Assembly: GCA_027492795.1 (NCBI GenBank) | Contig: JAPUEB010000035.1 | Span: 63,221-127,220 of the forward strand | Origin: Chryseobacterium sp. | Lineage (GTDB): Bacteria > Bacteroidota > Bacteroidia > Flavobacteriales > Weeksellaceae | Reading direction: 5' to 3' | DNA length: 64,000 bases | Shown: piece after piece, positions 1 to 64,000 of the stretch | How the letters are laid out: each line of letters starts with the position of its first letter | How positions within the stretch are numbered: the first letter of the stretch is position 1 | Translations under genes and position numbers: made by a program | Notes under the pieces: model-generated | Told to the model about the DNA's origin: nothing | Seen by the model: the letters and a program-made list of their open reading frames with translations, nothing else | The model's database searches: none

Positions 1-135
1 GAAAAGATACAGCAATATGTAATAGATCCTTACCTTATTTCAAGGCGTTCAAATGTCTATACAGTAAAGTTTTTTCCGAAAGAAACTGCTGCAATAAATT
101 ATAAGGGAAAAGAATATCAATTGAAAGACGATTGA
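1..135 (+). CDS. 3' end of an unidentified CDS (partial, enters from window edge)
   Basis: Frame +1 is open from base 1 to TGA at 133-135 (44 codons, ...KGKEYQLKDD*). No recognisable motif. Confidence 0.3.
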   Translation, partial: EKIQQYVIDPYLISRRSNVYTVKFFPKETAAINYKGKEYQLKDD

Positions 136-187
136 ATTTTGTGATATTATTCATTTTTGTTTAACCTACTAAAAGGCTGCAAAAGCT

Positions 188-195
188 TAATTTTG
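188..195 (+). promoter_or_regulatory. Bacteroidota-type -7 promoter box (TAatTTTG)
   Basis: Exact TAnnTTTG match 27 nt upstream of the ATG at 222. Confidence 0.4.
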
Positions 196-221
196 CACTG
201 CTAATAATAAATCATTAGAAG

Positions 222-1910
222 ATGTTAGACTGGCTCAAAACCCTCATGCTTCCCGTAGAAAATCCTACCGTTATACAATCATTGATCGTTATAATGCTTG
301 CAATTGGCACCGGAATTTTCTTCGGCAGACTAAAAATTTCAAAAATTTCGTTAGGAGTTTCGGCAGTAATGTTTACCGGACTCATTTTAGGTCATATTGG
401 TTACCGCATTAATCTGGAAATTCTTGATTTTATAAGAGATTTTGGGTTGATACTTTTTGTTTATGCAATCGGGATACAAGTAGGGCCGTCTTTCTTCTCA
501 TCATTCAAAAGTGAAGGTCTAAAGTTTAATATATTGGCTGTTTCCTGTGTGCTTTTGGGAGGCTTAATTACATTTTTCTTGTTTAAAGCTACCGGACTGA
601 AGATTGAAAACCTGGTAGGAATAATGTCCGGTGCCGTAACAAACACTCCCGGTTTAGGTGCTGCAAAAAGCACTTTGGAAGAGATTAAAAACCAATATCC
701 TGAAAGAAATTTTGATGATCCCACCATTGGTTATGCAATTACCTATCCACTGGGAGTTTTGGGAATTATTGTTACCATCATTATATCAAAAATACTTTTG
801 AAAATAAATCCGGAGAAGGAAATGCGACTTTTCAGGCTGGCAAAAATAAAAACAGAGTTGCCGGTTATCAGCAAAAAAATAAGAATTATAAAACCGGAAG
901 TTGTTGGCAAAACTTTGCACCAACTCATTAGCGAAAGCGGAAAAAATATAGTGGTTTCCCGTTTGAAACACAGCGGCTCCGAAGCCGTTTTTTCACCCAC
1001 TTTGGATTCGCACGTAAGAATGCGCGATGTTTTGATGATTGTGGGACTAGAGAAAGACCTGGAAGAATTTACAGAAATGGTTGGCCGAAATTCCAGTGAC
1101 CAATTTATTGAAACAGGAAGCGATATTGTAACCAAGAATTTTTTTGTAACGCGACAGTCGGCAATGCATAAAAAGCTTTCGGAGCTTGATTTGTACAATA
1201 AATATGATCTAAAAGTAACCAGAGTTTTTCGTGCAGGTAAAGAGATGCTTGCAAGGCCGTCGCTCGAACTGTTTTATGGGGATAAAGTGAGGATTGTAGG
1301 AACAGAAGATTCCTTGAAAGAGGCTGAAAGAATTATAGGAAACTCCGAAAAAAAGCTTATAGAGCCGGATTTCCTGTCACTTTTTGGCGGATTATTGATT
1401 GGGATTATTGTTGGCTCAATTCCTTTCATGGTTCCATCATTACCTGTGCCTATAAAACTTGGTTTTGCAGCCGGACCTTTAATAACTGCTCTTTTTGTAA
1501 GCCGTTACGGAGGGATTTCCTTTATCCACTCCTATATCAATAATGGTGCGATATACTTTATGAAGGATCTTGGGATTTGTCTGTTTTTTGCGGCGGTTGG
1601 TGTGCATGCAGGCGAAAGTTTTTATGAAAACTTCATGAAGTACAATGGATGGATTTGGCTTTTGTACGCTTCTGCAATTACTTTTATACCTTTAGTTTTG
1701 ATGGTTTTTATTGGAAGATTTTTCATGAAAATCAATTTCCTACAGTTATCCGGAATTATGAGTGGTAGTTATACAGATCCTGCCGCGCTTTCATTCAGCA
1801 CTTCTTATCTGGATAGTGATGTTCCTTTGCAAAGCTATGCGCAAGTATATCCTTTGGTTACTATTTTCAGGATTTTTGTAGCGCAGATTCTGATACTTTT
1901 GCTGGTATAA
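222..1910 (+). CDS. Putative transporter of the YidE/YbjL (AspT/aspartate-alanine antiporter-like) family with central RCK_C/TrkA-C domains
   Basis: 562 aa. N- and C-terminal multi-TM halves flank a soluble about 170-aa segment. The duplicated architecture is typical of YidE/YbjL. Confidence 0.75.
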   Translation: MLDWLKTLMLPVENPTVIQSLIVIMLAIGTGIFFGRLKISKISLGVSAVMFTGLILGHIGYRINLEILDFIRDFGLILFVYAIGIQVGPSFFSSFKSEGLKFNILAVSCVLLGGLITFFLFKATGLKIENLVGIMSGAVTNTPGLGAAKSTLEEIKNQYPERNFDDPTIGYAITYPLGVLGIIVTIIISKILLKINPEKEMRLFRLAKIKTELPVISKKIRIIKPEVVGKTLHQLISESGKNIVVSRLKHSGSEAVFSPTLDSHVRMRDVLMIVGLEKDLEEFTEMVGRNSSDQFIETGSDIVTKNFFVTRQSAMHKKLSELDLYNKYDLKVTRVFRAGKEMLARPSLELFYGDKVRIVGTEDSLKEAERIIGNSEKKLIEPDFLSLFGGLLIGIIVGSIPFMVPSLPVPIKLGFAAGPLITALFVSRYGGISFIHSYINNGAIYFMKDLGICLFFAAVGVHAGESFYENFMKYNGWIWLLYASAITFIPLVLMVFIGRFFMKINFLQLSGIMSGSYTDPAALSFSTSYLDSDVPLQSYAQVYPLVTIFRIFVAQILILLLV

Positions 1911-1918
1911 TAAAAAAA

Positions 1919-1938
1919 GGCTGCAAAAAATTGCAGCC
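1919..1938. terminator. Bidirectional hairpin terminator between convergent genes
   Basis: ggctgcaa-aaaa-ttgcagcc is a perfect 8-bp stem. It is flanked by an A-run upstream and T-rich sequence downstream. Confidence 0.6.
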
Positions 1939-1946
1939 CTTAGATT

Positions 1947-2285
1947 TTATTCCACTTCTTCGTCCGATTCTATAGTGTATGATCTGGATTTAAAGTCTTT
2001 GTCGTGTTTTTCAGAAATTACATCCTCTCCTTTTTCATTGATGATGTATTCTGTACTTTCTTTAAACATTTCATGGAAAGCGCTGAAATCTTCTTTGTAA
2101 AGATAAATCTTATGCTTCTCGAATGTTGCCTCCCCGTTTTCTCCAAAGTTCTTTTTGCTCTCCGTAATCGTAAGATAATAATCTCCCGCTTTCGTCTCGC
2201 GCACATCAAAGAAATAGGTTCTTCTTCCTGCTTTTAACACCTTCGTGAAAATTTCGTTTTCGTGGCGTTCCTTGTAATCACTCAT
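1947..2285 (-). CDS. DUF3276 / PUR-alpha-like nucleic-acid-binding protein
   Basis: 112 aa. The ...FTKVLKAGRRTYFFDVRETKAGDYYLTITESKK... motif is typical of Bacteroidota PUR-like proteins. Confidence 0.7.
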   Translation of the reverse strand: MSDYKERHENEIFTKVLKAGRRTYFFDVRETKAGDYYLTITESKKNFGENGEATFEKHKIYLYKEDFSAFHEMFKESTEYIINEKGEDVISEKHDKDFKSRSYTIESDEEVE

Positions 2286-2400
2286 TGTACGATAATTTTA
2301 GAAATCTTATTCTAACAAATATAAAAGAAATCTTGGAATTGCAAAATAATTTTTAACCAATTCTCAACTAAAATGAATTATTTTTAGGATTTATTGAAAT

Positions 2401-4062
2401 TTATGCCGATTGCTGATCCTGTACTGCAGTGAGATTCAATATTTTATCTGCTCTTTTCGCGCTGCTTTCGCGGTGGGTAATAATGATGCAAGTGGTATTT
2501 TTTAGTTCTTTTTCTATATTTTGTAGGATATTTTCTTCGGTTTCCGTATCCAATGCAGAAAGCGAATCGTCGAAAATTAATATTCCCGGCTTCTTGATCA
2601 TGGCTCTCGCAATGCAAATTCTTTGTTTTTGTCCACCGGAAAGCATTACACCGCGCTCTCCTACCATGGTTTTGTACTGATCTTTAAACTCTATAATATT
2701 CTTGTGTACATCTGCCTTTTTTGCAAATTCTATAACAGTTTCCAGTGAAGGACTTTCGAGCGGAAAACCAATGTTATTTTCTATAGTATCCGAAAATAGA
2801 TAACTTTCCTGCGGAATATAACCTATAAATTTTCTGTAAATCTCAAGATTGTGGTCCCTCAAATCTTTACCATCAACTAATATTACCCCTTCTGTAGGAT
2901 CTATCAATCGGCAAAGCAAAAGCGCAATTGTAGATTTTCCGCTACCCGTTTTTCCCATAATTGCAAGGCTTTCTCCGGCTTTTATCTTAAAGCTTAAATT
3001 ATCCAATGCCTTTAAACCTGTGTTTGGATAAGTGTAGGAAACATTTTTAAATTCAATATCGCCTTTAATATCATAAATTGCGGAGTTGGTGTTTTTTATT
3101 TCAGTTTGCGCATCTAAAAACTCATTAATTCTGGACATGGATGCATCTGCTCTTTGATTTACAGACGTTACCCAGCCTACCATAGAAAACGGCCAGATAA
3201 GAATGTTGATGTACATAAAAAAATCTGCAATTTTTCCTACGGAGATTTCATTTGCCAAAAATTTAGAACCACCTATCAGTAATATTGCCACGTTCAAAAT
3301 CCCAATTACAAACAAGATTATTGTGAAAAAATAGGCTTCGGTTTTAGCTAGATCAAGTGCTTTATTTTGATAGTCAGCTACCTTCAAACCGTAATTTTTC
3401 TCAATGTACTTTTCTTTCGCAAAAAATTTGATAACCCGAATGCCAGAAAAGCTGTCCTGTACAAATGTGGAAATAGCAGACTGGCTTTTCTGCATAATTT
3501 TCGATTTTCGGTTAATTATCGAGCTTACTTTATAGATTACAAATGAAAGAATTGGTAATGGAATCAGCGTCCACAAAGTCATCTGTATATCGGTGTTCAA
3601 CATGTAGATGCTTGTAATAATCATCAAAACCATTAAATTCACCACATACATTACACCGGGTCCCAAATACATACGAACTGCCACTACATCTTCGCTTAAG
3701 CGGTTCATCAAATCCCCAATATTGGTTTTTTTGTATTGTGTAAGCGACATTTCCTGGTAATGCCGGTAAATTTTATTTTTCAGTTCATACTCAATCTTTC
3801 GGGAGGCTACAATAATGGTTTGGCGCATCATGAAGGTAAAAAAACCTGTGAGCAAGGATGAACCAACAATTATCGCCACATAGATAAGAACCTGCTTATT
3901 GAACCCAAAATGTTGATTTTTTGAAATTTCATCTACAGATTTTCCTACAAACTGAACTTTATAAATATTGAAGAAGTTACTTGCCACAATAAACAAAAAA
4001 CCCCAAAACAACATTACTTTGTGTTTCCAAAAATAGGGATTTAGAGTTTTTAGTGCGTTCAT
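2401..4062 (-). CDS. ABC transporter, fused permease/ATP-binding protein (MsbA/exporter type)
   Basis: 553 aa. N-terminal 6-TM domain, Walker A GKTGSGKST, signature LSGGQKQR, Walker B ILIFDD. Confidence 0.9.
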   Translation of the reverse strand: MNALKTLNPYFWKHKVMLFWGFLFIVASNFFNIYKVQFVGKSVDEISKNQHFGFNKQVLIYVAIIVGSSLLTGFFTFMMRQTIIVASRKIEYELKNKIYRHYQEMSLTQYKKTNIGDLMNRLSEDVVAVRMYLGPGVMYVVNLMVLMIITSIYMLNTDIQMTLWTLIPLPILSFVIYKVSSIINRKSKIMQKSQSAISTFVQDSFSGIRVIKFFAKEKYIEKNYGLKVADYQNKALDLAKTEAYFFTIILFVIGILNVAILLIGGSKFLANEISVGKIADFFMYINILIWPFSMVGWVTSVNQRADASMSRINEFLDAQTEIKNTNSAIYDIKGDIEFKNVSYTYPNTGLKALDNLSFKIKAGESLAIMGKTGSGKSTIALLLCRLIDPTEGVILVDGKDLRDHNLEIYRKFIGYIPQESYLFSDTIENNIGFPLESPSLETVIEFAKKADVHKNIIEFKDQYKTMVGERGVMLSGGQKQRICIARAMIKKPGILIFDDSLSALDTETEENILQNIEKELKNTTCIIITHRESSAKRADKILNLTAVQDQQSA

Positions 4063-4249
4063 TGTTGGATTTTCTGTGCTTGGAAGTCTTCTTTCGGCTT
4101 TTTGAACTGCAAAAGTATGAAAATGAAATTTGATTTCTCACCTTTAATTAATATGACATCTTTTTGTTTTTAAATTGATGTTCCGAAAATTATTAATGCT
4201 TTTCAAGAGCTTTCTTTTGTCATTCAACTTCCATCTTGCAACTTTTTCC

Positions 4250-4257
4250 TATCTTTG
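4250..4257 (+). promoter_or_regulatory. -7 promoter box (TAtcTTTG)
   Basis: Exact TAnnTTTG 21 nt upstream of the ATG at 4278. It lies inside the longer TTG-started track ORF, which argues for the 4278 start. Confidence 0.45.
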
Positions 4258-4277
4258 CACGCATAAAGTTCTTTGAA

Positions 4278-5183
4278 ATGTTAGGAAGACGACAAATTCG
4301 TGAAAAAGTAGTAGAATTTCTATATTCTTATCAGCAAAACCCTGTACCAATAGATGTTCTGGAGAGAAAACTTCTTTCAGAAATTGAAAAAATTTATCAT
4401 CTCTACATTTATCAGCTCAACTTTATGGTTGCCTTGAAAGAGCTTGCCATACAACAAATTGAGATTTCAAAAAACAAATTCATCAAAACAGATGAAACTA
4501 TAAATCCCAACCAAAAATTCATCAGCAACGAAATACTTCAGCAAATTGAAGATAATTCGGAAAGAATAGCATTCACATCCAAACACAAGGAACTTACTTG
4601 GGAGCTACACGATGATTTGCTTGTAAAAACGTTCCAGAGAATGGTGGCGGGGAAAAGGTATCAGGATTTCATGAAGGAAAGTGATGATACTTTTGAAGAA
4701 GGACAAAAATTTATCGGGAAACTTTTTTTAAGATATATTGCCGAAAATGAAGATTTCCACGAGCATTTGGAAGAAAAGGAGCTCAGTTGGGCGGATGATT
4801 TCCATATCTCGAATTCCATGATTCAGAAAACGATTGGATTTATGAAAAAAGATGAGCCAACACACACGCTCATTAAAATGATGAAAGATGAAGAAGATGA
4901 AACATTTGCCAAAAAACTCCTTCGAGAAACCGTTTATAATTGGGAAGAATCTGAAAAGAAACTAGTAGAAAAGCTGGAAAATTGGGATATAGAGAGAATT
5001 TCTTTAATAGACAAAATTATCCTCATTACCGCAATAACCGAACTGGATTATTTTCCGCTCACAGCTTCACGAATTATTATTAATGAATATATTGAAGTTT
5101 CAAAAGTATTTTCAACAGACAAATCCAATATCTTCGTGAACGGAATTTTAGATAAATATACCAAAGAAAAAAATCGAATTTAA
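4278..5183 (+). CDS. nusB: Transcription antitermination factor NusB (long Bacteroidota form)
   Basis: Starts MLGRRQIREKVVEFLY. C-terminal ...IINEYIEVSKVFSTDKSNIFVNGILDK is the NusB signature region. Confidence 0.85.
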   Translation: MLGRRQIREKVVEFLYSYQQNPVPIDVLERKLLSEIEKIYHLYIYQLNFMVALKELAIQQIEISKNKFIKTDETINPNQKFISNEILQQIEDNSERIAFTSKHKELTWELHDDLLVKTFQRMVAGKRYQDFMKESDDTFEEGQKFIGKLFLRYIAENEDFHEHLEEKELSWADDFHISNSMIQKTIGFMKKDEPTHTLIKMMKDEEDETFAKKLLRETVYNWEESEKKLVEKLENWDIERISLIDKIILITAITELDYFPLTASRIIINEYIEVSKVFSTDKSNIFVNGILDKYTKEKNRI

Positions 5184-5194
5184 TTATAAATAAT

Positions 5195-5701
5195 ATGAAA
5201 AGAACCGTTTTTATCGCAGCTTTGGCTTGTATGGCAACTGTTGCCTGCAAAGAGAACAAAAAAGCTGAAGTTCTACAAGAAGAAACCTTGATAGAAGGCC
5301 ATCCTAAAGGATTAGACAGTACGCAAACAGTAGCTCCCGCAATACCAACGCAAGATGAACTTATAAAAAACGCGCAAAGCAAACCGCTTACAAATTTAGT
5401 TTTATCCGAAAATCATTTTGATTTCGGAAAAATAAAAAAAGGTGAAAAAGTAGAGCACGTGTACGAAGTAACCAATACCGGTACAAATCCACTCATTATT
5501 TCTGAAGTAAAACCCGGTTGTGGATGTACTGCGCCAGAATTTACAAAAGAACCAATATTACCCGGAAAGAAAGGAAAAATTACTTTGAGTTTTGATTCCA
5601 GCAACTTCGACGGAATGGTGAACAAACAGGCAGAAGTATATGCCAATGTAGAAAAAACACCTATAACGCTGACATTTTCGGCAGACATACAACCTAATTA
5701 A
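5195..5701 (+). CDS. DUF1573 domain lipoprotein
   Basis: Lipoprotein signal (..ALACMATVAC). HFDFGKIKKGE...VTNTGTNPLIISEVKPGCGCT motif. Confidence 0.8.
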   Translation: MKRTVFIAALACMATVACKENKKAEVLQEETLIEGHPKGLDSTQTVAPAIPTQDELIKNAQSKPLTNLVLSENHFDFGKIKKGEKVEHVYEVTNTGTNPLIISEVKPGCGCTAPEFTKEPILPGKKGKITLSFDSSNFDGMVNKQAEVYANVEKTPITLTFSADIQPN

Positions 5702-5710
5702 TATAATAAA

Positions 5711-6043
5711 ATGCTAACAATATTTTTACAGGCAGCTCCATCCGGAGACGGAGGAATGACCATGATGCTGATGATGGCGGTAATGTTCGCGGGATTTTAT
5801 TTCCTGATGATTCGACCGCAGATGAGAAAGCAAAAACAAGAAAAAAACTTTCAGGAAGCCCTTAAAGTAGGGCAACGTGTGGTAACAACTTCCGGTTTAC
5901 ACGGTAGAATTGCCCAAATTCAGGAAGACGGTATTGTGCTGGAAACTCTTTCGGGAAAACTGAAATTTGAAAAGGCGGCTATTTCCAGAGAATTTACGCA
6001 GCAGAGATTTCCGGAAGGAGGCGCAAGCGACGAAAAGAAATAA
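5711..6043 (+). CDS. yajC: Preprotein translocase subunit YajC
   Basis: 110 aa. Single TM followed by FYFLMIRPQMRKQK...VGQRVVTTSGLHGRI. Confidence 0.85.
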   Translation: MLTIFLQAAPSGDGGMTMMLMMAVMFAGFYFLMIRPQMRKQKQEKNFQEALKVGQRVVTTSGLHGRIAQIQEDGIVLETLSGKLKFEKAAISREFTQQRFPEGGASDEKK

Positions 6044-6070
6044 CAGCAATTGAGGCTAAAAAACAAAAAA

Positions 6071-6098
6071 AACGTGTTGAAAATCAGCACGTTTTTTT
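6071..6098 (+). terminator. Rho-independent terminator after yajC
   Basis: Stem aacgtgttg / cagcacgtt (9 bp including one G-U), then a T7 run. Confidence 0.7.
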
Positions 6099-6101
6099 AT
6101 T

Positions 6102-6179
<78 letters not shown>

Positions 6180-6214
6180 GTTTTGTGGGTGCAAATATAA
6201 TACTTTTCCCAATA

Positions 6215-6934
6215 TTACAAAACTAATCCCTCAAAATTTCTGAAGGCGAGAAGTTTTTCAGTGGTAAAACCTTCTGCAAAATCACAACCTGAAAGCCTGC
6301 CTAAATTTTGGGCGCGGTAAGTAAGACTTTCTAAAAAATCTTTCGTTGCGATTGGAGTTACAGGTTCATTGGAATTTGGATCGTAAAACTGCGTTTTGAA
6401 AGCGAGACAAGCCTCAATTTTTTTATCCATAACATTCGAAATATCTACCACAAAATCTGGTGTTATTTCTTTCCATTGAATATAATGAAAAACCTGTTTC
6501 GGACGCCAAACTTCCTGATTTTTTCCTTCTAGAGAAGTTTCTATTTTCCGAAGTCCCGACAAAAAACAAGCATCCGAAACCAATTTCGAACCTTTCCCGT
6601 GATCCGGATGACGATCTTCTATGGAATTACAAAAAACAATTTCGGGACGGTATTTTCTTATCATTTTCACGACTTTTAGCTGGTGTTCTTCATCGTTTTT
6701 GAAAAAACCATCTCTCATTTCCAGATTTTCCCGATAAGAAATTCCTAATATTTTTGATGATTCCTCTGCTTCAGCTTTACGTGTTTCGTCTGTTCCCCTT
6801 GTTCCCAATTCTCCTTTGGTAAGATCCACTATGGCAACTGTTTTTCCCTCGGAAATAAGTTTCGCAAGCGTTCCGCCACAACCAAGTTCTACATCGTCAG
6901 GATGCGCGCCAAATGCTAATATATCTACTTTCAT
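6215..6934 (-). CDS. bshB1: Bacillithiol biosynthesis deacetylase BshB1 (LmbE/PIG-L family)
   Basis: MKVDILAFGAHPDDVELGCGGT...HPDH motifs. The longer track start (TTG at 6955) falls inside a -7 box. Confidence 0.8.
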   Translation of the reverse strand: MKVDILAFGAHPDDVELGCGGTLAKLISEGKTVAIVDLTKGELGTRGTDETRKAEAEESSKILGISYRENLEMRDGFFKNDEEHQLKVVKMIRKYRPEIVFCNSIEDRHPDHGKGSKLVSDACFLSGLRKIETSLEGKNQEVWRPKQVFHYIQWKEITPDFVVDISNVMDKKIEACLAFKTQFYDPNSNEPVTPIATKDFLESLTYRAQNLGRLSGCDFAEGFTTEKLLAFRNFEGLVL

Positions 6935-6952
6935 TTCAATAAAATCTAAAAT

Positions 6953-6960
6953 CAAATATA
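6953..6960 (-). promoter_or_regulatory. -7 promoter box (TAtaTTTG on minus strand)
   Basis: Plus-strand caaatata is the reverse complement of TAtaTTTG, 19 nt upstream of the ATG at 6934. Confidence 0.4.
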
Positions 6961-7025
6961 CAATTTTAAGTAAGAAAAAATCCCAACTTTAAAGTTGGGA
7001 TTATGAAAATTTCGCAAGGGAAAAT

Positions 7026-8699
7026 TTATTTATTAAGCAGTTTATTCAGATTAACTGCATCCGGATAAGTTGGATTCAGCTGTACCGCTTTTGCTGCGTA
7101 ATCTTTAGCTTTCACGATATCCTTTTTCTGGTTGTAGAAAGCTACAAGATAATAGGCATAAGAAAGCGCATCTTTGTTTTGTGCTTGTTCTGTAGGAGTT
7201 TGAGACAATACTGTGTCAATAAATTTTTGGTACGAAGCTTCTGCAGAAGCATCATTCTTCAAATGCTGATAAGCTGAACCTCTCGCGTAGTAAGAATATG
7301 CCCAAGTTGGTGAAATAGAAATCATCTTATCCCAAGTCATAATAGCACCGTTCCAGTTTTCAACCTCTTGATAAGCAGCTCCCAGCTTTACGAGTGCATC
7401 TACATCTTTTGGATTTGCTGCAACTTGCTTTTTCAGAGCTTCCACTGTTGGACTTGTAGGTCCTGCGTTTGCAGCTGAAACATCTGCACCTCCACCTTGC
7501 ATTTTAGCTAATTCCTGCGTCCAGTCTAAGGTTTCGTCCTTTGCGTTTTGAGCAATCTGTATCTTAGCCTGTGCATCCTGCATCATCGCATTCTTTTTAG
7601 CTGCATCTTTTTCATTTTTTGCCAAACCTGCAATTATCAAACCTTCTAAACCTTTATCTGCAGGTACAATCCTTGTTTTATCTACAACTGTATTTGCAAA
7701 AGTATTGAGGTTGGTTTGTGCTTGTGCATAATTACCATCGGCATAATCCAAATATGCTTTTAATTTGAATTTTATAGGATCCTGAACTGCATTAAAAATC
7801 TTGTCTAAAGTAGATCTGGAGTTTGTATAATCCTTGTTTGCAAAATATAATTTTGAAATTTCCAATTGTGTGTAGGGATCTTCATCTGCATATTTTGAAT
7901 AATTAATTAAAGCTTGGGTAGCATTTTGCGGTCTCTGAAATCTCATCTCAAAGGCAGCTAAAGCTTTGTATGCAGGCGCATAAGTAGCATCTGTAGCAAT
8001 AGCTTGTTTAATTTTCTCTTCGGCTTTTTGCCACTGCTGAGCCTGCATCCATAAAGTACCGATTCTGGTATATACCGATGCTTTATTTTTTGCTAATGGC
8101 AAAGCTTTATCATAAGCGGTCATTGCGTTTCCTGCAACCTGTGGACTGTTTGTTAATTTTAAACGATAAGCATCGCCTAATGTATAGTAATAATGTGCGG
8201 GAACACCTTTTTTATAGGCAATTTCTATTGCTTTATTAAGGTATTGAACCGCTAAATCGGGATTACTGTTTTTCGGAAAAAGAACTAAAGCTTCGCCCGC
8301 TCTGAACAATACTTCTGCATCTTTTTCTTTAGAATCTTTTACGATATTTTGGATTTCTGTTACTGCACTTTTATCACCTTTTCCCAGTCTTATGCTTGCG
8401 ATACCAACTTTATTGACTAAGCTTTTGCTACTTGCAGCCAAACCTTTCCTAAAGTTTTCTTCTGCTTTCACAAAATCTGGTTCGTTTTGCTTGAGGTAGG
8501 TATTGCCTAAATAAAAGTAATTTTCTGCGGATGGCGATTTCACCACCATTTCCTCAAAATTTTTCTTTGCTTTTGCATATTTATCACTATCCATACTTGC
8601 GATTCCTTCTTCCAAAGTTTGCGCAAAAGTGAGATTGGCAAAAAATGCTACCGCAACCCCTAAAACGATTTTCTTTGATACATTCATTATGTTTTTCAT
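7026..8699 (-). CDS. Secreted tetratricopeptide (TPR) repeat protein
   Basis: 557 aa. Signal peptide, then many A/Y/L-rich 34-aa TPR-like repeats (..YYLGNTYL.., ..AYSYYARGSAYQ..). Confidence 0.75.
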   Translation of the reverse strand: MKNIMNVSKKIVLGVAVAFFANLTFAQTLEEGIASMDSDKYAKAKKNFEEMVVKSPSAENYFYLGNTYLKQNEPDFVKAEENFRKGLAASSKSLVNKVGIASIRLGKGDKSAVTEIQNIVKDSKEKDAEVLFRAGEALVLFPKNSNPDLAVQYLNKAIEIAYKKGVPAHYYYTLGDAYRLKLTNSPQVAGNAMTAYDKALPLAKNKASVYTRIGTLWMQAQQWQKAEEKIKQAIATDATYAPAYKALAAFEMRFQRPQNATQALINYSKYADEDPYTQLEISKLYFANKDYTNSRSTLDKIFNAVQDPIKFKLKAYLDYADGNYAQAQTNLNTFANTVVDKTRIVPADKGLEGLIIAGLAKNEKDAAKKNAMMQDAQAKIQIAQNAKDETLDWTQELAKMQGGGADVSAANAGPTSPTVEALKKQVAANPKDVDALVKLGAAYQEVENWNGAIMTWDKMISISPTWAYSYYARGSAYQHLKNDASAEASYQKFIDTVLSQTPTEQAQNKDALSYAYYLVAFYNQKKDIVKAKDYAAKAVQLNPTYPDAVNLNKLLNK

Positions 8700-8779
8700 T
8701 TTTTAAATCTAAATTAAATTTTTACAACGCTATACTTTACACAATATTTATTCCAAAAATTTGAAAACCTTGATTTTTT

Positions 8780-9643
8780 TTACCTCATCTGCACTTCTCG
8801 TCTGTATAAATTATACTTTTGCAAACCTTCTTTTTCAACTATCATTTGCCCTAAATGAGTACATGAAAAGCGAATAAAACCATTTGCCATTCCGAAGTTA
8901 CCTTCGCTGGTAAGAAAATAAAGAACTCTGGTAAAAGGATATTGCATGGTGCGAAGATTATTGGAATCCGGCAAAAATATTTTACCTTTTTCGGTAATCG
9001 GCAAAATCTTTATAAGCGACCTAAGTGAATCCGCATCTTTGGAATAAGGCCTACTTATTGAGTTTAATGCAATCACACCTATCTTATTTGGATATCTTGA
9101 CAACTCTTTAATTATGTTTCTATTGCTATTAATAATAGAAAACTTAAGTTCTGACGGTTTTTTGTTCATTTTCTGCGCCACAAAGTTCAAATTACTGGAG
9201 TTCGTACCATCAAAAATAAACGGCTTATCATCCGAAAGCAATCCATTTTTAATTTCATCCATTGAAATAGATTCTTTAACAGAGTTTTTTGGAACAACAA
9301 AAACTACGGCATCCGCAGCAAACTTATCTGGTCTATACTTTAGATCCACCACTCTTTCAAACTCTGCAATCTCTTTTGCACTTAATTCGCGAGACATAAC
9401 GATGATTTGCGCCTTATTCTTCAACAGATCCATGAAACCAAAATCCTCTTTTTTTACCTGTACTTTCAACTTTGCATCCGGATAGTTAATCATGTAACCA
9501 TCTGCTAAAGCCTGTGTAACGCTTTCGAAGGATTCATCCGTAAGAATTGTAAGATTTCCTTGATGATAATTTTCAGGTTCTGAATTCTTTTTGCAGGAAC
9601 CGAAAAAAAGCAGAACCAGCAACAATATAATATTAATTCTCAT
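8780..9643 (-). CDS. PstS-like (PBP2) substrate-binding lipoprotein associated with the TonB/ExbBD locus
   Basis: 287 aa. Lipoprotein signal (FFGSC). Periplasmic-binding-protein-like sequence, in the conserved position downstream of tonB in Flavobacteriia. Confidence 0.6.
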   Translation of the reverse strand: MRINIILLLVLLFFGSCKKNSEPENYHQGNLTILTDESFESVTQALADGYMINYPDAKLKVQVKKEDFGFMDLLKNKAQIIVMSRELSAKEIAEFERVVDLKYRPDKFAADAVVFVVPKNSVKESISMDEIKNGLLSDDKPFIFDGTNSSNLNFVAQKMNKKPSELKFSIINSNRNIIKELSRYPNKIGVIALNSISRPYSKDADSLRSLIKILPITEKGKIFLPDSNNLRTMQYPFTRVLYFLTSEGNFGMANGFIRFSCTHLGQMIVEKEGLQKYNLYRREVQMR

Positions 9644-9830
9644 CTCGATTCTGTTTTATTCTGTAAATAGACCTTCCAATCCTAAAAACACCATAAAGCA
9701 TCATCAAACCACCTAATATGTATGCAATATTAGCTTCGAGCTGCACAAAAAACCACAGCTTCAGTATAATAAAAACACCTAGAAGAATGTAGAAAAAACC
9801 AGTTACAAGAGACAGCCAGTTAAACATCAT
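9633..9830 (-). CDS. Small two-TM membrane protein
   Basis: 65 aa with two hydrophobic helices. Overlaps the downstream gene start by 11 nt, suggesting operon coupling. Confidence 0.45.
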   Translation of the reverse strand: MMFNWLSLVTGFFYILLGVFIILKLWFFVQLEANIAYILGGLMMLYGVFRIGRSIYRIKQNRDEN

Positions 9831-9902
9831 TTATACTAAAAAATTATTAAAATTGAAAAAAGAGAAGCTATGCCTCTCTTTTTGATAATTTTGATTAAGA
9901 AT

Positions 9903-10745
9903 TTACTCGAAGTTCATTGTCAAAGGCAATCTGTATCTGGAACGTACGGGCTGTCCATCAATCTTTGCTGGTGTCCATTTGTTTTTTACAGATTTCACAG
10001 TTCTAATAGCCTCATCGTTGAAATCTCTGTTAGGTCCAGTAGCTTTCACATCAGTTATGGAGCCATCTCGCTCTACCACAAAAGATATTTCTGCTTTCAC
10101 TGTTCCTTCTCCTCCTTCCATTGCTGAACTGTCAAAATTTTCACGAATTTTCGTTCTAAAAGCATTAATACCACCTGGATATTCAGAGGATTGATCCACC
10201 TTATCATAAACCTGAGTGGTACTCACCTGCGGTTTTACTTCAACAGTTGATGTAGCCGTTCCTGTGGAAGGCGGCGGCGGCGGAGGTGTGTAACTTGGTG
10301 CCTTCACTCCTTCCTGATTCTGTAAACCTGTAGTAGTTTCCAACTGCTTTGTAATAGGCGGCGGTGGAGTTTCTACTTTTGGTGCTTTTTTAGGTTCAGG
10401 AACCACGTTTTGAATTACCTCAATCTTTTCTTCCTGTTTTGGCGGAGGTGGTGGCGGAGGTGGTTCTTCTTCTTTTGGTACTTCTAAAATTTTATCTTCC
10501 TGAAGAACATCAACAAGTTTTGCATCCACTTCCTGCTTGTTTTTTTCTGCCATTTGCTGAATTTTCATTACAACAAAAGGTGTAACTACTAATAATACAA
10601 AAAGCAAAGTGCCAAGAAGGAATGCCCTTGTTAATATTCTAGGATATTTTTTTCTTAAATCATAAGCACCATATTCCTTATTTCTATTCTCAAATACAAT
10701 CTCATCTAATGTTAGATTGTCATTGTATGCTGTATCATTTGCCAT
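9903..10745 (-). CDS. tonB: TonB family energy transducer
   Basis: N-terminal TM, proline-rich spacers (EEPPPPPPPPK, PPPPPPS), C-terminal TonB domain (..YPGGINAF...G.V.AEISFVVERDGSI..). Confidence 0.85.
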   Translation of the reverse strand: MANDTAYNDNLTLDEIVFENRNKEYGAYDLRKKYPRILTRAFLLGTLLFVLLVVTPFVVMKIQQMAEKNKQEVDAKLVDVLQEDKILEVPKEEEPPPPPPPPKQEEKIEVIQNVVPEPKKAPKVETPPPPITKQLETTTGLQNQEGVKAPSYTPPPPPPSTGTATSTVEVKPQVSTTQVYDKVDQSSEYPGGINAFRTKIRENFDSSAMEGGEGTVKAEISFVVERDGSITDVKATGPNRDFNDEAIRTVKSVKNKWTPAKIDGQPVRSRYRLPLTMNFE

Positions 10746-10773
10746 ATTCTATAAAAAATTTATGGTTTTACGA

Positions 10774-11343
10774 TTATTTTGTTGGTTCAGTTGCAGGTGC
10801 TGCTGCGCCTCCAACCCTCTTCTTGTAAACGGCAATTTCCCAAGGTTTCGGATCTGTAACACCGTACTGCTCACTTTTGGTAATTGCCATTTCATCAAGA
10901 ATATCAACAAAGTTTTTATATACTGCATCTTCGGTGGGCTTTATAATCACGGTAAATTTCGTAACGTCTGCCGCATTCGCTTTTGCTTGCTTTATCACAT
11001 TTCTTATTCCTTCTCTGTCGAACGTAGTTTCATTAAGGTTTGCATCCGTTAATGAAGTATTATCCTGTTGGTGCCAAAAGACTTTATTGTCTTTTCCCAG
11101 CAATATAGAGATAGAATTTGAAAGTTTAATTTCTGTATCCGGTTGTTTCTGGTTTTCCTTTGGTTTAGCTGGAAGACCTAAATCCATTACATTCGGTTTA
11201 GAGAAAGTGGTGGTGAACATAAAGAAGGTGATTAATAAAAACCCTAAATCCACCATCGGAGTCATATCTACTCGCGTGCTCAGTTTTTTCGAGCGAACCT
11301 TACCGCCTTTCGCGGCTTGTTCTTTTACTTGTACTTCTGCCAT
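10774..11343 (-). CDS. exbD: ExbD/TolR biopolymer transport protein
   Basis: Motif VDMTPMVDLGFLLITFFMFTT. Confidence 0.9.
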   Translation of the reverse strand: MAEVQVKEQAAKGGKVRSKKLSTRVDMTPMVDLGFLLITFFMFTTTFSKPNVMDLGLPAKPKENQKQPDTEIKLSNSISILLGKDNKVFWHQQDNTSLTDANLNETTFDREGIRNVIKQAKANAADVTKFTVIIKPTEDAVYKNFVDILDEMAITKSEQYGVTDPKPWEIAVYKKRVGGAAAPATEPTK

Positions 11344-11351
11344 TGTTTGAT

Positions 11352-11963
11352 TTATTCAGGTTTTACGCCTACTTCTTGTGATGTTATCAGCCAGAATTTA
11401 AGAAAATCTATATCTCTTAAACCTTCAAATAGGTTTTTAACTTTTGGGAACTTGGTGTTTACGTCTCCTTTGATTGCCAATTTGTAATCAGGATTTACCG
11501 CCAAACTTTGCTGTACCCAGTCTATTAACTCTTTTTTTGTACTGTCCATAGGGATTCCCGTAGGACTTTTATATGCTTTCCGCTCTTCATCGGGCAAATT
11601 AAGGAAACTTTTCATCTGCGACATCGGAACTCCCACTGCCTGAACTTTCGTAAAAGCTGTTTTTTCTTTGTCGTTAAAAGTCATTCCGTATTTCTGTGCC
11701 ATATTATCCAGCAACTGAAGTCTTTCTGTGCCGTTTTCTACTGGTTGAAAATAAAATTTACCGTCCGGAGTTGCATCAATGGTCATTAAACTCGCATCGG
11801 GCAACAATTTTTCCGAAATTGAAGATGGCGGCTTAATTGCTTCCACATCCGGCTTCTTGAACTGCGTCGTCAAGATAAAGAATGTAAGCAATAACCAGGC
11901 TACGTCACACATCGCAGTCATATCTACAACTACGGGGTGTCTTTTTGGTTTTACTCTCGCCAT
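11352..11963 (-). CDS. exbD: ExbD/TolR biopolymer transport protein (second copy)
   Basis: Motif VVDMTAMCDVAWLLLTFFILTTQF. Adjacent to exbB. Confidence 0.9.
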   Translation of the reverse strand: MARVKPKRHPVVVDMTAMCDVAWLLLTFFILTTQFKKPDVEAIKPPSSISEKLLPDASLMTIDATPDGKFYFQPVENGTERLQLLDNMAQKYGMTFNDKEKTAFTKVQAVGVPMSQMKSFLNLPDEERKAYKSPTGIPMDSTKKELIDWVQQSLAVNPDYKLAIKGDVNTKFPKVKNLFEGLRDIDFLKFWLITSQEVGVKPE

Positions 11964-12024
11964 TTTTTAATAATAATTTTTATTGAACTTCTTTTATTTT
12001 AAAATATACAAAACTCCTGCCGAA

Positions 12025-12891
12025 TTATTTATTAAATTCTGCAAAAGATTGTTGGATAGACATTGCAATCTCGTCGATTTTGTAAGTCAATCCGTCTATT
12101 TTAGATGTAAAGAAGTTATAAAGGATAATTGCGATAGCGGAAGTTCCAATACCTAAAGCAGTATTGATAAGTGCCTCTGCAATACCTACAGAAAGTGCAG
12201 CAGAATCTGGAGTTCCACCACCTGCTCCAAGAGCGAAGAACGCACGAATCATCCCTAATACCGTTCCAAGAAGTGCAACAAGCGTCGCAACAGTTCCTAA
12301 AGTAGAAAGAATCATCATATTTTTCTCCAACATTGGCATTTCAAGGGTTGTTGCTTCTTCGATAGACTTATTTAAAGCTGCCATTTTCTGTTCTTTATCC
12401 ATAGAGTGGTCGTTAGAAAGAACTTTGTAGGTTGTAAGACCTTCTCTTACTACGTTTCCTACAGTTCCTCTTTGTCTGTCGCACTCTTCGATAGCCTCGT
12501 CGATTCTGTTTTGGTTTAGTAAGCTTCTTACTTTTACAACAAAATGATCAAGATTTCCGTTTCCTTTTGCTTTGTTAAGAACCAAGAAACGCTCAATAGA
12601 GAACACAATTACGGTAATCATAAAAGTAATAAGGATTGGTACGATGAAACCTCCCATGTAAATCATCCCCATTGCTGATTCTGGGTGCAAATCTTTAGCT
12701 GCAATATCTGTAAACGCTACAGACGATACTCCGCTGATTCTCGGGTCTGCCTTGAAGTTCCCGGGATTGCCGAAAACAAACACATAAATTAATACACCAA
12801 TCAACAAAAGAATTGGTAAAATGATTGCAGGATTAAGCCCTCCTGTCTTTTTAGCAACTACTTGCTCCTCGTTTGAAACATTCATTTCCAT
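12025..12891 (-). CDS. exbB: MotA/TolQ/ExbB proton channel protein
   Basis: 288 aa. Three TM segments. Conserved C-terminal ..LGTVLGMIRAF....AL..TALGI. Confidence 0.9.
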   Translation of the reverse strand: MEMNVSNEEQVVAKKTGGLNPAIILPILLLIGVLIYVFVFGNPGNFKADPRISGVSSVAFTDIAAKDLHPESAMGMIYMGGFIVPILITFMITVIVFSIERFLVLNKAKGNGNLDHFVVKVRSLLNQNRIDEAIEECDRQRGTVGNVVREGLTTYKVLSNDHSMDKEQKMAALNKSIEEATTLEMPMLEKNMMILSTLGTVATLVALLGTVLGMIRAFFALGAGGGTPDSAALSVGIAEALINTALGIGTSAIAIILYNFFTSKIDGLTYKIDEIAMSIQQSFAEFNK

Positions 12892-13149
12892 ATTAAACTA
12901 AATTATAATTGTTATTTTTTTAAGTTTTCGAGCCGTAAAATAAAGGGAAATATTTCGATAATGCAAGTATTTGCACCAATCGACACCATATTTTTTTCAA
13001 TGTTACGAAAGATTAATATTACAGATTTTTTAAATATTTTTTGATATTTTGTCTAATTTTTGTGCTTTTAGAAAATAACTTGAGTATTCAGAAAAATTGA
13101 AACTAATTTTTACCGATTTGTCAATTTATTTTCAACTGAAAAAATTGAA

Positions 13150-16100
13150 TCAGGAAACAATATTAATGATTTTTTTCGGAACAATAATTACTTTTTTCGG
13201 TGAATTTCCAGCCAGTTGATTCTTTACCCTTTCATCACTCATCGCTGCCTCTTCTATTTGTTTGGCATCAAAATCTGCCGGAAGCGCCAATTTGAAACGC
13301 ATTTTTCCATTGAAACTTACCGGATATTCTATTTCATCTTCCTCCAAATAAGATTCATTTAAGATTGGGAAAGGCTCAAATTCAACACTTGTTTCATGGC
13401 CAAGCAAACTCCACAATTCCTCGCAAATGTGTGGTGCGTAAGGAGAAATGATGATTGCTAAAGGTTCTAAAATTTTTCTTTTGTTGCATTTTAGCTTTTG
13501 AAGTTCGTTTACGGCAATCATAAATTGCGAAACGGAAGTGTTAAAAGAAAAATGTTCTATATCAAAAGTAAATTTCTTGATTAAAGTATGTAGAATTTTG
13601 TACTCCTCTTTCGTTGGTTCCTCATCTGAAACTGAAAACGTATCACCATCGAAATACAGGTTATAGAATTTCTTCAAAAATCCGTAAACTCCGCTTAAAC
13701 CTTGCGTGTTCCAAGGTTTTGACTGTTCCAAAGGTCCCAGAAACATTTCATATAAACGCAGACAATCTGCACCGTATTCTTCGCAGATATCGTCGGGATT
13801 GACGACGTTGTATTTGGATTTGGACATTTTTTCGACTTCTCTTTCAGTAATGTATTTTCCCTCTTCCAAAATAAATTCTGCATCTGCGAATTCCTTTCTC
13901 CAATTTTTGAATTTCTCAATATCCAATTCATCGGAAGTTCCTTTTAATAAAGAAACATCTACGTGAATTTTTTGGAAAGAATAAGTACCGGGAAATAATT
14001 CTTTATTAAAATGACTAATATTGTCTTTAAATAATATTTTTTCAATCTCACCCCATATTTCACGATCGTATTTCCCTAATACTTCATTTTGTTTTAAATT
14101 AAATTCTAATGTTTCCTGAGATAGCTCTTTACCCTTAATTATTGGTCTTACTGATTTAAAATATTTAATTAATCTAGGATCAACATATTTATTTAACACA
14201 ATATGCTCTAAAGCTCCAAAGTCATTTTCCTTTGACGGAATTCTGTAATTAACCACTAAACGATAAACAAACGCACTCATTCCCAAAATCATTCCCTGAT
14301 TAATCAATTTTTTGAAAGGCTCTTCCTGATGGATGTAACCTCTGTCCTTCAAAAACATATTCCAAAAACGGGAATACAGCAAATGTCCTGTTGCGTGTTC
14401 GCTTCCGCCAATATACAAATCAACCTGTCCCCAATAATCTGTTAAATTTTTATCCGCAAAATTTTCAGAATTTTTCGGATCCATATATCTTAAAAAATAC
14501 CACGAACTTCCAGCCCAACCCGGCATTGTGGAAAGTTCAATGGGAAATATCCTCTCCCCAACCCTCTCCAAAGGAGAGGGGGGCGGAACTACCTTTTCAG
14601 AAAGCTCGTCCCAATACCACGCTTTAGCGTTTCCAAGTGGCGGATCGCCGTCTTCGGTTGGCAAATATTTTTCAACTTCTGGAAGTTCCAAAGGAAGCGC
14701 AGAAACTGGCAAAGTGTAAGGCATTTCATCTTTATAATAGACAGGTACTGGTTCTCCCCAATATCTTTGGCGTGAAAAAATAGCATCGCGCTGACGGTAA
14801 TTCGTTGTTCCGTGACCAATTCCGCGGTTTTCTATTTCGTCAATGATTTTCGTTTTGGCGGTTTCATAATCCAATCCATCCAAAAATTCTGAATTTACAC
14901 AGACAGAATCTTTGGAATCGTACGATTCTTCCTGAATATCATTATCATTTTTAATGACATTTACGATGTCCAAGCCGAATTTTTTCGCAAATCTGTGGTC
15001 GCGTTCGTCGTGTGCAGGAACTGCCATTACAGCACCAGTTCCGTAACCCATCAAAACATAATCGGAAATATAAATTGGAATTTCTTTTTCTGTAAAAGGA
15101 TTGATTGCATAACTTCCCGTGAATGCTCCGGAAACGGTTTTCACATCCGACATTCTGTCGCGCTCGGTTTTTTTGGAAGTTTCTTCTACATATTTTTCAA
15201 CTTCCGCTTTTTGTGAATCGGTTGTTATTTTTTCAACCAAAGGATTTTCTGGTGCCAAAACCATAAATGTTGCGCCGAAAATAGTGTCGGGACGAGTTGT
15301 GAAAACGGTGATCACATTCCCCCTTTCCCCCAAAGGGGAGAGCTGTGGCAAATTATTCTGGTTGTATTGTGGTTGATTCTCTGGGTGGATTGTGGATATT
15401 TCTTGGACTTCTGATTTTTTTTCTACAAAATCTGGTCTTGATTCTAACTTTACTACAATTTTTTCGATAACATTTTCATTATCACCGATTACTTCCTCAT
15501 TTCTGAATCTAACTACTTCAAAGCCTTCAGATTCCAAAATTTTCGTTCTTTCTTCATCTGAAATTTGTTGCTCCTCCTCATCGTGGTAACCGCCATCAAC
15601 TTCAATAATTAATCTTTTTGATAAACACACAAAATCAACAATAAAATTGTCAATTAGGTGTTGTCTCCTGAATTTATAATCTAATTTTTTAGATTTTAAT
15701 TGCTCCCAAAGAATACTTTCTGCCACAGTTGGATTATCTCTATTTTCCTGTGCTTTTTTAATTAATAGTGCAGAATTATTTCCTCCTGTTAAATATCCAA
15801 ATTTTTGAGCATCACTTTTTAAATCAGCATTTTTTAAAGACTCATTATTAGATTCATTTTTTAGAGACTCAATATTAGATTCATTTTGTAGAAATTCATT
15901 ATTAGAGACATTCTCCCCTTTGGGGGAAAGGGGGAATTTAACCTGCGCTCCCATCGATTTCCCAATCCAATATTCCTGCGAATCTTTCAACGGTTGTGGC
16001 CAATCGATTTTTTGTAAACCTTGCAATAGTCTTTCAGAATAGGCGGTAATTCTCATACTCCATTGCATCATTTTTTTCTGAAAAACTGGGAAGCCGCCAC

Positions 16101-16800
16101 GTTCAGATTTTCCGTCTTTTACCTCATCATTTGCGAGAACTGTTCCTAATGCAGGACACCAATTCACAGTTGTTTCTGCTCGGAAAGCCAATCTGTAATT
16201 CAATAAAGTATCTTGTTTATCGAGTTCTGAAGCGTTGTTCCATTCTTCTGCCGTGAAATTTAATTTTTCGGTTTCTGCAGCGTGAAGATTTTCCGTTCCG
16301 TGTTCTTCAAAATATTTGATTAAAGTAGAAATCGGTTCTGCTTTATCCGTCGTTTTATTGTACCACGAATGAAATAATTCAATAAAAATCCATTGCGTCC
16401 ATTTGTAATACGATGCATCGGAAGTTCTTACTTCGCGATTCCAATCGAATGAAAAACCGATTTTTCTTAATTGTTCTTCGTATCTGGTAATATTTTGTTC
16501 GGTGGTAATTGCAGGATGTTGACCGGTTTGAATGGCGTATTGTTCCGCAGGAAGTCCGAAAGAATCGTAACCAATCGGATGCAAAACATTAAATCCTTGA
16601 TGCCGCTTAAATCTCGCATAAATATCGCTCGCAATATAACCAAGCGGATGACCAACATGAAGCCCCGCTCCTGAAGGATACGGAAACATATCCAAAACGT
16701 AGAATTTTGGTTTATCTGTTGCGTCAGAAGTTTTATAAGTTTGGTTGTCTTCCCAATATTTCTGCCACTTTTTTTCTATCTGCTGATGATTGTAGAACAT
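13150..16800 (-). CDS. leuS: Leucine--tRNA ligase, about 300 aa longer than usual because of in-frame insertions
   Basis: HIGH-type motif (GLHVGHPLGY), TTRPDT editing-domain motif, KMSKS, and a full-length continuous ORF of 1216 aa. Confidence 0.9.
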   Translation of the reverse strand: MFYNHQQIEKKWQKYWEDNQTYKTSDATDKPKFYVLDMFPYPSGAGLHVGHPLGYIASDIYARFKRHQGFNVLHPIGYDSFGLPAEQYAIQTGQHPAITTEQNITRYEEQLRKIGFSFDWNREVRTSDASYYKWTQWIFIELFHSWYNKTTDKAEPISTLIKYFEEHGTENLHAAETEKLNFTAEEWNNASELDKQDTLLNYRLAFRAETTVNWCPALGTVLANDEVKDGKSERGGFPVFQKKMMQWSMRITAYSERLLQGLQKIDWPQPLKDSQEYWIGKSMGAQVKFPLSPKGENVSNNEFLQNESNIESLKNESNNESLKNADLKSDAQKFGYLTGGNNSALLIKKAQENRDNPTVAESILWEQLKSKKLDYKFRRQHLIDNFIVDFVCLSKRLIIEVDGGYHDEEEQQISDEERTKILESEGFEVVRFRNEEVIGDNENVIEKIVVKLESRPDFVEKKSEVQEISTIHPENQPQYNQNNLPQLSPLGERGNVITVFTTRPDTIFGATFMVLAPENPLVEKITTDSQKAEVEKYVEETSKKTERDRMSDVKTVSGAFTGSYAINPFTEKEIPIYISDYVLMGYGTGAVMAVPAHDERDHRFAKKFGLDIVNVIKNDNDIQEESYDSKDSVCVNSEFLDGLDYETAKTKIIDEIENRGIGHGTTNYRQRDAIFSRQRYWGEPVPVYYKDEMPYTLPVSALPLELPEVEKYLPTEDGDPPLGNAKAWYWDELSEKVVPPPSPLERVGERIFPIELSTMPGWAGSSWYFLRYMDPKNSENFADKNLTDYWGQVDLYIGGSEHATGHLLYSRFWNMFLKDRGYIHQEEPFKKLINQGMILGMSAFVYRLVVNYRIPSKENDFGALEHIVLNKYVDPRLIKYFKSVRPIIKGKELSQETLEFNLKQNEVLGKYDREIWGEIEKILFKDNISHFNKELFPGTYSFQKIHVDVSLLKGTSDELDIEKFKNWRKEFADAEFILEEGKYITEREVEKMSKSKYNVVNPDDICEEYGADCLRLYEMFLGPLEQSKPWNTQGLSGVYGFLKKFYNLYFDGDTFSVSDEEPTKEEYKILHTLIKKFTFDIEHFSFNTSVSQFMIAVNELQKLKCNKRKILEPLAIIISPYAPHICEELWSLLGHETSVEFEPFPILNESYLEEDEIEYPVSFNGKMRFKLALPADFDAKQIEEAAMSDERVKNQLAGNSPKKVIIVPKKIINIVS
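14549..14583. repeat. Short palindromic element (CCTCTCC-n-CCCTCTCC-aaa-GGAGAGGG) inside the leuS coding frame
   Basis: atcctctccccaaccctctccaaaggagaggg. The same 32 nt with 1 mismatch occurs intergenically at 47769-47800. Confidence 0.8.
15316..15937 (-). mobile_element. TIR-bounded cassette carrying a DUF559 (Vsr-like PD-(D/E)XK) endonuclease domain, in frame within leuS
   Basis: Perfect 26-bp inverted repeats: attccccctttcccccaaaggggaga at 15316-15341 and its exact reverse complement at 15912-15937. The interior encodes ESILWEQLKSKKLDYKFRRQHLIDNFIVDFVCLSKRLIIEVDGGYHD...GFEVVRFRNEEV (about 15455-15725). Confidence 0.8.
15830..15910. repeat. 3 x 27-bp tandem repeat inside the leuS cassette
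   Basis: Units at 15830-15856, 15857-15883 and 15884-15910. They encode (E[SF]L[KQ]NESN[NI]) x3. Confidence 0.8.
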
Positions 16801-16852
16801 TCTTTCTTGAATTAATAATTAAAAATTAATAATGAATAATTTTTTGGAAACA

Positions 16853-16860
16853 CAAATTTA
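16853..16860 (-). promoter_or_regulatory. -7 promoter box (TAaaTTTG on minus strand) upstream of leuS
   Basis: Plus-strand caaattta, 53 nt upstream of the leuS ATG. Confidence 0.35.
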
Positions 16861-16921
16861 AGGTTTTGAAATGAAAAATCCCCACCTGAAGAAGATGAGG
16901 ATTTTTTAGCTAAGCTTTTAT

Positions 16922-18538
16922 TTAATGTTCTACCAATAATTTTTTTGAAAATTCTTCGGTATCGGTTTTTATTTTAAGTAGATAAACACCGTTCAGGAGG
17001 CTTTCCGTATTCAACTCCAATTCTTTTGAAAATCCGGTTTTCTGTATTTTTTTAATCATTCTTCCAGAAGTATCATAAAGATGAACCTGGACATTTTGAT
17101 AATTTTTTGTTCCAAAATTAATCTTTACAAATATGTTTGCAGGATTGGGATAAACTCGTATTTCATCCTTCACATTCACATTGGATGTTGCCAAAGCCGA
17201 ACAAACCACAGCTGCTGTTTTGTTTGGAGATACGATATCGACCTTCTGACCAGGAAGAACAAAATTCTGCAATTCGGTTTCCGCAATAAGGGCAGAATCT
17301 GCACCCAACCAATCTTGAAGCAAAGACGCAAAAATCTGCCTGTAATCGTATTTTCTTTGACTTTGATTGTAATAAAAGCTTGTGGAATTGCTGAAAACAG
17401 GATGGTCTCCCAAAATTCCCGCTGCAATACTGTTTCCAACTACAAAAAACGGTGCAATATCCCCATGATCTGTTCCAAAATTAGCATTCTCACGAACCTG
17501 TCGACCAAACTCACTGAAAGTAACGGTAAGAATTTTGTCGCCAATTCCCAAGAGTTCAATATCCGACTGAAAAGCCGCAATTGAATTTGAAATATCTGCC
17601 AAAAGATTAGCGTGAGTTCCTAAATAGGCACTTCCGGATTGCACTTGGTTCACATGCGTATCGAAACCGCCAATGTTTACTTGAAAAATCTTGGTTTTAC
17701 TGCCGCCTTTTATCATTCTGGCAACAGTTTTTAGCTGTTTTCCAAGAATTGTATTAGGATAACTGGAAGTTGAATTTACTCCAGCTGCAAAAACTTGCAT
17801 TACTCTATTGTAATAAGCATCCATGCTGGTTGCAACGCCTTTTATGTACGTTAGCAAATCATCATATTCCGAAGGAACAATAACCTGAAGCTGCGAAAAC
17901 ATTGTACTTTGGAAACCAGTAAGATTGTATTCAATATTTTTTTCCATGGTATGTTCATAGAAAAGACAAGGATTCAGGTTTCCGAGCTGTATTGCAAGAG
18001 GATCTGGGTTCAATGTAGTTGGATTTCCTGATAAACCAGGGAATAGCGCTCCCAAATATCTTCCGAAAATTCCATCGGGCAAATCTTGGCTATTCGTACC
18101 GTCCTTTCCTGAAAACATTAAATTTTCTGAACGAAAATGGGAATAATTTGGATTGGGATAACCTACTCCATTCAGCAAAGTAAGCTTACCAGAATCGTAT
18201 AAGGATTTAAAACCCGTCATCACAGGATGCAGCCCAACTTGTTTCGTAGCTGAAACCGTAGTATCCAGAGGAATATAACTATTGGCTCCCGAATTGGATA
18301 TTTTTATATTGGGCCGAAGATTAGCGTAGGTATCATATTGATTAACAGGAATTACCGTATTCAAACCATCATTCGCTCCAGCAAGCCTTAAAATCACTAA
18401 AACCCTGTCATTTACGGCATCACAGTTGGTCTGCATATCCAGAAAACTGTTCATAAATCTTGTTGGCATTCCGTTCAGAACAAATGGTGCTCCTACTCCT
18501 GCCATAGATACCAATTTTAAAAATTCTTTTCTTTTCAT
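16922..18538 (-). CDS. DUF1501 (sulfatase-fold) protein with C-terminal T9SS sorting domain
   Basis: 538 aa. Tat-like N-terminus (KRKEFLKLVSMAGVGA), GGFDTH.. core, C-terminal IRVYPNPA...GVYLLKIKT Por secretion tail. Confidence 0.8.
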   Translation of the reverse strand: MKRKEFLKLVSMAGVGAPFVLNGMPTRFMNSFLDMQTNCDAVNDRVLVILRLAGANDGLNTVIPVNQYDTYANLRPNIKISNSGANSYIPLDTTVSATKQVGLHPVMTGFKSLYDSGKLTLLNGVGYPNPNYSHFRSENLMFSGKDGTNSQDLPDGIFGRYLGALFPGLSGNPTTLNPDPLAIQLGNLNPCLFYEHTMEKNIEYNLTGFQSTMFSQLQVIVPSEYDDLLTYIKGVATSMDAYYNRVMQVFAAGVNSTSSYPNTILGKQLKTVARMIKGGSKTKIFQVNIGGFDTHVNQVQSGSAYLGTHANLLADISNSIAAFQSDIELLGIGDKILTVTFSEFGRQVRENANFGTDHGDIAPFFVVGNSIAAGILGDHPVFSNSTSFYYNQSQRKYDYRQIFASLLQDWLGADSALIAETELQNFVLPGQKVDIVSPNKTAAVVCSALATSNVNVKDEIRVYPNPANIFVKINFGTKNYQNVQVHLYDTSGRMIKKIQKTGFSKELELNTESLLNGVYLLKIKTDTEEFSKKLLVEH

Positions 18539-18540
18539 GG

Positions 18541-20175
18541 CTAAAGAACTTGAAATTCAGGTGATTTTATTAAAGCTTTTACAAGGCGGTCAATCGGAAT
18601 TTTCACGGCAGTTGAAGTTCCGGTGTTTACATAATTGTTCCACTCGTTACTCCAATTGATGGTGCTTAAACCTCCTAAAAAGACATCTCGGAAGTATGTA
18701 TATCGTGTTCCTGTAGGAACTTCAATGTGTAAAATTGAGAAAAAATCCTGCAGTAAAATGTCTGCGTTTGCCGGATTGCTGAAATTGCCGCTATCTTTCA
18801 CAAAAATAGGCAAATTAAGCTTATACAAAAATCCAGATTTTGTAAAACCGCTAATCAACATATCTATCGAATTGTAATAACGGATTCTTAATGTGGACGT
18901 AGTAATCCAGTTTTTATCGTAATGCGGACTGCTGGAATAACCGGAATAACCGTTAACAGACTGCGGACGGAAAATTGGCATCCCTGCACTTTGCGCGTAA
19001 TAATAAATGGTGCTGAACAAACCATGTATAGAATCTGCATTGACGGTGTAAAGTGGGGTTTGTAATTGTAAGAGATTAAATAAATGAAGGTAAAATTCCA
19101 AAGGAGATTTTACGAGGCTTCCAATGATTTGGTCTCCTGCGGTGGTGTCTTCCTCGTCATAAAAGTGTTTGCTCCAAAGCAGTTCTTTAATTGTGGGGAG
19201 AATTTGGTAATTATTATTCTTTAAAAATACAGCCAGAGGAACTATAATGCCATTTTCAATTTCCGTGGTAATTTCACGCCCTACAAAATAGCGGTAAATC
19301 CTTCTGCAATAGGCTTTCGCAGTTTCATCTTGATTAAAAACCAGCGTTATAAAGTTTTCAAGTTCAGTTTGTATTGCAGCTTCTGTAGTTCCACCTGTTA
19401 TCACTGCATTTCCAAACGCGCTGCTAAAAGTTTTATCCGCAGGTTCGTGGTTGGCAACACTTATGAATCCCTTTGGAAGCTTGGTTACTGGATCCAAAAG
19501 ATTGAGACGCGCCGTTTTGTTCAACTGATTAGCGGATGTAAGTGTAAAACCTGTAAACACCTTTGCAGCCTGCTGAACGTCCGTTTCGGTATAATTGGTA
19601 TAATTTCCGGTAGCGATTTGTGGCCCCTTTAAAATTGTAAAAAGCTCCAAAAACTCTCGCGCGTAGTTTTGGTTCGGGCTGTTTTTTTTATTGAGATTAT
19701 TGTTTAGATAAATCAGCATACTTGGGTCTGAAGTTATCCTCACAGCCAATTCCTTCAAACTTCCGTTGGCGTGAAACCTTAAAAGCTCCTTATAATCGAA
19801 ATTGGTAAAAAAAGCAGCATTATCATCCGTTACAAAAAGCAAGTGCAGAAAATAGGCAATCCTGTATTGCGCAGATTGATCCTTCATCGCCTGATAAAGC
19901 CACCAATAATTGTCGTAGCTTACTGAATTATCAGTATTCAGCGTGTCTGTAATGGTAGGATTTGCAAAAGTGGGGATTATTGTTTCCTGATTGGCATTCA
20001 AAGGACTTGGCGGAATTGGAGAAGTAAAATTAAAAAGAATGTCCAAAGCCTGTTCCGGCGTTTTGGTGGACATATCCAATATCCTTGCCTTTGTAATGTT
20101 AAACGTGGTTCTGCGCAACAAATGATAGGCATTGCTATAACCCAAAACCGTTGTTTTTTTAGCTAAACTTGGCAT
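18541..20175 (-). CDS. DUF1800 family protein (usual partner of DUF1501)
   Basis: 544 aa. Motifs LLRRTTF, REFLELFTL, HE. Its stop is 2 nt from the DUF1501 gene start. Confidence 0.75.
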   Translation of the reverse strand: MPSLAKKTTVLGYSNAYHLLRRTTFNITKARILDMSTKTPEQALDILFNFTSPIPPSPLNANQETIIPTFANPTITDTLNTDNSVSYDNYWWLYQAMKDQSAQYRIAYFLHLLFVTDDNAAFFTNFDYKELLRFHANGSLKELAVRITSDPSMLIYLNNNLNKKNSPNQNYAREFLELFTILKGPQIATGNYTNYTETDVQQAAKVFTGFTLTSANQLNKTARLNLLDPVTKLPKGFISVANHEPADKTFSSAFGNAVITGGTTEAAIQTELENFITLVFNQDETAKAYCRRIYRYFVGREITTEIENGIIVPLAVFLKNNNYQILPTIKELLWSKHFYDEEDTTAGDQIIGSLVKSPLEFYLHLFNLLQLQTPLYTVNADSIHGLFSTIYYYAQSAGMPIFRPQSVNGYSGYSSSPHYDKNWITTSTLRIRYYNSIDMLISGFTKSGFLYKLNLPIFVKDSGNFSNPANADILLQDFFSILHIEVPTGTRYTYFRDVFLGGLSTINWSNEWNNYVNTGTSTAVKIPIDRLVKALIKSPEFQVL

Positions 20176-20331
20176 CGCACAAAATATTAAATTCTAAGCG
20201 AAGTTATAAAATAATTAAATTAAAATTACAAAATACAAAAAATTGTTGAAAAAATAATATTGTTTTGAATTTATGAGGAATAAAAAAAGGAAGCTTGCAA
20301 TGCCTCCTTCGATAGATATTTTATGAAAAAA

Positions 20332-20781
20332 CTATTTAACTCTTACCAGCGTATAGGTCTTGGAGTTATATACACCCGTATCTGTATCTAAATACTCGAT
20401 TTTAAGGTTCATGCCATTTTCTGTTAAATCAGAAATTTTGCCTTTATCCTGATTGGACAAATATTTAATAACGATTTCGCCTGTTTTGTCGTTGTACTGA
20501 TACGTTAGGTTACTTTCAAATTTTGTGTGGCAAACCACATAGGTGTCGTCCCTCATCCAGACACTTCCAGAATTATCCTCCTTAAAAACCCATCGCGATT
20601 CCTGTTGGCAAGTAGAATAGATGTACGTATCCGATACACTAGTGTTATTTGTTACGTTGGTTTCTACCATCTTCACGGGCTTCCAAGTTCCTACGATTTT
20701 CTGTTTCACCGGTTCGTCTTCCTTACAGCTAACTATTGTTAAAAGAAATAATGAAGCGAAAAAAATAATGAATTTTTTCAT
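20332..20781 (-). CDS. Lipocalin-like lipoprotein
   Basis: 149 aa. Lipoprotein signal (TIVSC) and a KIVGTWKPVK lipocalin-like start. Confidence 0.55.
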   Translation of the reverse strand: MKKFIIFFASLFLLTIVSCKEDEPVKQKIVGTWKPVKMVETNVTNNTSVSDTYIYSTCQQESRWVFKEDNSGSVWMRDDTYVVCHTKFESNLTYQYNDKTGEIVIKYLSNQDKGKISDLTENGMNLKIEYLDTDTGVYNSKTYTLVRVK

Positions 20782-20894
20782 GTTTTATAATTATGGGCTA
20801 AATTTAGTAATATTTTTAAAAACTCAAATCTTTTTATCACATTTTTGCACTTGGAATTTTGGTTTTGGCAAAACTAAATCCTAAAACTAAATCC

Positions 20895-20902
20895 TATCTT
20901 TG
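20895..20902 (+). promoter_or_regulatory. -7 promoter box (TAtcTTTG)
   Basis: Exact match 14 nt upstream of the ATG at 20916. Confidence 0.45.
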
Positions 20903-20915
20903 CAAAAACACAGCA

Positions 20916-21668
20916 ATGCCCGAAGTTTCCATCATCACGCCCTGTTATAATTCCTCAAAATTTTTAGGTGAAACCATTCGCTCCGTCCAAAACCAGACGT
21001 TTCACGATTGGGAATGGATCATTACGGATGATAAATCCTCCGACAATTCAGTGGAAATTTTAAATGCTGTAAAAGATTCCAGAATTATTATTATCGAAGC
21101 CAACAAAAACGGCGGAGCTGGACACGCCAGAAATTTGTCTTTGGAAAAAGCATCGGGAAGATTCATCACTTTTTTGGATGCGGATGATTATTGGGAACCC
21201 AATTTTTTGGAGGAAATGGTGAATTTCATGAAAAAAGAAAACGCCGAACTCGCCTACTCCAATTATGCACGATGCAACGAAGATTTGGTTCCACAAATTG
21301 AAGATTTTAAAGCTGATAAAGAAGTTACTTTCAATAATTTGCTAAAAACTTGCAGGCTTTCACTTTTAAGTTCGATGTACGATTCAAAGCGTGTAGGAAA
21401 AGAATTTTTTCCTGAGGGAAGCAAACGCGAAGACCACGTAATGTGGCTGAATTTGCTGAAAAAAATTCCTGTGGGAAAACCGCTTCCAAAAACGATGGCA
21501 AAATACAGAATGCACTCCACAAGTGTTTCCCGAAAGAAAACCAACATTATTAAAGACCAATATTTGGTGTACAAAGATTTTATGAAATTTTCTACGCTGA
21601 AATCGCTGTATTACACAGCAAATTGGGCAATTAACGGATTTATGAAATATTCAAAAATTTTTAACTGA
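20916..21668 (+). CDS. Family 2 glycosyltransferase
   Basis: MPEVSIITPCYNSSKFL...DDKSSDNS...FLDADD motifs. Confidence 0.85.
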   Translation: MPEVSIITPCYNSSKFLGETIRSVQNQTFHDWEWIITDDKSSDNSVEILNAVKDSRIIIIEANKNGGAGHARNLSLEKASGRFITFLDADDYWEPNFLEEMVNFMKKENAELAYSNYARCNEDLVPQIEDFKADKEVTFNNLLKTCRLSLLSSMYDSKRVGKEFFPEGSKREDHVMWLNLLKKIPVGKPLPKTMAKYRMHSTSVSRKKTNIIKDQYLVYKDFMKFSTLKSLYYTANWAINGFMKYSKIFN

Positions 21669-22294
21669 TGGAGTACAGCAAAGAATTCAAACAGGCAATT
21701 TCCAATTTTTCATCGCTTGAAAAAGACAGGCTGATTTTCAGGTTGTTGAAGAAAGACAAAATTCTTTCCGAAAAATTATATTTTGAATTAATTGATCCCG
21801 AAACTGCGGATGAAAAACGAAACCATCTTGAAAATAACATTAAAGATAAGTTCGAAAAACACTATCGAGAGGTGAAAAACGCCAAATATTTCCTGATGCT
21901 CATTCGTGGAGTTTCGGGCGATATTACCCATCACGTAAAGGTAACTTCCGATAAATTCGGCGAAATTTATCTCAATTTATTTTTGGTGAATGAAAGTTTG
22001 AGTCAAAAAAATGCATACACAAACGCACGTTTCGATGATGTGTACAAGGTGTATATTTATTGCCTTAATAAAATCTTCAAATCTCTTACTTTAATCAAAA
22101 AAATTGATGAAGATTACTGGATGGATTTTGATGAAATTCTTGAAAAAATTCTTGAAAAAATCTTGTCGAACAACCATCTTCCAAGACTTTGCATTAATAA
22201 TGGTTTGGATTTCAACTGGTTTAAAACCGAAAACATCCCCAATGACATTGCGGATATTTTGCGGGATATAAAAAATCAAGGTTTTTTGAAATAA
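21668..22294 (+). CDS. Hypothetical protein
   Basis: 208-aa ORF. Its start overlaps the upstream stop (TGATG). No motif recognised. Confidence 0.55.
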   Translation: MEYSKEFKQAISNFSSLEKDRLIFRLLKKDKILSEKLYFELIDPETADEKRNHLENNIKDKFEKHYREVKNAKYFLMLIRGVSGDITHHVKVTSDKFGEIYLNLFLVNESLSQKNAYTNARFDDVYKVYIYCLNKIFKSLTLIKKIDEDYWMDFDEILEKILEKILSNNHLPRLCINNGLDFNWFKTENIPNDIADILRDIKNQGFLK

Positions 22295-23526
22295 AGTTCC
22301 TGCATTTTCTTCAAAATAATTTCCGTAGAATTTGGCTGTGAATTGACAAAATGAGCCGCATTTTTACCCATTTCTTTAATTATTTCGGGAGTTTTCATTA
22401 ATCCAAGCAACTCATTTCCGGCAAGAAATTCATCATCGAAAGATTTTGCACCTTTTTCGGCAATCAGCGCGTCTGCTTCAGGATTTTTTCGATAATGATT
22501 TCCAAAAAACACCGGAATTCCAAAAGTGGCTGCCTCCAAAATATTATGAAGTCCAGCTGAATGAAAACCACCGCCAATAACGGCAAGATCTGCGTAAGAA
22601 TAAAGTTTGGAAAGGAGACCAATGCAATCTACGATGAGTATTTGAGTAGCTGAATGGTTTAGTGGTTTAGCGGTTTGCAATTCGCTGTAAAGTAGTGCGC
22701 TTGGAAACAATTGGTGTAAAATTTCTACTCTTTTTAAATCATGCGGCGCGATGATGATTTTTAGGTCGGATTTTTTGGCTAAAATTTGGGCAATTCGTTC
22801 TTCTGCCTCCCAAGAACTTCCAAAGACAACGGTTTTTTGTCCGTTTTTATATTCATCAATAAAATCTACAAAATTATCACGCTCGCGAAGCTGTTTTACA
22901 CGGTCGAAACGAGTATCTCCTGCTGTGGAAGACTGCATTAAGCCAATGGTTTTTGCCAATGCGGAAGAGTTTTTGGTTTGATGAAAAAACCAGTCGATAT
23001 TTTTTTTCAGTTGCTCCGTAAACCACGAACCATACACTTTAAAGAAGATCTGTTTTTCGTAAAAAAGTGCTGAAATCACGTAGGTTTTTGCGCCATTTTT
23101 TTTCAAAAAATCCAAAAGATTGTACCAGTAATCATATTTTACCGTGAAGAAAATATCGGTTTGAAAATTCGACGCAAATTCAGAAATCCATTTGTTCAAA
23201 TCGAAAGGAAGATAGCAAACCACATCTGCAATATGATTTTTCTTCACCACATTTTCGTAACCGGAAGGCGAGAAAAAAGTAATGAGAATCTTGTGTTGCG
23301 GATGTTTCTCCTTCAGTTTTTCCAAAACCGGAAGTCCCTGTTCATATTCGCCCAAACTTGCAGCGTGCATCCAAATCACTTTGTCGTTTTTTGAAAATTT
23401 CTCTTTCACACGCTCGCAACTTTGCCTTCTTCCAGCCAAACCGCGCTTCAATTTATAGTTGAAAGCCGCCCCGATTTTGAAACCGAAAATCATTAAGGAA
23501 ATGAATATGTTGTAGAGGAATTTCAA
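22276..23526 (-). CDS. waaA: 3-deoxy-D-manno-octulosonic acid (Kdo) transferase
   Basis: 416 aa. WMHAASLGEYEQGLPV motif and a GT-B C-terminal half. Apparent TTG start. Confidence 0.85.
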   Translation of the reverse strand: MKFLYNIFISLMIFGFKIGAAFNYKLKRGLAGRRQSCERVKEKFSKNDKVIWMHAASLGEYEQGLPVLEKLKEKHPQHKILITFFSPSGYENVVKKNHIADVVCYLPFDLNKWISEFASNFQTDIFFTVKYDYWYNLLDFLKKNGAKTYVISALFYEKQIFFKVYGSWFTEQLKKNIDWFFHQTKNSSALAKTIGLMQSSTAGDTRFDRVKQLRERDNFVDFIDEYKNGQKTVVFGSSWEAEERIAQILAKKSDLKIIIAPHDLKRVEILHQLFPSALLYSELQTAKPLNHSATQILIVDCIGLLSKLYSYADLAVIGGGFHSAGLHNILEAATFGIPVFFGNHYRKNPEADALIAEKGAKSFDDEFLAGNELLGLMKTPEIIKEMGKNAAHFVNSQPNSTEIILKKMQELYFKKP

Positions 23527-23569
23527 GGTTGATGTGCTGATTTTTGATTTTTGATATACTGATTTTTTG

Positions 23570-23600
23570 CTCTCGCAGATTTGGCTGATGACGCAGATTT
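23570..23600 (+). repeat. CTCGCAGATTT-type 31-nt repeat, copy 1
   Basis: ctctcgcagatttggctgatgacgcagattt. Confidence 0.8.
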
Positions 23601-23710
23601 TTGCCCAATAAAAATTTTAATCTTACAAATTTATTCTACGATATTCTCTTTAAACACAAATATTTTCTACTAATAATCTAATCTTTAGCCAAATTCACAT
23701 TTTTTTTCGA

Positions 23711-24187
23711 TTAATTATCCTTTGTTTCAATCGCAGTTTTTTCTTTTCTACCATTTCCTAAAAAAATTAACAAACCTATAATTCCCAAATATAAAAGTCC
23801 GATTAATAAACCTGCTGGAAAACTCAACTCATCTTTTTTCTGAAGCGGAGCCTGAACATTTTGATAACTTATAAACGCAAAAATCGACATTACAATAACC
23901 GTAAAAATCTGCAAAAACATTTTTAAAGATTCTGTATTTTTCTTCATATAATCGGGAAGATTGATCAACTTCGGGTTTCTTTGGAGAAACATCAAGAATA
24001 CGAAAAGTGCGGTAGCAATTCCACATTCCAGAAAAATTAGACTTTTTGAGCCAAAACCATCCGCTTTTCCGCTGCCATCAAAATGTGTTGGAATAATTTC
24101 AGGCAATTTCGAAAAATGAATCGCTGGATAAACCCAAATAAAAATTAAAAGTGATAAACTCAAAAAATTTACAAAATTTGTTTTCAT
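23711..24187 (-). CDS. DUF1648-like membrane protein
   Basis: 158 aa, 4 TM, N-terminal ..LPEIIPTHFDGSGKADGFGSK. Confidence 0.6.
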   Translation of the reverse strand: MKTNFVNFLSLSLLIFIWVYPAIHFSKLPEIIPTHFDGSGKADGFGSKSLIFLECGIATALFVFLMFLQRNPKLINLPDYMKKNTESLKMFLQIFTVIVMSIFAFISYQNVQAPLQKKDELSFPAGLLIGLLYLGIIGLLIFLGNGRKEKTAIETKDN

Positions 24188-24189
24188 TT

Positions 24190-24220
24190 CTCTCGCAGAT
24201 TTTGCTGATTGCGCAGATTT
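24190..24220 (+). repeat. CTCGCAGATTT-type repeat, copy 2 (direct with respect to copy 1)
   Basis: ctctcgcagattttgctgattgcgcagattt. Confidence 0.8.
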
Positions 24221-24222
24221 AA

Positions 24223-24606
24223 TTATTCTTCTAAATTATTGGCGATTCTTTTTATGGAATCCAAAATACTTGTTGTGTTGAAATTCACTAAAATTCCCAA
24301 TTTCTTGTTAGAAAGTTTTAGATAGGTATTGAGTTGCTTATAATGAATGTCTTCAAGATTTTTCACGGATTTTATTTCTATAACGACTTTATCTTCAACT
24401 AAAATATCCATTCTCAAATTACAATCAAAAACTATGTCATTATAAACAATTGGAATGTCAATCTCCGATTTTACTTCCAAGCCTAAATCTTCCAATTCAT
24501 AAACTAAGACTTTCTGATAAACAGACTCCAGTAATCCGGGACCTAATCCATTGTACACATTAAATATGGCTTTCCTTACAAGATAAGAAATTTCATTTTC
24601 TTTCAT
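24223..24606 (-). CDS. GxxExxY protein (PD-(D/E)XK nuclease-fold family)
   Basis: 127 aa. ..GPGLLESVYQKVLVYEL..., DILVEDKVVIEIKS, LVNFN. Confidence 0.85.
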   Translation of the reverse strand: MKENEISYLVRKAIFNVYNGLGPGLLESVYQKVLVYELEDLGLEVKSEIDIPIVYNDIVFDCNLRMDILVEDKVVIEIKSVKNLEDIHYKQLNTYLKLSNKKLGILVNFNTTSILDSIKRIANNLEE

Positions 24607-24627
24607 ATTTGTGATATAATAAAATTA

Positions 24628-24658
24628 AAATCTGCGTAATCCGCCAAATCTGCGAGAG
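24628..24658 (-). repeat. CTCGCAGATTT-type repeat, copy 3 (inverted)
   Basis: The reverse complement ctctcgcagatttggcggattacgcagattt matches copy 2 at 28 of 31 positions. Confidence 0.8.
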
Positions 24659-24660
24659 CT

Positions 24661-25362
24661 TTAAAAAACTCGTTTCACAAAACGCAATTTATGCGTATGT
24701 TTTTTCAAATCATTACTATAAATCCCCGATGAATCCAAGGAATCCAAGCGTACTTTTCCAAATGCGTGAATTACTTCATAAGCATTCAGCATAATTCCAA
24801 CGTGGTTTATTTTTCCTTCCTCGTTTTCAAAAAAAGCCAAATCTCCGGCTTCACTTTCGCCCAAAAAATCAATTACTTCGCCGGTTTCAGCCTGTTTTTC
24901 AGCAGTTCTTGGCAAAACAATTCCATGCACTTTATACACCAACTGCACAAAACCATCATCATCCACACCAAAAAAACTTCTTCCGCCCCACAAATAAGGC
25001 ACATTCAGGAATTTTTTAGCAGTCTCAACTATGCTTTCTCGTAGATTTTCAGTTTTAAGAACTTTTTCTGTCGGAAAATCAACTTCGGAACCGATGGATA
25101 AAAGACTTCTTCCCTCTTTCAAATCAAAAACTCCGAAAGGTTCTTCAACTAAATATTTTGTGGGAATTTCCTTGATTGGATGAAGATGATTGGTGTTCGT
25201 CCAACCTTTCGTGCCGTCGAAATCCATTTTTATTTTTGAAAAACTTCCATTATTTTCCAAAATTTCGCAGGTTTCGCCGTAAAGCATTTGCGAAATCATT
25301 TCACTCTGTTCCGAATTTTCTTTTCGCAGCGGCGAAATCAGAACGTGGCATTGTGCAATCAT
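24661..25362 (-). CDS. C40 (NlpC/P60) family peptidase with N-terminal SH3-like domain
   Basis: 233 aa. ..YLWGGRSFFGVDDDGFV.. and ..GDLAFF...INHVGI.. motifs. Confidence 0.8.
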   Translation of the reverse strand: MIAQCHVLISPLRKENSEQSEMISQMLYGETCEILENNGSFSKIKMDFDGTKGWTNTNHLHPIKEIPTKYLVEEPFGVFDLKEGRSLLSIGSEVDFPTEKVLKTENLRESIVETAKKFLNVPYLWGGRSFFGVDDDGFVQLVYKVHGIVLPRTAEKQAETGEVIDFLGESEAGDLAFFENEEGKINHVGIMLNAYEVIHAFGKVRLDSLDSSGIYSNDLKKHTHKLRFVKRVF

Positions 25363-25374
25363 TTATTTAGATTC

Positions 25375-25413
25375 AGATGTTAGATATCAGATTTCAGACA
25401 TCAGATATCAGTT
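25375..25413. repeat. Simple CAGAT(A/T)T-type tandem repeat tract
   Basis: ttagattcagatgttagatatcagatttcagacatcagatatcag. Confidence 0.6.
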
Positions 25414-25472
25414 TTTATAATTTTAAAATGATAGGAAAAACTCAATCACCCTCAAACTCTCCCACTCTCAAA

Positions 25473-26120
25473 CTACTTTCTGCGCAAAAGGTTCACTCCG
25501 TCGCGCAAAGGTAATATTAGATTTTCAAAATCTTCGTCTTTGGCTATGATATCGTTCAGTTCTTTAATTTTTTTTGTGGAAAGCTGTTTCGGATTTTCGT
25601 CCAAAACTTTTCCGTACCACAACACATTGTCAAAAATGATTACAGAACCAGATTTTATTTTTGGCTTGATTAAATGAAAATATTCCACATAATTTTCCTT
25701 ATCCGCATCGATGAATACGAGGTCGAAAATCTCATTCGTTTCTTTCAGAAAATCTTTCGCGTCCTGCAAACGGAAATCTATTTGAGAAGAAAACTCACTT
25801 TCCGCAAAATATTTTTTGGGAATGTAAGTCAAATCTTCATTCACATCCAACGTAATTAATTTTCCATTTTTTGAAAGTCCTTCTGCCATACAAAGTGAAG
25901 CGTAACCGGTAAAAGTTCCGATTTCGAGGATTTTCTCCGGCTTCAAAATTTTGGAAATAATGGAAAGCAATCTTCCCTGTTGATAACCGGAAATCATGTG
26001 CGGTTGCGTGGTTTTTTGGTAGGTTTCGCGACGCAGTTTTTTCAGAATTTCGGGTTCTGTGGAAGCGTGATTTTCCAAATAGCGGTCCATTTCCGGACAG
26101 TTTTCTTCAAAAAAACTCAT
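25473..26120 (-). CDS. Class I SAM-dependent O-methyltransferase (caffeoyl-CoA OMT-like)
   Basis: 215 aa. ILEIGTFTGYASL SAM-binding motif and FDLVFIDADKENY. Confidence 0.85.
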   Translation of the reverse strand: MSFFEENCPEMDRYLENHASTEPEILKKLRRETYQKTTQPHMISGYQQGRLLSIISKILKPEKILEIGTFTGYASLCMAEGLSKNGKLITLDVNEDLTYIPKKYFAESEFSSQIDFRLQDAKDFLKETNEIFDLVFIDADKENYVEYFHLIKPKIKSGSVIIFDNVLWYGKVLDENPKQLSTKKIKELNDIIAKDEDFENLILPLRDGVNLLRRK

Positions 26121-26236
26121 GTATTTTTTTATAAATGATGAATAATAGTTGATGAATGATGTAAAAATTTATCCCAAAAGTAAAGATTTTGAAATAAAAT
26201 TTTCAGATATTGAGAAATTAGCTTTGATGATTTTCA

Positions 26237-26290
26237 ATCCTCCAGCGACAAGTCGCAAGAGGTTAACATTGTGTCGCGCTCCGCGCGAAA
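26237..26290 (+). repeat. 54-57-nt intergenic repeat family (TCCTCCAGCGACAAGTCGC...), copy 1
   Basis: atcctccagcgacaagtcgcaagaggttaacattgtgtcgcgctccgcgcgaaa. Contains gcgac-aa-gtcgc and tcgcg-ctc-cgcga hairpins. Confidence 0.85.
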
Positions 26291-26403
26291 AATAATTGCG
26301 TTATCAATGGCGAAAAATATAAAAATATATCGAAAAAAAACCTTGTCAAGATTTGGAATCTTGACAAGGTTGGGAGAAATTTTCAAAATAGGTCTTCTAA
26401 AAA

Positions 26404-27240
26404 CTAATTCTTTACCGGAGCGATATCCATCAACTTCATAAATTCATCCAGTTTTGGCATAATGATAATCTCCGTTCTGCGATTTTCTGCTCTTCCAGAA
26501 ACGGATGCGTTGGTGGTTTTAGGGTTGTATTCGCTGCGTCCTCCTGCTGTAATTCTCGCCGGATTTACACCAAATTGCGTTTGCAAAACTTTCGCCATCG
26601 AAGTTGCTCTCAAAGCAGACAAATCCCAGTTGTCTTTCGGTAAATTGGCTGAACTCAATGGAACATTATCTGTATTTCCTTCAATCAGAACAGAATAAGT
26701 GTCGTAATCGTTGATTACCTTCGCAACTTTGCCCAAAACTTCCTGAGCTTGTGGAAGCACATTGTAATCACCAGTTTTATAGAGCATTTTGTCGGAAAGC
26801 GATATCATCACCACTCCTTTCAGCACTTTTACCTGAACATCGTTGTCGGAAACATTGTCCAAAGAACGCTTCAACTTGTTGGAAAGCGCCAAATTCAGGC
26901 TGTCGTTTTTAGAATTTGTGGAAATTAATTGTTTGATGTATTTGTTGGAAGCATTGATTTCGCCAATCAATTTATCAATATTTGCAGAACCTTTTCCGGC
27001 GTTGCTCAAACAGGCATCCAAAGAAGATTTCAGCGCATCATTTTGGTTTTTCAAGAGATTATTTTCGCTGGACAAACCTGCATTTACCCCCTTCAAATCC
27101 TGAATTTCGCGCTGTCGTTCACCCAAATTTTCCAAACTCTGTTTATAATTGGTATTCAGTGCGTCATACTGTTTTTGGCTTACGCAGGAAGTCAAAAAAA
27201 TCGCTGTCAATCCTGCTGCAACAAATTTTGTAATTTTCAT
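26404..27240 (-). CDS. OmpA family lipoprotein with coiled-coil N-terminal region
   Basis: MKITKFVAAGLTAIFLTSC lipobox. C-terminal OmpA motif ..NTDNVP...NWDLSALRA...GRAENRRTEI. Confidence 0.8.
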   Translation of the reverse strand: MKITKFVAAGLTAIFLTSCVSQKQYDALNTNYKQSLENLGERQREIQDLKGVNAGLSSENNLLKNQNDALKSSLDACLSNAGKGSANIDKLIGEINASNKYIKQLISTNSKNDSLNLALSNKLKRSLDNVSDNDVQVKVLKGVVMISLSDKMLYKTGDYNVLPQAQEVLGKVAKVINDYDTYSVLIEGNTDNVPLSSANLPKDNWDLSALRATSMAKVLQTQFGVNPARITAGGRSEYNPKTTNASVSGRAENRRTEIIIMPKLDEFMKLMDIAPVKN

Positions 27241-27294
27241 ATGTAGATTTTTATTATTTTTCTGAAGTATTTTTAAGTATTTGCTGATGATTTT

Positions 27295-27302
27295 CAAATT
27301 TA
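27295..27302 (-). promoter_or_regulatory. -7 promoter box (TAaaTTTG on minus strand)
   Basis: Plus-strand caaattta. The track's TTG start at 27297 lies inside this box, which favours the ATG at 27240. Confidence 0.4.
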
Positions 27303-27325
27303 CAAAATCATTTTCTCAGAAGCCT

Positions 27326-27333
27326 TATATTTG
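27326..27333 (+). promoter_or_regulatory. -7 promoter box (TAtaTTTG)
   Basis: 33 nt upstream of the tilS ATG. Confidence 0.4.
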
Positions 27334-27365
27334 TGAGATTTTAGAAGTTTTTAAGATATTTTAAA

Positions 27366-28295
27366 ATGCTTTCACAAAAAAAATTCGAAAAAGCTTTTTC
27401 GTCGCTAGAACCTGACTTTAGGGATAAAAAATACCTTCTTGCGGTTTCGGGAGGTGCAGATTCTATGGTTCTCGCTTATCTGTTTAAAGTTTCAGGTTTG
27501 AAGTTTGATGTTGCGCTCATCAATTATAGATTGCGTGGCGAAGATTCGGATTTAGACGAAAAATTGGTGAAAAACTTTTGTGAAAACCATCAAATCAAGC
27601 TTCATCTCTACCAAGTTTCCGAAAATGATCAAAAACCGGAAGGTTCCATTCAACTTTGGGCAAGAAATCTGCGCTACGATTACTTTTTTAAAGTTTTAGA
27701 AGAAAAAAATCTGGACTTCATCGTAACTGCTCATCATTTGAACGACGATTTGGAAACCTTTCTCATCAATCTTTCGCGAGGTTCGGGAATTAAAGGATTA
27801 AGCGGAATTCCGGCGAATGAAAACCAAATTTTACGTCCGTTTTTGAGTTTTTCAAAAGAAGAGATTTACGATTTTGCAAAAGAAAACAATATTGAATTTC
27901 GCGAGGATCTGTCCAATCAAAAAAATGATTATTTGAGGAATAAAATCCGAAATGAAATTGTGCCGGAACTTAAACAAATCAACGACAATTTTTTGGAAAA
28001 TTTTGGTAAAAGCTTGAATTATTTATATCAAACTAAAATTTTCGTTGAAGAAAAAATTTCTGAAATTGAAACAAAAATCATAAGGGTAAATGATGACAAT
28101 TTGGTCATTAATAAAATTCTTTTTGATAAGGAAAGTGATTTCGTAAAAACGGAAATCCTGCGAAAATTAGGCTTCATTGGAATTGAGATTGAAAAAATCA
28201 TCAACGCCGAAAACGGGAAGTTTTTTCGAAGCAAAACACATGAAATCAGCATTGGGCGTAATGAAATTTTGTGTCAGAAAAGAACTGAAAAGTAA
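27366..28295 (+). CDS. tilS: tRNA(Ile)-lysidine synthase (short form, no TilS_C domain)
   Basis: 309 aa. PP-loop LLAVSGGADSMVL. ..VTAHHLNDDLETFLINL.RGSG..G. Confidence 0.8.
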   Translation: MLSQKKFEKAFSSLEPDFRDKKYLLAVSGGADSMVLAYLFKVSGLKFDVALINYRLRGEDSDLDEKLVKNFCENHQIKLHLYQVSENDQKPEGSIQLWARNLRYDYFFKVLEEKNLDFIVTAHHLNDDLETFLINLSRGSGIKGLSGIPANENQILRPFLSFSKEEIYDFAKENNIEFREDLSNQKNDYLRNKIRNEIVPELKQINDNFLENFGKSLNYLYQTKIFVEEKISEIETKIIRVNDDNLVINKILFDKESDFVKTEILRKLGFIGIEIEKIINAENGKFFRSKTHEISIGRNEILCQKRTEK

Positions 28296-28380
28296 ATCAA
28301 AATCACTATTTTAGCCCGTCTAAATTTTCGCAGATACTTGATTGTCTGCATTCAAAAAGTAAAAAATAAAAAGTAGTAAA

Positions 28381-30459
28381 ATGAAATTCAGAAACTGGTT
28401 CATCCTTGTTTTAATGTTCCTTTTCACGGGACTTTCGGCACAAATAAAAGATCCCGTAAAAATAAAATACACCGTAAATCCTGTTGGCGACAACGTTTAC
28501 GAAGCCGTTCTCACCGCTACAATGGAAAATAAATGGCATATTTATTCCAAAGATTTGCCACCCGATTCCGGAATTCCTACCGAAGTGAAAATTTCCTCCA
28601 AAGAAGGCATCGAACTGATTGGAAAACTTGTGGAAGTCGGCAAAAAACACGACGAATTTTCGGAAGCTTTCGGTGCACAAATCGTTTATTATGCAAACAA
28701 AGTTGATTTTAAACAAAAATTTAAGCTTAAAAATCCCAACAAACCTGCGACAGTAGCTGCGGAAATCACCTATCAAACCTGCGACGACCGCGTTTGTCTC
28801 GCTCCAAATACTTTGGAATTTCAGCAAAAAATCACACCAACTTCAGCCGGAGTTGCCACAGTTACCGATGCTGAAAAAGACAAAAAAACAGCCGACAGTT
28901 TAGCCGCAATTGCAGCAATTCCTGCCGTAAAACCAGATTCTGCAACTGCCACAGTTTCCTCTGTAAGCAAATTGGATCCAAAAAATCTAAAAATAAATTC
29001 GCTCGATTTTGAAAATCCGCTCACCGATTGCGGAACCGTGAAGGAGAAAAAAAATGAAAGTTATTGGATGTACCTTTTCCTCGGATTTTTGGGCGGATTG
29101 ATTGCGTTGCTTACTCCGTGCGTGTTTCCGATGATTCCATTAACGGTTTCTTTCTTCACAAAAGGAAATAAAAATAAGGCAAAAGGAAAGCGCGACGCCA
29201 TTATTTATGGATTTTTCATTCTAATTATTTTCGTTTTACTTTCTGTTCCGTTCCACTTAATTGATGGAATTGCGGGAAATATTTTCAACGAAATTTCCAC
29301 TTCAGTTTGGCTGAACATCGCATTTTTTGTGATTTTCCTGTTTTTTGCGGGAAGTTTCTTTGGATATTACGACATTACTTTACCAAGTTCCATCGCCAAT
29401 AAATCATCAAAAGCTGAGGAAGCGGGAGGAATTATCGGGATTTTCTTTATGGCGCTTACTTTGGTAATTGTTTCGTTTTCCTGCACCGGTCCAATCTTGG
29501 GAAGCCTTTTGGGAAGCGCAGTTACAGGTTCTACTAACGTTCCGATGTTGCTGACTTTCGCACTGGCCGGTTTCGGATTGTCTTGGGCAATTGTTTTCGG
29601 ACTTTTAGCACTTTTTCCGCAAGCTTTGCAAAGTTTACCAAAATCCGGAGGTTGGATGAACACCGTGAAAGTGGCTCTAGGATTTATCGAACTTGGTTTG
29701 GCTCTCAAATTCCTTTCAAAAGCAGATTTGGTTTCCAAAACGTTCCTTTTGAAGCGAGAACTTTTCATCGTTTTATGGATTTTAATAACCATTGGTTTGG
29801 TACTTTATTTATTCGGATTGATAAGGTTTCCTCACGATGATAAAAAACCAAAAATCTCGATCGCCAGAAAAATCTTCGGTGTTTTGGGAATTGGTTTTAT
29901 AATTTATTTGGTTCAAGGTTTATTTCCATCAGAAAGGCCTAAACTGCAAATGCTTTCGGGAATTTTGCCGCCTTTAAATGTAAGTTATCTTCACAATGAA
30001 AAAGACGGAATTTTAGGAATGAAACCCGAACACGATTTCTTTAAAGCCATCGAAATTGCCCAAAAAGAAAACAAGCCTGTGATGGTGGATTTCACCGGTT
30101 ACGGTTGCGAAAACTGCCGTAAAATGGAGGAATTTGTATGGAGCGAACCCGATATTTTGCCGATTTTGCAAAACGACGTCGTTCTTGCCTCACTTTACGT
30201 GGATGACAAGGAAGAACTCCCTGAAAACGAGCAAACTAAAATCGATATGGGAGGCGGACAAATGAAAAAACTAAAAACCATCGGCGATAGATGGAGCATG
30301 TTCCAACAGGTGAATTTCAACAATAATTCGCAGCCGCATTATGTTTTGATAACTCCCGACGGAAAAGTGATTAATACTCCTGTTTCAGGATATATGCCGA
30401 AAGAAGATTTCAAAAAGTTTTTGGAATGTGGCGTGAATTTTTATAAATCGAAAAAATAA
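28381..30459 (+). CDS. dsbD: Thiol:disulfide interchange protein DsbD (N-terminal domain + CcdA-type TM core + C-terminal thioredoxin)
   Basis: 692 aa. TM cysteines (LTPCVFPMIPL, SFSCTGPIL) and C-terminal ..FTGYGCENCRKME. Confidence 0.85.
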   Translation: MKFRNWFILVLMFLFTGLSAQIKDPVKIKYTVNPVGDNVYEAVLTATMENKWHIYSKDLPPDSGIPTEVKISSKEGIELIGKLVEVGKKHDEFSEAFGAQIVYYANKVDFKQKFKLKNPNKPATVAAEITYQTCDDRVCLAPNTLEFQQKITPTSAGVATVTDAEKDKKTADSLAAIAAIPAVKPDSATATVSSVSKLDPKNLKINSLDFENPLTDCGTVKEKKNESYWMYLFLGFLGGLIALLTPCVFPMIPLTVSFFTKGNKNKAKGKRDAIIYGFFILIIFVLLSVPFHLIDGIAGNIFNEISTSVWLNIAFFVIFLFFAGSFFGYYDITLPSSIANKSSKAEEAGGIIGIFFMALTLVIVSFSCTGPILGSLLGSAVTGSTNVPMLLTFALAGFGLSWAIVFGLLALFPQALQSLPKSGGWMNTVKVALGFIELGLALKFLSKADLVSKTFLLKRELFIVLWILITIGLVLYLFGLIRFPHDDKKPKISIARKIFGVLGIGFIIYLVQGLFPSERPKLQMLSGILPPLNVSYLHNEKDGILGMKPEHDFFKAIEIAQKENKPVMVDFTGYGCENCRKMEEFVWSEPDILPILQNDVVLASLYVDDKEELPENEQTKIDMGGGQMKKLKTIGDRWSMFQQVNFNNNSQPHYVLITPDGKVINTPVSGYMPKEDFKKFLECGVNFYKSKK

Positions 30460-30627
30460 GATTACACAAAAAGCCTGAAGTTTTTTCACGAAGAACTCAA
30501 AGTGTTTTTATTCACAACCCTTTCAGCGTTTCAAATCGCTGAAAGGGTTTTTTGTTAAAGACCAAATCATAATTATTGAATTCAAGAACTCACGCAATGC
30601 AATATATTTGTGCATTAGCGGCATAAA

Positions 30628-30682
30628 ATCCTCCAGCGACAAGTCGCGAGAGGTTAACAATGTGTCTCGCTCCGTGCGAACC
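30628..30682 (+). repeat. TCCTCCAGCGACAAGTCGC repeat family, copy 2
   Basis: atcctccagcgacaagtcgcgagaggttaacaatgtgtctcgctccgtgcgaacc. Confidence 0.85.
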
Positions 30683-30863
30683 AAAAATGCTGATTTTTTT
30701 TTGTAAATTTTGTTATTCTTGAACTTCTCTGCGTTACATATGAAAAATGTCATTTTTTCAAAGAAATTACAATTCAGGCATTATTATTGATTTTCAAAAA
30801 TCAAATTCCTTATCAATTTTCTATTGATTATCAAAATTTGTTTCACTTTTAAAAAACACAATT

Positions 30864-31385
30864 ATGGCTGAAGTAATGACACCCGAAAGCAAAGGCGCGA
30901 AATCTCCTCAAAAAAAGAAATTTATTCGCGTAGATATGACACCGATGGTTGACCTTGGTTTTCTGCTGATTACCTTTTTTATGTTCACCACACAATTCAC
31001 CAAACCGAATGTGATGGATCTTGGTTTGCCAGCAAAAAGCCCAACTCCGCCCACGAATGTAATTGATTATCGCAATCAAATAACGTTTGTTCTGGGAAAA
31101 GACAACCGTATTTTCTATTATCAAAAAGAACTTCAAGATTTGTCAAAATCAGATTTTCACGAAACTTCTTTGCAAGGTTTGGAGGTAGCTAAAACGATTC
31201 AAAAATTTAAAAAATCAGCCTTGAACCCTGATATTTTTACTGTAATCATAAAACCTACTGATGATTCCAATTATAAAAACTTTGTAGATATAATGGATGA
31301 AATGGCAATTTCAAAACATGAGATTTACGGCATCACCGATTTGAAACCCAAAGAAGAACAACTTTACAAAGAACTCCTTCAATAG
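30864..31385 (+). CDS. exbD: ExbD/TolR family protein (orphan paralog)
   Basis: RVDMTPMVDLGFLLITFFMFTTQFTKPNVMDLGLPAK is near-identical in its core to the 10774-11343 product. Confidence 0.85.
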   Translation: MAEVMTPESKGAKSPQKKKFIRVDMTPMVDLGFLLITFFMFTTQFTKPNVMDLGLPAKSPTPPTNVIDYRNQITFVLGKDNRIFYYQKELQDLSKSDFHETSLQGLEVAKTIQKFKKSALNPDIFTVIIKPTDDSNYKNFVDIMDEMAISKHEIYGITDLKPKEEQLYKELLQ

Positions 31386-31389
31386 AAAA

Positions 31390-31414
31390 ATCCCGATGTT
31401 TTCGGGATTTTTTC
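31390..31414 (+). terminator. Rho-independent terminator
   Basis: atcccga-tgttt-tcgggat followed by a T6 run. Confidence 0.7.
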
Positions 31415-31433
31415 ATTGTATGTTTCTAGAATA

Positions 31434-31799
31434 TTATTTTAATTCGCGCTCCATATTTTCGGTATTAATACCGTTGGTAACGTTTTTAATGCCATTCTCT
31501 TCCAAAATTTCTTTCGCTTGTCCGCTGCGGTTTCCGCTTCTGCAAAATACAATTACAGAAGACTTTCCTTCAAATTCCTTCACTCTTTGTTTCACTTGAT
31601 CCAAAGGAATATTTACCGCCCCTTTTACGGAACCTCCTGCAAATTCTTCCGGCGTTCTCACATCAACCAGAAACGCACCTTTTTGCACCTGTTCTTTAAT
31701 AGTGATTTCCTTTTGAGCACTGTTGTTGGCGGCATTTGGTGAACCGCATTGAACTGCTACAAAAACGGATAATGATAGTATAAAAACTTTGATTTTCAT
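31434..31799 (-). CDS. Secreted rhodanese-like domain protein
   Basis: 121 aa. Signal peptide and active-site loop FCRSGNRS. Confidence 0.85.
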   Translation of the reverse strand: MKIKVFILSLSVFVAVQCGSPNAANNSAQKEITIKEQVQKGAFLVDVRTPEEFAGGSVKGAVNIPLDQVKQRVKEFEGKSSVIVFCRSGNRSGQAKEILEENGIKNVTNGINTENMERELK

Positions 31800-31873
31800 A
31801 TTTTTAAATTTAATTCACAAAATTATTTTTCCGAATCCGAATAGTCTGTAACTGTAGTTACAAAATAAAATAT

Positions 31874-31881
31874 TAGTTTTG
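31874..31881 (+). promoter_or_regulatory. -7 promoter box (TAgtTTTG)
   Basis: Exact match 32 nt upstream of the ATG at 31913. Confidence 0.4.
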
Positions 31882-31912
31882 AATATCCTTGCAAACCAAA
31901 AACAAACTCCGG

Positions 31913-32842
31913 ATGAGTAAAGATATAAACTTTGGCTTAATCGTATTCTTTCTTCTTGCAATTTTATCTCTTTTTCCTTTTATTTCCGCACCTGTCGCTT
32001 TGGTGATGGGGATTTTGTACATCAATATTTTTAAAACAAAAATTGAAAATCTAGGAAACTACACCAAAAAAGTTTTGCAGTACAGCATTGTAGGACTTGG
32101 GTTCAGCATCAATCTTCGCACCGCTGTAGAAGCAGGAAGCAACGGATTTCTGTTTACGGTTTTCAGCATCATTATGGTTTTTGCAGTAGGTTTGGTTTTC
32201 GGAAAATTTTTAGGAATTGATAAAAAAATACGGGAGTTAATTGCTGTAGGTACCGCAATTTGCGGAGGAAGCGCCATCGCTGCAATTTCGCCCATCATAA
32301 AAGCCGAAAACAATCAAAATTCAATTGCTTTGGGAATTGTATTTCTTCTCAATGCACTTGCACTTCTTATTTTCCCTTACATTGGAGAGTTTTTTCATCT
32401 TACACAGCATCAGTTTGGGATTTGGGCTGCAATTGCGATACACGATACCAGTTCCGTAGTTGGCGCAGCGAGTAAATTTGGCGATGAAGCATTACTGGTA
32501 GCTACCACCGTAAAATTGGCGAGAGCACTTTTCATCATCCCAATTGCAGTAATTTTTTCACTGGTTTACAAAAAGGAAACTAAGGTAAAATTCCCTATGT
32601 TTATACTGTATTTCGTAATCGCTATCATTCTAAATACCTATCTTCCTTTCTTAAAAAACATCACTCCTTATCTTTCCGAAATTTCAAAATCCGGACTCAA
32701 ACTGGCTTTATTTCTTATCGGAATGGGGCTTTCGATCTCACATTTTAAAATTATTGGTGCAAAACCGTTTATACTTGGAATTTCACTGTGGATTCTTATA
32801 AGTGTTGTTTCATTTTTTGCCGTAACCCATTTTATCAATTAA
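31913..32842 (+). CDS. yeiH: YeiH/UPF0324 family putative sulfate exporter-type membrane protein
   Basis: About 10 TM. ..GTAICGGSAIAA.. motif. The ATG at 31913 is preferred over the TTG at 31889 because of the -7 box position. Confidence 0.75.
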   Translation: MSKDINFGLIVFFLLAILSLFPFISAPVALVMGILYINIFKTKIENLGNYTKKVLQYSIVGLGFSINLRTAVEAGSNGFLFTVFSIIMVFAVGLVFGKFLGIDKKIRELIAVGTAICGGSAIAAISPIIKAENNQNSIALGIVFLLNALALLIFPYIGEFFHLTQHQFGIWAAIAIHDTSSVVGAASKFGDEALLVATTVKLARALFIIPIAVIFSLVYKKETKVKFPMFILYFVIAIILNTYLPFLKNITPYLSEISKSGLKLALFLIGMGLSISHFKIIGAKPFILGISLWILISVVSFFAVTHFIN

Positions 32843-32856
32843 ATTTTTCTTCAATA

Positions 32857-33035
32857 CATGACAATTTTTAAAACCATAAAAGTCACAAAAGTTTAAAAAT
32901 TTAAAAGCTTATGAATCGAATTGTTAAAGACAAAATAAAATTTGCGTAAAGACTTATTTTAACTTTAAAAAATTATGTTTTTGATAATCAATTACTTTTG
33001 TGACTTTTGTGGTTAAATATTAATTTTTTGTCATG
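32857..33035. repeat. MITE-like element with about 36-42-bp imperfect terminal inverted repeats (CACAAAAGTCACAAAAG family)
   Basis: Left arm catgacaatttttaaaaccataaaagtcacaaaagt. Right arm acttttgtgacttttgtggttaaatattaattttttgtcatg. Confidence 0.7.
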
Positions 33036-33101
33036 TACTAATAAAATTTCCATAAATTTTTCATACCGTTTTGTTTCGCTAAATTTGTTGAAAACAAGCT
33101 T

Positions 33102-33605
33102 ATGAAAAAACTAATTTTTATTTTAATATCTCTTTTAGTGGTTTCGTGTGGAAAAAAACAAACTGAAGTATCCGAAAAAAGATTGTTGCAAGATACCTTG
33201 CAAAAAATAGACAGCATAAACGCTCATCGCACAAAATATAACGACAGTATTCGTGCGTTGAACAGCCAAAACAGATACCGCGATTACAGCGGAACTCATC
33301 AATTTTCTCACAGTGAAATTAATAAAACAGGTACTGTAAAGTTCACGAAAATTGGGCGCGATGAGTACAAATTGAGTGGCAAAATCTCTTCCGGAATTAA
33401 TTCGGTCGAAATTTCTGGCGTCGGAGAATTGGTTACCGAAAAATATTTGAATTTTGATGGAAAAATCATTCAAAAAATTGATGGAACTACCTATGTACGC
33501 AATAAAAAAACATCCTTCAAAGATGAGAAAAAAGGAAATTTCTGGCGACTGCAGGATAAAGTGAACAGCGATGGTTTTGTGGATTATATTGATATCTATT
33601 TTTAG
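33102..33605 (+). CDS. Hypothetical lipoprotein
   Basis: 167 aa with lipobox LLVVSC. No motif recognised. Confidence 0.55.
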   Translation: MKKLIFILISLLVVSCGKKQTEVSEKRLLQDTLQKIDSINAHRTKYNDSIRALNSQNRYRDYSGTHQFSHSEINKTGTVKFTKIGRDEYKLSGKISSGINSVEISGVGELVTEKYLNFDGKIIQKIDGTTYVRNKKTSFKDEKKGNFWRLQDKVNSDGFVDYIDIYF

Positions 33606-33670
33606 GTTGAGGTTGAGGTAAAGGTTGAGGTAAAGGTTGAGGTAAAGGTTGAGGTAAAGGTTGAGGAAAA
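33605..33670. repeat. 12-bp tandem repeat (ggttgaggtaaa) x about 5.5
   Basis: Directly visible. It starts at the last base of the upstream stop codon. Confidence 0.9.
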
Positions 33671-33714
33671 ATTTAGAGTTGAAGTTAAAATATAAATTTT
33701 AAAAAAATTAGAAA

Positions 33715-34497
33715 ATGTTGAATTACGAAATTTCAGGAAAAGGGAAAGAACATTTGGTGCTGTTGCACGGTTTTATGGAGAATCTGATGATTTGGGAAGA
33801 TTTGGAAACAAAACTTTCCAAAGATTTTACGTTGATAAAAATTGATTTGCCGGGACACGGACTTTCAAAAATTTACAGCGAAACTCACACAATGGAATTG
33901 ATGGCGGATGAAGTGAAAAAAGTGACGGACAAACTGAACTTGCAACAATTTCATTTGTTGGGACATTCTATGGGAGGTTACGTTTCGCTTGCTTTTGCAA
34001 AGAAATTTCCTGAATTTTTGAGATCTTTCACGCTGTTTTTTTCAACATTTTTTGCAGATGACGACGAGAAAAAAGACATCCGAAAAAGAAGCCTGAAAGT
34101 GATTGATGAAAATTTCAAAACGTTTGTTGGCACAAGTATTCCGAATCTTTTTAATGCGAATGAAAAAGACATTTTGGAAGGTAAAATAGAACTCGCCAAA
34201 GAAATTGCCCTTTCCACAAAAATTGATGGCGTAAAAGCAGCCGTTCGTGGAATGATTGAGCGCACCGATAAATCTGAAATTTTAGAAAATTTTGAGGGAA
34301 AAATCCTCCTTATTTCCGGAAAACATGACAATGCTGTAAATTCCAAAAAAACGTTAGACGCCGTTCCTGAAAAAACCAATATCAAAACCTATCTTTTGGA
34401 TTGCGGACATAACGGACATTGGGAAAAGCCGGCGATTTGTGCAGAAATTATCAATTCGGAGTTGCTGCATAATTTGCCGAAGAAGTTTTTATTGTAA
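33715..34497 (+). CDS. Alpha/beta hydrolase (MenH-like)
   Basis: 260 aa. LVLLHGF, nucleophile elbow GHSMGG, C-terminal CGHNGHWE. Confidence 0.8.
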   Translation: MLNYEISGKGKEHLVLLHGFMENLMIWEDLETKLSKDFTLIKIDLPGHGLSKIYSETHTMELMADEVKKVTDKLNLQQFHLLGHSMGGYVSLAFAKKFPEFLRSFTLFFSTFFADDDEKKDIRKRSLKVIDENFKTFVGTSIPNLFNANEKDILEGKIELAKEIALSTKIDGVKAAVRGMIERTDKSEILENFEGKILLISGKHDNAVNSKKTLDAVPEKTNIKTYLLDCGHNGHWEKPAICAEIINSELLHNLPKKFLL

Positions 34498-34701
34498 TTG
34501 TAGAGAAAACGCGCGCACTATTTTCACCACAAAGTTTCGCAATAGGGATTGCAGTGGAAATCCCGCAGTAAGCGATGGGAAAGTTTTGCGGAATTTTGTA
34601 AGCGTAGGAACGAGGAATTGCAACGAAAAGCCCGACCCTTTTTGCAAAATTTTTTTGGATTTTGATGTTGGAAATTTTGCAAATTGGGGATTGCCCAAAT
34701 T

Positions 34702-35313
34702 TTAAGTCAACAAATTTTCGTACACCACAAATCCACCGTAAAAAATACACAAAAGCGAGGAAACCAAAATCAAAACAGCTTGCAGTTTCCCCGATTTCAT
34801 TAGGTTTCTGCTGAAAGGAATGCTGAACAATCCCGACGCGAGAAACATACCGAAAATAGAACCTATTCCGAAAATCAAAATATACAAAAGTCCTTCTGTG
34901 ACAGATTTCATTTGGCTTAAAACCAATACGACCAAGGCTCCGCTTCCTGCCAAACCGTGAATTAAACCAACTCCAAAAGCCATTTTGTGATGATGAGAAT
35001 GTGGTTTTTCAATGGATTTTTTTTCGGATTTTCTGAGCTTTAAAAGCCGCCAAACTCCGAGTGAAATTAGCACCAAACCGACGATTGCCTCAAAATAACT
35101 GAAGGTTTCTTCGGGAATATTGTATTTTAATAATATCATTAAAATTCCTACCATAAAAATGGTGGAAGTGTGACCAATACCCCAAAAAATACCGTCTTTT
35201 ATGGAGTGGGAAATTTTTTCGCGGTTGCTCACGAGATTATTGACCGCCAACAAATGGTCGGCTTCAAAAGCGTGTTCTAATCCGGCGTAAATGGTGACTA
35301 AAAATCCAAACAT
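34702..35313 (-). CDS. UreH/NiCoT-related nickel (cobalt) permease
   Basis: 203 aa, 6 TM. LEHAFEADHLLAVNN resembles the NiCoT signature RHA(V/F)DADHI. Also GIGHTST and a His-rich loop KPHSHHHK. Flanks the hyp genes. Confidence 0.6.
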   Translation of the reverse strand: MFGFLVTIYAGLEHAFEADHLLAVNNLVSNREKISHSIKDGIFWGIGHTSTIFMVGILMILLKYNIPEETFSYFEAIVGLVLISLGVWRLLKLRKSEKKSIEKPHSHHHKMAFGVGLIHGLAGSGALVVLVLSQMKSVTEGLLYILIFGIGSIFGMFLASGLFSIPFSRNLMKSGKLQAVLILVSSLLCIFYGGFVVYENLLT

Positions 35314-35317
35314 TTTT

Positions 35318-35407
35318 TAGATTTCAGATATCAGACTTCAGATATCAGATTTTTTTTTCAAATTAATAAAATATTTTTCAGAGTCTGAAATCTGACATCT
35401 GAAATCT
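35318..35407. repeat. Inverted repeat built from CAGAT(A/T)TCAGA units
   Basis: agatttcagatatcagacttcaga (35319-35342) pairs with tctgaaatctgacatctgaaatct (35384-35407) with 2 mismatches. A/T-rich loop. Confidence 0.75.
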
Positions 35408-35412
35408 CGTGT

Positions 35413-36489
35413 CTAACTATAATGATAATACGCTGCACAAGCGCCTTCCGAAGAAACCATTGGTGCTCCCAAAGGATTTCCGGGATTGCAAATTTTTCCA
35501 AATTGTGGACATTCAAATGGTTTTTTAATGCCTTTCAAAATTTCTCCGGCGATGCATAAATTTTCTTCAACTAAATTTTTAGTTTGGATATCAAATTTTC
35601 GGGAAGCGTCAAAATCTGCATATCGTTCTTTCATTACCAAACCACTTTTAGGAATTTCTCCAATGCCTCTCCATTCTTGAGTTCCTACTTCAAAAATTTC
35701 ATTCACTACATTTTTTGCGGGAATATTTCCTTCATCTTTTACCAATCTTTCGTAGCAATTTTCAACTTTATGTTCGCCTTTTTCCAATTGCAAAACGGCG
35801 TGATAAATAGCCTGAAGTAAATCTGCCGGTTCAAAACCCGAAATTACAATCGGAATTTTATATTTTTCTGCGAGTGGAACATATTCCGAAGTTCCCATGA
35901 TGGTACAAACGTGACCTGCGCCGAGAAACGCATCAATACTACAAAATTCATCATCCAAAATCGCTTCCATTGCTGGAGGAACCAAAACGTGGGAAACCAA
36001 AAGTGAAAAATTTTTTAAGCCTAATTTTTGCGCGTGAACCACACTTAAAGCGTTACTTGGAGCCGTCGTTTCAAAACCAACGGCGAAGAAGACCACCTCT
36101 TTTTCAGGATTTTTTTCAGCGATTTTCACGGCTTCCAAAGGTGAATATAAAATCCGCAAATCGCCACCGTCTGCTTTTGCCTGCAACAACGATTTTTTGC
36201 TTCCGGGAACACGAACCATATCTCCAAACGAACACAAAATTGCGCCTTTTTCCATTAAAACAATGGCTTTGTCAATCAAAGAAATCGGCGTCACACAAAC
36301 CGGACAACCGGGACCGTGAATCATCCGAACTTTTTCGGGAAGCAGTTCCAATAATCCGTTTTTTACCAAAGAATGCGTTTGTCCGCCACAAATTTCCATA
36401 ATGCTCCAAGGTTTTGTGATGGTTTTTTCTATCTCGTGCAAATAAAATTTGACGAGTTCTGGATTGCGGTATTCTGTGAGGAATTTCAT
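35413..36489 (-). CDS. hypD: Hydrogenase formation protein HypD
   Basis: 358 aa. MEICGGQTHS, GPGCPVCVTP, FETTAP, C-terminal GACAAYY. Confidence 0.9.
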   Translation of the reverse strand: MKFLTEYRNPELVKFYLHEIEKTITKPWSIMEICGGQTHSLVKNGLLELLPEKVRMIHGPGCPVCVTPISLIDKAIVLMEKGAILCSFGDMVRVPGSKKSLLQAKADGGDLRILYSPLEAVKIAEKNPEKEVVFFAVGFETTAPSNALSVVHAQKLGLKNFSLLVSHVLVPPAMEAILDDEFCSIDAFLGAGHVCTIMGTSEYVPLAEKYKIPIVISGFEPADLLQAIYHAVLQLEKGEHKVENCYERLVKDEGNIPAKNVVNEIFEVGTQEWRGIGEIPKSGLVMKERYADFDASRKFDIQTKNLVEENLCIAGEILKGIKKPFECPQFGKICNPGNPLGAPMVSSEGACAAYYHYS

Positions 36490-36508
36490 TCAGTTCAAAG
36501 TTCAGAAT

Positions 36509-37354
36509 TTATTGTTCAAGGTTTTTTGGTGGTTTGTTTTTATTTAAAATTGTCTTTGCATTTTTGGAACTTACCACTCTATTTCCTGTGCTTTCTTCCA
36601 AACGTTCACGCGCAACTTTTGCAACATCGCCTCCTTTTTTCGCAACTTCAATATTTTCATCTAAATTTTTAGGATTTACGGTTTGGGAAATATCTTTAGT
36701 GGATGCTTCCGCTAACATATTCAAAATCAATTCAGTATTTGTCATATGGTCGCGAAGATTTTCTTTTTTTAAATCTTTCAGTTTTTTATATTCTTTTGTA
36801 GATTTTCCTGACCAAGTTTTAGTGATAACATCTGTAAGAATAGCAAACTGAAGACCTTCCTTCATTCCTCTCTTCTTCCATTCATCTGTCAATTCTTTAC
36901 GAATTTCTATACTTTTCAAACGCTGATTTATCCAATTTTCTGAATATCCTAATTGCAAATATTCCTTCATTGCACGCTCTACCGTAAGTTCCGGATTTTG
37001 CATTTCATCCAATCTTTCATTGGCAATTTTCGCTAACCAAAGTTTAAATGGCTCCGCTTTTGGTGAAGGAATGGACTGAATTAAGCGAAAAAGTTGTTCT
37101 GTGTCTGCAACATCTGTTTTGTAAAATTTTCCGTCCGCAGATTTCATTTTCAGTTGACTACAATTTGTAGTCAACTCACTTCCTTCCTTTTTTAATCGGG
37201 TTTTTAGTACGCTCCAGTATTTTCGTGCATTTGGGCTTTCTGTTAAAACCTCAATTACATCAACGATAGAAAAATACCATTTTTCCTGTTCGTCATCCCA
37301 AATCGTACGAACTTTTTTGGATTCAAAAAGTTGTATTGCGTTTTTTTGTGTCAT
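36509..37354 (-). CDS. dinD: DinD-like DNA-damage-inducible protein with N-terminal Bro-N domain
   Basis: 281 aa. FESKKVRTIWDDEQEKWYFSIVDVIEVLTES...LFRLIQSIPSPKAEPFKLWLA. Confidence 0.7.
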   Translation of the reverse strand: MTQKNAIQLFESKKVRTIWDDEQEKWYFSIVDVIEVLTESPNARKYWSVLKTRLKKEGSELTTNCSQLKMKSADGKFYKTDVADTEQLFRLIQSIPSPKAEPFKLWLAKIANERLDEMQNPELTVERAMKEYLQLGYSENWINQRLKSIEIRKELTDEWKKRGMKEGLQFAILTDVITKTWSGKSTKEYKKLKDLKKENLRDHMTNTELILNMLAEASTKDISQTVNPKNLDENIEVAKKGGDVAKVARERLEESTGNRVVSSKNAKTILNKNKPPKNLEQ

Positions 37355-37395
37355 CGATTTTATTAAAGGTTTAGAATTTTAAAAATATGAAAATT

Positions 37396-38025
37396 TTACC
37401 TTACAATTTTATTCAACTCAATAATAAAAACCAACGTCGCATTTGGTTGAATCATTGGTGGTGCTCCATTTTCGCCATAGGCTAAATGTGAGGGAAGCCA
37501 AACTTTCCAGCGTGAACCTTCCGGCATTTTGGTGATGACTTCGCGCCAACCTTCAATCATTTCAGAAATTTTGAAAATTTGCGCTCCGATATCTTTGGTA
37601 GAATCAAAAACCTGTTGATTCAAAAGATAGCCTTCATATTCTACTTCCACAGCATCAGAGATTTTTGGAATTTCGCCGTTTCCTGCTACCAAAATTTCGT
37701 ATTGAAGTCCGTTTTCTAATTCAGTTACTTTAGGGTTTTCTTTGTTTTTTGCTAAAAAATTTCTGCCTTCTTCTTCGTTTTGCAACTGCAAATCCTGACG
37801 CAGCAACAAGACATAATTGTTGAAAATATCAATGGCTTTTTTCGGCGAAATTTTCCCCATTTCATTGTTGAAAATGGTTTTCATTCCTTCTGTAAAATCG
37901 TCGTATTTGATGTCATCAAAACCCATATCTTTCAGGCTCATCGCCAAAACAACACCCGCAGAATACGAAACTTTGTCTTGGTCTTCGGTGTGGTCTATTT
38001 TTCCTAGTAAATCGTAAATGTCCAT
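37396..38025 (-). CDS. FKBP-type peptidyl-prolyl cis-trans isomerase (FklB-like)
   Basis: 209 aa. C-terminal ..V.VEYEGYLLNQQVFDS......F....MIEGWREV...MPEGSRWKVWLPSHLAYGE. Confidence 0.85.
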   Translation of the reverse strand: MDIYDLLGKIDHTEDQDKVSYSAGVVLAMSLKDMGFDDIKYDDFTEGMKTIFNNEMGKISPKKAIDIFNNYVLLLRQDLQLQNEEEGRNFLAKNKENPKVTELENGLQYEILVAGNGEIPKISDAVEVEYEGYLLNQQVFDSTKDIGAQIFKISEMIEGWREVITKMPEGSRWKVWLPSHLAYGENGAPPMIQPNATLVFIIELNKIVR

Positions 38026-38085
38026 AAAAATTTCATTGTTAATTTGATATTGAAAATTTGATATTTGAAATTCATGTTTTTAATT

Positions 38086-40533
38086 TCAAATCTCAAATTT
38101 CAAATTGTTTAAATAATAATTCAATTGCCCGAAACTGATATTCTCATCATTTGGAGAGAGTTTTTCGTGAAAATGTAAATTAAATTTTTCGCCCAAAACG
38201 TCAATCGCCATATCTACTAATAATGCATTTTGCCAAACGCCACCGGAAAAAGCCAAGTGTTTTTCCTCTGTCACACTGAGCTTGTCAAAGTGTCTATCGA
38301 CAATTTTTTCAATAAATTTAATTAAAGTGTTGTGAAAATTTAGTCCGATTTCTCCGGCGTTTTTTCCTGAAAGTTTTTCATCTAAAATTTTATCAAAAAG
38401 TTTTTTTGTCGGAAGATTTTCAGAAGTTTCGTTTTCTAAATAATCAGTTAATCTGTGAACATCTGTGCAAAATTTTTCCTGAGAAATTTTCTCCAACCAC
38501 ATTGCAGATTCTCCTTCAAAATAAATTGGTTTTTCATAGCCCAAAACAAAAGCAACAGCATCAAAAAAACGTCCCATTGATGAAGTTTTGATTTCCGATT
38601 TATCAATGAGATTGGTGTAGATTTTCCATTCGTTTTCGTCAAAGAATTTTTTAAAAAAAATTAGATTTCGCACCTTCGGCGCTCCGCAATTCACGCCCTC
38701 ATCTTTCATTGGGCTTTGCCCAATGCTGTTGATTTCCGCCACTTCGTGGCTCAAATTGTGTTCATCAACCTTTTTGTTAAAGAAAATTGAAAGTGCGGAA
38801 ATTTTTGGTGTTTTGGACATTTTATCGCCTAAAATCCAAGCGAAATTTTCTAATTGTGAGGTTCGTGTTATTTTTGGATGTCGCACCTTCGGCGCTCCGC
38901 AATTCTCGTCCTCAATTTTCATTGGTCTTTGCCCAATGCTGTTGATTATCGCCACTTTGTGGCTGTTTTCTAAACTTTCAATTTCTGAATTTTCATACAT
39001 AAAAAATTCGCCGCCCCAAATTTCTGTTTCAGTTCCGAAACCGATGCCGTCCCAAATTATACCGAGAACTTTTTCTTTTTCCCAAAGTTTTTTTTCGCCT
39101 AAAATGGAAGCGAAATGTGCTTTGTGATGTTGGATTTTTTGGTTGCTCACAGATTTCCACAGATTTCCACAGATTTTTTGATTTTCATATCGTGGATGTA
39201 GGTCTGAAAGAATAAGATTTGGTTGAAAATTGAAAATTTTTTGATATGATTTTATCGTGTTTTCAAATCTTTCGTAGGTTTCAAAATTGGCCAAATCGCC
39301 GATGTATTCTGAAATATAAACGTGATTGTTTGGAACAACGGCGAACGTGTTTTTCAAATCTCCACCCAAACATAAAATTTTATTCTTTTGATAATTTTTT
39401 TCTGACAATTCATCCGCGAAAAAATAGTTTGGCGCAAAACCTCGTGAACGTCGGAAAATGATTTTTTGTTGGTGTTTTGGAGAAAATTTTATCACAGAAT
39501 CATCTTGTGGATGTTGAATTTCCAAAGTATTGTGCAAGAAAAAATCGGCGATTTTCCATAAAATAGTTTCGGCTTCTTCTGTGGTGGAACAAATCGGCGA
39601 ACCGTGAAAATTTCCGCTGGTTGCGATGAGCGGTTTTCCGAAAACTTTGGAAATGAGTTTCAGCGTTCCGGAATACGGAAACATTGCGCCAATCGTGTTC
39701 ATATTTGGCGAAATTTCTTCTATTGCCAAATCTTTTTTGTCTTTGATTTTTGTAACGATAATCGGACTTTCTGAAGACTTGAAATGCTGGATTTGTAGTT
39801 CGGAAACTTCTAAATATTCCTGCATTTTTTCAATTCCTGAAAACAAAACCGCGAAAGGTTTTGTTGGTCTGCGTTTGCCTTTTCGCAGTTCTGAAACGGC
39901 TTCGGGATTGGTTGCATCACACATTAATAAATAGCCTGCGGTATTTTTCAAAGCAATAATTTTCCCTTTGGCTAATTCTTCGGCTAATTTTTCAAAAATT
40001 TGTTTGTTTGTGCCTTTGAAATCGTTTCCCTGATGGTCTTTTAACCAAATTTGAATGCCACATTTCGGACAGGAATTGGTTTGGGAATGAAAACGAACGT
40101 CATCAGGATTTTTATATTCTTCCAAACAATTTGGACACATTTTGAACACTTCAATCGCCGTGTTTTCACGTTCAAAAGGGAATTTTTTCGCGATGGAATA
40201 ACGTGGTCCACATTGTGTGCAAGTCGTGAAAGGATAAAAATAGCGGGGATTTTTCTCGTCAAAAATTTCGGTTTCGCAATTTTCGCAGGTTGCAAAATCG
40301 GGCGTCAATGGAATGTCAACAACGATGTCTTTTTTCGTGGGTTTGATGAAGAAATTTTCAAAAACTTCGGTGGTTGCTATATCTTTGATTTCGGAGAAAA
40401 TGATTTCGGAAGATTTGGGTTTTCGTTCGTGAATTGCTTTGAAAAATGCGTAAGAACCTTCGCCTTGACAAATAATGATGACGCCCAATTCGTCATTTGA
40501 AACGTAACCTTTCAGTCCGTATTCTTCTGCCAA
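38086..40533 (-). CDS. hypF: Carbamoyltransferase HypF. The coding frame actually stays open to 40612, and three repeat insertions lie in frame
   Basis: Zn-finger CxxC pairs (CENC..CTQCGPRY, CPNC..CPKCG), YrdC-like and Kae1-like domains. The acylphosphatase motif GRVQGVGFRPF lies upstream of the track's TTG start. Confidence 0.85.
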   Translation of the reverse strand: MAEEYGLKGYVSNDELGVIIICQGEGSYAFFKAIHERKPKSSEIIFSEIKDIATTEVFENFFIKPTKKDIVVDIPLTPDFATCENCETEIFDEKNPRYFYPFTTCTQCGPRYSIAKKFPFERENTAIEVFKMCPNCLEEYKNPDDVRFHSQTNSCPKCGIQIWLKDHQGNDFKGTNKQIFEKLAEELAKGKIIALKNTAGYLLMCDATNPEAVSELRKGKRRPTKPFAVLFSGIEKMQEYLEVSELQIQHFKSSESPIIVTKIKDKKDLAIEEISPNMNTIGAMFPYSGTLKLISKVFGKPLIATSGNFHGSPICSTTEEAETILWKIADFFLHNTLEIQHPQDDSVIKFSPKHQQKIIFRRSRGFAPNYFFADELSEKNYQKNKILCLGGDLKNTFAVVPNNHVYISEYIGDLANFETYERFENTIKSYQKIFNFQPNLILSDLHPRYENQKICGNLWKSVSNQKIQHHKAHFASILGEKKLWEKEKVLGIIWDGIGFGTETEIWGGEFFMYENSEIESLENSHKVAIINSIGQRPMKIEDENCGAPKVRHPKITRTSQLENFAWILGDKMSKTPKISALSIFFNKKVDEHNLSHEVAEINSIGQSPMKDEGVNCGAPKVRNLIFFKKFFDENEWKIYTNLIDKSEIKTSSMGRFFDAVAFVLGYEKPIYFEGESAMWLEKISQEKFCTDVHRLTDYLENETSENLPTKKLFDKILDEKLSGKNAGEIGLNFHNTLIKFIEKIVDRHFDKLSVTEEKHLAFSGGVWQNALLVDMAIDVLGEKFNLHFHEKLSPNDENISFGQLNYYLNNLKFEI
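38668..38751 (-). repeat. 84-bp palindromic element, copy A, in frame in hypF
   Basis: tcgcaccttcggcgctccgcaattcacgccctcatctttcattgggctttgcccaatgctgttgatttccgccacttcgtggct. Encodes SHEVAEINSIGQSPMKDEGVNCGAPKVR. Confidence 0.85.
38881..38964 (-). repeat. 84-bp palindromic element, copy B, in frame in hypF
   Basis: About 90% identical to copy A and in the same orientation. Encodes SHKVAIINSIGQRPMKIEDENCGAPKVR. Confidence 0.85.
39146..39175. repeat. CACAGATTT-type tandem repeat inside hypF
   Basis: ctcacagatttccacagatttccacagatt. Related to the arms of the inverted repeat at 40889-40980. Confidence 0.7.
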
Positions 40534-40608
40534 ATTGAAAATAAATGGGCGAAAACCTACACCTTGAACGCGCCCTGAAATATGGATTTCTGTTGTTTTG
40601 ATGATAAT

Positions 40609-40755
40609 TTTTTAAACGCAAAGAGCGCAAAGATTTTTTTAAATGTTTGAAAATATTTTTAAGTTCGCAAATCGTTGATTCGCTGATTCCTCTAAAAATA
40701 ATAAAAATTTCAGAGGCAAAGATTCATCTAAAGATGAATTGCAATGTTCGCAAAG
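40609..40755. repeat. CGCAAAG-family element, copy 1 (abuts the hypF 5' end)
   Basis: ttttttaaacgcaaagagcgcaaagattttttta...caaagattcatctaaagatgaattgc..cgcaaag. Both ends are shared with 41507-41606. Confidence 0.75.
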
Positions 40756-40765
40756 ATTTTTCTTT

Positions 40766-40873
40766 TGTCATTCTGAATGTAGCACAGCGAAATGAAGAAT
40801 CTCTTAAATAGTAGATTTTTCACTCCATTTCTGAACTTCGTTCGTAAAACCACGTTTTATGTTCAGAATAACA
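40766..40873. repeat. GTCATTCTGAA-family MITE-like element, copy a
   Basis: Ends tgtcattctgaa ... ttcagaataaca. The interior gcgaaatgaagaatct is shared with copy b. Confidence 0.7.
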
Positions 40874-40888
40874 TTATTTTCTTTTTTT

Positions 40889-40980
40889 TCACAGATGTCA
40901 CAGATTTACACAGATTTTAATGTGATATATTTTAGAAACTTTTTTCTGTGAGAATCTGTGAAATCTGTGAAATCTGTGAG
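40889..40980. repeat. Inverted repeat of CACAGAT(T)T units immediately downstream of the protease gene
   Basis: Left arm tcacagatgtcacagatttacacagatt (40889-40916). Right arm tctgtgagaatctgtgaaatctgtgaaatctgtgag (40945-40980). Confidence 0.8.
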
Positions 40981-40983
40981 CGT

Positions 40984-41571
40984 TTAATTTTTTCTAATTT
41001 CATTAACCAATTCCAAAACCATTTCCGTGACTTTAGGGATGGCTGCAGCGACTTTCGGGGATAATTCTAAATACATCGGTTCCATTTTGGAAATCGTGAC
41101 GGTGTAAAGATAAATGTTCGGCATTTTTTCCATAAAGGTCAGAATATCAACCATATCTTTGAGCCCGAAATTGTGTCCGCTTAATGAAACGGGGAAATCT
41201 TCGGAAAATTTTGGTTTTAAAAGCGTGATGCTTCCTTCTTCTTTTCCGTCCATTGTTGCATCTACAATGATGACGTGTTCGTGACTTTCAATGTAGGGAA
41301 CCAAAGAAAAACCGCCAGTTCCCCCGTCCATAAAAGTTATTTTTTCGGGAAATTTTGTGGTGTCCAAATTTTTGATGAATTGAACGCCAATTCCTTCGTC
41401 GCCCATTAAATAATTGCCGATTCCGAGAATGAGGATGTTGTTTCCGTCGGAATGGAAGGAATCTGTGGTGTATTGAAATGTTTCTGTGTTTTTTTCCAAT
41501 TCTATATTTTTTAAACGCAAAGAGCGCAAAGGTTTTTTTATAATTTCTTGAAAATATTTTAAGATAAACAA
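40984..41571 (-). CDS. hyaD: [NiFe] hydrogenase maturation endopeptidase (HyaD/HupD family). Start uncertain
   Basis: ILILGIGNYLMGDEGIGV and ..IIVDAT.. motifs. The N-terminal about 25 aa of the track ORF are a translation of the CGCAAAG repeat. Confidence 0.8.
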   Translation of the reverse strand: MFILKYFQEIIKKPLRSLRLKNIELEKNTETFQYTTDSFHSDGNNILILGIGNYLMGDEGIGVQFIKNLDTTKFPEKITFMDGGTGGFSLVPYIESHEHVIIVDATMDGKEEGSITLLKPKFSEDFPVSLSGHNFGLKDMVDILTFMEKMPNIYLYTVTISKMEPMYLELSPKVAAAIPKVTEMVLELVNEIRKN

Positions 41572-41606
41572 AGATTCATCTAAAGATGAATTGCGAAGAC
41601 CGCAAA
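41507..41606. repeat. CGCAAAG-family element, copy 2 (overlaps the hyaD 5' end)
   Basis: ttttttaaacgcaaagagcgcaaaggttttttta...caaagattcatctaaagatgaattgcgaagaccgcaaa. Confidence 0.75.
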
Positions 41607-42002
41607 ATTTTATGTTTTAAATCTACAAAAAATCTACTACAAAAAGTCCGCAATTTTGAACGGTAAGTTTGTCGCAGCCCGACTTGAGCGGAGCTCTTTT
41701 TGTGGAGCGTAGCGGAACAAAAAAGCGGGAGCGGAAGGCATAAATGAAAAGGAAGCGAAGGCTTTCTTGAAATTTACGAACGTAGTTCTTGCTGCCCAAA
41801 TAAAAATTAAATCTAATGCTAGTTTTAAGATTGAACTTCCCGATAAATCGGGACAGGCTCTACGGAGTTCCTTTTTCTGCTATATCATTATTCCTACACA
41901 GATATTGTTCCTACGGAACAAAGCGTTTTTGAAAAATTAGTAAAATCTGAAATTTAAAATTCCCCGAAATGTTGTGTTTCAGGGAATTTGAAAAGGTTAA
42001 TT

Positions 42003-42758
42003 TTATTGATTTTCTTCTTGCTCCTGATAATCTTTGAAGCGCTCTTTTCTTACAAATTTGTAACCGCTGACCATTGCTGAGGATTCTCCGCGACCTTCCA
42101 ACCAATCGTGGAAAAGGACGAGGTAAAAATGCACCAAAATGAAGAGGATAAATGCCCACATTACAATGTGGTGGATTTTGCGGATTAAAAATTCGTCGGT
42201 GGTAAATAAATGCGTGAACCAAGCGAAAATTTTTGGGAAAAACCAAGTGGAAGTCGGCGCATACAAGGCAAATCCCGTGAAAATCATCACAATTGCCAAC
42301 ACGAACATTACCAAATATGACGCCGCAGCAACTGCATTGTGACCAATCGGAATGCTTGTGTATTTGTACTCTTTTTCATTGAGTAGGAAAATGTCGTATT
42401 TGATGACGTGCCACATTTTTGCCCGTCCTTCTTTGTCAAACGGCACAAACTGACGCCAATTTGAAAATCGGTTTCCCACAAAAGCCCAATAAACACGCAT
42501 TATCATCACGGCAACCATTGCATAAGCGCTTATGAAATGCACCATTCTGATTAGTCCCATCCAAAATTGTCCGGATGCTTCTTTGGCGGTCATAATTGCG
42601 GGTGGATTTGCGATGAGAAAACCTGTAATGATGAGGAAAGTGATGGCAAATCCGTTAATCCAATGGAAAAAACGAACTGGCAATTGCCAAACATAAGCAC
42701 GCCGAAAACTGACTGTTTTTACGGGAACTCCTTCTATATGAGTTGTTTTGGTTTCCAT
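42003..42758 (-). CDS. hyaC: [NiFe] hydrogenase b-type cytochrome subunit
   Basis: 251 aa, 4 TM. RFFHWINGF.. and conserved His ligands (HFISAY, HHIVMW). Confidence 0.85.
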   Translation of the reverse strand: METKTTHIEGVPVKTVSFRRAYVWQLPVRFFHWINGFAITFLIITGFLIANPPAIMTAKEASGQFWMGLIRMVHFISAYAMVAVMIMRVYWAFVGNRFSNWRQFVPFDKEGRAKMWHVIKYDIFLLNEKEYKYTSIPIGHNAVAAASYLVMFVLAIVMIFTGFALYAPTSTWFFPKIFAWFTHLFTTDEFLIRKIHHIVMWAFILFILVHFYLVLFHDWLEGRGESSAMVSGYKFVRKERFKDYQEQEENQ

Positions 42759-42777
42759 TTTTAAAAATTTTTAAAAA

Positions 42778-44514
42778 TTAAACGGTGCAAACAGAAACAT
42801 CATTAATTTCTTTAATAATATTCCCTTTTTCGTCGTAAAGATGCACTGCGCAAGCAATACAAGGATCGAAAGAGTGAATGGTTCTGATGATTTCCAAAGG
42901 AAGTTCAGGGTTTGCAACAGGCGTGTTAATCAAAGTGCTTTCGTAAGGAGAGCGTTCTCCTTTTGGATCTCGCGGCGAAGCATTCCAAGTGGAAGGAACG
43001 ATTTGCTGATAATTTTCGGTTTTTCCGTCTTTGATGTGAATCCAATGGCTTAATGCTCCACGAGGCGCTTCTATCAAACCAACGCCTTTTGCTTCTGCAG
43101 GCCAAGTTGAAATGTCCCATTTTTCCATATTTGCCATTCTTTCGTCGCCACCTTTGATATTGTTGATTAAATTATCGTAAAATTCTAAATTCCAATTGGC
43201 AACCAAAGCCGTTTCCAAACCACGTGCTGCAGTTCTTCCCAATGTTGAGAACAACGCTGCTGCAGGAACTTGTAATTTTGACAAAGTAGAATCTACAATT
43301 TCTTTAAATTCAGGACGCCCCGAAGCGTAACCAACCAAAACCCTCGCAAGTGGTCCAACTTCCATTGGTTGTCCTTTCCAACGAGGTGTTTTGATGAAAC
43401 TGTATTTTTTGGTAACGTCAAGTTGTTCGTAAGGCGGTTTTGGACCGGTGTAATTTATTTTTGTTTCGCCACTCCAAGGCTGTTTTCCAGCGTTTCCGTC
43501 GCCAGTGTAATCGTACCAAGAATTGTTGATAAATTCTTCAACAGTTTTTAAATTTCTAAAATCCGGATCGTGAACTTTGCTTAAATCTTTATTTAAAATA
43601 ACACCTTTCGGGAATTTAAAAGTAGCATCGTCTGCATTGTTGTGTCCGTTCATTGGGAAATCGCCAATCGCCATAAAATTATGGAAACCGCCAATTCCGC
43701 CCCAATCTTTATAAAAACCCGCAATCGTCAATAAATCAGGAACATAAACTTGATCTACAAATTCTTTTGCTTGAATTAATAATTTTTGAACCAAAGCCAA
43801 ACGTTCTGCATTCAAACCACTTGCATCGTCAATATTTACAGCACAAGCCATACCTCCAACCAAGAAATTCGGGTGCGGATTTTTTCCACCGAAAATCGCG
43901 TGGATTTTCACGATTTCTTTTTGCCATTCCAATGCTTCCAGATAATGCGCTGTTGCCATTAAATTGGCTTCGGGCGGAAGTTTCATTTGTGGATGTCCCC
44001 AATAACCATTGGCGAAAATCCCTAATTGTCCGCTTTCTACAAATTTTTTCAAACGTTTTTGTAAATCTGAAAAATATCCGGGAGAAGATTTTGGCCAATT
44101 AGAAATAGATTGCGCCAATTCTGAAGTTTTTTTAGGATCTGCGCTAAGTCCGCTCACAACATCCACCCAATCTAAAGCGTGAAGATGATAAAAATGCACT
44201 ACGTGATCGTGAACGTATTGCGAACCCATCATAATATTTCGCACCATTTCTGCATTTGGCGGAATCACAATTCCCAAAGCATCTTCCACCGCACGAACCG
44301 ACGCAATGGAATGTATCGAAGTACAAACTCCGCAAGTTCTTTGCACAAAAGCCCAAACGTCTTTTGGATTTCTGCCTCTCACAATATTTTCAAGTCCGCG
44401 AACCATTCCCGAAGACAAAAAAGCGTCTTTTATGGTTCCGTCGGTAATTTCAACTTCTGCTCTTAAATGACCTTCAATCCGTGTAATGGGATCTACTACT
44501 GTTCTGTTTGCCAT
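42778..44514 (-). CDS. hyaB: [NiFe] uptake hydrogenase large subunit
   Basis: 578 aa. PITRIEGH, RTCGVCTSIH, C-terminal DPCIACAVH plus a cleavable tail. Confidence 0.95.
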   Translation of the reverse strand: MANRTVVDPITRIEGHLRAEVEITDGTIKDAFLSSGMVRGLENIVRGRNPKDVWAFVQRTCGVCTSIHSIASVRAVEDALGIVIPPNAEMVRNIMMGSQYVHDHVVHFYHLHALDWVDVVSGLSADPKKTSELAQSISNWPKSSPGYFSDLQKRLKKFVESGQLGIFANGYWGHPQMKLPPEANLMATAHYLEALEWQKEIVKIHAIFGGKNPHPNFLVGGMACAVNIDDASGLNAERLALVQKLLIQAKEFVDQVYVPDLLTIAGFYKDWGGIGGFHNFMAIGDFPMNGHNNADDATFKFPKGVILNKDLSKVHDPDFRNLKTVEEFINNSWYDYTGDGNAGKQPWSGETKINYTGPKPPYEQLDVTKKYSFIKTPRWKGQPMEVGPLARVLVGYASGRPEFKEIVDSTLSKLQVPAAALFSTLGRTAARGLETALVANWNLEFYDNLINNIKGGDERMANMEKWDISTWPAEAKGVGLIEAPRGALSHWIHIKDGKTENYQQIVPSTWNASPRDPKGERSPYESTLINTPVANPELPLEIIRTIHSFDPCIACAVHLYDEKGNIIKEINDVSVCTV

Positions 44515-44525
44515 TTTAGTTTTTT

Positions 44526-45662
44526 TTAAATTTTATTTGAGTCTAATTCTTTTTCGCCAATCTCTGCTTCCTTAATTCTCCTGTCCAAATCTCTTCGTTT
44601 AGAAATATTAGAAGCCACTGCGTGAACTGCTGCTCCAACTGCAACTGCGCCCAAAGCAACTTTACCAACGTTATCGGCATTCATTTCGGCTTTTCCGCCA
44701 GTTGCGGTTAAATCTCTTGAATAGAAACTATCCGCAGCATCCCAGAATTTATCGGCACTGCAACCTAAACAAGGGTGTCCAGATTGAATTGGGTAAGAAA
44801 TTCCGCCATTCCAACGCATATTTCCGCAAGCATTATAAGTAGAAGGTCCTTTGCAACCTACTTTATACAGACAATAGCCTTTTTTCGCATTATCATCATC
44901 AAAACTTTCTACAAAAAGTCCCGCATCAAAATAAGGACGACGATAGCAAGAATCGTGAACACGTTTTGAATAGAATGCTTTTGGACGACCTGCAGAATCC
45001 AGTTCAGGCAATTTTCCGAATGCCACGTAATGAACGATAACTCCTGCCATTACCTCGCCAATTGGCGGACAACCTGGAACATTGATAATCGGTTTATCGG
45101 TAATAATTTTTTGGATTGGAACTGCGTTTGTCGGATTTGGTTTCGCAGCTTGAACACAACCAGACGTCGCGCAACTTCCCCAAGCAATAATTGCGGCAGC
45201 ATCTTTTGCGGACTCTTTCAAAATGTCAATCGCCGTTCTACCAGCAATGACGCAGTAATTTCCGTCATCTCCAAGAGGAACGGAACCTTCCACACAAAGG
45301 ATATATTTTCCTTTGTATTTTTCCATTACCGATTTTTTCGCGGCTTCTGCTTGATGTCCACTTGCAGCCATCAATGTTAACGTGTAATCCAAAGAAATTT
45401 TGTCTAAAATAATATCAGCAACAATCGGGTGATCGCTTCGGATAAAAGACTCGCTGCAACAAGTACACTCCTGAAAATGCTCCCAAATTACAGGAAGACG
45501 AGGCGTAGTTTCTAACGCTTTGGCAACTTGACCAAGCATAGAACTTTCAATTCCCATATAAGCACCAATAAAGGCGACGAATTTCATAAAATCTCTTCGC
45601 GAATAGCCCTTACTTTCAATGCTTTCAAGGTAAGTCTGGTTTTTAGTGGCTGTTTGTCTCAT
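44526..45662 (-). CDS. hyaA: [NiFe] uptake hydrogenase small subunit (Tat signal)
   Basis: SRRDFMKF twin-arginine motif, FeS cysteine clusters (ECTCCSES, GCPP, CLGCS) and a C-terminal anchor. An alternative upstream start lies at 45707. Confidence 0.9.
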   Translation of the reverse strand: MRQTATKNQTYLESIESKGYSRRDFMKFVAFIGAYMGIESSMLGQVAKALETTPRLPVIWEHFQECTCCSESFIRSDHPIVADIILDKISLDYTLTLMAASGHQAEAAKKSVMEKYKGKYILCVEGSVPLGDDGNYCVIAGRTAIDILKESAKDAAAIIAWGSCATSGCVQAAKPNPTNAVPIQKIITDKPIINVPGCPPIGEVMAGVIVHYVAFGKLPELDSAGRPKAFYSKRVHDSCYRRPYFDAGLFVESFDDDNAKKGYCLYKVGCKGPSTYNACGNMRWNGGISYPIQSGHPCLGCSADKFWDAADSFYSRDLTATGGKAEMNADNVGKVALGAVAVGAAVHAVASNISKRRDLDRRIKEAEIGEKELDSNKI

Positions 45663-45873
45663 TTTGAGATATTTTTTATAACTTAAAATTAGGAAATCCA
45701 CAAACATCTTTAAAAAATATTTTTATATCCTTATAATTTTCAAATCATCTTTAAATTAACTTTATTGAATTGATGCGCTCTTTAGAAGATGCTCAAAATA
45801 AAAATGTGACAAAAATCATATTTTTGAATGCCTTAAAAAGGTTTTTTGAACAAAAAAATCTTCAAAATATGCG

Positions 45874-45881
45874 TAGATTTG
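45874..45881 (+). promoter_or_regulatory. -7 promoter box (TAgaTTTG) for hypA
   Basis: Exact match 22 nt upstream of the ATG at 45903. Confidence 0.45.
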
Positions 45882-45902
45882 TTTTGATAAGTCCACCAAA
45901 AA

Positions 45903-46244
45903 ATGCACGAACTTTCCATCGCGACCTCTATTTTGAAAACTGCCGAAGAAGAAGTTGCGAAAATAAAAGGCAAAAAAGTGACAGAAATCTTCCTTGAAAT
46001 TGGTAAAATTTCGGGGGTTGAAATGTCATCGCTCACTTTTGTTTGGGATTTGTGTATGAAAGACAGCGTTTTGGACGGCGCAAAAGTCCACATTTCCGAA
46101 CCCGAAGGTTTTGCAAGATGTGCAGAATGTGACCACGAATTCAAAATTCAACATATTTTTGATACGTGCGAAAAATGCGGAAGTCCTTTCAAAGAAATTG
46201 TGACAGGAAAGGAAATGAAAATTAGGAAATTGTTGATTAGTTGA
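45903..46244 (+). CDS. hypA: Hydrogenase nickel incorporation protein HypA
   Basis: 113 aa. Starts MHELSI and has two CxxC pairs (CAEC, CEKCG). Confidence 0.9.
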   Translation: MHELSIATSILKTAEEEVAKIKGKKVTEIFLEIGKISGVEMSSLTFVWDLCMKDSVLDGAKVHISEPEGFARCAECDHEFKIQHIFDTCEKCGSPFKEIVTGKEMKIRKLLIS

Positions 46245-46298
46245 TGTGTTGATTTGATGATGTGGAAATTAGATAATTTAAAATAAAATTTGGAACGG

Positions 46299-46399
46299 TG
46301 TCATTCTGAATACAGACGAAAAGTCTGCGAACGAAGTTCAGAAGCGAAATGAAGAATCTATTAATTGATTGAAAGATTCCTCCTAACGTCGGAATGACA
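46299..46399. repeat. GTCATTCTGAA-family MITE-like element, copy b
   Basis: tgtcattctgaa...gcgaaatgaagaatct...ggaatgaca. Confidence 0.7.
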
Positions 46400-46450
46400 G
46401 ACTACTTATTTTTTTTGCGAAATATTAATAAAAATTAAAAACCTTAAAAT

Positions 46451-47272
46451 ATGTGTTCAACTTGCGGTTGTAGTGCCAATGAAAAAGGCATCACTTTAAC
46501 AAAAATGGGCGAAAATCATCACGTTCACGTAGGAAATGACGGACATACACATTCGCACGAACATTCCCACGATGAACATTATCACGACCACGACCATTCC
46601 CACGAACATCACCATCATCACGGCGAAACCAATATTGTGGAATTAGAAAAAAATATCCTTCATCAAAATCAATTGGGTGCAGAACGAAACCGTGGATTTT
46701 TTGAGGCTTTAAATATTTTCGCGATGAATTTGGTAAGTTCGCCAGGTTCGGGAAAAACATCACTTTTGGAAAAAACCATCGCCGATTTGAAAAATGAAAT
46801 TGAATTTTCTGTAATTGAAGGCGACCAACAAACCACGAACGACGCTGAAAGAATTCACGCTCTGAATGTTCCTGTGCTACAAATCAACACCGGAAAAGGT
46901 TGCCATTTGGATTCGGAAATGATTGCAAAATCTTTGAAAGAACTCAAACCAAAGCAAAATTCCATTTTAATGATTGAAAATGTGGGAAATTTAGTTTGTC
47001 CAGCAATGTTTGATTTGGGTGAAAATCAACGTGTTGTCATTATTTCAACAACTGAAGGTGAAGACAAACCTTTGAAATATCCCGATATGTTTTACGGCTC
47101 GCAAATTTGTATTATTAATAAAATAGATTTGTTGCCTTACCTTAAATTTGATGTTGAAAAATTGAAAGAAAACGCCAGAAAAGTTAATCCAAACTTACAG
47201 TTTTTTGAGGTTTCATCAATTTCGGGAGAAGGAATGGAAAAATGGTATGATTATTTAAAAGGTCAATTGTGA
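46451..47272 (+). CDS. hypB: Hydrogenase nickel incorporation GTPase HypB
   Basis: N-terminal CxxC and a His-rich tract (HSHEHSHDEHYHDHDHSHEHHHHH). P-loop SSPGSGKTS. ENVGNLVCP. Confidence 0.9.
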   Translation: MCSTCGCSANEKGITLTKMGENHHVHVGNDGHTHSHEHSHDEHYHDHDHSHEHHHHHGETNIVELEKNILHQNQLGAERNRGFFEALNIFAMNLVSSPGSGKTSLLEKTIADLKNEIEFSVIEGDQQTTNDAERIHALNVPVLQINTGKGCHLDSEMIAKSLKELKPKQNSILMIENVGNLVCPAMFDLGENQRVVIISTTEGEDKPLKYPDMFYGSQICIINKIDLLPYLKFDVEKLKENARKVNPNLQFFEVSSISGEGMEKWYDYLKGQL

Positions 47273-47314
47273 ATTCGCTTCGCTGTGAATAGTGAATATT
47301 TGCAATAAAAAATT

Positions 47315-47474
47315 AACCACAAAAGGAACAAAAGAATTGATGCTGTTTTAAGGATTACAAAAGAATACAAAAGTTTAGAAATCAAAGATTTCTATTTTGT
47401 GAAATTTTAAAACGCAATATATTCCATCTTTGATTGCTTCGTACCTCGCAAAGACTCTTTTGTGACTTTTGTAT
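47315..47474. repeat. CACAAAAG-family inverted-repeat element in the hypB-hypC spacer
   Basis: aaccacaaaaggaacaaaag and ttacaaaagaatacaaaagt face ctcttttgtgacttttgtat. Related to 32857-33035. Confidence 0.5.
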
Positions 47475-47513
47475 TTTAAAAAAAATAGAACTTTTGGTTT
47501 AAAAACAAAACTT

Positions 47514-47768
47514 ATGTGTTTAGCAATCCCAGGAAAATTAGAAAGCATCACGACCAAGCTCGACGAAACCTTCCGTATTGGAAGCGTTGATTTTGAAGGC
47601 ATCAAAAAGGAAGTCAATCTCGCATTGGTTCCCGAAGCGAAAATTGGCGACTACGTTTTGGTTCACGTTGGTGCCGCAATTGGAATTATTGATGAAGAAG
47701 AAGCCCAAAAAACAATGGACGCGCTGAAATTAATGGGCGAAGATTTGGAATTGGATTCGGAATCCTAA
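47514..47768 (+). CDS. hypC: Hydrogenase assembly chaperone HypC
   Basis: Starts MCLAIPGKL (essential Cys2), so the longer track ORF start is rejected. Confidence 0.9.
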   Translation: MCLAIPGKLESITTKLDETFRIGSVDFEGIKKEVNLALVPEAKIGDYVLVHVGAAIGIIDEEEAQKTMDALKLMGEDLELDSES

Positions 47769-47800
47769 ATCCTCTCCCTAACCCTCTCCAAAGGAGAGGG
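47769..47800. repeat. Short palindromic element, twin of the one inside leuS
   Basis: atcctctccctaaccctctccaaaggagaggg matches 14549-14580 at 31 of 32 positions. Confidence 0.8.
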
Positions 47801-47964
47801 AACGATTACGCTCCAGTTTTGAAAATAGAACTAAAAATGTAAAAATTATATTTTTTAAAAACAGAACACTCGCATTTAATTTTAGAATTTTTGAAATTTA
47901 GTTTAAAAAATATCACACAATCATAAAACGTACGAAGTCCTTCTCCTTCTGAGAAGGATTTAGG

Positions 47965-48972
47965 ATGAGGCTTATGGAATCAATCAACCTGCAACACGGA
48001 AGTGGTGGCGAAAAGCAAACAGAACTTCTTAACAATCTGATTTTCAAAATTTTAGATAATGAAATTCTGAACCAAAAACACGACGGTGCTTTTCTGAATC
48101 TTTCCGGAAAATTGGCTTTTTCCACCGACAGTTTTGTGGTTTCGCCGATATTTTTTAAAGGTGGAAACATTGGAGAACTCGCAGTTTTTGGAACAGTAAA
48201 TGACGTTTCAATGTGTGGTGCAGAACCGAATTATTTGTCGCTTTCATTCATTATTGAAGAAGGTTTTTCGATGGAAGATTTTCAAAAAATCATCAATTCC
48301 ATAAAAATTGCATCAGATAAAGCGCAGGTAAAAATCGTAACGGGCGATACAAAAGTTGTGGAGCGTGGAAAAGGCGATAAAATCTACATCAACACGTCGG
48401 GAATTGGCACGGTTTACGAAAATTCTAAAATCGGAATTCAATATATCAAACCAAACCAAAGCATCATCATCAACGCGGGAATTGCTTCTCACGGAATGGC
48501 GATTATGAGCGAAAGAGAAGGTTTGAAATTTGATTCTGAAATTCTCAGCGACACCAAAAACCTCAATTTTGAAGTCAAAAAATTAATAGAAAATTTCGGA
48601 GAAAAAATACATTTTTTGCGTGATGCAACAAGAGGAGGAGTAGCGTCCGTTCTCAACGAAATTACTTCCGAAAGCAACCTCGGAATTCATCTTTTTGAAG
48701 AAAAAATATTTGTAGAAAAACAAGTGCGAAGCGCTTGTGAACTTCTCGGCTTAGACCCAATGTATGTTGCAAATGAAGGCGTTTTTCTTTGTGTTTGCGA
48801 TGATGAAATTGCCGATGAAGTTTTAGAAATTCTAAAAATAGTAAATTCTCACGCTTCAAAAATTGGTTTCATTACAGAAGAACACGCAGGAAAAGTAATT
48901 ATGGAAAGTGCTTTTGGTGGAAAACGCGTGGTAAACCCTTTGATTGGAGAGCAGTTGCCGAGGATTTGTTAA
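47965..48972 (+). CDS. hypE: Hydrogenase expression/formation protein HypE
   Basis: ..LQHGSGG.., AIR-synthase-like fold, C-terminal PRIC. An alternative ATG lies at 47974. Confidence 0.9.
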   Translation: MRLMESINLQHGSGGEKQTELLNNLIFKILDNEILNQKHDGAFLNLSGKLAFSTDSFVVSPIFFKGGNIGELAVFGTVNDVSMCGAEPNYLSLSFIIEEGFSMEDFQKIINSIKIASDKAQVKIVTGDTKVVERGKGDKIYINTSGIGTVYENSKIGIQYIKPNQSIIINAGIASHGMAIMSEREGLKFDSEILSDTKNLNFEVKKLIENFGEKIHFLRDATRGGVASVLNEITSESNLGIHLFEEKIFVEKQVRSACELLGLDPMYVANEGVFLCVCDDEIADEVLEILKIVNSHASKIGFITEEHAGKVIMESAFGGKRVVNPLIGEQLPRIC

Positions 48973-49053
48973 TTTTATCACCACGAATGCAAGAATTTTC
49001 GCTCAAAATCACTTAATTATTCGAGCATACGTAGCAAATTTAAATGAAGAACT

Positions 49054-49419
49054 ATGGAAATTATATCAAAAATCTTAATTGCACTCGTTGCTTTAGAACA
49101 CCTTTATATTTTATATATGGAAATGTTTGCTTGGGAAACTTTAGGCAAAAAATCGTTTAAAGGTGCGCTTCCCGACGAATTATTTAAACCAACGAAAGGA
49201 TTGGCAAAAAATCAAGGTTTGTATAACGGATTTCTTGCTGCGGGCTTGATTTGGTCGCTAATGATTTCTGATGAAATTTGGTCTAAAAATATTGCGATTT
49301 TCTTTCTGGGATGTGTTATTGTTGCAGGAATTTACGGTGCAATTACGGCTTCCAGAAAAATATTTTTTGTACAGGCGCTTCCTGCGATTTTGGCGTTGAT
49401 TGCTTTACTTCTTTCGTAG
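49054..49419 (+). CDS. DUF1304 family membrane protein
   Basis: 121 aa, 4 TM. ..LEHLYILYMEMFAW.. and NQGLYNGFLA. Confidence 0.7.
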   Translation: MEIISKILIALVALEHLYILYMEMFAWETLGKKSFKGALPDELFKPTKGLAKNQGLYNGFLAAGLIWSLMISDEIWSKNIAIFFLGCVIVAGIYGAITASRKIFFVQALPAILALIALLLS

Positions 49420-49696
49420 AAAAAAGAGTTTTAAAATTCTGAAAAAGTAAAATAAATACAATAAGAAAAACAACTACACTTAGAAAATACTTCAATAAAC
49501 GATTACCAATTCTAGGCAATTCTTTTACATAATCCGGTTGATAGTTTTTCCAAATGAAAAACAGAAAAATAAAGATTGAAACAAATCCAAAAACTTCCGA
49601 AATTCTCGCCAACCACAATTCTCTATTTGCCGAAAACCACTCCTGCAAATATTCCTTTAGTTCAGAGAAGAACTGATTAAAAATCCTCATTTTCAA
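49343..49696 (-). CDS. Hypothetical membrane protein (3' end overlaps the convergent DUF1304 gene by 77 nt)
   Basis: 117-aa ORF with 2 TM. Its start overlaps the nrnA stop region. Confidence 0.4.
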   Translation of the reverse strand: MKMRIFNQFFSELKEYLQEWFSANRELWLARISEVFGFVSIFIFLFFIWKNYQPDYVKELPRIGNRLLKYFLSVVVFLIVFILLFQNFKTLFSTKEVKQSTPKSQEAPVQKIFFWKP

Positions 49697-50687
49697 TTTT
49701 CTCTTTGAAATCTTCTATCGTTTCATAAATATCTTTAAAATATTTTCCGCCGGCTGCATTGATGTGTCCACCTCCGTTGAAGTATTTTCGTGAAAACTGG
49801 TTTACATCCACATCATCTTTGGAACGGAAAGAAATTTTAATAAAATCCTCATACAAATCTTCCATAAAAAACGCGGACATTCTCGTTCCGGCAATGCTTA
49901 AACCATAGTTTACAAAACCTTCGGTGTCGCCTTTTTCAAATCCAAATTCTTTCAATTCGTCGCGTTTTAAATATAGAACGGCGACTTTTCCGTCTTTTAC
50001 AACTTCTATTCTGCTTAAAATTAAAGATAAAAGATGAAGGCGTGAAACGGTATTGGTGTCCCAAGTATTAGAAGTAATCATCGCCGGATCTGCACCTTTT
50101 TCAATTAAATTTGCAATAATTCGGTGTGTTGTAGCCGAAGTGGAACGAAAACGAAATCCACCTGTATCCGTCATAATTCCGGTGTAAAGGCACTCTGCAA
50201 CATCTTGGTTTACATGTTTTTCTTCATCCAGAGCTTCAATAAAATGATAAACCATTTGGGAAGTCGCGGGAATCGTAACATCCGAATACACAAAATCAAA
50301 ATTTTCTGGCTGCTGATGATGGTCAATAAGTATTTTTTTTGCCTTTGCACGCTCAATCCAAGGTGCTACCAAATTTCCGGCGCGGTGAGAAGCATTGAAA
50401 TCGAGAACGAAAATAACATCTGCCTCATCAATCATTTCCCAAGCTTTTTTACGCTTGTAGTCGGCAATGGTGATTTTTTTTGCTTCTGGCATCCATTTTA
50501 AGAACTTTGGAAAATCATTTGGAACAACAATTTCTGCTTCCAATCCCTTGTTTTTCAAAAAATATTTCAACCCAAGCGAACTTCCAATCGCATCGCCATC
50601 CGGATTGTAATGCGTGATGATGACTATTTTGTTTTCAGGCGTTAAGAGTTGATTGATTTGGGAAAGTTCGGTAGAATTAAACATCAT
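49677..50687 (-). CDS. nrnA: Bifunctional oligoribonuclease / pAp phosphatase NrnA (DHH-DHHA1)
   Basis: 336 aa. HYNPDGDAIGS, DHH, C-terminal GGGHINAAG. Confidence 0.85.
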   Translation of the reverse strand: MMFNSTELSQINQLLTPENKIVIITHYNPDGDAIGSSLGLKYFLKNKGLEAEIVVPNDFPKFLKWMPEAKKITIADYKRKKAWEMIDEADVIFVLDFNASHRAGNLVAPWIERAKAKKILIDHHQQPENFDFVYSDVTIPATSQMVYHFIEALDEEKHVNQDVAECLYTGIMTDTGGFRFRSTSATTHRIIANLIEKGADPAMITSNTWDTNTVSRLHLLSLILSRIEVVKDGKVAVLYLKRDELKEFGFEKGDTEGFVNYGLSIAGTRMSAFFMEDLYEDFIKISFRSKDDVDVNQFSRKYFNGGGHINAAGGKYFKDIYETIEDFKEKIENEDF

Positions 50688-50852
50688 TTTATTGAAATTT
50701 TTTGGGAGGTCAAAGATAGGGATTTGAGAAGTAAGTTTGAAGTTAAACGGAAAATTTGTAAAAAATTAAAATTAATTCTGAAAATTAATTTATACATTAA
50801 GATAATATTTATATATTAGTCAAAATTTTACGAAATATAGCATTTGCTATTT

Positions 50853-50964
50853 CTTGTTAAGGAAAACTGGTAATTTTTCGAAAAGCAACAAGAATAGGCG
50901 ATGCTCACGCTTCGGCGTGGGCTTGTTTATTTGTTGCTTGGGTATACCAGTGCCTCCTTAACAG
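50853..50964 (+). ncRNA. Candidate structured RNA (three-tier hairpin capped by a C(UUCG)G tetraloop). Class unknown
   Basis: P1 is 50853-50872 paired with 50945-50964 (16 bp, one bulge, one internal loop). P2 is 50884-50891 with 50931-50938 (8 bp). P3 is 50903-50910 with 50915-50922 (8 bp, UUCG loop). Confidence 0.35.
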
Positions 50965-51001
50965 TAAACATAGTTCCACGCTTTTTTTATAAACAAAAAA
51001 C

Positions 51002-51044
51002 AACGGAACTGTTATAGAATATTTTGTATGCCGTTCCGTTTTTA
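51002..51044 (+). terminator. Possible terminator hairpin with a competing upstream alternative pairing
   Basis: aacggaac (51002-51009) pairs with gttccgtt (51033-51040), followed by TTTT. The 23-nt loop is large. agttccacg (50972-50980) can instead pair with cggaact (51004-51010). Confidence 0.35.
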
Positions 51045-51217
51045 CTTTGCGTTTTAAGAGTATAGCACAGAAAGTTTTAAAAAACTATACCAAATGGAAA
51101 ATATTTTATGACAAAAGGTAGGAAAAACCGAAAACCTACCTCCGAAAGGAAAGTCTGAAAACTTCTCTGTAGAAGTTTCGGTAAAAAAAGTAGGATTTTT
51201 ATAAATTTAATAACATC

Positions 51218-51454
51218 ATGAAAAAAATTGTTTTTCTTGCCACTATCATGTTTATAATAGGTGGCTCCTCATTAGTAAATAATGCAAATGCATGTTCAGT
51301 AGATGGATATGTAGGTCCAAATGGAACTAGCTGTATATATAAGGATTCTGCTGGCTGTTTTTGGAAAGTTACAAGTCATCGATTTCTATTCGGTTTATTC
51401 AAATGGAATACTGAAGAGATGGTTACTTGTGATCAATCATTTGCTCCTTTTTAA
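51218..51454 (+). CDS. Small secreted Cys-rich protein
   Basis: 78 aa. Signal peptide ..SLVNNANA, then a 53-aa mature part with 4 Cys. Confidence 0.45.
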   Translation: MKKIVFLATIMFIIGGSSLVNNANACSVDGYVGPNGTSCIYKDSAGCFWKVTSHRFLFGLFKWNTEEMVTCDQSFAPF

Positions 51455-51504
51455 TCAATCTTTGGCTTTCCAGTCGGAAAGCCATTTAAATTTCATTATA
51501 ATTT

Positions 51505-52170
51505 ATGAATAGAACACCTTTAATCGTTTTTTTACTTTTTTATTTTCAGTTTTTTAATTCTCAAACGAAATTTGAGGATACATTAAAAACAAAAGAAATA
51601 GAAACAGTAATTATAAATGAACATGATTACACAAAAGTTAATATTTCCTATGATTTGACTAAAGAAACAAACACCAGGTTACTTGTAGATCCTTTTTTTG
51701 AAATTGGAGTTGTGTTTAGAAATACTGAAAAACAAAAAGGACGGATAAACAATGTAAAGCTATATCTCCATAAAACTGAAAAAGAAAGAGTTACAACCAC
51801 TCTCGAAATTATTTTTTATGAACTGGATACCTTAACAGGGAAACCCGGAAAAAAAATTAATACAGAGAATCTTTATTATACTCCCCCAAACAAAACAAGG
51901 AAAATTGTAAATATCAATGTTTTGAATAACAAAATTCCATTTCCTGAAAACGGAATTTTTGTGGCAATAAAATGGTTGCCGACTCCAAATGGAGATAAAA
52001 AAGTTGGTCCTTCCGTACGATTGACGGCTTATTCTGAAGAACTTACTTTTATGAGACACAATGGTGGGAATTGGATTAGAAAAGGAAATATATTTTCTAA
52101 AAGTAATCGTTATACCAATTTGATGATGGGAATTGATGTATACTATAAAAAGAAAAAAAATGAAAACTAA
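51505..52170 (+). CDS. Hypothetical secreted protein
   Basis: 221 aa with an N-terminal signal-like helix. No motif recognised. Confidence 0.55.
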   Translation: MNRTPLIVFLLFYFQFFNSQTKFEDTLKTKEIETVIINEHDYTKVNISYDLTKETNTRLLVDPFFEIGVVFRNTEKQKGRINNVKLYLHKTEKERVTTTLEIIFYELDTLTGKPGKKINTENLYYTPPNKTRKIVNINVLNNKIPFPENGIFVAIKWLPTPNGDKKVGPSVRLTAYSEELTFMRHNGGNWIRKGNIFSKSNRYTNLMMGIDVYYKKKKNEN

Positions 52171-52579
52171 ATATTTGTACATAATCATTGCGCTATTGTG
52201 CATTGTTATCGTTTCGCTACTTACATATGAGAAAACGGAAACTTATGTTTTTAAAAGTGACAATACTGTTTTTACACATAATTTTGGAACAATTAAAAAA
52301 GAAGCAGACTCCATTATTGAAATTGAAATCAACTACCTAAACAAAGAATTTGATTCCTTAAAAGTTTATGACGTAAAAGATGGTTGTGATTGCACCAACA
52401 GTAATGTGAGAGCAGGAGTGTATAAAAAAAATGAAACTATTTCTATAAAAACCTTTTACAATCCAAACAAATACAATGATTCAGGTGAAACGATTAAACA
52501 AATTTTCCTACGTACAAATAAGAAAACCATTAGGTATGATACCATAATTCCTATAAAAATAAAAGGATTTGTGAAATAA
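52160..52579 (+). CDS. DUF1573-like membrane-anchored protein
   Basis: MKTKYLYIIIALL.. anchor. HNFGTIKKE and DGCDCT resemble the DUF1573 HFDFG/GCGCT motifs. Confidence 0.55.
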   Translation: MKTKYLYIIIALLCIVIVSLLTYEKTETYVFKSDNTVFTHNFGTIKKEADSIIEIEINYLNKEFDSLKVYDVKDGCDCTNSNVRAGVYKKNETISIKTFYNPNKYNDSGETIKQIFLRTNKKTIRYDTIIPIKIKGFVK

Positions 52580-52617
52580 TTTTTAATAAAAACATTTGCA
52601 GTATAAAAAAATATTCC

Positions 52618-52625
52618 TACTTTTG
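52618..52625 (+). promoter_or_regulatory. -7 promoter box (TActTTTG) for rpmH
   Basis: Exact match 45 nt upstream of the rpmH ATG, with a TTTG -33-like element at 52595-52598. Confidence 0.45.
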
Positions 52626-52669
52626 CAGTCTGAAAATAAAGAGATAGTTTTACACTAAAGATATTAGAA

Positions 52670-52828
52670 ATGAGCAAGAGAACATTCCAACCATCAGAAA
52701 GAAAAAGAAGAAACAAGCACGGTTTCCGCGAAAGAATGTCCACGCCAAACGGTAGAAGAGTTTTGGCAGCTAGAAGAGCAAAAGGCAGAAAGAGTTTAAC
52801 TGTTAGTGCAGCACGCGCTAAAAGATAA
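52670..52828 (+). CDS. rpmH: 50S ribosomal protein L34
   Basis: Not in the ORF track (52 aa). Translation: [52 protein letters not shown]. Confidence 0.9.
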
Positions 52829-52850
52829 TTCTTCAATTATCATAAAGATT

Positions 52851-52884
52851 ATGCTTGAAAAAGAAATTTTTCAGGCATTTTTTG
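52851..52884 (+). terminator. Rho-independent terminator after rpmH
   Basis: atgcttgaaaaa-gaa-atttttcaggcat followed by a T-run. Confidence 0.65.
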
Positions 52885-53013
52885 TTGTTAAAATTTGCTA
52901 AAATTTACAGTTTTCAAAGCTTTTTTAGTTACTTTTGAAAATTCAACTTTTCACGTTTTTTTGGAAACTTTGAAACAAATCATTTATCAATAATCACTTA
53001 TCATTTTATAAAG

Positions 53014-53724
53014 ATGCCGCACAGAAACGATACCGGAGAAAATATCATCAGCCTAAGCAACGCTACGATTGCACAGAAAAATTTCACGGTTCTTACCAAT
53101 GTAGATTTACACATCCAAAAAGGTAAATTTTGCTATCTTATTGGAAAAACAGGCTCTGGGAAAAGTTCTCTCTTGAAGACGCTTTACGGCCATATTCCGT
53201 TAGCTGGTGGACAAGGGAGTGTTGCCGGATTTGATCTTGCGAAAATGAAAATGTCGCTTATTCCAGATTTGCGCAGAAAATTAGGAATTGTATTTCAGGA
53301 TTTCCAGCTTTTGCCGGATAGAACGGTGGAAAAGAACCTAAAATTCGTACTTGAAGCAACCGGATGGAGCGATTCTAAAAAAATGGACGACCGAATCAAT
53401 GAAGTTTTGGGTAGTGTTGGGATGAAAACCAAAAAACACAAAATGCCGCACGAACTTTCCGGTGGAGAACAGCAACGTGTAGCAATTGCGAGAGCTCTAC
53501 TGAATCATCCGGAACTTATTCTTGCTGATGAGCCAACAGGAAACCTTGATCCAGAAACTTCCAACGAAATTATGACGCTGCTGAAACAGGTAGCTATTGA
53601 AAACAATGCTGCTGTTGTAATGGCAACCCACGATTACCACATGATTCAGAATTTTCCGGGCGAGGCGATAAGATGTGAAGATGGTAAAGTAACAGTATTG
53701 GAAACTGCCGAACTTTTTGAATGA
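53014..53724 (+). CDS. ftsE: Cell division ATP-binding protein FtsE-like ABC ATPase
   Basis: GKTGSGKSS, LSGGEQQRVAIARAL, ILADEPTGNLD. Confidence 0.8.
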   Translation: MPHRNDTGENIISLSNATIAQKNFTVLTNVDLHIQKGKFCYLIGKTGSGKSSLLKTLYGHIPLAGGQGSVAGFDLAKMKMSLIPDLRRKLGIVFQDFQLLPDRTVEKNLKFVLEATGWSDSKKMDDRINEVLGSVGMKTKKHKMPHELSGGEQQRVAIARALLNHPELILADEPTGNLDPETSNEIMTLLKQVAIENNAAVVMATHDYHMIQNFPGEAIRCEDGKVTVLETAELFE

Positions 53725-53766
53725 TTTTTTTTCATTTTATATGATAGTATTTTTTTTAGCTATCAT

Positions 53767-53823
53767 GTCCTCCAGCGACAAGTCGCAAGAGGTTAACAAT
53801 TGTGTCGCGCTCCGCGCGAAACC
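53767..53823 (+). repeat. TCCTCCAGCGACAAGTCGC repeat family, copy 3
   Basis: gtcctccagcgacaagtcgcaagaggttaacaattgtgtcgcgctccgcgcgaaacc. Confidence 0.85.
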
Positions 53824-53831
53824 AAAGATCG

Positions 53832-54530
53832 CTAATTTTTATCAAAAAGATGAAACTCTTTGGTGAGTTCAAGATATTGGTCCGAGTAGTTTCTCGGACT
53901 TTTTTCTATCACAAAATCTTCTTCAACTAAATTTTTCGGTGAATGCGAAAATTCCACAATATTTCTTTTTAAAATACCATCTTTAATTCCGTAAATATTG
54001 ATTTTTCGGATTAATTTTAAATTAAACTTTTGAGAAATTTTACAAAAATCTTCGGTAGATTCAGAAGGAATAATCACTGAAAAAACTCCTTTGCTCGATA
54101 AAAGTTCGGCAGATTTTGAAATTAGATTTTCAAAACTTAACTCCACTTTTTGTCTTGCCAAAACATCTTTCTCTGAAGAATTTTCTTCAAAATAGGGTGG
54201 GTTGGAAATGATCAAATCAAATTTTTCATCCGTTTGAAAGTTTTTGAAATCTTGGTGCAAAACCTTTAATTTATCAGAAAAAATTGAATTGGTAAAGTTT
54301 TCTGAAGCGAGATTTGCAGCAATTTTATCGATTTCCAAAGCCAAAATATTTGCAAAAGGATTTCTTTGCGCCAACATTAGGGAAACCAGCCCTGCTCCCG
54401 TTCCCACCTCCAAAATTTTTGAGGAATTTTCAACAGATGACAATGCTCCAAGCAAAACGCCGTCCGTTCCTACACGAAAAACTTTCTTTAATTGTTGAAT
54501 TGTAAACTTTTGAAAACGAAAAGGTTTCAT
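53832..54530 (-). CDS. tRNA1(Val) (adenine37-N6)-methyltransferase (TrmN6/YfiC-like)
   Basis: 232 aa. ILEVGTGAGL SAM motif and the NPPY catalytic motif (ISNPPYF). Confidence 0.8.
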   Translation of the reverse strand: MKPFRFQKFTIQQLKKVFRVGTDGVLLGALSSVENSSKILEVGTGAGLVSLMLAQRNPFANILALEIDKIAANLASENFTNSIFSDKLKVLHQDFKNFQTDEKFDLIISNPPYFEENSSEKDVLARQKVELSFENLISKSAELLSSKGVFSVIIPSESTEDFCKISQKFNLKLIRKINIYGIKDGILKRNIVEFSHSPKNLVEEDFVIEKSPRNYSDQYLELTKEFHLFDKN

Positions 54531-55984
54531 TACAGATTTGTAGGTAAACTAATGACAAATTTGGTACCTTTATCTATTTCTGATTTTAATGAAATTTGCC
54601 CTCCATAATCTTCCACCATTTTGCGAACCATGGTAAGTCCAAGTCCCATTCCCGAATTTTTGGAGGTGAAATTGGGTTCAAAAATTCGCTCAAACATATT
54701 TCTAGGTATTCCAACTCCATTGTCTTCAACAGAAATTACTATGCGTTTGTTCATCTGTTCTATATCTACATTTATAATTGGATTTTTATGGTCTATAAGA
54801 GCCTGTTGTGAATTGGTGACTAAATTGGTAATAATGCGGTTGAGGTAAATCCTGTCCATATTAACCATAATGCTTTCTTTGTTGGAATGCACAAAAATGC
54901 GGTCATCATTAAAAATGCGCAGAATATTTTCTACCTCTTTATTGAGGTCGAAGATTTCATTATTTTTTTCCGGCAATTGGGCAAACTGTGAAAAAGCATT
55001 GGCTACTGTGGCAATCATATCTATTTGATCTACCAGAGAATCGCTCATTTTCTTCACTTTTGATGAAATACCAGGATCTTCTGGGTCAAATTTTCTTTCA
55101 AAATTCTGAATGGTAAGCTTCATGGGCGTTAGAGGATTTTTTACCTCGTGCGCTACCTGTTTAGCCATTTCGCGCCAAGCTTTTTCTTTTTCACTAAAGG
55201 CAAGTCTTTCTTTCTGATCCTGAATTTGCAAAATCATTTTATTGTAAGCTTTTACCAGCGCACCAAGTTCATCATTATGATAGTATTTCACCGGTTGCAT
55301 TTCCTTATCGAAAAGCGTAATGCGTGTAATCATCTCAGAAAATCTGGTAATAGCATTGGTTAAATTGCTAGAAATTATCCAGCTGAGCCAGATGCTGAAA
55401 ATAATAATTAGTAGGTTTACAAGCACCATATATTTTAGATACTTGTTCAGAACACTTAAATAAGCTCCATCGTTATGATAATAAGGAAGATAAACAATGC
55501 CAATTGGCTCCAGTGAATTATTAGATAATATCGCGTAGGATGAAGTCTTGTTTGCACCAACACTCTGATCGTATTCCTGAATATCTACTCTTCGATCTTT
55601 TGTGATTATCTTCGTTAAAATATTGTGGGGAATTTTCTTTTGAGAAACTTGGTTTTTTTCCTTGTTTGAAATTAGAAAGTTACCATCCAGATCATAAATC
55701 ATGATATCATGTTTGTTGATATCTGCAATTTCCATAATCTTGTTTTTCAAAACCTCGGGAATATCTTCGGTAGAAATATGCTTTCTGCTTACCGCATAAT
55801 CTAGTGAAGATGTGAGAACATTGGTTTTATTTTGCAAATCTGTTCGGCTTTGTTCATCTGCATTATTTTTTAAAATAACATAGGACAATACAGAAGCTCC
55901 GGTCATACTCAGGATACATACAATCAAAAATCCCCAGAAAACACGATTCCGAAGACTGTACCCTTTATATTTGCTTAATGCCAT
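54530..55984 (-). CDS. Sensor histidine kinase (2 TM, HAMP, HisKA, HATPase_c)
   Basis: H-box AKQVAHEVKNPLTPM. N, G1 and G2 boxes (..NSQQA.., DNGVGI, GMGLGL). Confidence 0.85.
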   Translation of the reverse strand: MALSKYKGYSLRNRVFWGFLIVCILSMTGASVLSYVILKNNADEQSRTDLQNKTNVLTSSLDYAVSRKHISTEDIPEVLKNKIMEIADINKHDIMIYDLDGNFLISNKEKNQVSQKKIPHNILTKIITKDRRVDIQEYDQSVGANKTSSYAILSNNSLEPIGIVYLPYYHNDGAYLSVLNKYLKYMVLVNLLIIIFSIWLSWIISSNLTNAITRFSEMITRITLFDKEMQPVKYYHNDELGALVKAYNKMILQIQDQKERLAFSEKEKAWREMAKQVAHEVKNPLTPMKLTIQNFERKFDPEDPGISSKVKKMSDSLVDQIDMIATVANAFSQFAQLPEKNNEIFDLNKEVENILRIFNDDRIFVHSNKESIMVNMDRIYLNRIITNLVTNSQQALIDHKNPIINVDIEQMNKRIVISVEDNGVGIPRNMFERIFEPNFTSKNSGMGLGLTMVRKMVEDYGGQISLKSEIDKGTKFVISLPTNL

Positions 55985-56567
55985 TTTTTGAAATAAGTTT
56001 TGCTATATATTTCCCAATAATATCGAACTCCAAATTCACTTGGTCGCCAATTTTCAGAAATTTCATATTGGTAAACTCCCAAGTATAAGGAATTATGGCG
56101 ACGGAAAACTTAAAATCTCCACTTTCTGCAACTGTTAAACTAATGCCATTCACCGTTATCGAACCTTGCGGAACGGTGATGAAATTTCCAGCTGCATCAT
56201 ATTTGAAAGTGATGAAATAACTTCCGTCACGATTTTCGATAGCAACAACCTCGCCAGTTTTATCAACGTGGCCTTGAACAATGTGTCCATCCAGTCTGCC
56301 GTCCATTTTCATACAGCGCTCCAAATTTACCACGCTTCCAGCTTGCCATTTTCCCAGGTTTGTTTTTTCTAAAGTTTCGTCTATTGCCGTTACAACATAT
56401 TGATTTTCTGAAATTTCAACCACAGTGAGGCAACAGCCGTTGTGCGCAAGACTTTGGTCGATTTTCAATTCGTTGGTGAATGGACAACTTAATGTGAAAT
56501 TGATATTTCCACCAATTTTTTCAATTTTTTCGACGGTTCCGGTTGCTTCTATGATGCCTGTAAACAT
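55965..56567 (-). CDS. ribE: Riboflavin synthase
   Basis: Starts MFTGIIE. Duplicated lumazine-binding repeats (..GHVD..). Confidence 0.9.
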   Translation of the reverse strand: MFTGIIEATGTVEKIEKIGGNINFTLSCPFTNELKIDQSLAHNGCCLTVVEISENQYVVTAIDETLEKTNLGKWQAGSVVNLERCMKMDGRLDGHIVQGHVDKTGEVVAIENRDGSYFITFKYDAAGNFITVPQGSITVNGISLTVAESGDFKFSVAIIPYTWEFTNMKFLKIGDQVNLEFDIIGKYIAKLISKNGIKQI

Positions 56568-56696
56568 ATTTTTGATTTTAAGAGCCAAGAAAAAAGTAAA
56601 AAGAAACAAGTGATTTCAAACGATTTTTTTACTTTTTTTTAAAATTTTCATTTGAATTAAACATAAAAAAAATGTTGTGCATTTAGTGATAAATTT

Positions 56697-56880
56697 AATC
56701 GCAAGGAACGCAAAGAATTTTTATTTAATATTTTTTTTAAACATTTACGTTCGCAAAGACACTTCGTTCAGCAATTGCTAAAAAAGAAATTCACCAATAT
56801 TTTGCTAAGCTAAGCGCCTTTGCGAACGATTTTGATATTTATTAAAAAAATCTCCTTGCGAACTTTGCGTTAAAAAATTA
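56697..56880. repeat. Nested inverted repeats of the CGCAAAG family
   Basis: cgcaaggaacgcaaag...gttcgcaaag faces ctttgcgaac...ccttgcgaactttgcg. Confidence 0.6.
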
Positions 56881-56959
56881 TTAATCAAGCTGTTATTGAT
56901 TGTATTTCAAATGCATAACTGATATAAAAAATAATTCAAACCACTAATTTCTAATTCCC

Positions 56960-56967
56960 TAAATTTG
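56960..56967 (+). promoter_or_regulatory. -7 promoter box (TAaaTTTG) for pdxA
   Basis: Exact match 34 nt upstream of the ATG at 57001. Confidence 0.4.
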
Positions 56968-57000
56968 TAAAATTCAAATAATCATCAAAGATAATTAAAA

Positions 57001-58092
57001 ATGAGCAGTCATAAACACCAAAAGGTAAGAGTAGGCATTTCTGTAGGCGATTTCAACGGTATTGGTCCGGAAATTATTATGAAAGCACTTTCCGATAAGA
57101 ATATTACGGATTTTTTTACTCCCATTATTTTTGCTTCCGGAAAACTTTTCACTTACCAAAAAAATATTTTCAAACTGAACCTGAATTTTAATTACATTAC
57201 AGAAGTCAGTCAAGCTCAAGGTGGAAAACTGAACATGGTAAACCTTTGGAAAGACAATGTGAACGTAGATTTGGGAAAACCTACCGAAGAATCCACAAAA
57301 ATGGCAATCGATTCCTTGGAAGCTGCTACGGATGCTTTAATGAAAGGCGAAATCGATGTTTTGGTAACCGCTCCTATTAACAAGGACGAAATGATGAAAC
57401 ATGGTTTCAAACACGCAGGACACACCGGCTATTTGGAAGAAAAATTTGGCAAAAAAGGCTTGATGTTTTTGGTAACAGACGATTTGAAGGTTGCAGTTTC
57501 CACGCATCACATTCCAATTGCCGAAGTGGCACAAAATATTTCCAAAGAAAAAATAAAAAAGCAAATAAAACTGCTCAATCAATGCCTTATCGAAGATTTT
57601 TGCATTGAAAAACCAAAAATCGCGGTTTTGGGACTCAATCCACATTCTGGCGACGGCGGCGTGATTGGAAATGAAGAAATTGAAATCATCCAACCGGCAA
57701 TTCGTGAGCTTTTCGACAACGGCATTATGACTTTCGGGCCTTTTCCGGCAGACAGTTTTTTCCAGCCCAATAAATACAAAAATTACGACGCCGTTTTGGC
57801 GATGTATCACGACCAAGGATTGGCACCGTTCAAAACTTTGGCTTACGAAGAAGGCGTGAATTATACAGCCGGACTTCCATTCATCCGCACTTCTCCCGAC
57901 CACGGAGTTGCGTATGACATTGCAGGACAAAACGTTGCAGATGCGCAAAGTTTTTCCGAAGCTATTTTTATGGGAATTAAAATTTTCAAAAATCGCTCAG
58001 AATATCAAGATTTAATGGAAAACCGCTTGAAACCGAAAAAAGTTTTGGCGGATAATGGTGTGGATGAGGATTTGCCGGATGAAATGCATTGA
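57001..58092 (+). CDS. pdxA: 4-hydroxythreonine-4-phosphate dehydrogenase
   Basis: 363 aa. ..GDFNGIGPEI.., GHTGYL, LNPHSGDGG, MYHDQGL, RTSPDHG. Confidence 0.9.
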   Translation: MSSHKHQKVRVGISVGDFNGIGPEIIMKALSDKNITDFFTPIIFASGKLFTYQKNIFKLNLNFNYITEVSQAQGGKLNMVNLWKDNVNVDLGKPTEESTKMAIDSLEAATDALMKGEIDVLVTAPINKDEMMKHGFKHAGHTGYLEEKFGKKGLMFLVTDDLKVAVSTHHIPIAEVAQNISKEKIKKQIKLLNQCLIEDFCIEKPKIAVLGLNPHSGDGGVIGNEEIEIIQPAIRELFDNGIMTFGPFPADSFFQPNKYKNYDAVLAMYHDQGLAPFKTLAYEEGVNYTAGLPFIRTSPDHGVAYDIAGQNVADAQSFSEAIFMGIKIFKNRSEYQDLMENRLKPKKVLADNGVDEDLPDEMH

Positions 58093-58104
58093 GAGGTTTG
58101 AAAA

Positions 58105-58190
58105 ACGAAGTGAGAAATGCGAATTACGAATAGTGAATTACGAAGTTTGAACTACGAAATTTGAACTACGAAATTTGAAACTATCATATG
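58105..58190. repeat. Degenerate tandem repeat (GAA(T/C)TACGAA(A/G)TTT units)
   Basis: ..gaattacgaatagtgaattacgaagtttgaactacgaaatttgaactacgaaatttgaaac. Confidence 0.7.
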
Positions 58191-58209
58191 CAGAAAGTTT
58201 AACACAAAG

Positions 58210-58319
58210 TTTGTCATTCTGAAAGAATCTCAACAAATTATTTAGAGATTTCATTAAGAATTATATTCAATATTAAAGAGATTGATTATTAAACGTTTAG
58301 ATTCTTTCAGAATGACAAA
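58210..58319. repeat. GTCATTCTGAA-family MITE-like element, copy c, with perfect 21-bp TIRs
   Basis: tttgtcattctgaaagaatct (58210-58230) and its exact reverse complement at 58299-58319. Confidence 0.85.
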
Positions 58320-58375
58320 AAAACCGCTTATTTTTAGGATTAAACCATTAGTTGTAAAGATTAAAGTAGGAAAAA

Positions 58376-58777
58376 ATGAAAAAGATTGCCATAAATAGAA
58401 GCAGTGAATATGTAAACGCTCTTCGGGATTATAAAATTTATGCAGACAATCAAAAAATCGGGGCGATTGGAAATGGAGAAATCAAAACTTTTGAAATCCC
58501 AGAAAATGCCAAACAAATTTCTGCGAAAATAGATTGGTGCGGAAGCAATTCCGTTGAAATTTCATCAGCGGAAAACCAAAATTTTGAAATCAAGGGGCAA
58601 GAATTTTTAACCAAAACTTTTCTGATCTCATTTGTAGGAATTATTTTACACTTAATTTGCACTTATTTCTTCCCAGACATTTATTGGCCAAGTATTTTCA
58701 TCATTCCCTTCTTTTTAATTTTGATTTTTCATCTTACTATAAATAGAAAAAACTATCTAACGATTAGAAAAATTTAA
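58376..58777 (+). CDS. Hypothetical membrane protein
   Basis: 133 aa. Soluble N-terminal half followed by 2 TM. Confidence 0.5.
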   Translation: MKKIAINRSSEYVNALRDYKIYADNQKIGAIGNGEIKTFEIPENAKQISAKIDWCGSNSVEISSAENQNFEIKGQEFLTKTFLISFVGIILHLICTYFFPDIYWPSIFIIPFFLILIFHLTINRKNYLTIRKI

Positions 58778-58860
58778 GGTTAAAAAAGTGAGTTTAAACT
58801 TCAAACATTAAACTTTAAACCTCAAACCAAAAAATTATTTGTAGAATCAAAAAATTTGCA

Positions 58861-58868
58861 TATTTTTG
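58861..58868 (+). promoter_or_regulatory. -7 promoter box (TAttTTTG)
   Basis: 12 nt upstream of the ATG at 58880. Lies inside the longer track ORF. Confidence 0.45.
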
Positions 58869-58879
58869 CACCCTCAATT

Positions 58880-59401
58880 ATGGACAATTTCAGAGACTAT
58901 GAAGTAGCGTTCTCCGGATTGAAAACCGGAAAGCATACGTTTCAGTTTGAGATAGATAAAGCGTTCTTTGACCTTTTTGACACTGAAAAAGAATTTACAA
59001 ATCCTAAAATTGTAGCCGATGTTCTGCTCGACAAACATTCTACTTTTTTAGAATTTTGGATAAAAACTTCAGGAACTGTAGAGCTGATTTGCGATATTAC
59101 CAACGAAGCTTTCGATTATCCTATCGAAAACGAAATCAAGGTATTGGTGAAATTTGGAGAGGAATATGATGACAGCGATGAAGACGTTATTACCATTCCA
59201 ACCAGCGACCACGCTTTCAATGTAGCGCAACTGATTTACGAAGATGTAATGCTTTCTATCCCAATGAAGAAAATTTCTCCAAATGTAAAGGAAGAAGATT
59301 TGGAAATTCTAGAAAAATTCAGTCCAAAAAAAATTGAAGAAACAGAAGAAGAAGTGGATCCGAGATGGGAAGCTTTGAAAAAATTGAAAGACAACAATTA
59401 A
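58880..59401 (+). CDS. yceD: YceD/DUF177 family 23S rRNA accumulation protein
   Basis: Conserved position immediately upstream of rpmF. Acidic C-terminal tail. Confidence 0.75.
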   Translation: MDNFRDYEVAFSGLKTGKHTFQFEIDKAFFDLFDTEKEFTNPKIVADVLLDKHSTFLEFWIKTSGTVELICDITNEAFDYPIENEIKVLVKFGEEYDDSDEDVITIPTSDHAFNVAQLIYEDVMLSIPMKKISPNVKEEDLEILEKFSPKKIEETEEEVDPRWEALKKLKDNN

Positions 59402-59476
59402 TTAAATTTGAATAATGATGAGCAGATTTGGGATCACTCATCACTCATCAATTATCATTTATAAAAATAAAGAGAA

Positions 59477-59680
59477 ATGGCACATCCAAAGAGAAGACAA
59501 TCGTCAACAAGAAGAGACAAAAGAAGAACTCATTATAAGGCAGAAGTTCCTCAATTGGCAAAAGATGCTACTACAGGTGAGCTTCACCTTTACCACAGAG
59601 CACATTGGCACGAAGGAAAACTATACTACAGAGGAAAAGTAGTATTGGAAAAAGCAGTAGAAACTACAGAAGAAAACTAA
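59477..59680 (+). CDS. rpmF: 50S ribosomal protein L32
   Basis: [21 protein letters not shown]. Confidence 0.9.
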
Positions 59681-59713
59681 AAGAATTTTTTAGAAAAACT
59701 TCGTTTTCATACC

Positions 59714-59760
59714 AAAACCACTCGATTTTTGCAAAAATTGAGTGGTTTTTTGTTGTTTTT
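59714..59760 (+). terminator. Rho-independent terminator after rpmF
   Basis: aaaaccactc...gagtggtttt is a 10-bp stem (59714-59749), followed by T-rich sequence. Confidence 0.75.
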
Positions 59761-59773
59761 TGTGTTTTTTTGG

Positions 59774-59781
59774 TATCTTTG
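59774..59781 (+). promoter_or_regulatory. -7 promoter box (TAtcTTTG) for accBC
   Basis: Exact match. It overlaps the track's ATG at 59783, which favours the start at 59807. Confidence 0.45.
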
Positions 59782-59806
59782 AATGTTAAAATCAAATACC
59801 ACATAT

Positions 59807-60292
59807 ATGGACATCAGAGAAATCCAAAACCTCATCAAATTTGTTTCTAAAGCAGAGGTTTCCGAAGTAAAGTACAAAACCAAAGATTTTGAAATCACCA
59901 TCAAAACTCCACTTGCTGGAAACGAGGTAAGTTATATGCCACAACCTGCGGTTTACCAATCCGCTCCACAAATGGCGGCTCCTGTTGCTGCTCCGGCTGC
60001 AAGTTCTGCTCCTGCTGCTGAAAAAGCTGAGGCTTCTGCAGACGACAGCAAATTCGTAACCATAAAATCTCCAATGATTGGAACTTTCTACAGAAAACCG
60101 GCGCCGGATAAAGATGCTTTCGTAAGCGTAGGTGACGAAATTTCTGTAGGAAAAGTAGTTTGCGTAATCGAAGCGATGAAGCTTTTCAACCAAATAGAGG
60201 CTGAAGTTTCAGGAAAAATCGTGAAAATATTGGTAGATGACGCTACTCCTGTAGAATACGACCAACCTTTATTCTTAGTTGACCCATCTTAA
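59807..60292 (+). CDS. accB: Acetyl-CoA carboxylase biotin carboxyl carrier protein
   Basis: MDIREIQNLIKF.., Ala/Pro linker, biotinylation motif EAMKLFN. Confidence 0.9.
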   Translation: MDIREIQNLIKFVSKAEVSEVKYKTKDFEITIKTPLAGNEVSYMPQPAVYQSAPQMAAPVAAPAASSAPAAEKAEASADDSKFVTIKSPMIGTFYRKPAPDKDAFVSVGDEISVGKVVCVIEAMKLFNQIEAEVSGKIVKILVDDATPVEYDQPLFLVDPS

Positions 60293-60373
60293 TTATAATT
60301 GATAAATGATGATTGATGAATGATAATGTTCATCAATTTCAAATCTCAAATCTCAAATCTCAAATTAATTAAG

Positions 60374-61726
60374 ATGTTCAAGAAAATATTAATAGCCAAT
60401 CGTGGCGAAATTGCGATGCGTATTCTTCGCACGTGTAAAGAAATGGGAATCAAGACGGTAGCTGTCTATTCCACTGCGGATAAAGACAGTTTGCACGTTC
60501 GTTTTGCGGATGAGGCAGTTTGTATAGGACCACCTGCGAGCAAAGATTCCTACCTTAAAATTTCGAATATTATTGCGGCGGCAGAAATTACCAATGCGGA
60601 TGCCATTCATCCCGGATATGGCTTTTTATCGGAAAATTCTAATTTTTCCAGAATTTGTCAGGACAACGGCATCAAATTTATCGGCGCAACACCTGAACAA
60701 ATCGACAGAATGGGCGATAAAGCCAATGCAAAAGCAACCATGAAAGAAGCTGGAGTTCCTTGCGTTCCCGGTTCCGATGGTTTGATTGACGGCTACAAAA
60801 CCGCTGCAAAACTCGCTGAAGAAATTGGCTATCCTGTAATGATAAAAGCAACTGCAGGTGGCGGTGGAAAAGGAATGAGAGCCGTTTGGAAAGCGGAAGA
60901 TTTGCAAGATCATTGGGATTCTGCGGTTCAGGAAGCAACTGCAGCTTTCGGAAATGGCGGAATGTATATGGAAAAATTGATTGTCGAGCCACGACACATC
61001 GAAATCCAAATTGCAGGAGACCAATACGGAAAAGCGTGTCACCTTTCGGAAAGAGACTGCTCTGTTCAGCGTAGAAACCAAAAATTAACGGAAGAAACGC
61101 CATCACCATTTATGACCGATGAACTTCGTGAAAAAATGGGTGAAGCAGCAGTAAAAGCAGCAGAGTATATTGGTTATGAAGGAGTGGGAACTATAGAATT
61201 TTTGGTGGATAAACACCGCAATTTCTATTTTATGGAAATGAATACGAGAATTCAGGTAGAGCATCCAATTACGGAGCAAGTAATTGATTATGACTTAATT
61301 AGAGAGCAAATTCTACTTGCAGCCGGAACTCCAATTTCAGGAATTAACCATTTCCCAAAATTGCATTCTATAGAATGTAGAATTAATGCGGAAGATCCTT
61401 TCAACGATTTCCGTCCAAGTCCAGGAAAAATTAAAGAATTAAACATTCCTGGAGGACACGGAATCCGTGTTGATACACACGTTTACTCTGGTTACACGAT
61501 TCCTTCCAACTACGATTCGATGATTGCAAAACTGATTACCACGGCGCAAACCCGTGAAGAAGCGATTGCAAAAATGAAACGCGCTTTGGAAGAATTCTAT
61601 ATTGAAGGTGTAAAAACCACCATTCCTTTCCACAGACAACTGATGGAAAATCCAGATTATCTTGCCGGAAACTACACCACGAAGTTTATGGAGGACTTTG
61701 TGATGGATAGGAAGTATGATAATTAA
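60374..61726 (+). CDS. accC: Acetyl-CoA carboxylase biotin carboxylase subunit
   Basis: [17 protein letters not shown].., [19 protein letters not shown]. Confidence 0.95.
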
Positions 61727-61746
61727 GTGATTATTTTTATATTATT

Positions 61747-61780
61747 AAAACTGCTCATAAAGGGCAGTTTTTTTGTTTTT
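61747..61780 (+). terminator. Rho-independent terminator after accC
   Basis: aaaactgctc-ataaa-gggcagtttt followed by a T-run. Confidence 0.65.
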
Positions 61781-61802
61781 ATAAACATCAGAAAAAAAAC
61801 AT

Positions 61803-61810
61803 TAATTTTG
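61803..61810 (+). promoter_or_regulatory. -7 promoter box (TAatTTTG) for the toxin-antitoxin pair
   Basis: 17 nt upstream of the ATG at 61827. Confidence 0.4.
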
Positions 61811-61826
61811 TTTAAATTCATATGAT

Positions 61827-62030
61827 ATGGAAAATACATTCACAATAGAGGTAAAAAACAGTAAGACAATAGATTTACTGAAAAAACTTGAGGAGTTAAA
61901 TCTAATTAAGTTTTTAAAGAAAGAAAAGAAAAATAACATGAAACTTTCTGATAAACTGCGTGGAAGCCTAACAAAAGAACAAGCTGCCGATTTGGACGCA
62001 CACATTAAGAAAGCAAGAGAAGAATGGTAA
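61827..62030 (+). CDS. Putative antitoxin of a type II TA pair
   Basis: 67 aa and Lys/Glu-rich. Its stop overlaps the PIN gene start (ATGGTAA). Confidence 0.5.
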   Translation: MENTFTIEVKNSKTIDLLKKLEELNLIKFLKKEKKNNMKLSDKLRGSLTKEQAADLDAHIKKAREEW

Positions 62031-62413
62031 ACTTCATATTTGATACAAATGTAATGTCAGGTTATGTTTCAAATAAATATGACACGGACAAAATGTTGAT
62101 TCTTACAAAAATAATCGATGAAGGATTTAGCATAAGTGTGATTTCGAAAATTGAAATTCTAAGTTGGAAAGCGGATGAGGAAATCGAAAAGGTAATGAAA
62201 GACTTTGTTGACGGTTCCAGTGTTTTGTCATTATCAGAAGAAATTTGTGACCACACTATTGTTATTAGAAGAAAGAAAAATATAAAGACTCCAGATGCTA
62301 TTATTGCAGCAACAGCAATCCTTTACAATTTGACTTTAATTACCGAAAACGAAAAGGATTTTGCGAATATTAAAGGATTAAAAATTACTCACCCTGACAG
62401 ACTCAGCATTTAA
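62024..62413 (+). CDS. vapC: PIN-domain (VapC-type) toxin
   Basis: 129 aa. N-terminal FIFDTNV, central acidic residues, C-terminal ..LITENEKDF. Confidence 0.75.
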   Translation: MVNFIFDTNVMSGYVSNKYDTDKMLILTKIIDEGFSISVISKIEILSWKADEEIEKVMKDFVDGSSVLSLSEEICDHTIVIRRKKNIKTPDAIIAATAILYNLTLITENEKDFANIKGLKITHPDRLSI

Positions 62414-62500
62414 TAAAAATTAGGGAGATTTAACGAATTATAAAAACTTGATAGGTCTTTTCTTTGAGATTTACCTTCTTTGCTATTCAATAATAATCAT

Positions 62501-62508
62501 TAATTTTG
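62501..62508 (+). promoter_or_regulatory. -7 promoter box (TAatTTTG) for rocD
   Basis: 16 nt upstream of the ATG at 62524. Confidence 0.45.
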
Positions 62509-62523
62509 TAAAAAAGTAAAAAT

Positions 62524-63774
62524 ATGTCAACAGCTACCAAAACCAAAAATTCGCAATATTTTATAGACCTAGAAAACCAGCACGGCGCACACAATTATCA
62601 CCCGCTTCCGGTGGTTTTGGATAAAGGTGAAGGCGTTTATGTTTGGGATGTGGAAGGTAAAAAATATTTCGATTTCCTTTCGGCTTATTCTGCTGTCAAT
62701 CAAGGGCATTCTCACCCAAAAATTGTGGAAGCTTTGGTGAATCAGGGGCAAAAACTGGCTTTAACTTCCCGAGCTTTTTACAATTCAAAATTAGGGGAAT
62801 ACGAAAAGAAAATTACCAAACTTTTTGGTTTTGATAAAGTTTTACCGATGAATTCTGGTGCGGAAGCGGTAGAAACTGCCATAAAAATTGCAAGAAAATG
62901 GGCTTACGAAGTAAAGGGGGTTCAAGGAAATACTGCGAAAATAATTGTTTGCGAAAATAACTTCCACGGAAGAACAACTACCATCGTTTCTTTTTCTACT
63001 GATCCCGAAGCAAGCACGAATTACGGACCTTACACTCCAGGTTTTATAAAAATTGCCTACAATGATACAGATGAGCTGGAAGATGTGTTGGAAGCTGAAG
63101 GAGAACATATTGCGGCGTTTTTGGTTGAGCCAATTCAGGGTGAAGCCGGTGTTTATGTTCCCTATGAAGGATTCTTAAAAAAAGCCTCCGAACTTTGCAA
63201 AAAACATAACGTACTTTTCATTGCAGACGAAGTTCAGACTGGAATTGCAAGAACAGGTAGATTAATTGCGTGTCATCACGAAGACGTTCAACCCGATATT
63301 TTAGTTTTAGGAAAAGCACTTTCCGGAGGAATGTATCCTGTTTCGGCAGTTTTGGCAAATAATAATATCATGAACGTTATTCATCCCGGACAACACGGTT
63401 CTACTTTTGGTGGAAATCCTTTAGCTTGTGCTGTTGCAATGGCGGCATTGGAAGTGGTGGAGGAAGAAAATCTTTCTGAAAAAGCCGAAAAATTGGGCAA
63501 AATTTTCAGAAATGAAATGAAAAAACTCATCGAAAAAACCGACCTTATTGCAAGTGTTCGTGGAAAAGGCTTGCTGAACGCCATCATCATCAACGATTCC
63601 CAACACTCTCCTACCGCATGGAATTTGTGCGTAGATCTAATGAAAAACGGACTTCTTGCAAAACCAACCCACGGAAACATCATCCGTCTTGCTCCACCTT
63701 TGGTAATTACCGAAGAACAACTGATGGAATGTGTGGCGATTATCGAAAAAACGGTTTTGGAGTTTAAGAGGTAA
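62524..63774 (+). CDS. rocD: Ornithine--oxo-acid aminotransferase
   Basis: 416 aa. [39 protein letters not shown] (PLP Lys). Confidence 0.9.
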
Positions 63775-64000
63775 TGAGACTTTCGGTTGCCGTCATTACT
63801 TTTAATGAAGAAAAAAACATTGAAAGACTTCTAAATTCTGTTAATGATATAGCAGATGAAATTGTTGTGGTCGACAGTTTTTCGACGGATAAAACAAAAA
63901 ATATTTGCGGAAAATTCAATAAAGTAAAATTTGTTCCGCATCAATTTGAAGGATATGGACCGCAGAAAAATTTCGCAATAGAAAATTGCGCCGGAAAATG
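63774..64000 (+). CDS. Family 2 glycosyltransferase (5' part, runs off window end)
   Basis: [20 protein letters not shown]...VVVDSFSTDKT. The ATG overlaps the rocD stop (TAATG). Confidence 0.7.
   Translation, partial: MRLSVAVITFNEEKNIERLLNSVNDIADEIVVVDSFSTDKTKNICGKFNKVKFVPHQFEGYGPQKNFAIENCAGK

Follow-up and report, generated by a model that had tools for sequence, protein, structure and literature searches.

In a Cloacibacterium-like bacterium, the carbamoyltransferase gene hypF, which serves hydrogenase maturation, carries two in-frame copies of a unit of about 90 nt that is built from three short G+C-rich stem-loops, and homologous units stand in inverted orientation around a conserved Y1/HUH transposase gene in related genera. 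We conclude with reasonable confidence that the hypF inserts are low-copy REP-like units that were probably moved by the Y1 enzyme, tolerated in loops of HypF and reshaped by recombination. Throughout, the window denotes the whole stretch of DNA that was analysed, 64 kb in length.

Both copies lie on the minus strand of the window, copy A at the C-proximal site of hypF (site 2; 38658..38753, in frame as ..SHEVAEINSIGQSPMKDEGVNCGAPKVRN..) and copy B at the N-proximal site (site 1; 38871..38966, in frame as ..SHKVAIINSIGQRPMKIEDENCGAPKVRH..). Copy A matches covariance model R1 at 98.7 bits (E 6e-19, model positions 1-95) and an nhmmer profile at E 5e-26, and copy B matches R1 at 94.6 bits (E 5e-18). 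A repeat finder aligned 38661-38751 with 38874-38964 at 89% identity over 91 nt, and the window contains just two instances of a 24-mer common to both copies, CGCACCTTCGGCGCTCCGCAATTC (38669 and 38882, plus strand), where 100 shuffles gave an expectation of zero. The first-pass annotation had described two same-orientation, in-frame copies about 90% identical to each other, and its coordinates, identity and frame all held up: the copies are 8 substitution steps apart over 84 nt (~90% identity), and the peptides that it quoted, SHEVAEINSIGQSPMKDEGVNCGAPKVR and SHKVAIINSIGQRPMKIEDENCGAPKVR, are exact translations of the two copies in the hypF frame (minus strand). Its length of 84 bp fell short; that stretch is indeed found in both copies, but the homologous core spans about 91-95 nt. 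The G+C content of the copies is 48-56% (56% and 50% for the two 84-nt cores) against 36% for the window, and three of the six reading frames of the unit are open. Between the copies lies the segment at 38754..38870 (minus strand), which on allele comparison consists of native HypF sequence (..PKITRTSQLENFAWILGDKMSKTPKISALSIFFNKKVDEHNL..) and an A/T-rich flank that partly duplicates the target; the native part, already noted as native-looking, was found in all 120 HypF clusters that we compared.

From the TTG start, hypF occupies 38086..40533 (minus strand), with the frame open upstream to 40611, and its product contains the Pfam domains zf-HYPF, Sua5_yciO_yrdC, HypF_C and HypF_C_2 and aligns over its full length with PDB entries 3vth and 4g9i (E 1e-105 to 1e-110), the acylphosphatase, Zn-finger, YrdC-like and Kae1-like domains all appearing in the expected order. 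Ahead of the listed TTG start, the same frame still encodes an intact acylphosphatase motif, and comparison between strains places an ATC codon (40600..40602, minus strand; MKTTEIHISGRVQGVGFR..) where other strains have an ATG start. Another gene of the window, leuS, contains in-frame palindromic inserts of its own, which come from different families.

Comparison of alleles identifies both segments as insertions. Amongst 120 Cloacibacterium-type HypF clusters (74-100% identity), 62 lack both inserts, 34 carry only the site-2 insert (+33 aa), 18 only the site-1 insert (+37 aa) and three carry both, the remainder being one recombinant and two unclassifiable clusters. The proposal that the segments are inserts is thus supported by an ortholog alignment in which empty, single-site and double-site alleles occur within one genus. 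Relative to the empty allele L007, the site-2 insertion of the window measures 111 nt (37 codons; 38658..38768, minus strand) in a single-gap alignment whose placement is ambiguous by a few bases, while in most other strains site 2 holds a 99-nt insertion. The site-1 insertion likewise measures 111 nt (37 codons; 38859..38969, minus strand) in a single-gap alignment in which the gap fits on either side of the core. The insertion sites are 129 nt apart.

One could also consider that the segments are native to HypF, or arose by duplication within it, with no mobile origin, as the copies are direct repeats in one gene and a tandem-type rearrangement (P0036, below) does exist. However, empty alleles exist, and the flanks of the copies are not duplicated with them in hypF as a 213-nt tandem unit. 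Homologous peptides in distant HypF proteins, which the first-pass annotation had named as evidence against insertion, did not turn up, the solved HypF structures having no counterpart to either insert. Moreover, the G+C content of the copies is 15-20 points above that of the gene, and full-length homologs adjoin Y1 genes in other genera, outside hypF. A native origin, which we credit with practically no probability, is refuted.

We mapped the insertion points onto solved HypF structures by aligning the empty alleles. Site 1 aligns to the turn between two strands, at GAEILVCDL^KSFERIAHL of 3vth. Site 2 aligns to a region in which HMMER places gaps in two structures, 3vth and 4g9i, and the E. 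coli chain, 3tsp, has extra length there too. By this alignment the sites are a beta-hairpin turn and a length-variable loop, both in the Kae1-like domain. An AlphaFold2 model of HypF built with 35 close homologs was unusable (mean pLDDT 35), so the reading of these positions as surface loops rests on alignment to the solved structures. The host gene is under purifying selection, with a whole-gene dN/dS of 0.08-0.13 against four other alleles at dS of ~1.0-1.2. The inserts show a pN/pS of ~0.4-1.0 at a pS of only 0.2-0.37 (pairs with any synonymous change), and this low synonymous divergence could reflect recent spread instead of structural constraint. The inserts are passengers, their peptide evolving almost neutrally while their DNA retains its hairpins.

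The unit comprises hairpins C, A and B, in that order. On one strand their loops read GAA or AAA, and the motif GAAATC follows hairpin C and again hairpin B. Both hairpins previously quoted for each copy are real, and there is a third, GCGCC-GAA-GGTGC on the hypF-sense strand. Hairpin C (GCCAC-GAA-GTGGC on the hypF-sense strand; 38738..38750, minus strand, in copy A and 38951-38963 in copy B) forms helix 1, in which 98.5% of cells are paired and three of five pairs show changes on both sides. Hairpin A (CATTGGGC-AAA-GCCCAATG; 38707..38725, minus strand, in copy A and, with one G/A mismatch, 38920-38938 in copy B) forms helix 2, with 92.9% of cells paired and a compensatory variant, CATAGGGT/ACCCTATG, in other loci. 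The additional stem-loop, hairpin B (38670..38682, minus strand, in copy A, followed by the conserved GAAATC, and 38883-38895 in copy B), contains in copy A a G-T wobble that forms on the hypF-sense strand only; its helix 3 is paired in 98.6% of cells, with pair 77-85 occurring as CG, GU and UA and pair 79-83 as UA and CG. Across all three helices, 96% of 250 cells are paired and 8 of 18 pairs have changed on both sides. The observed covariation score was reached by none of 500 shuffles, and slid controls were only 24-42% paired.

Such conservation raises the alternative that the inserts have been co-opted, either through hairpins acting in hypF mRNA (stability, pausing or attenuation of hydrogenase maturation) or through loops that add a function to HypF, which would explain why inserts recur in one gene. 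Consistent with this, the stems are largely intact in the window copies (16-18 of 18 pairs), wobbles favour the mRNA-sense strand (16 G-T cells against 3 A-C cells), synonymous divergence is lower in the inserts than in hypF, and two independent sites within one gene were occupied. Both inserts are absent, though, from 62 of the 120 HypF clusters, their peptides evolve nearly neutrally, and uncompensated stem mismatches occur in the hypF copies L009 and L013. Folding z-scores are modest (-1.5 to -2.9), no Rfam family matches at or near the units, and no intrinsic terminator was found on the hypF sense strand, terminator-like sites being confined to the antisense strand. We consider co-option improbable. 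Hairpin decay did not differ clearly between hypF copies and the copies flanking Y1 genes, and the GC skew in the window (-0.02) is too weak to assign a lagging-strand template.

The link to a transposase emerged from a metagenome scan of 241 million records, in which hairpin A was present at seven loci. Three of these are hypF, and one (L012) adjoins a 150-aa gene whose product matches PF01797 (Y1_Tnp, E 9e-25) and scores above the cut-off of an NCBIfam IS200/IS605 model. A profile built solely from hypF copies detected full-length units directly upstream (plus strand) and downstream (minus strand) of the Y1 gene at L018, L020 and L022 (E 1e-11 to 1e-14); full-length units also stand on both sides of the gene at L024 and L026 (E 2e-11 to 9e-8). 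Inverted flanking units were therefore present at all five distinct Weeksellaceae Y1 loci examined. Model R1 scored the Y1-flanking units at 63-97 bits, including 63-82 bits for L024 and L026, which were absent from model building, and the unit boundaries at Y1 loci (AGCCAC...GAAATC) coincide with the boundaries of the hypF inserts. The hypF units are thus homologous to the flanking repeats of a conserved Y1/HUH transposase gene, which makes them REP-like and not RPE-like.

In every locus with flanks (at least three genera), the Y1 gene separates the S-methyltransferase part of metH from its pterin/B12 part, L026 being too short to show the metH context. Its product is 70-100% conserved and, among the matches listed, 150 aa long in nearly all homologs, which occur across Chryseobacterium, Kaistella, Bergeyella and Amniculibacterium. 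Motifs read from the open reading frame, namely DHIH (HUH), WQ and YIINQEEHH (Y motif), match those of subclass 1.2 in Quentin et al. 2018 (PMC6006769). No Y1 gene was found in the 64 kb window, nor any named Cloacibacterium among the 120 Y1 homologs listed as matches. Tetranucleotide composition at L024 is compatible with Cloacibacterium (r 0.87-0.92) and does not discriminate, so its resemblance to that genus is only suggestive.

Units of this family are rare wherever we looked. With the covariance model run unfiltered, no third copy was detected in the 64 kb window (next best match 14.5 bits, E 0.47), and about 20 kb around each of nine related loci held no further units beyond the Y1 gene flanks, the sole extra match near Y1 genes being weak (L024, 13315-13392, in the ~20 kb flanks). 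The first-pass annotation had named absence of the 84-mer from the rest of the genome as evidence against its reading, and this check covers the 64 kb of the window. With two insertions inside 129 nt of a single gene and not one across ~124 kb elsewhere, the distribution is not what random insertion predicts. Peptides from the opposite-strand frames shared three 5-mers with no protein among 5.8 billion clusters, and a search of 1.84 billion representatives with the hypF-frame peptide returned nothing but a HypF fragment and, as chance matches, two repeat proteins (IEGVNCAADQV-type repeats). Hairpin A had no match in viral contigs. A genome scan with the 20-mer GCACCTTCGGCGCTCCGCAA returned only five loci, of which four are chance matches in high-G+C MAGs and the fifth, in a Bacteroidales MAG (L004), is a 38-nt related hairpin module. 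The pattern carries the strain-specific variant CGAPKVR where most alleles read CEAPKVR. A link to the neighbouring Bro-N gene was considered, as L004 also has one nearby, and was rejected, the two Bro-N proteins being unrelated.

These searches bear on the parallel with Rickettsia palindromic elements (RPEs) drawn in the first-pass annotation. The part of it that concerns palindromes inserted in frame in coding sequence stands, but the picture of a high-copy, gene-targeting family is not supported, given the lack of a third copy in 64 kb. An RPE-like, high-copy family of Flavobacteriia that habitually enters protein genes in frame would fit copies that are in frame, palindrome-rich, strain-polymorphic and sited in loops, and leuS could be cited in its favour. 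Such a family is hard to reconcile with the absence of further copies from the window and from the locus flanks beyond the Y1 genes, with hairpin A occurring at just seven loci in 241 million metagenome records, with a peptide that was not found outside HypF in either protein search, and with a unit of three separate short hairpins instead of one long whole-element palindrome. We judge it very improbable.

The hypF alleles also record what happened after insertion. Both window copies carry CGGAGCGCC (CGAPKVR), and the 3' third of copy B is of site-2 type, whereas site 1 reads CEALKER in other strains, including the two-copy alleles L013 and L014, whose site 2 reads CEAPKVR. Allele P0036/L010 is a recombinant: the site-2 left flank and the 5' part of its element are joined to the 3' part of the site-1 element and its right flank, with duplication of the 43-aa native segment that lies between the sites; this allele is present on seven contigs. 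Gene conversion and unequal crossing-over between hypF copies are demonstrably active.

The site-1 insertion consists of the core plus ~20 nt resembling the adjacent target (empty allele NQKMERVAQL; left SEIESLEN, right HPKITRTSQL), and at site 2 of the window the left flank IFFNKKVDEH resembles the right flank IFFKKFFDEN with a similarity score of 14, which was reached by 0 of 500 shuffles. The flanks look like diverged target duplications of 10-30 nt, with significance at window site 2 only; at most alleles the similarity is not above shuffles (p 0.07-0.37), in A/T-rich low-complexity sequence, and the duplications are irregular in length (8-27 nt). Target-like flanks count against Y1 insertion, because IS200/IS605-type enzymes insert without target duplication, and they fit an origin by repair or template switching at least as well as Y1 transposition. 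Accordingly, break repair, template switching or ectopic gene conversion could have brought units into hypF from a template such as a metH-locus unit, with the second copy seeded from the first. The target-like flanks at site 1 and at window site 2, the mere 129 nt between the insertion sites, the conversion and unequal crossing-over at work between hypF copies and the low copy number wherever examined all favour this possibility. Against it stand the weakness of flank similarity at most alleles, the identity of insert ends with unit ends at Y1 loci, as precise excision and insertion would predict, and the arrangement of inverted units around a conserved HUH enzyme, a classic signature of enzyme-mobilised repeats. 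We regard a repair origin as unlikely, with a modest share of the probability.

Our preferred explanation, REP-like units probably moved by a Y1 enzyme, can be set out as a sequence of events. The Y1 enzyme acting on folded single-stranded DNA, or repair copying from a unit, would have placed one unit at each hypF site, presumably in the Cloacibacterium lineage. Only events that added a multiple of three nucleotides overall (99 or 111 nt, made up of the core and a short stretch of duplicated target) and that used the single open sense frame would have persisted. Their persistence may be owed to the positions themselves, a beta-hairpin turn and a length-variable loop in the Kae1-like domain, at which HypF would go on working with a hydrophilic loop of 33-37 aa. 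The alleles would then have spread and recombined among strains, giving rise to empty, single, double and duplicated-segment forms, and in the window strain gene conversion would have homogenised the two copies.

Several consequences follow for further work. Intragenic REPs are already known, and a REP-type repeat in hypF adds a new case. A widespread Y1 subclass for which the literature lists no DNA substrate gains a candidate in the three-hairpin unit, so enzyme activity is directly testable with defined oligonucleotides. The hypF gene provides a natural allelic series (empty, site-1, site-2, double, converted and unequal-crossover) in which to study the routes by which selfish palindromic DNA gets into coding sequence and is retained there, and which also informs the tolerance of HypF to loop insertions and repeat-driven intragenic recombination. 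Taken with the leuS inserts, it suggests that palindromes within coding sequence also occur beyond Rickettsia-like reduced genomes. In practical terms, strains differ in HypF length by 33-74 aa through these inserts, a possible source of error in annotation and clustering.

Amongst known mobile elements, IS200/IS605 insertion sequences share with our loci a Y1 HUH transposase (by Pfam and NCBIfam) and hairpins next to the gene with a folding preference for one strand. The ends of IS200-type elements lie on the same strand and are not inverted. We rejected an IS200/IS605 insertion sequence for the present gene, whose flanking units are inverted and which holds its metH-adjacent place across genera, whereas insertion sequences occur in many copies and lack synteny. 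A MITE was rejected as well, the ends AGCCAC... and ...GAAATC not being inverted repeats of each other and the irregular flank duplications, mostly not above shuffles, providing no target-site duplication of fixed length. RPEs form high-copy families, RPE-1 being a long whole-element palindrome, and we know of no cognate transposase for them. The units described here resemble RPEs in their in-frame insertion in a functional protein gene (hypF dN/dS 0.08-0.13); they differ in number, with two copies in 64 kb, in consisting of three short hairpins each, and in having a candidate for the cognate enzyme.

Closer likenesses are found with REP/BIME/REPIN repeats and their RAYT (TnpA-REP) enzymes in Enterobacteria, Pseudomonas and Stenotrophomonas. 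Both systems have short G+C-rich palindromic units that fold on one strand, a short conserved tag beside the hairpins, and a conserved HUH/Y1 gene flanked by inverted units (here in related genera) that is syntenic across genera and does not hop as an insertion sequence. In contrast to class 2 RAYTs, the enzyme here belongs to subclass 1.2 (IS200-like class 1) and, at 16.6 bits, falls below the cut-off of 80 for NCBIfam REP_Tyr_transpos. Each unit strings together three different hairpins in a fixed order, GAAATC (GATT on the complementary strand) takes the place of a GTAG or CGTC tag, and the copy number, judged from the window, the locus flanks and the metagenome scan, appears very low where REPs number hundreds per genome. 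The available text of Di Nocera et al. 2013 (PMC3733652) describes REPs inside known protein genes that encode 20-30 amino acids, sometimes twice in one open reading frame at close or distant sites, with no function shown, and summarises RPEs as palindromic DNA in frame in functional genes whose added peptide is tolerated. The families in that text are GTAG- or CGTC-tagged and abundant in their genomes, mostly from Proteobacteria, Opitutus and Rickettsia; it lists Bacteroidetes only among phyla with CGTC repeats, and contains no Flavobacteriia example of intragenic REPs and no counterpart to the hypF allelic series.

The most direct comparison is with the subclass 1.2 Y1 (TnpA-like) proteins of Quentin et al. 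2018 (PMC6006769), which occur in Cyanobacteria and Bacteroidetes and carry the motifs DH[IV]H, WQ and Y---Q--HH. Our proteins resemble them in motifs, in length (~148-150 aa) and in taxa, and apparently in low genomic copy number. The Bacteroidota members have so far been treated as orphans related to IS200 that lack cognate DNA structures (PMC6006769), whereas inverted three-hairpin units stand on both sides of the gene at five of five Weeksellaceae loci. We tentatively suggest, while leaning slightly against so broad a claim, that Bacteroidota subclass 1.2 Y1/HUH proteins may be the enzymes of an unrecognised REP-like system, in which a domesticated metH-linked gene would act on a modular three-hairpin single-strand DNA substrate and would still be active enough to generate in-frame polymorphism in hypF, possibly with a preference for that stretch of the gene.

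We found that the hypF ORF (38086..40533, minus strand) contains two copies of a 91-nt repeat, at 38661-38751 and 38874-38964, which are 89% identical, share the same orientation and are spaced 213 nt apart. The first-pass annotation had reported two copies, ~90% identical, in frame within hypF, and these are real: both are read in the hypF frame, where they translate into the peptides it quoted. A 24-mer shared by the copies occurs exactly twice in the window and in none of 100 shuffles, and their G+C content is 56% and 50%, compared with 36% in both the window and hypF. On the hypF-sense strand each copy forms three short hairpins (GCCAC-GAA-GTGGC, CATTGGGC-AAA-GCCCAATG and GCGCC-GAA-GGTGC, hereafter C, A and B), so that the two hairpins previously named are present but a third had been missed. 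When a covariance model of this three-hairpin unit, R1, was run across the whole window with filters off, the copies scored 98.7 and 94.6 bits and the best other score was 14.5 bits; with the only two strong scores both in hypF, the window holds exactly two copies.

We next compared HypF alleles between strains. The nearest HypF proteins to that of the window are from Cloacibacterium, and we classified alleles from an alignment of the 120 best HypF clusters (74-100% identity), a list ranked by similarity to a query with both inserts, which biases the class proportions. In this set, 62 clusters lack both segments, 34 carry only the C-proximal insert (site 2, +33 aa), 18 carry only the N-proximal insert (site 1, +37 aa), three carry both, the window included, one (P0036) is recombinant and two are unclassified. 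The same pattern was observed in DNA, where hypF is empty in C. normanense (L007), site-1 in L008, site-2 in L009 and recombinant in L010. Both hypF segments are thus insertions that are polymorphic between strains. Both window inserts measure 111 nt relative to the empty allele, and in most other alleles the site-2 insert measures 99 nt; the conserved core spans ~91 nt, from AGCCAC to GAAATC, and the rest is A/T-rich and resembles the adjacent target. At site 1, NQKMERVAQL of the empty allele can be aligned on either side of the core. At site 2 of the window, the flanks IFFNKKVDEH and IFFKKFFDEN are more alike than in any of 500 shuffles; flank similarity at other alleles was not significant against shuffles.

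The insertion points were located on HypF structures by sequence alignment. Window HypF aligns to the solved structure 3vth over residues 2-519 and again over 623-804; the 103 window residues between these blocks stand in place of ~30 in the solved protein, whereas the empty-allele HypF aligns to solved structures without a break. Aligned through the empty allele, site 1 corresponds to the turn that connects two strands (3vth GAEILVCDL^KSFERIAHL). At site 2 the HMMER alignment has gaps in both 3vth and 4g9i, and the E. coli chain has additional length there too, which by alignment makes this a loop of variable length in the Kae1-like domain. AlphaFold2 modelling from 35 close homologs reached a mean pLDDT of 35, too low to use, and the surface-loop placement raised by the first-pass annotation therefore rests on these structure alignments.

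We then explored how the copies have evolved. Against four alleles, hypF has a dN/dS of 0.08-0.13 at dS ~1.0-1.2 and is under strong purifying selection; over the 28 insert codons pN/pS is roughly 0.4-1.0, so the encoded peptide is close to neutral. Insert pS, where any synonymous change is present, is 0.2-0.37, well under that of hypF, and 16-18 of 18 stem pairs are intact in the window copies, values that fit either constraint on the DNA or RNA structure or recent spread. Where other alleles have two copies, CEALKER terminates the one at site 1 and CEAPKVR the one at site 2; the window copies, unlike these, share a CGAPKVR ending and ATCAAC and have thus been homogenised, most simply via gene conversion. 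In the recombinant allele (P0036/L010), found on 7 contigs, the site-2 left flank and 5′ part of the element are joined to the 3′ part of the site-1 element and its right flank, with the native 43-aa segment doubled, which is the product expected if a site-2-only and a site-1-only allele paired at the element and crossed over.

Metagenome loci connect the unit to a transposase gene. Hairpin A occurs at seven metagenome loci, three of which are hypF. At L011, L015 and L017 it lies beside a GCCCT-TTC-AGGGC hairpin, and shared flanking sequence suggests that the three represent a single orthologous intergenic locus; in L015 (3114-3222) hairpin B of this conserved A+B locus is split by a small palindrome, CTGCCC..GGGCAG, which suggests nested insertion of hairpin modules. 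L012 adjoins a 150-aa gene that matches Pfam Y1_Tnp (E 9e-25) and scores above the cut-off of an NCBIfam IS200/IS605 model. Its protein motifs (DHIH, WQ, YIINQEEHH), length and taxa fit 'subclass 1.2' of Quentin et al. 2018 (PMC6006769), described there as low-copy, not IS-like in behaviour and generally without terminal secondary structures. Homologs, nearly all of 150 aa and 70-100% identical, come from Chryseobacterium, Kaistella, Bergeyella and Amniculibacterium among the matches listed, and wherever the flanks are long enough to show its setting, the gene lies between the S-methyltransferase and pterin/B12 parts of metH. No Y1 gene lies within the 64-kb window.

A profile built from the hypF copies alone detected full-length units adjoining the Y1 gene, upstream on the plus strand and downstream on the minus strand, with E-values of 1e-11 to 1e-14 at L018, L020 and L022 and 2e-11 to 9e-8 at L024 and L026, so that all five distinct Y1 loci are flanked. 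R1 scored these units at 63-97 bits, including 63-82 bits at L024 and L026, whose units were left out of its construction, and hypF and Y1-locus copies align as homologous along their entire length. In Chryseobacterium sp. SC28 (L022, 9317-9951), seven truncated units, comprising hairpins C and A without B, lie in tandem upstream of the Y1 gene with an 88-nt period. In L018, L020, L022 and L024 (~9800-10650 each) the Y1 gene and its units occupy the entire gap from the S-methyltransferase gene to the rest of metH, and the methionine synthase split falls exactly at the position of the Y1 element. Related units also form an intergenic inverted pair in a rumen Bacteroidales MAG (L004, 6767-6985; 32 and 37.5 bits with R1), where a 38-nt stretch matches the 3′ end of the C-proximal copy at 35/38 positions (GGGCGTGAwTTGCGGAGCGCCGAAGGTGCGA..); the hairpin-B module is therefore present beyond Flavobacteriia.

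To assess structural conservation, we examined covariation in the three hairpins across 14 units from hypF and Y1 loci. Of 250 cells, 96% are paired, compared with 24-42% in slid controls, and 8 of 18 pairs show changes on both sides, including the compensatory series CATTGGGC/GCCCAATG to CATAGGGT/ACCCTATG and GCCCT/AGGGC to GCGCC/GGTGC to GGTCT/AGACC; the covariation score was reached by none of 500 shuffles. On the hypF-sense strand, 16 cells are G-T wobbles and 3 are A-C, which marks it as the folding strand, whether in single-stranded DNA or in RNA. GAAATC, conserved after hairpins C and B and equivalent to GATT before a hairpin on the opposite strand, recalls short REP tags.

Taken together, the best description of the feature is a Y1 transposase-linked, REP-like unit that has been inserted twice in frame in hypF. 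Inverted structured units around a conserved, syntenic HUH/Y1 gene are the signature of REP-type repeats mobilised by a domesticated tyrosine transposase. The hypF copies most likely stem from mobilisation by such an enzyme, working on folded single-stranded DNA, and insertions would then pass a coding filter that requires a net length divisible by three, an open frame (three of the unit's six are open) and a site at which a hydrophilic loop is tolerated. Repair or template-switch copying into hypF, in which the first copy would have seeded the second, is a serious rival, because the flank duplications are irregular, copy number is very low and both insertions fall within 129 nt, all of which speaks against simple transposition.

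Other features of the hyp cluster were noted. The ATG start codon of other strains is replaced by ATC in this hypF (40600-40602, minus strand), and the acylphosphatase motif GRVQGVGFR is intact upstream of, and in frame with, the first start listed (TTG, 40533); translation either begins at a non-canonical codon or yields a protein missing its first ~20 residues. The region upstream of hypF (40607-40766) and one over the 5′ end of the hycI ORF (41506-41618) have two repeat blocks in common, 81-84% identical, with CGCAAAG motifs and an ATTCATC-TAAA-GATGAAT hairpin. As listed, that ORF (40984..41571) encodes 195 aa versus 171 in other strains, and its start may lie inside a repeat block. The slot between the FKBP gene and hypD is variable: compared with L007-L010, only this strain has a Bro-N domain gene there (36509-37354, minus strand; perfect 11-bp-stem palindrome at 37152-37176), while the slot is empty in L007 and L010 and holds nikR and a TonB-dependent receptor gene in L008 and L009. 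Elsewhere, a G+C-rich repeat of 33-64 nt (..CCTCCAGCGACAAGTCGCAAGAGGTTAACA..TGTGTCGCGCTCCGCGCGA..) occurs at 26236-26299, 30627-30690 and 53768-53800; it contains short palindromes, has no copy within a long ORF in a perfect-hairpin scan and gave no Rfam match.

In-frame inserts also occur in leuS (13150..16800, minus strand, 1216 aa), so hypF is not the only gene in this genome to hold in-frame selfish DNA. Immediately before the editing domain, leuS encodes in frame a DUF559 endonuclease domain (PF04480, E 6.6e-34, aa 348-452), within an insert of ~200 aa (15316-15940) that falls, in T. thermophilus LeuRS numbering, between residues 239 and 243; with a perfect 25-nt terminal inverted repeat, TTCCCCCTTTCCCCCAAAGGGGAGA, at its ends, the block resembles an endonuclease cassette bounded by TIRs and lying in frame within an essential gene. 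The palindrome CCCTCTCC-AAA-GGAGAGGG has two identical copies, one in frame in leuS outside the DUF559 block (14562-14580; peptide PPPSPLERVGER, +8 aa versus T. thermophilus LeuRS) and one intergenic, directly past a stop codon (47782-47800). It is a second palindromic family with one coding copy, and both leuS elements are distinct from the hypF unit.

These inserts support the general spirit of the Rickettsia parallel drawn by the first-pass annotation, whose observation stands but whose interpretation holds only in part: membership in the Rickettsia palindromic elements (RPEs) is not supported by the copy number, two in the 64-kb window, and the unit is instead REP-like and linked to a Y1 transposase. 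A MITE is ruled out by the absence of terminal inverted repeats and regular target duplication, and a class 2 RAYT by protein signature and tag. The phenomenon itself is known: intragenic GTAG/CGTC REPs and RPEs are described as encoding 20-30 aa, at times two per ORF (PMC3733652), and in-frame MITEs are reported in Coxiella (PMC5896051). Compared with these systems, the candidate enzyme here belongs to a subclass reported generally without terminal secondary structures (PMC6006769), the unit is a composite of three hairpins, the tag is GAAATC rather than GTAG/CGTC, copies are few, the host belongs to Flavobacteriia and the allelic series is unusually complete.

Follow-up and report, generated by a model that had tools for sequence, protein, structure and literature searches.

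The hypF gene of this Chryseobacterium sp. probably begins at an AUC codon, at positions 40602-40600 of the minus strand, where near-cognate initiation would produce an intact, full-length HypF at low translation efficiency. The window, that is the whole stretch of DNA analysed, comprises 64,000 nt (assembly GCA_027492795.1, contig JAPUEB010000035.1, positions 63,221-127,220 of the forward strand; the genome is called G000 in the comparisons), and by database names the nearest relatives are Cloacibacterium, family Weeksellaceae. The initial annotation had pointed out that the acylphosphatase part of hypF lacks a canonical start codon, and had offered either initiation at a rare AUU/AUC codon or removal of the original start by a repeat inserted upstream. 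The lack of a canonical start is borne out by a codon-by-codon reading of the minus strand: from the upstream in-frame TAA to the TTG at 40533 that automatic annotation uses as the start, the hypF frame holds no ATG, GTG or TTG. The frame is open as described, except that the upstream positions were all one base off (the TAA occupies 40614-40612 and not 40613-40615). The features to which we refer are the following:

38086-40602, minus strand: full proposed hypF coding sequence, 838 codons plus TGA (38088-38086), with all HypF domains
40531-40533, minus strand: TTG used as the start by automatic annotation, really an internal Leu (in N-L-A), to judge from TTA, CTT and CTG in orthologues
40534-40599, minus strand: codons 2-23, KTTEIHISGRVQGVGFRPFIFN, first beta-strand and phosphate-binding loop of the acylphosphatase domain (from PF00708, the codons of seven genomes and 3vth/4g9i)
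40600-40602, minus strand: ATC (AUC), proposed initiation codon of hypF, which would be read as fMet (from orthologue starts and Met1 of 4g9i)
40603-40608, minus strand: near-cognate ATC (40605-40603) and ATT (40608-40606), possible minor alternative starts, in G000 only
40603-40617, minus strand: leader TTTAAAAAATTATC, rich in A (including -3 and -6) and lacking a Shine-Dalgarno sequence (12-sequence comparison, PMC6847099)
40612-40614, minus strand: in-frame TAA that closes the hypF frame upstream
40609-40755, unstranded: copy of an intergenic repeat family that is dispersed in the genome and carries CTTTGCG boxes, abutting the hypF start and leaving the gene uninterrupted
40619-40630, minus strand: two TTG triplets inside the repeat, in frame +2 relative to hypF, with an open 45-codon ORF (40630-40493)
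40984-41571, minus strand: hyaD, HycI-type hydrogenase maturation protease (PF01750), 5' of hypF

Downstream of the TAA, the frame reads AAA (40611-40609), ATT (40608-40606), ATC (40605-40603) and ATC (40602-40600), followed by K-T-T-E-I-H-I-S-G-R-V-Q-G-V-G-F-R-P-F-I-F-N and then by the TTG at 40533-40531. Codons 2-23 are AAA ACA ACA GAA ATC CAT ATT TCA GGG CGC GTT and CAA GGT GTA GGT TTT CGC CCA TTT ATT TTC AAT. The only canonical triplets in the two other frames between 40660 and 40534 are TTG 40630, TTG 40621 and GTG 40562.

The identity of the product as a HypF is clear from its domains. The 26 codons before TTG 40533 had been said to hold the first strand and the VQGVGFR motif of the acylphosphatase domain, and it is indeed there that the Pfam match to PF00708 starts (59.8 bits, profile positions 2-84 of 85, from residue E8 of the stop-to-stop frame), so that this match requires translation to start at or before the codon at 40602. 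The 815-aa product started at the TTG has no PF00708 match in the precomputed annotation, and the missing 5' piece is therefore integral to the acylphosphatase domain. The remaining domains all score above the Pfam cut-offs (PF07503 in two stretches, PF01300, PF17788 and PF22521), which completes the HypF set of acylphosphatase, two zf-HYPF, YrdC/Sua5 and Kae1-like HypF_C and HypF_C_2 domains. Domain order and hyp gene context are those of canonical HypF (E. coli HypF; 3vth, 4g9i), and the N-terminus aligns to the structures 3vth, 4g9i and 1gxt. In the Thermococcus kodakarensis protein (4g9i), M1-K2-A-Y-H-I-H-V-Q-G pairs with I1-K2-T-T-E-I-H-I-S-G here, Met1-Lys2 matching our N-terminus residue for residue. 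Two things set this gene apart from canonical HypF: its start is ATC instead of ATG, and its C-terminal domain carries some 100 extra residues in the form of two in-frame repeat copies. This insertion (38653-38979, minus strand; query residues about 545-653) extends beyond the orthologues and contains a hairpin-rich, roughly 91-nt unit present twice with 89% identity; about 15 more, weaker copies of the unit lie elsewhere in the genome. Database HypF proteins fall into length groups of about 759, 796 and 837 residues, which suggests a variable copy number of this unit.

Evidence for the AUC start comes from orthologues. In samples of 401 genomes each from the family and the order, true hypF orthologues were present in 19 and 11 genomes, respectively (G000 is counted in either sample, and G192 is shared by the two); we aligned their codons around K-T-x-E-I-H-I-S-G-R-V-Q-G-V-G-F-R-P. 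Five genomes (G001, G155, G143, G202 and G215) have ATG as the codon preceding the Lys, three (G192, G016 and G176) have TTG, which is one codon off in G027 and G130, and seven (G000, G070, G175, G010, G194, G185 and G114) have ATC; other Flavobacteriales families have ATG or TTG at this position or within one codon of it. Because both the ATG/TTG starts of the orthologues and M1 of 4g9i align there, ATC 40602-40600 is the positional equivalent of the initiator Met, and it is thus the third of the three Ile codons that is homologous to the orthologue starts. Initiation at ATT 40608 or ATC 40605, which would lengthen the product by one or two residues, is possible as a minor alternative. Of the three codons, however, only ATC 40602 is conserved; at the positions of the other two, G070 for example has ACT and G185 has AAT. 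One further genome with ATC at the homologous codon, G447 from another family, was rejected as an independent case, as it has in-frame ATGs 13 and 16 codons upstream.

Five metagenome contigs, reached through truncated or odd gene calls, also have ATC at the hypF start position. The codon is thereby invariant in 12 sequences (Cloacibacterium species, metagenome contigs and G000) that represent about nine distinct upstream contexts, namely G000; G070, G175 and L080; G010; G194; G185 and L081; G114; L078; L082; and L083. On this comparison, the ATC is biology and not a sequence error. Six of the roughly nine contexts offer no in-frame canonical start (G000, G070, G175, G010, G194, G185 and L078). 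The G070 frame reads TAA ACT ATC, with the stop two codons upstream and the ATC as the sole near-cognate option, and that of G175 and L080 reads TAA ATT ATC; in all three the TAA is the hyaD stop, 3 nt before the hypF ATC. In G114, L082 and L083, the repeat supplies an in-frame TTG or GTG 4-9 codons upstream, from which gene callers derive products beginning MRLCVKKNIIKT..., MAITIKTQ... and MRKINIKTY..., and in these three the ATC need not be the actual start.

The codons that follow the ATC evolve as coding sequence. Across the seven ATC genomes, the DNA of codons 2-23 varies at 15 of 22 codons and the residue at only two (codon 4, and codon 21 with I/V), from which it follows that these codons are translated. 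The sequence upstream cannot be aligned across the same genomes, the alignment breaking down immediately before the ATC, and so the coding signal begins at the ATC itself. The invariance of the ATC is weak statistically when taken alone, as 7 of the 22 neighbouring codons are invariant too. With a start homologous to ATG and TTG, kept in about nine contexts and directly followed by sequence under selection, the earlier suggestion of a rare AUU/AUC start is well supported, and we infer that AUC is the codon actually used.

We consider it very improbable that hypF instead starts at the annotated TTG 40533, in which case an 815-aa HypF would be without its first strand and VQGVGFRP loop, the 23 preceding codons forming an untranslated leader. 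This TTG is the first canonical start in the frame and the one chosen by gene callers, and some HypF proteins are reported to be functional without N-terminal domains, e.g. the short HypF1 of Ralstonia eutropha. Such a start is nevertheless at odds with the coding pattern of codons 2-23, and the cut would fall inside a domain, at the cost of its PF00708 match, and not between domains. Moreover, G114 has TTA at this position and more distant orthologues have CTT or CTG; judged by this alignment, TTG 40533 is an ordinary Leu codon and not a conserved start. We found no contigs elsewhere that encode the 815-aa product.

A maximum-likelihood DNA tree of hypF, built with the first 30 codons excluded and to be read as one of related sequences with small counts, gives some depth to the ATC state. 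G185, G000, G194, G114 and G010, all ATC, form successive basal branches; the ATG forms are nested within this grade and in turn enclose G070 and G175, so that the tree requires three changes of the ATC label. Since the ATC forms make up a basal grade, the ATC state has persisted through several speciations. The simplest reading of the tree would be that ATC is old in the clade and was replaced by ATG in the crown group, and that the 5' end of hypF was reshuffled or recombined more than once.

The repeat that abuts the gene deserves separate consideration. The family has about 28 BLAST matches in the genome, with units ending in TTTAAAAAA, and a second copy (41507-41606) stands before hyaD, its 27-nt 3' end CTTTGCGCTCTTTGCGTTTAAAAAAT being identical to that of the hypF copy. 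Insertion of the repeat had been put forward as the event that removed the original hypF start. The alignment does not support this view, as the start position is retained and differs from ATG in the third base alone. Comparison with relatives free of the repeat, as the initial annotation had advised, found the same ATC in G070, G175 and L080; given this and the conserved position, the repeat did not remove the start. As to the accompanying idea of a truncated or poorly expressed HypF, low expression from a weak start is likely, but it looks like a retained feature and not like damage. A role of the repeat as an outward promoter was also considered and rejected, about 15 of the 28 copies facing a nearby gene start, which is about what chance would give, and inspection of the copies by eye found no convincing TAnnTTTG/-33 TTG arrangement.

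The TTG triplets of the repeat are in frame with hyaD and one base out of frame with hypF. One of them (40630 or 40621) could serve as the hypF start if the frames were joined by a one-base assembly error in the T3A6 run, by transcriptional slippage on A6 or by a +1 shift at AAA-AAT. Dropping one A of A6 does bring TTG 40630 in frame, and the homologous TTG is in frame, and called as the hypF start, in G114-type relatives. We give this possibility, which could at most apply to this genome, very little weight, for several observations oppose it: (i), the hyaD copy has the same 27-nt end including T3A6, which speaks against a misassembled homopolymer in the copy at hypF. (ii), G000 and G114 differ in this region by three indels and not by one. 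(iii), the homologous TTG of G010, G194 and G185 yields only an unusable TTG-CGT-TAA, and the ATC is kept. (iv), the ATC is likewise kept where there is no repeat (G070, G175 and L080) and, (v), a run of six A is short for slippage, and AAT does not count among the slow codons. The two out-of-frame TTGs could also draw ribosomes into the 45-codon ORF that overlaps the hypF start region (40630-40493, minus strand, with the second TTG at 40621). If translated, this ORF would interfere with initiation at the hypF ATC.

Relatives in which a stop codon lies close to the ATC raise the question of how ribosomes arrive there. AUC initiation might take place by termination-reinitiation, a ribosome that finishes a nearby upstream frame restarting at the next near-cognate codon. 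The hyaD stop 3 nt before the ATC in G070, G175 and L080 would suit this, as would the mini-ORF TTG-CGT-TAA that ends 7-10 nt before the ATC in G010, G194, G185 and G114. Here, on the other hand, no canonically started ORF terminates close to the ATC, the frame closed by the TAA being startless and the TTG ORF running on to 40493. Because neither this genome nor L078 has the arrangement it is not universal, and we regard reinitiation as a most unlikely account of the start as compared with direct initiation at the AUC.

The surroundings of the gene bear on whether a working HypF is made at all. The window contains a complete group-1-like [NiFe] hydrogenase set. The minus strand encodes the hydrogenase small subunit, large subunit, cytochrome b and the HycI-type protease HyaD; next come hypF, genes for an FKBP and a Bro-N protein, hypD and a gene for a NicO/HupE-like permease. 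The genes hypA (45903-46244), hypB, hypC (47469-47768) and hypE are on the plus strand. The Bro-N domain gene (36509-37354, minus strand) sits in this maturation row between hypD and FKBP/hypF. The start codon could conceivably have been lost, leaving hypF barely expressed or silent as an early pseudogene, with a hydrogenase that is inactive or matured otherwise. The want of a canonical start fits such decay, as do the two in-frame repeat insertions in hypF and the operon spacers filled with repeats. This too seems unlikely. The 838-codon frame is open here, and frames of about 750-800 codons are open in every ATC relative (about 750-840 over all relatives); the ATC forms a long-lived basal grade in the gene tree and the HypF N-terminus is under strong purifying selection. 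Finally, hyaABC, hyaD and hypA-E are all intact, and a working HypF is therefore needed.

How, then, would the AUC be recognised? A stands at -3 in all 12 ATC sequences and at -6 in nine of them, the sense strand of the spacer being about 38% A. The hypF ATC is preceded by no Shine-Dalgarno-like sequence, and no significant local RNA structure is predicted around it (z = -0.91). The absence of a Shine-Dalgarno sequence is what one would expect in Bacteroidota: the ribosomes of Flavobacterium johnsoniae ignore such sequences, and initiation there is stimulated by A at -3, -6, -12 and -13 (PMC6847099, PMC7797042). The A residues at -3 and -6 before the hypF ATC match these Kozak-like determinants (PMC6847099). 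The genome carries a normal initiator tRNA-fMet(CAU) and contains no initiator-like tRNA with a GAU anticodon, its tRNA-Ile(GAU) having a paired 1:72 end; we thus discarded the idea of a special tRNA reading AUC as an initiator. Elsewhere in the genome (contig C10, 14878-15030), two adjacent, similar tRNAs were noticed, an Ile(GAU) with encoded CCA followed 2 nt on by a CAU tRNA, with AT-rich acceptor stems unlike those of the other Met/Ile-CAU tRNAs of the genome; the pair may belong to a mobile element or a phage.

We thus propose that AUC 40602-40600 would be read as fMet by the ordinary initiator tRNA(CAU), producing an 838-residue HypF with its whole acylphosphatase domain. The site would probably be specified by the unstructured A-rich leader with its A at -3 and -6, in a lineage (Weeksellaceae, near Cloacibacterium) that makes no use of Shine-Dalgarno pairing. 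Where a Shine-Dalgarno anchor is missing, a near-cognate codon is expected to initiate very inefficiently, and so weak a start would probably hold the catalytic maturation enzyme HypF at a low level. HypF output may also respond to IF3, if E. coli infC is a guide (references cited in PMC7797042).

The infC gene is the closest precedent. In this genome (contig C23, ~6430-6700, outside the window) it reads TAA AAT TTT AAT ACA ATA GCA CAG AAA..., with no canonical start before the conserved N-terminus. The ACA-ATA-GCA-CAG at the start is conserved in most Weeksellaceae relatives (loci L054-L077), several family genomes have an infC without an in-frame canonical start before the HQINEKIR motif, and ATC replaces the ATA in one relative (G009, L066). 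For F. johnsoniae, LC-MS/MS and mutagenesis demonstrated that infC starts at ATA (PMC7797042); in E. coli, the near-cognate start of infC (IF3) is AUU. The infC genes of this genome and family show the near-cognate pattern of F. johnsoniae infC, within the same class that is blind to the Shine-Dalgarno sequence. Like infC, hypF shows a conserved AUH where the initiator Met would be expected and lacks a canonical start. It differs from infC in its codon (ATC as against ATA or ATT) and in its product, an enzyme of hydrogenase maturation that is not known to be linked to IF3; nor is any autoregulatory logic evident.

Another precedent, this time for ATC itself, is dnaA of Deinococcus deserti, whose ATC start was proven by N-terminal proteomics (PMC2830850). 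In D. deserti, D. radiodurans and D. geothermalis the ATC start of dnaA is kept across related species and missed or misplaced by annotation, as is the one proposed for hypF here; the phylum and the gene are different, and the Deinococcus start is proven by proteomics whereas that of hypF is proposed from sequence comparison. A genome-wide scan for ATA, ATT and ATC starts, by codon log-odds of the stretch preceding the first canonical start, ranked hypF 121st and infC 301st of 359, and these low ranks mean that such a scan has no power on 20-25 codons. Our search of the literature on the Cloacibacterium hydrogenase or on hypF start codons returned nothing relevant.

The proposed AUC start has direct consequences for public annotation. 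The hypF of Cloacibacterium sp. TD35 (G070, L033) is annotated twice at NCBI with differing N-termini: WP_274780799.1 starts at an internal ATA (MSGRV...) and WP_446715125.1 at the TTG (MAEEF...), and neither record uses the ATC 3 nt after the hyaD stop. Among the best 120 database clusters, about 20 are called from internal TTG, GTG or ATA codons, a pattern that, as far as sequences tell, is the signature of the ATC-only form. Gene finders drop the first 23 HypF residues, most likely because the start is ATC. When the call is made at an internal TTG or GTG, the catalytic acylphosphatase loop is lost and an intact hypF appears damaged; placing the start of hypF at the ATC corrects this.

The mechanism of near-cognate initiation is already known, and the hypF case reveals no new one. 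What is new is a conserved AUC example on hypF, in a Bacteroidota lineage blind to the Shine-Dalgarno sequence, with turnover between ATG, TTG and ATC at a single codon. Start choice here cannot lean on a Shine-Dalgarno sequence, and the hypF locus is therefore usable as a natural substrate for the study of near-cognate initiation and of start-codon turnover. It is tempting to go further and to speculate, as a possibility that we rate below even chances, that selection has long kept the AUC as a way of setting expression for hydrogenase maturation, in a lineage that ignores the Shine-Dalgarno sequence, the start being defined by the A(-3) leader alone; switching between ATG, TTG and ATC would then act as a rheostat, to which termination-reinitiation (hyaD stop, 3 nt, AUC) would have been added in some species. 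If this is true, these bacteria would provide a natural test of near-cognate start choice without Shine-Dalgarno pairing, and a test of IF3-linked control beyond infC.

What the first reader, a model, noticed from the sequence alone, without database searches (positions are those of the whole stretch)
47769..47964. Shared 'X-X-loop-X' architecture of several short elements (hypC-hypE spacer, leuS, cassette TIRs)
Four sequences share one design: a C/T-rich block, its direct repeat, a 3-nt loop, then the complement.
- cctctcc..ccctctcc-aaa-ggagaggg at 47771-47800 and at 14551-14580.
- ccccc-ttt-ccccc-aaa-gggg(a)g in the cassette TIRs at 15316 and 15937.
- tccttc-tccttc-tga-gaagga at 47938-47958, just upstream of the hypE start.

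This design allows two alternative hairpins (slipped pairing). It suggests one recognition logic shared by diverged families, for example a common nuclease or transposase acting in trans. The DUF559 protein is an obvious but unproven candidate.
Basis: partly seen in the sequence, partly recalled or inferred. Interest (0 to 1): 0.6.

Follow-up and report, generated by a model that had tools for sequence, protein, structure and literature searches.

The report
Triplex-type end modules of DUF559 elements
The short "X-X-loop-X" sequences are real copies of a known but unexplained bacterial repeat design (BoxC / intrastrand-triplex motif: a hairpin plus a mirror-image third block). Here and across bacteria they form the ends of small DUF559 nuclease gene cassettes and their gene-less derivatives, which makes that nuclease a testable candidate for the enzyme that spreads them.

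Summary

Three corrections:
1. The enrichment comes from two dispersed repeat families: A, about 35 copies, and B, about 30. It is not a general pattern.
2. The outer block is the mirror image of the hairpin's 5' arm, not a direct repeat. In 110 asymmetric arms flanking DUF559 genes, mirror beats direct 84 to 2.
3. The hairpin before hypE is a diverged family-A copy on the minus strand. With the copy at 47769 it bounds a 202-bp MITE-like insert, which is absent from a sister genus.

Mirror block, 3-nt spacer, hairpin and 3-nt loop together are the published BoxC/PIT/TMECO intrastrand-triplex design. Its base rule holds here: C opposite G·C pairs, T or A opposite A·T pairs.

The modules flank DUF559 genes in Bacteroidota, Proteobacteria, Cyanobacteria and Deinococcus, and E. 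coli ycjD has one about 200 bp downstream. Slipped pairing is not general. Recognition by DUF559 remains unproven, and two module-rich genomes have no DUF559 gene.

This scan has noted the DUF559-BoxC link before on other DNA. I found no paper describing it.

The parts
47769..47802 (+). Family-A (A1) end module. X1 is CCTCTCCC at 47771-47778, the spacer TAA at 47779-47781, X2 CCCTCTCC at 47782-47789, the loop AAA at 47790-47792, and X2' GGAGAGGG at 47793-47800. It starts directly after the hypC stop codon.
   Evidence: Read. nhmmer E = 9e-11. Covariance model R1 scores 50.9 bits. The DNA fold gives an 8-bp hairpin with X1 unpaired.
47803..47937 (.). A/T-rich interior of the gene-less element. 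Its subterminal stretches are homologous to other A-ended elements of this genome (GGGAA..GCTCCA on the left, CACACAATCATAAAACG..GAAGT on the right).
   Evidence: It aligns end to end with the element at G000:C30:30893-31044 (score 95, null maximum 33) and with C35:184819-184954.
47938..47970 (-). Diverged family-A (A2-type) end module on the minus strand. It reads CCTCATCCT-AAA-TCCTTCTCA-GAA-GGAGAAGGA. X1 is 47962-47970, the spacer 47959-47961, X2 47950-47958, and X2' 47938-47946.
   Evidence: 32 of 37 positions are identical to the A2 consensus. The nhmmer match covers the whole model; its genome-wide E of 1.5 is equivalent to about 5e-4 within 500 bp of another A copy. The mirror-module detector finds it on the minus strand. 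One base triple changed in all three blocks together: X1 C to T, X2 C to T, X2' G to A.
47769..47970 (.). Whole 202-bp MITE-like element with inverted A-type modules. It fills the hypC-hypE spacer.
   Evidence: A sister genus (G010) has hypC TAA + TTACAAA + ATG hypE at this place, and G016 has a 41-nt spacer. Two other A-A elements of 152 bp exist in this genome.
47974..48972 (+). hypE, with its likely true start at ATG 47974 (MESINLQHG...). The ATG at 47965 lies inside the repeat's X1 block.
   Evidence: The G010 and G016 hypE genes start MESINLQHG and MEENINLQHG. ORF list.
14549..14583 (+). Solo family-A module read in frame inside leuS (minus-strand peptide PPPSPLERVGERI). X1 is 14551-14558, CAA 14559-14561, X2 14562-14569, AAA 14570-14572, and X2' 14573-14580.
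   Evidence: G010 has unrelated sequence of similar length at this spot.
15316..15341 (+). Family-B end module (ATTCCCCC-TTT-CCCCC-AAA-GGGGAGA). This is the end of the cassette next to the C-terminus of the DUF559 domain.
   Evidence: 26-nt perfect inverted repeat. About 30 genomic copies, mostly in inverted pairs 98-622 bp apart.
15912..15937 (-). Family-B end module at the N-terminal end of the cassette.
15445..15759 (-). DUF559 (Vsr-like PD-(D/E)XK) nuclease domain. It is translated as residues 348-452 of the 1216-aa leuS open frame.
   Evidence: PF04480 at E = 6.6e-34 and 4e-35. PDB 3HRL at E = 1.6e-19, and 3R3P ('mobile intron protein') at E = 0.0015.
15316..15937 (-). 622-bp DUF559 cassette in frame in leuS. 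It is the only element in this genome with B-type ends that has coding capacity.
   Evidence: The site is empty in G010. The same site in G001 holds a cassette with A-type ends.

Best explanation
Each site is one copy of a three-block end module. On the C-rich strand it reads X1, about 3 nt, X2, about 3 nt, X2'. X2 and X2' form a pyrimidine/purine hairpin, and X1 is the mirror image of X2.

On the G-rich strand this reads Y, loop, R, loop, R-mirror. That is the published class II purine-motif intrastrand-triplex design, known as BoxC, PIT or TMECO. In it the third block can lie antiparallel on the purine arm through G*G.C, A*A.T or T*A.T triples.

Two inverted modules bracket a small DUF559 (Vsr-like) nuclease gene and form a selfish cassette; here it sits in frame in leuS. 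Internal-deletion derivatives and single modules are scattered through the genome. They include B-B, A-A and A-B gene-less elements (the 202-bp one between hypC and hypE is A-A) and solo modules such as the one in leuS.

My proposed mechanism is inferred, not shown. The DUF559 nuclease, acting in trans, recognises the folded geometry of the ends rather than a fixed sequence. The ends would fold when single-stranded or extruded, for example during replication or repair. The nuclease then nicks or cuts there to start copying or movement. This would explain why geometry and the triple rule are conserved while the arm sequence drifts, even between the two ends of one cassette.

The purine/pyrimidine make-up also keeps modules largely free of stop codons, so they survive inside genes.

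My odds for the separate steps:
- BoxC-type mirror plus hairpin architecture: about 0.95.
- Modules are the ends of DUF559 cassettes and of their gene-less derivatives: about 0.85.
- DUF559 is the enzyme that acts on them: about 0.5.
- A triplex is the form recognised: about 0.35.
For: Mirror, not direct:
- In 110 asymmetric arms the mirror match is 0.909 and the direct match 0.743.
- Mirror beats direct 84 to 2.
- Permuting the X1/X2 pairings gives 0.736 +/- 0.010 (maximum 0.770).
- The inner-side control gives 0.41.

Triple rule (130 distinct ends):
- Opposite a C in X2, X1 is C 711, T 14, A 1, G 0.
- Opposite a T in X2, X1 is T 131, A 43, C 2, G 0.
- A-for-T occurs in 19 different arm types, mostly 3-5 nt from the spacer.
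- The spacer is 3 nt in 96 of 130 ends and the loop is 3 nt in 98 of 130.

Match to the literature (PMC4666352):
- This is the R-motif rule (A(T)AT and GGC) and the class II layout described for TMECO.
- The single strand was shown there to form a stable triplex in vitro by CD and NMR.
- The diverged copy at 47938-47970 carries a three-way compensatory change.

Link to DUF559:
- 78 of 80 Bacteroidota loci have such hairpins.
- Density is about 15 times higher near the gene than in far flanks.
- Ten of 12 DUF559 loci from Alpha- and Gammaproteobacteria, Cyanobacteria and Deinococcus have mirror modules within 250 nt, often as an inverted pair around the gene.
- The only DUF559 gene of E. coli MG1655, ycjD, has a TMECO about 200 bp downstream. 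The expected number there is 0.006.

Gene-less derivatives and mobility:
- Most B-B elements (six of the eight ends examined) keep one cassette-5'-type subterminal end (..TCTCTAATA..) and one 3'-type end (..TGGCAAAT..).
- Filled and empty sites are seen between genera.

Nuclease kinship:
- The domain matches a homing endonuclease of a mobile intron, PDB 3R3P.
Against: - No biochemical evidence links DUF559 to these ends.
- Holder et al. saw no triplex signal for the double-stranded TMECO and no protection in in-vivo DMS footprints. A stable triplex in the cell is therefore unlikely, and any triplex would be transient.
- Six of 13 module-bearing genomes in the order sample lack a DUF559 match. 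G130 (11 modules) and G103 (5 modules) have none even at E <= 1.
- Sixteen DUF559-bearing genomes have no match to model R1. That model misses 5-bp stems and variant layouts.
- The second DUF559 gene of this genome (contig C7) has hairpin ends with the G-rich third block on the inner side, after a 12-30-nt spacer. The layout is therefore not uniform.
- No target-site duplication or exact excision footprint could be defined.
- The hairpins in my sample were selected for perfect stems, so stem pairing itself is not independent evidence.
- The loci are related to one another, so the counts overstate independence.
Confidence: 0.55

Rival explanations
1. The modules are self-standing structural repeats, as BoxC has been viewed so far. 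They would be spread or maintained by host replication or repair, or by some other enzyme. The DUF559 genes would be guests that prefer to land in or next to them, or are retained there, rather than their driver.
For: - Most family-A copies are solo.
- Two genomes have 11 and 5 modules but no DUF559 match at E <= 1.
- In E. coli about 30 motif sites accompany a single DUF559 gene.
- Holder et al. found no mobility genes near TMECO.
- Another repeat family in this window was linked to an IS200-like transposase in an earlier scan note. I did not test that.
Against: - DUF559 is the only coding content found between paired modules, in five phyla.
- The modules sit at regular distances, mostly about 40-130 nt from the domain at both ends, in inverted orientation.
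- The gene-less B-B elements keep the cassette's own subterminal sequences. This fits derivation from the cassette rather than a gene landing between pre-existing repeats.
Confidence: 0.25
2. The C/T-rich, G/A-rich design is selected only because it is harmless inside genes. It would be free of stop codons and would encode Pro/Ser/Gly-rich linkers such as PLSPKGE and SPLGERG, without any DNA-structure role.
For: - Modules average 4.84 open frames of 6, against 3.70 for random 34-mers.
- 28 of 83 modules are open in all six frames, against 4.6% of random 34-mers.
- 42 of 83 lie in stop-free stretches of 250 codons or more.
- The junction peptides of in-frame cassettes are Pro/Gly-rich.
Against: - It does not explain the mirror relation of X1 to X2, the fixed 3-nt spacer and loop, or the A-for-T rule. 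The A variant creates a TGA in one reverse frame.
- It does not explain the same design at intergenic DUF559 genes in other phyla and in E. coli.
- About a fifth of the spacers (26 of 130) are TAA or TAG.
Confidence: 0.1
3. One reading: a direct repeat of the stem arm allows two alternative hairpins by slipped pairing, and this is the shared recognition feature.
For: Family B can fold either way. X1-TTT pairs with AAA-X2', and this is the minimum-energy fold of 15316-15341. CCTCTCC and CCCCC equal their own mirror images, so direct and mirror readings coincide in the window.
Against: - For asymmetric arms the direct match is no better than composition predicts, at 0.743 against 0.726 +/- 0.009.
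- Arms such as CTTCCCC with X1 CCCCATC cannot form a slipped Watson-Crick pairing.
- In family A the outer block stays unpaired in 81% of the ensemble.
Confidence: 0.04
4. Chance resemblance of unrelated short hairpins.
For: At k=5 the generic pattern is no more frequent than in shuffles: 28 against 21.7.
Against: - 83 modules in the genome against 7 in the shuffled genome.
- Families of about 30 copies each.
- Mirror beats direct 84 to 2, sign test p about 1e-22.
Confidence: 0.01

Closest known systems
BoxC / PIT (potential intrastrand triplex) / TMECO motifs of E. coli and other bacteria (Holder et al. 2015, PMC4666352, which cites the 1990s BoxC papers and Hoyne et al. 2000)
   Same: - Same three-block layout, 5'-CCCTCNCCC-N3-6-GGGNGAGGG-N3-GGGNGAGGG.
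- Same class II purine-motif triple rule, same 3-nt second loop, and the same T-for-A in the third block (E. coli GGGAGAGGG-TTA-GGGTGAGGG; here GGAGAGGG-TTG-GGGTGAGG).
- Dispersed in tens of copies, often as inverted pairs.
   Different: - Here the modules are shorter (5-9-nt stems) and sit in a 36% G+C Bacteroidota genome.
- About half lie inside open reading frames, whereas TMECO was reported as always intergenic.
- They are the ends of a DUF559 nuclease cassette and of gene-less derivatives. The paper reports never finding mobility functions next to TMECO.
MITEs and their autonomous parent elements
   Same: - Short (98-461 bp) gene-less elements with inverted ends, in many copies.
- They share terminal and subterminal sequence with one larger coding element.
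- Presence or absence differs between related genomes.
   Different: - The coding element carries a Vsr-like PD-(D/E)XK nuclease, not a known transposase.
- No target-site duplication was found.
- The two ends of one element can differ in sequence while keeping the same fold.
REP / BIME / REPIN repeats with RAYT (IS200/IS605-like TnpA) enzymes
   Same: Dispersed hairpin repeats, single or in inverted pairs, flank a single-copy enzyme gene that is thought to act on the folded DNA in trans. This is my own knowledge of the family.
   Different: - The enzyme class differs: a PD-(D/E)XK nuclease instead of a HUH tyrosine transposase.
- The repeat has a mirror third block instead of a guide tetranucleotide.
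- No RAYT lies between these modules.
Rickettsia palindromic elements (Ogata et al. 2000; my own knowledge, not re-read here)
   Same: Short palindromic repeats inserted in frame in protein-coding genes and translated as extra peptide segments.
   Different: RPEs have no known associated gene and no purine/pyrimidine mirror design.
Vsr-like (EDxHD) homing endonuclease I-Bth0305I of a phage group I intron (PDB 3R3P)
   Same: The cassette's domain matches it at E = 0.0015, and matches the DUF559 structure 3HRL at E = 1.6e-19. This shows that the fold is used by mobile DNA. The same fold group is listed in PMC3424549.
   Different: There is no intron or intein here, and the cassette is simply translated within the host protein. 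Homing alone would not explain gene-less copies at dozens of different sites.

Membership tests
BoxC / PIT / TM intrastrand-triplex motif (class II purine motif) | Three consecutive blocks on one strand (pyrimidine block, purine block, reverse-Hoogsteen block) separated by loops of 1-6 nt | tested here: met
   All five window sites and 130 DUF559-flanking ends. The spacer is 3 nt in 96 of 130 and the loop is 3 nt in 98 of 130.
BoxC / PIT / TM intrastrand-triplex motif (class II purine motif) | Block 2 is the Watson-Crick complement of block 1 (a hairpin) | tested here: met
   8-bp hairpins of -7 to -8 kcal/mol as DNA. Stems differ between families by C-G to T-A exchanges. That sample was selected for perfect stems.
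BoxC / PIT / TM intrastrand-triplex motif (class II purine motif) | Block 3 mirrors block 2 under the triple code G*G.C, A*A.T or T*A.T | tested here: met
   Mirror match 0.909 against 0.736 when permuted. The base table is C to C 711 of 726, and T to T 131 or A 43 of 176.
BoxC / PIT / TM intrastrand-triplex motif (class II purine motif) | Stem length of 6-15 nt (ITxF criterion) | tested here: met
   Family A has 8-9 nt. Family B, with 5 nt, falls just below the criterion.
BoxC / PIT / TM intrastrand-triplex motif (class II purine motif) | The isolated strand folds into a triplex in vitro | not testable with these tools
   Shown for TMECO by CD and NMR in PMC4666352, but not for these sequences. 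ViennaRNA cannot model triplexes.
MITE (gene-less derivative of an autonomous element) | Terminal inverted repeats, small size, no coding capacity, many copies | tested here: met
   Twelve B-B, three A-A, two A-B and one diverged A-like element of 98-461 bp, besides the 622-bp cassette.
MITE (gene-less derivative of an autonomous element) | Ends and subterminal sequence shared with a coding parent element | tested here: met
   Most B-B elements examined carry one ..TCTCTAATA.. end and one ..TGGCAAAT.. end, as the leuS cassette does. The A-type parent is seen in G001.
MITE (gene-less derivative of an autonomous element) | Target-site duplication | tested here: inconclusive
   The flanks are A/T-rich (AAT/ATT), but no consistent duplication appears. 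Empty sites come from other genera and are too diverged to read to the base.
MITE (gene-less derivative of an autonomous element) | Presence/absence polymorphism | tested here: met
   The hypC-hypE spacer is 7 nt in G010 and 205 nt here (202-bp element plus CTT). The leuS cassette site is empty in G010.
REP/RAYT system | A RAYT (IS200/IS605-type TnpA) gene flanked by the repeats | tested here: not met
   The only gene between modules is DUF559, PF04480.
Homing endonuclease element (intron- or intein-borne) | The nuclease is embedded in a self-splicing intron or intein | tested here: not met
   The cassette is read through in one 1216-aa frame with no intein domains in Pfam. No Rfam intron was found in the window.
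DUF559 / Vsr-like PD-(D/E)XK nucleases | Match to PF04480 above the curated cut-off, with the conserved core (..IEVDGGYH..) intact | tested here: met
   116.5 bits against a cut-off of 20.6. The invariant columns are kept in alignment A1. 3HRL at E = 1.6e-19.

The most novel reading that the evidence does not exclude
BoxC-type triplex motifs have lacked a known function or spreading mechanism since the 1990s. In this reading they are the structure-coded ends of a widespread, undescribed class of mobile element. The element's only gene is a DUF559 (Vsr-like) nuclease that recognises a folded hairpin-plus-third-strand end rather than a sequence. This lets families with unrelated arm sequences, and even the two unlike ends of one element, use one enzyme logic. 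It also lets the elements live translated inside essential genes.
Probability: 0.35. Interest if true: 0.85.

Novelty: new variant of a known kind. Interest (0 to 1): 0.65.

Why it matters
BoxC/PIT/TMECO repeats have been catalogued in hundreds of bacterial genomes and shown to fold as triplexes in vitro. The main study found no function and reported no mobility gene near them (PMC4666352).

The same three-block design forms the ends of DUF559 nuclease cassettes in at least five phyla. The mirror and triple rule is kept while the sequence changes. Together these turn an open question into a bench test: does a DUF559 protein bind or cut its own folded end?

It would also give a function to a very large family of unknown function, the family of E. 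coli YcjD.

Finally, it would explain how short repeats and a whole nuclease domain come to be translated inside housekeeping proteins such as LeuRS and guanylate kinase.

For annotation, it moves the hypE start to 47974 and marks 47769-47970 as an inserted repeat element rather than a regulatory spacer.

Tried and rejected
- **Substitution-only fuzzy matching.** It missed indel variants. I replaced it with nhmmer profiles.
- **Simple terminal-inverted-repeat search around the 80 DUF559 loci.** It looked negative for about half of them. The reason is that the two ends often differ in sequence; hairpin-based detection found the modules.
- **Slipped Watson-Crick pairing as the common feature.** Rejected.
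- **G-quadruplex or i-motif reading.** Rejected, because only three G- or C-runs lie on one strand per module.
- **Programmed inversion of the gene between the repeats.** DUF559 is enriched among predicted inversion targets in PMC9881135. I rejected it for in-frame cassettes, because inversion would destroy the essential host gene.
- **Mixed stem lengths in one MAFFT alignment.** The loop shifted, so covariance model R1 was built from 8-bp stems only. As a result it misses family B, which has 5-bp stems.
- **Rfam.** No family matches at these sites.
- **Target-site duplication and exact boundaries.** Not resolvable from cross-genus empty sites.
- **Literature.** No paper in the library links DUF559 to these repeats.
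Full report
**1. What is in the sequence**

The quoted strings are all present. The window is contig C35:63221-127220 of a 2.96-Mb, 36% G+C genome.

leuS (13150-16800, minus strand) is an uninterrupted 1216-codon frame with two in-frame inserts:
- a 35-nt element at 14549-14583;
- a 622-bp cassette at 15316-15937, bounded by 26-nt perfect inverted repeats.

The cassette encodes a DUF559 domain, PF04480, E = 6.6e-34, residues 348-452.

hypC ends at 47768.

**2. Is it more than chance?**

| k | window | shuffles |
|---|---|---|
| 5 | 28 | 21.7 |
| 6 | 8 | 2.7 |
| 7 | 2 | 0.17 |

The generic pattern is therefore not enriched, and the excess comes from particular repeats. Genome-wide there are two families.

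- **Family A** reads ATCCTC[T/A]CCC-[C/T]AA-CCCTCTCC-[A/G]AA-GGAGAGGG, with about 35 copies. Subtype A1 has an 8-bp stem. Subtype A2 reads CCTCTCCCT-AAA-TCCCTCTCC-GAA-GGAGAGGGA, with a 9-bp stem.
- **Family B** reads ATCCCCC-TTT-CCCCC-AAA-GGGG(A/G), with about 30 copies.

B copies come almost always as inverted pairs 98-461 bp apart. The leuS cassette, at 622 bp, is the only pair with a gene inside. A copies are mostly single, but three A-A pairs and two A-B hybrids exist.

**3. The third hairpin is an inverted, diverged A copy**

The family-A profile matches 47935-47970 on the minus strand over its full length. Its genome-wide E of 1.5 corresponds to about 5e-4 within 500 bp of another A copy.

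On that strand it reads CCTCATCCT-AAA-TCCTTCTCA-GAA-GGAGAAGGA. This is 32 of 37 identical to the A2 consensus.

The whole stretch 47769-47970 aligns end to end with the A-A element at C30:30893-31044 (score 95, null maximum 33). It also shares the subterminal CACAC.AT.ATAAAACG stretch with C35:184819-184954.

In sister genus G010, hypC TAA is followed by TTACAAA and then ATG-GAA-AGC-ATC-AAC, that is MESINLQHG. G016 has a 41-nt spacer.

Three conclusions follow:
- 47769-47970 is a 202-bp gene-less element inserted between the hypC stop and the hypE start.
- The true hypE start is ATG 47974.

**4. The outer block is a mirror image, not a direct repeat**

I fetched 80 DUF559 loci from Flavobacteriales, Bacteroidales, Chitinophagales and others.
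- 78 of the 80 loci, and 138 of 160 ends, have a pyrimidine-arm hairpin within 220 nt of the domain.
- The arm sequences vary widely. Examples are CTTCCCC, CCCTTTCC, CCCCCTCC, TCCTCCC and CCTCCCC.
- Each arm is preceded, about 3 nt upstream on the outer side, by its reversed sequence. CTTCCCC is preceded by CCCCATC, CCCCCTCC by CCTCCCCC, and TCCTCCC by CCCTCCT.

For 110 distinct ends whose arm differs from its own mirror image:

| measure | mirror | direct |
|---|---|---|
| observed match | 0.909 | 0.743 |
| X1/X2 pairings permuted | 0.736 +/- 0.010 (max 0.770) | 0.726 +/- 0.009 |
| ends where it wins | 84 | 2 |

The inner side of the hairpin gives 0.41.

**5. The base rule is that of a purine-motif triplex**

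Over 130 distinct ends:

| base in X2 | C in X1 | T in X1 | A in X1 | G in X1 |
|---|---|---|---|---|
| C | 711 | 14 | 1 | 0 |
| T | 2 | 131 | 43 | 0 |

- The A-for-T replacement occurs in 19 different arm types. It lies mostly 3-5 nt from the spacer and never next to it.
- Read on the G-rich strand, the third block carries G opposite G.C pairs and A or T opposite A.T pairs.
- That is the rule for antiparallel (R-motif) triplexes, and the layout Y, loop, R, loop, R is 'class II' (PMC4666352).
- The spacer is 3 nt in 96 of 130 ends and the loop is 3 nt in 98 of 130.
- The diverged copy at 47938-47970 shows one base triple changed in all three blocks together: X1 C to T, X2 C to T, X2' G to A.
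- An Azospirillum copy shows the same triple change: CCTCATCCC / CCCTTCTCC / GGAGAAGGG.

*Caveats.* The hairpins were picked for perfect stems, so stem pairing is true by construction. The X1 relation was not used for selection. Many loci are related to one another.

**6. What is known**

The design is the BoxC / PIT / TMECO motif, 5'-CCCTCNCCC-N3-6-GGGNGAGGG-N3-GGGNGAGGG. According to PMC4666352:
- it was found 3610 times in 262 proteobacterial genomes;
- the isolated strand forms a stable triplex in vitro (CD, NMR);
- the duplex does not form a triplex, and in-vivo DMS footprints show no protection;
- it has no promoter or terminator activity;
- it is associated with local genome variability;

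The E. coli sequence GGGAGAGGG-TTA-GGGTGAGGG is almost the family-A sequence read backwards, GGAGAGGG-TTG-GGGTGAGG.

**7. Link to DUF559**

*Density.* Mirror modules occur at 2.48 per kb within 220 nt of DUF559 domains, at 0.163 per kb 400 nt or more away in the same loci, and at 0.028 per kb over this genome.

*Architecture rather than sequence.* Of 46 cassettes with modules at both ends, 28 have different arm sequences at the two ends.

*Same site, different ends.* In sister genus G001 the same leuS site holds a DUF559 cassette with A-type ends: ATCCTCACCCCCAACCCCTCTCCAAAGGAGAG... and ...CCCCTCTCCTTTGGAGAGGGGTCGGGGGTGAGGAT. G010 is empty at this site. A and B ends are therefore interchangeable around related nucleases.

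*Outside the phylum.* Ten of 12 DUF559 loci on plasmids or chromids have mirror modules within 250 nt, often as an inverted pair around the gene. Deinococcus has CCCCTCC-cag-CCTCCCC-...-GGGGAGG on both sides. The loci came from Sphingomonas, Sinorhizobium, Azospirillum, Methylobacterium, Photobacterium, Picosynechococcus, Synechocystis, Pseudanabaena and two Deinococcus species.

*E. coli.* MG1655 has one DUF559 gene, ycjD, and about 30 motif sites. One site lies about 200 bp downstream of ycjD on the gene's strand, where 0.006 would be expected.

*Genome-level co-occurrence* in 121 genomes of the order:

| | DUF559 present | DUF559 absent |
|---|---|---|
| modules present | 7 | 6 |
| modules absent | 16 | 92 |

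The odds ratio is 6.7 and p = 0.003, uncorrected for kinship. The model used detects only A-like stems.

*Against an obligate link.* G130 (11 modules) and G103 (5 modules) have no DUF559 match even at E <= 1.

**8. Gene-less derivatives and life inside genes**

Most B-B elements examined (six of eight) keep one cassette-5'-type subterminal end (GAGAAAATCTCTAATAC..) and one 3'-type end (..TGTGGCAAAT), as expected of internal-deletion derivatives.

On stop codons and position in genes:
- Modules are depleted of stop codons: 4.84 of 6 frames are open, against 3.70 for random 34-mers.
- 34% of modules are open in all six frames, against 4.6% of random 34-mers.
- 42 of 83 lie in stop-free stretches of 250 codons or more.

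Relatives of the cassette protein are found fused in LeuRS, in other class I tRNA ligases and in guanylate kinase of Prevotella and Hoylesella. Their junction peptides are Pro/Gly-rich.

**9. How it most likely works**

*Shown:*
- the three-block mirror-plus-hairpin architecture;
- its conservation across sequence-diverged families;
- its position as the ends of DUF559 cassettes;
- gene-less derivatives;
- presence/absence differences between genera.

*Inferred:*
- The ends fold when single-stranded or extruded, as a hairpin with or without the third strand.
- The Vsr-like nuclease recognises this geometry in trans and cuts nearby to start copying or movement.

The domain's kinship to a mobile-intron homing endonuclease (3R3P, E = 0.0015) and to 3HRL (E = 1.6e-19) makes a DNA-cutting role in mobility plausible.

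**10. Standing and novelty**

The motif class is already known. I found no paper on its role as the end module of DUF559 cassettes and MITE-like derivatives, on the quantified mirror/triple rule at those ends, or on the in-frame copies. PMC9881135 only lists DUF559 among genes enriched for flanking inverted repeats.

Earlier notes of this scan report the DUF559-BoxC link on many other genomes, and report the cassette and the 32-nt element in this window. I reached the mirror/BoxC reading, before reading the notes. I tested the E. coli and cross-phylum claims myself.

Noticed in passing
window 47965-47976: The ATG at 47965, taken as the hypE start, lies inside the repeat's X1 block (GGATGAGG). 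Relatives start at the equivalent of ATG 47974 (MESINLQHG).
   Followed up: yes
L002 1405-1470 and 1895-1950 (G000:C7, second DUF559 gene): This standalone 138-aa DUF559 gene has hairpin ends CCCCTCT/AGAGGGG. The G-rich third block (GGGGTGT, the mirror of AGAGGGG with T for A) lies on the inner side, after a spacer of 12-30 nt that itself forms a small hairpin. The module layout is flipped and stretched.
   Followed up: partly
G000 contigs C32:2724-3042, C17:11491-14289, C6:101151, C24:117384: Many modules and whole gene-less elements lie inside very long stop-free frames (1148, 2004, 1186 and 1199 codons). In-frame carriage is therefore common in this genome, not special to leuS.
   Followed up: partly
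L006 915-1495 (G001, hypC-hypE spacer): The sister genus G001 has a different insert of about 590 bp at the same hypC-hypE junction. It contains two small open frames and no triplex modules.
   Followed up: no
L096 6250-6440 (E. coli MG1655, downstream of ycjD): Between ycjD and its BoxC copy lies a second, degraded copy of the ycjD 3' end (..ETVLENIRQGLNR..). It is followed by a decayed G-rich block, as if a second cassette had decayed there.
   Followed up: no
window 15828-15908: Three tandem 27-nt repeats inside the cassette encode the NESNIESLK-like repeats upstream of the DUF559 domain.
   Followed up: no
window 33589-33684: A tandem array of a 12-nt unit (TTGAGGTAAAGG), unrelated to the modules.
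   Followed up: no
G130 and G103 (same order, genus g23): These genomes carry 11 and 5 A-like modules, some in inverted pairs about 110 bp apart, but have no DUF559 match even at E <= 1.
   Followed up: partly
one search match table (G113, G093, G051, G082, G049, G112): Several DUF559 domains in other Flavobacteriales genomes lie in open frames of 1000-1200 codons, the size of leuS plus a cassette. This suggests the same host gene is hit repeatedly.
   Followed up: no
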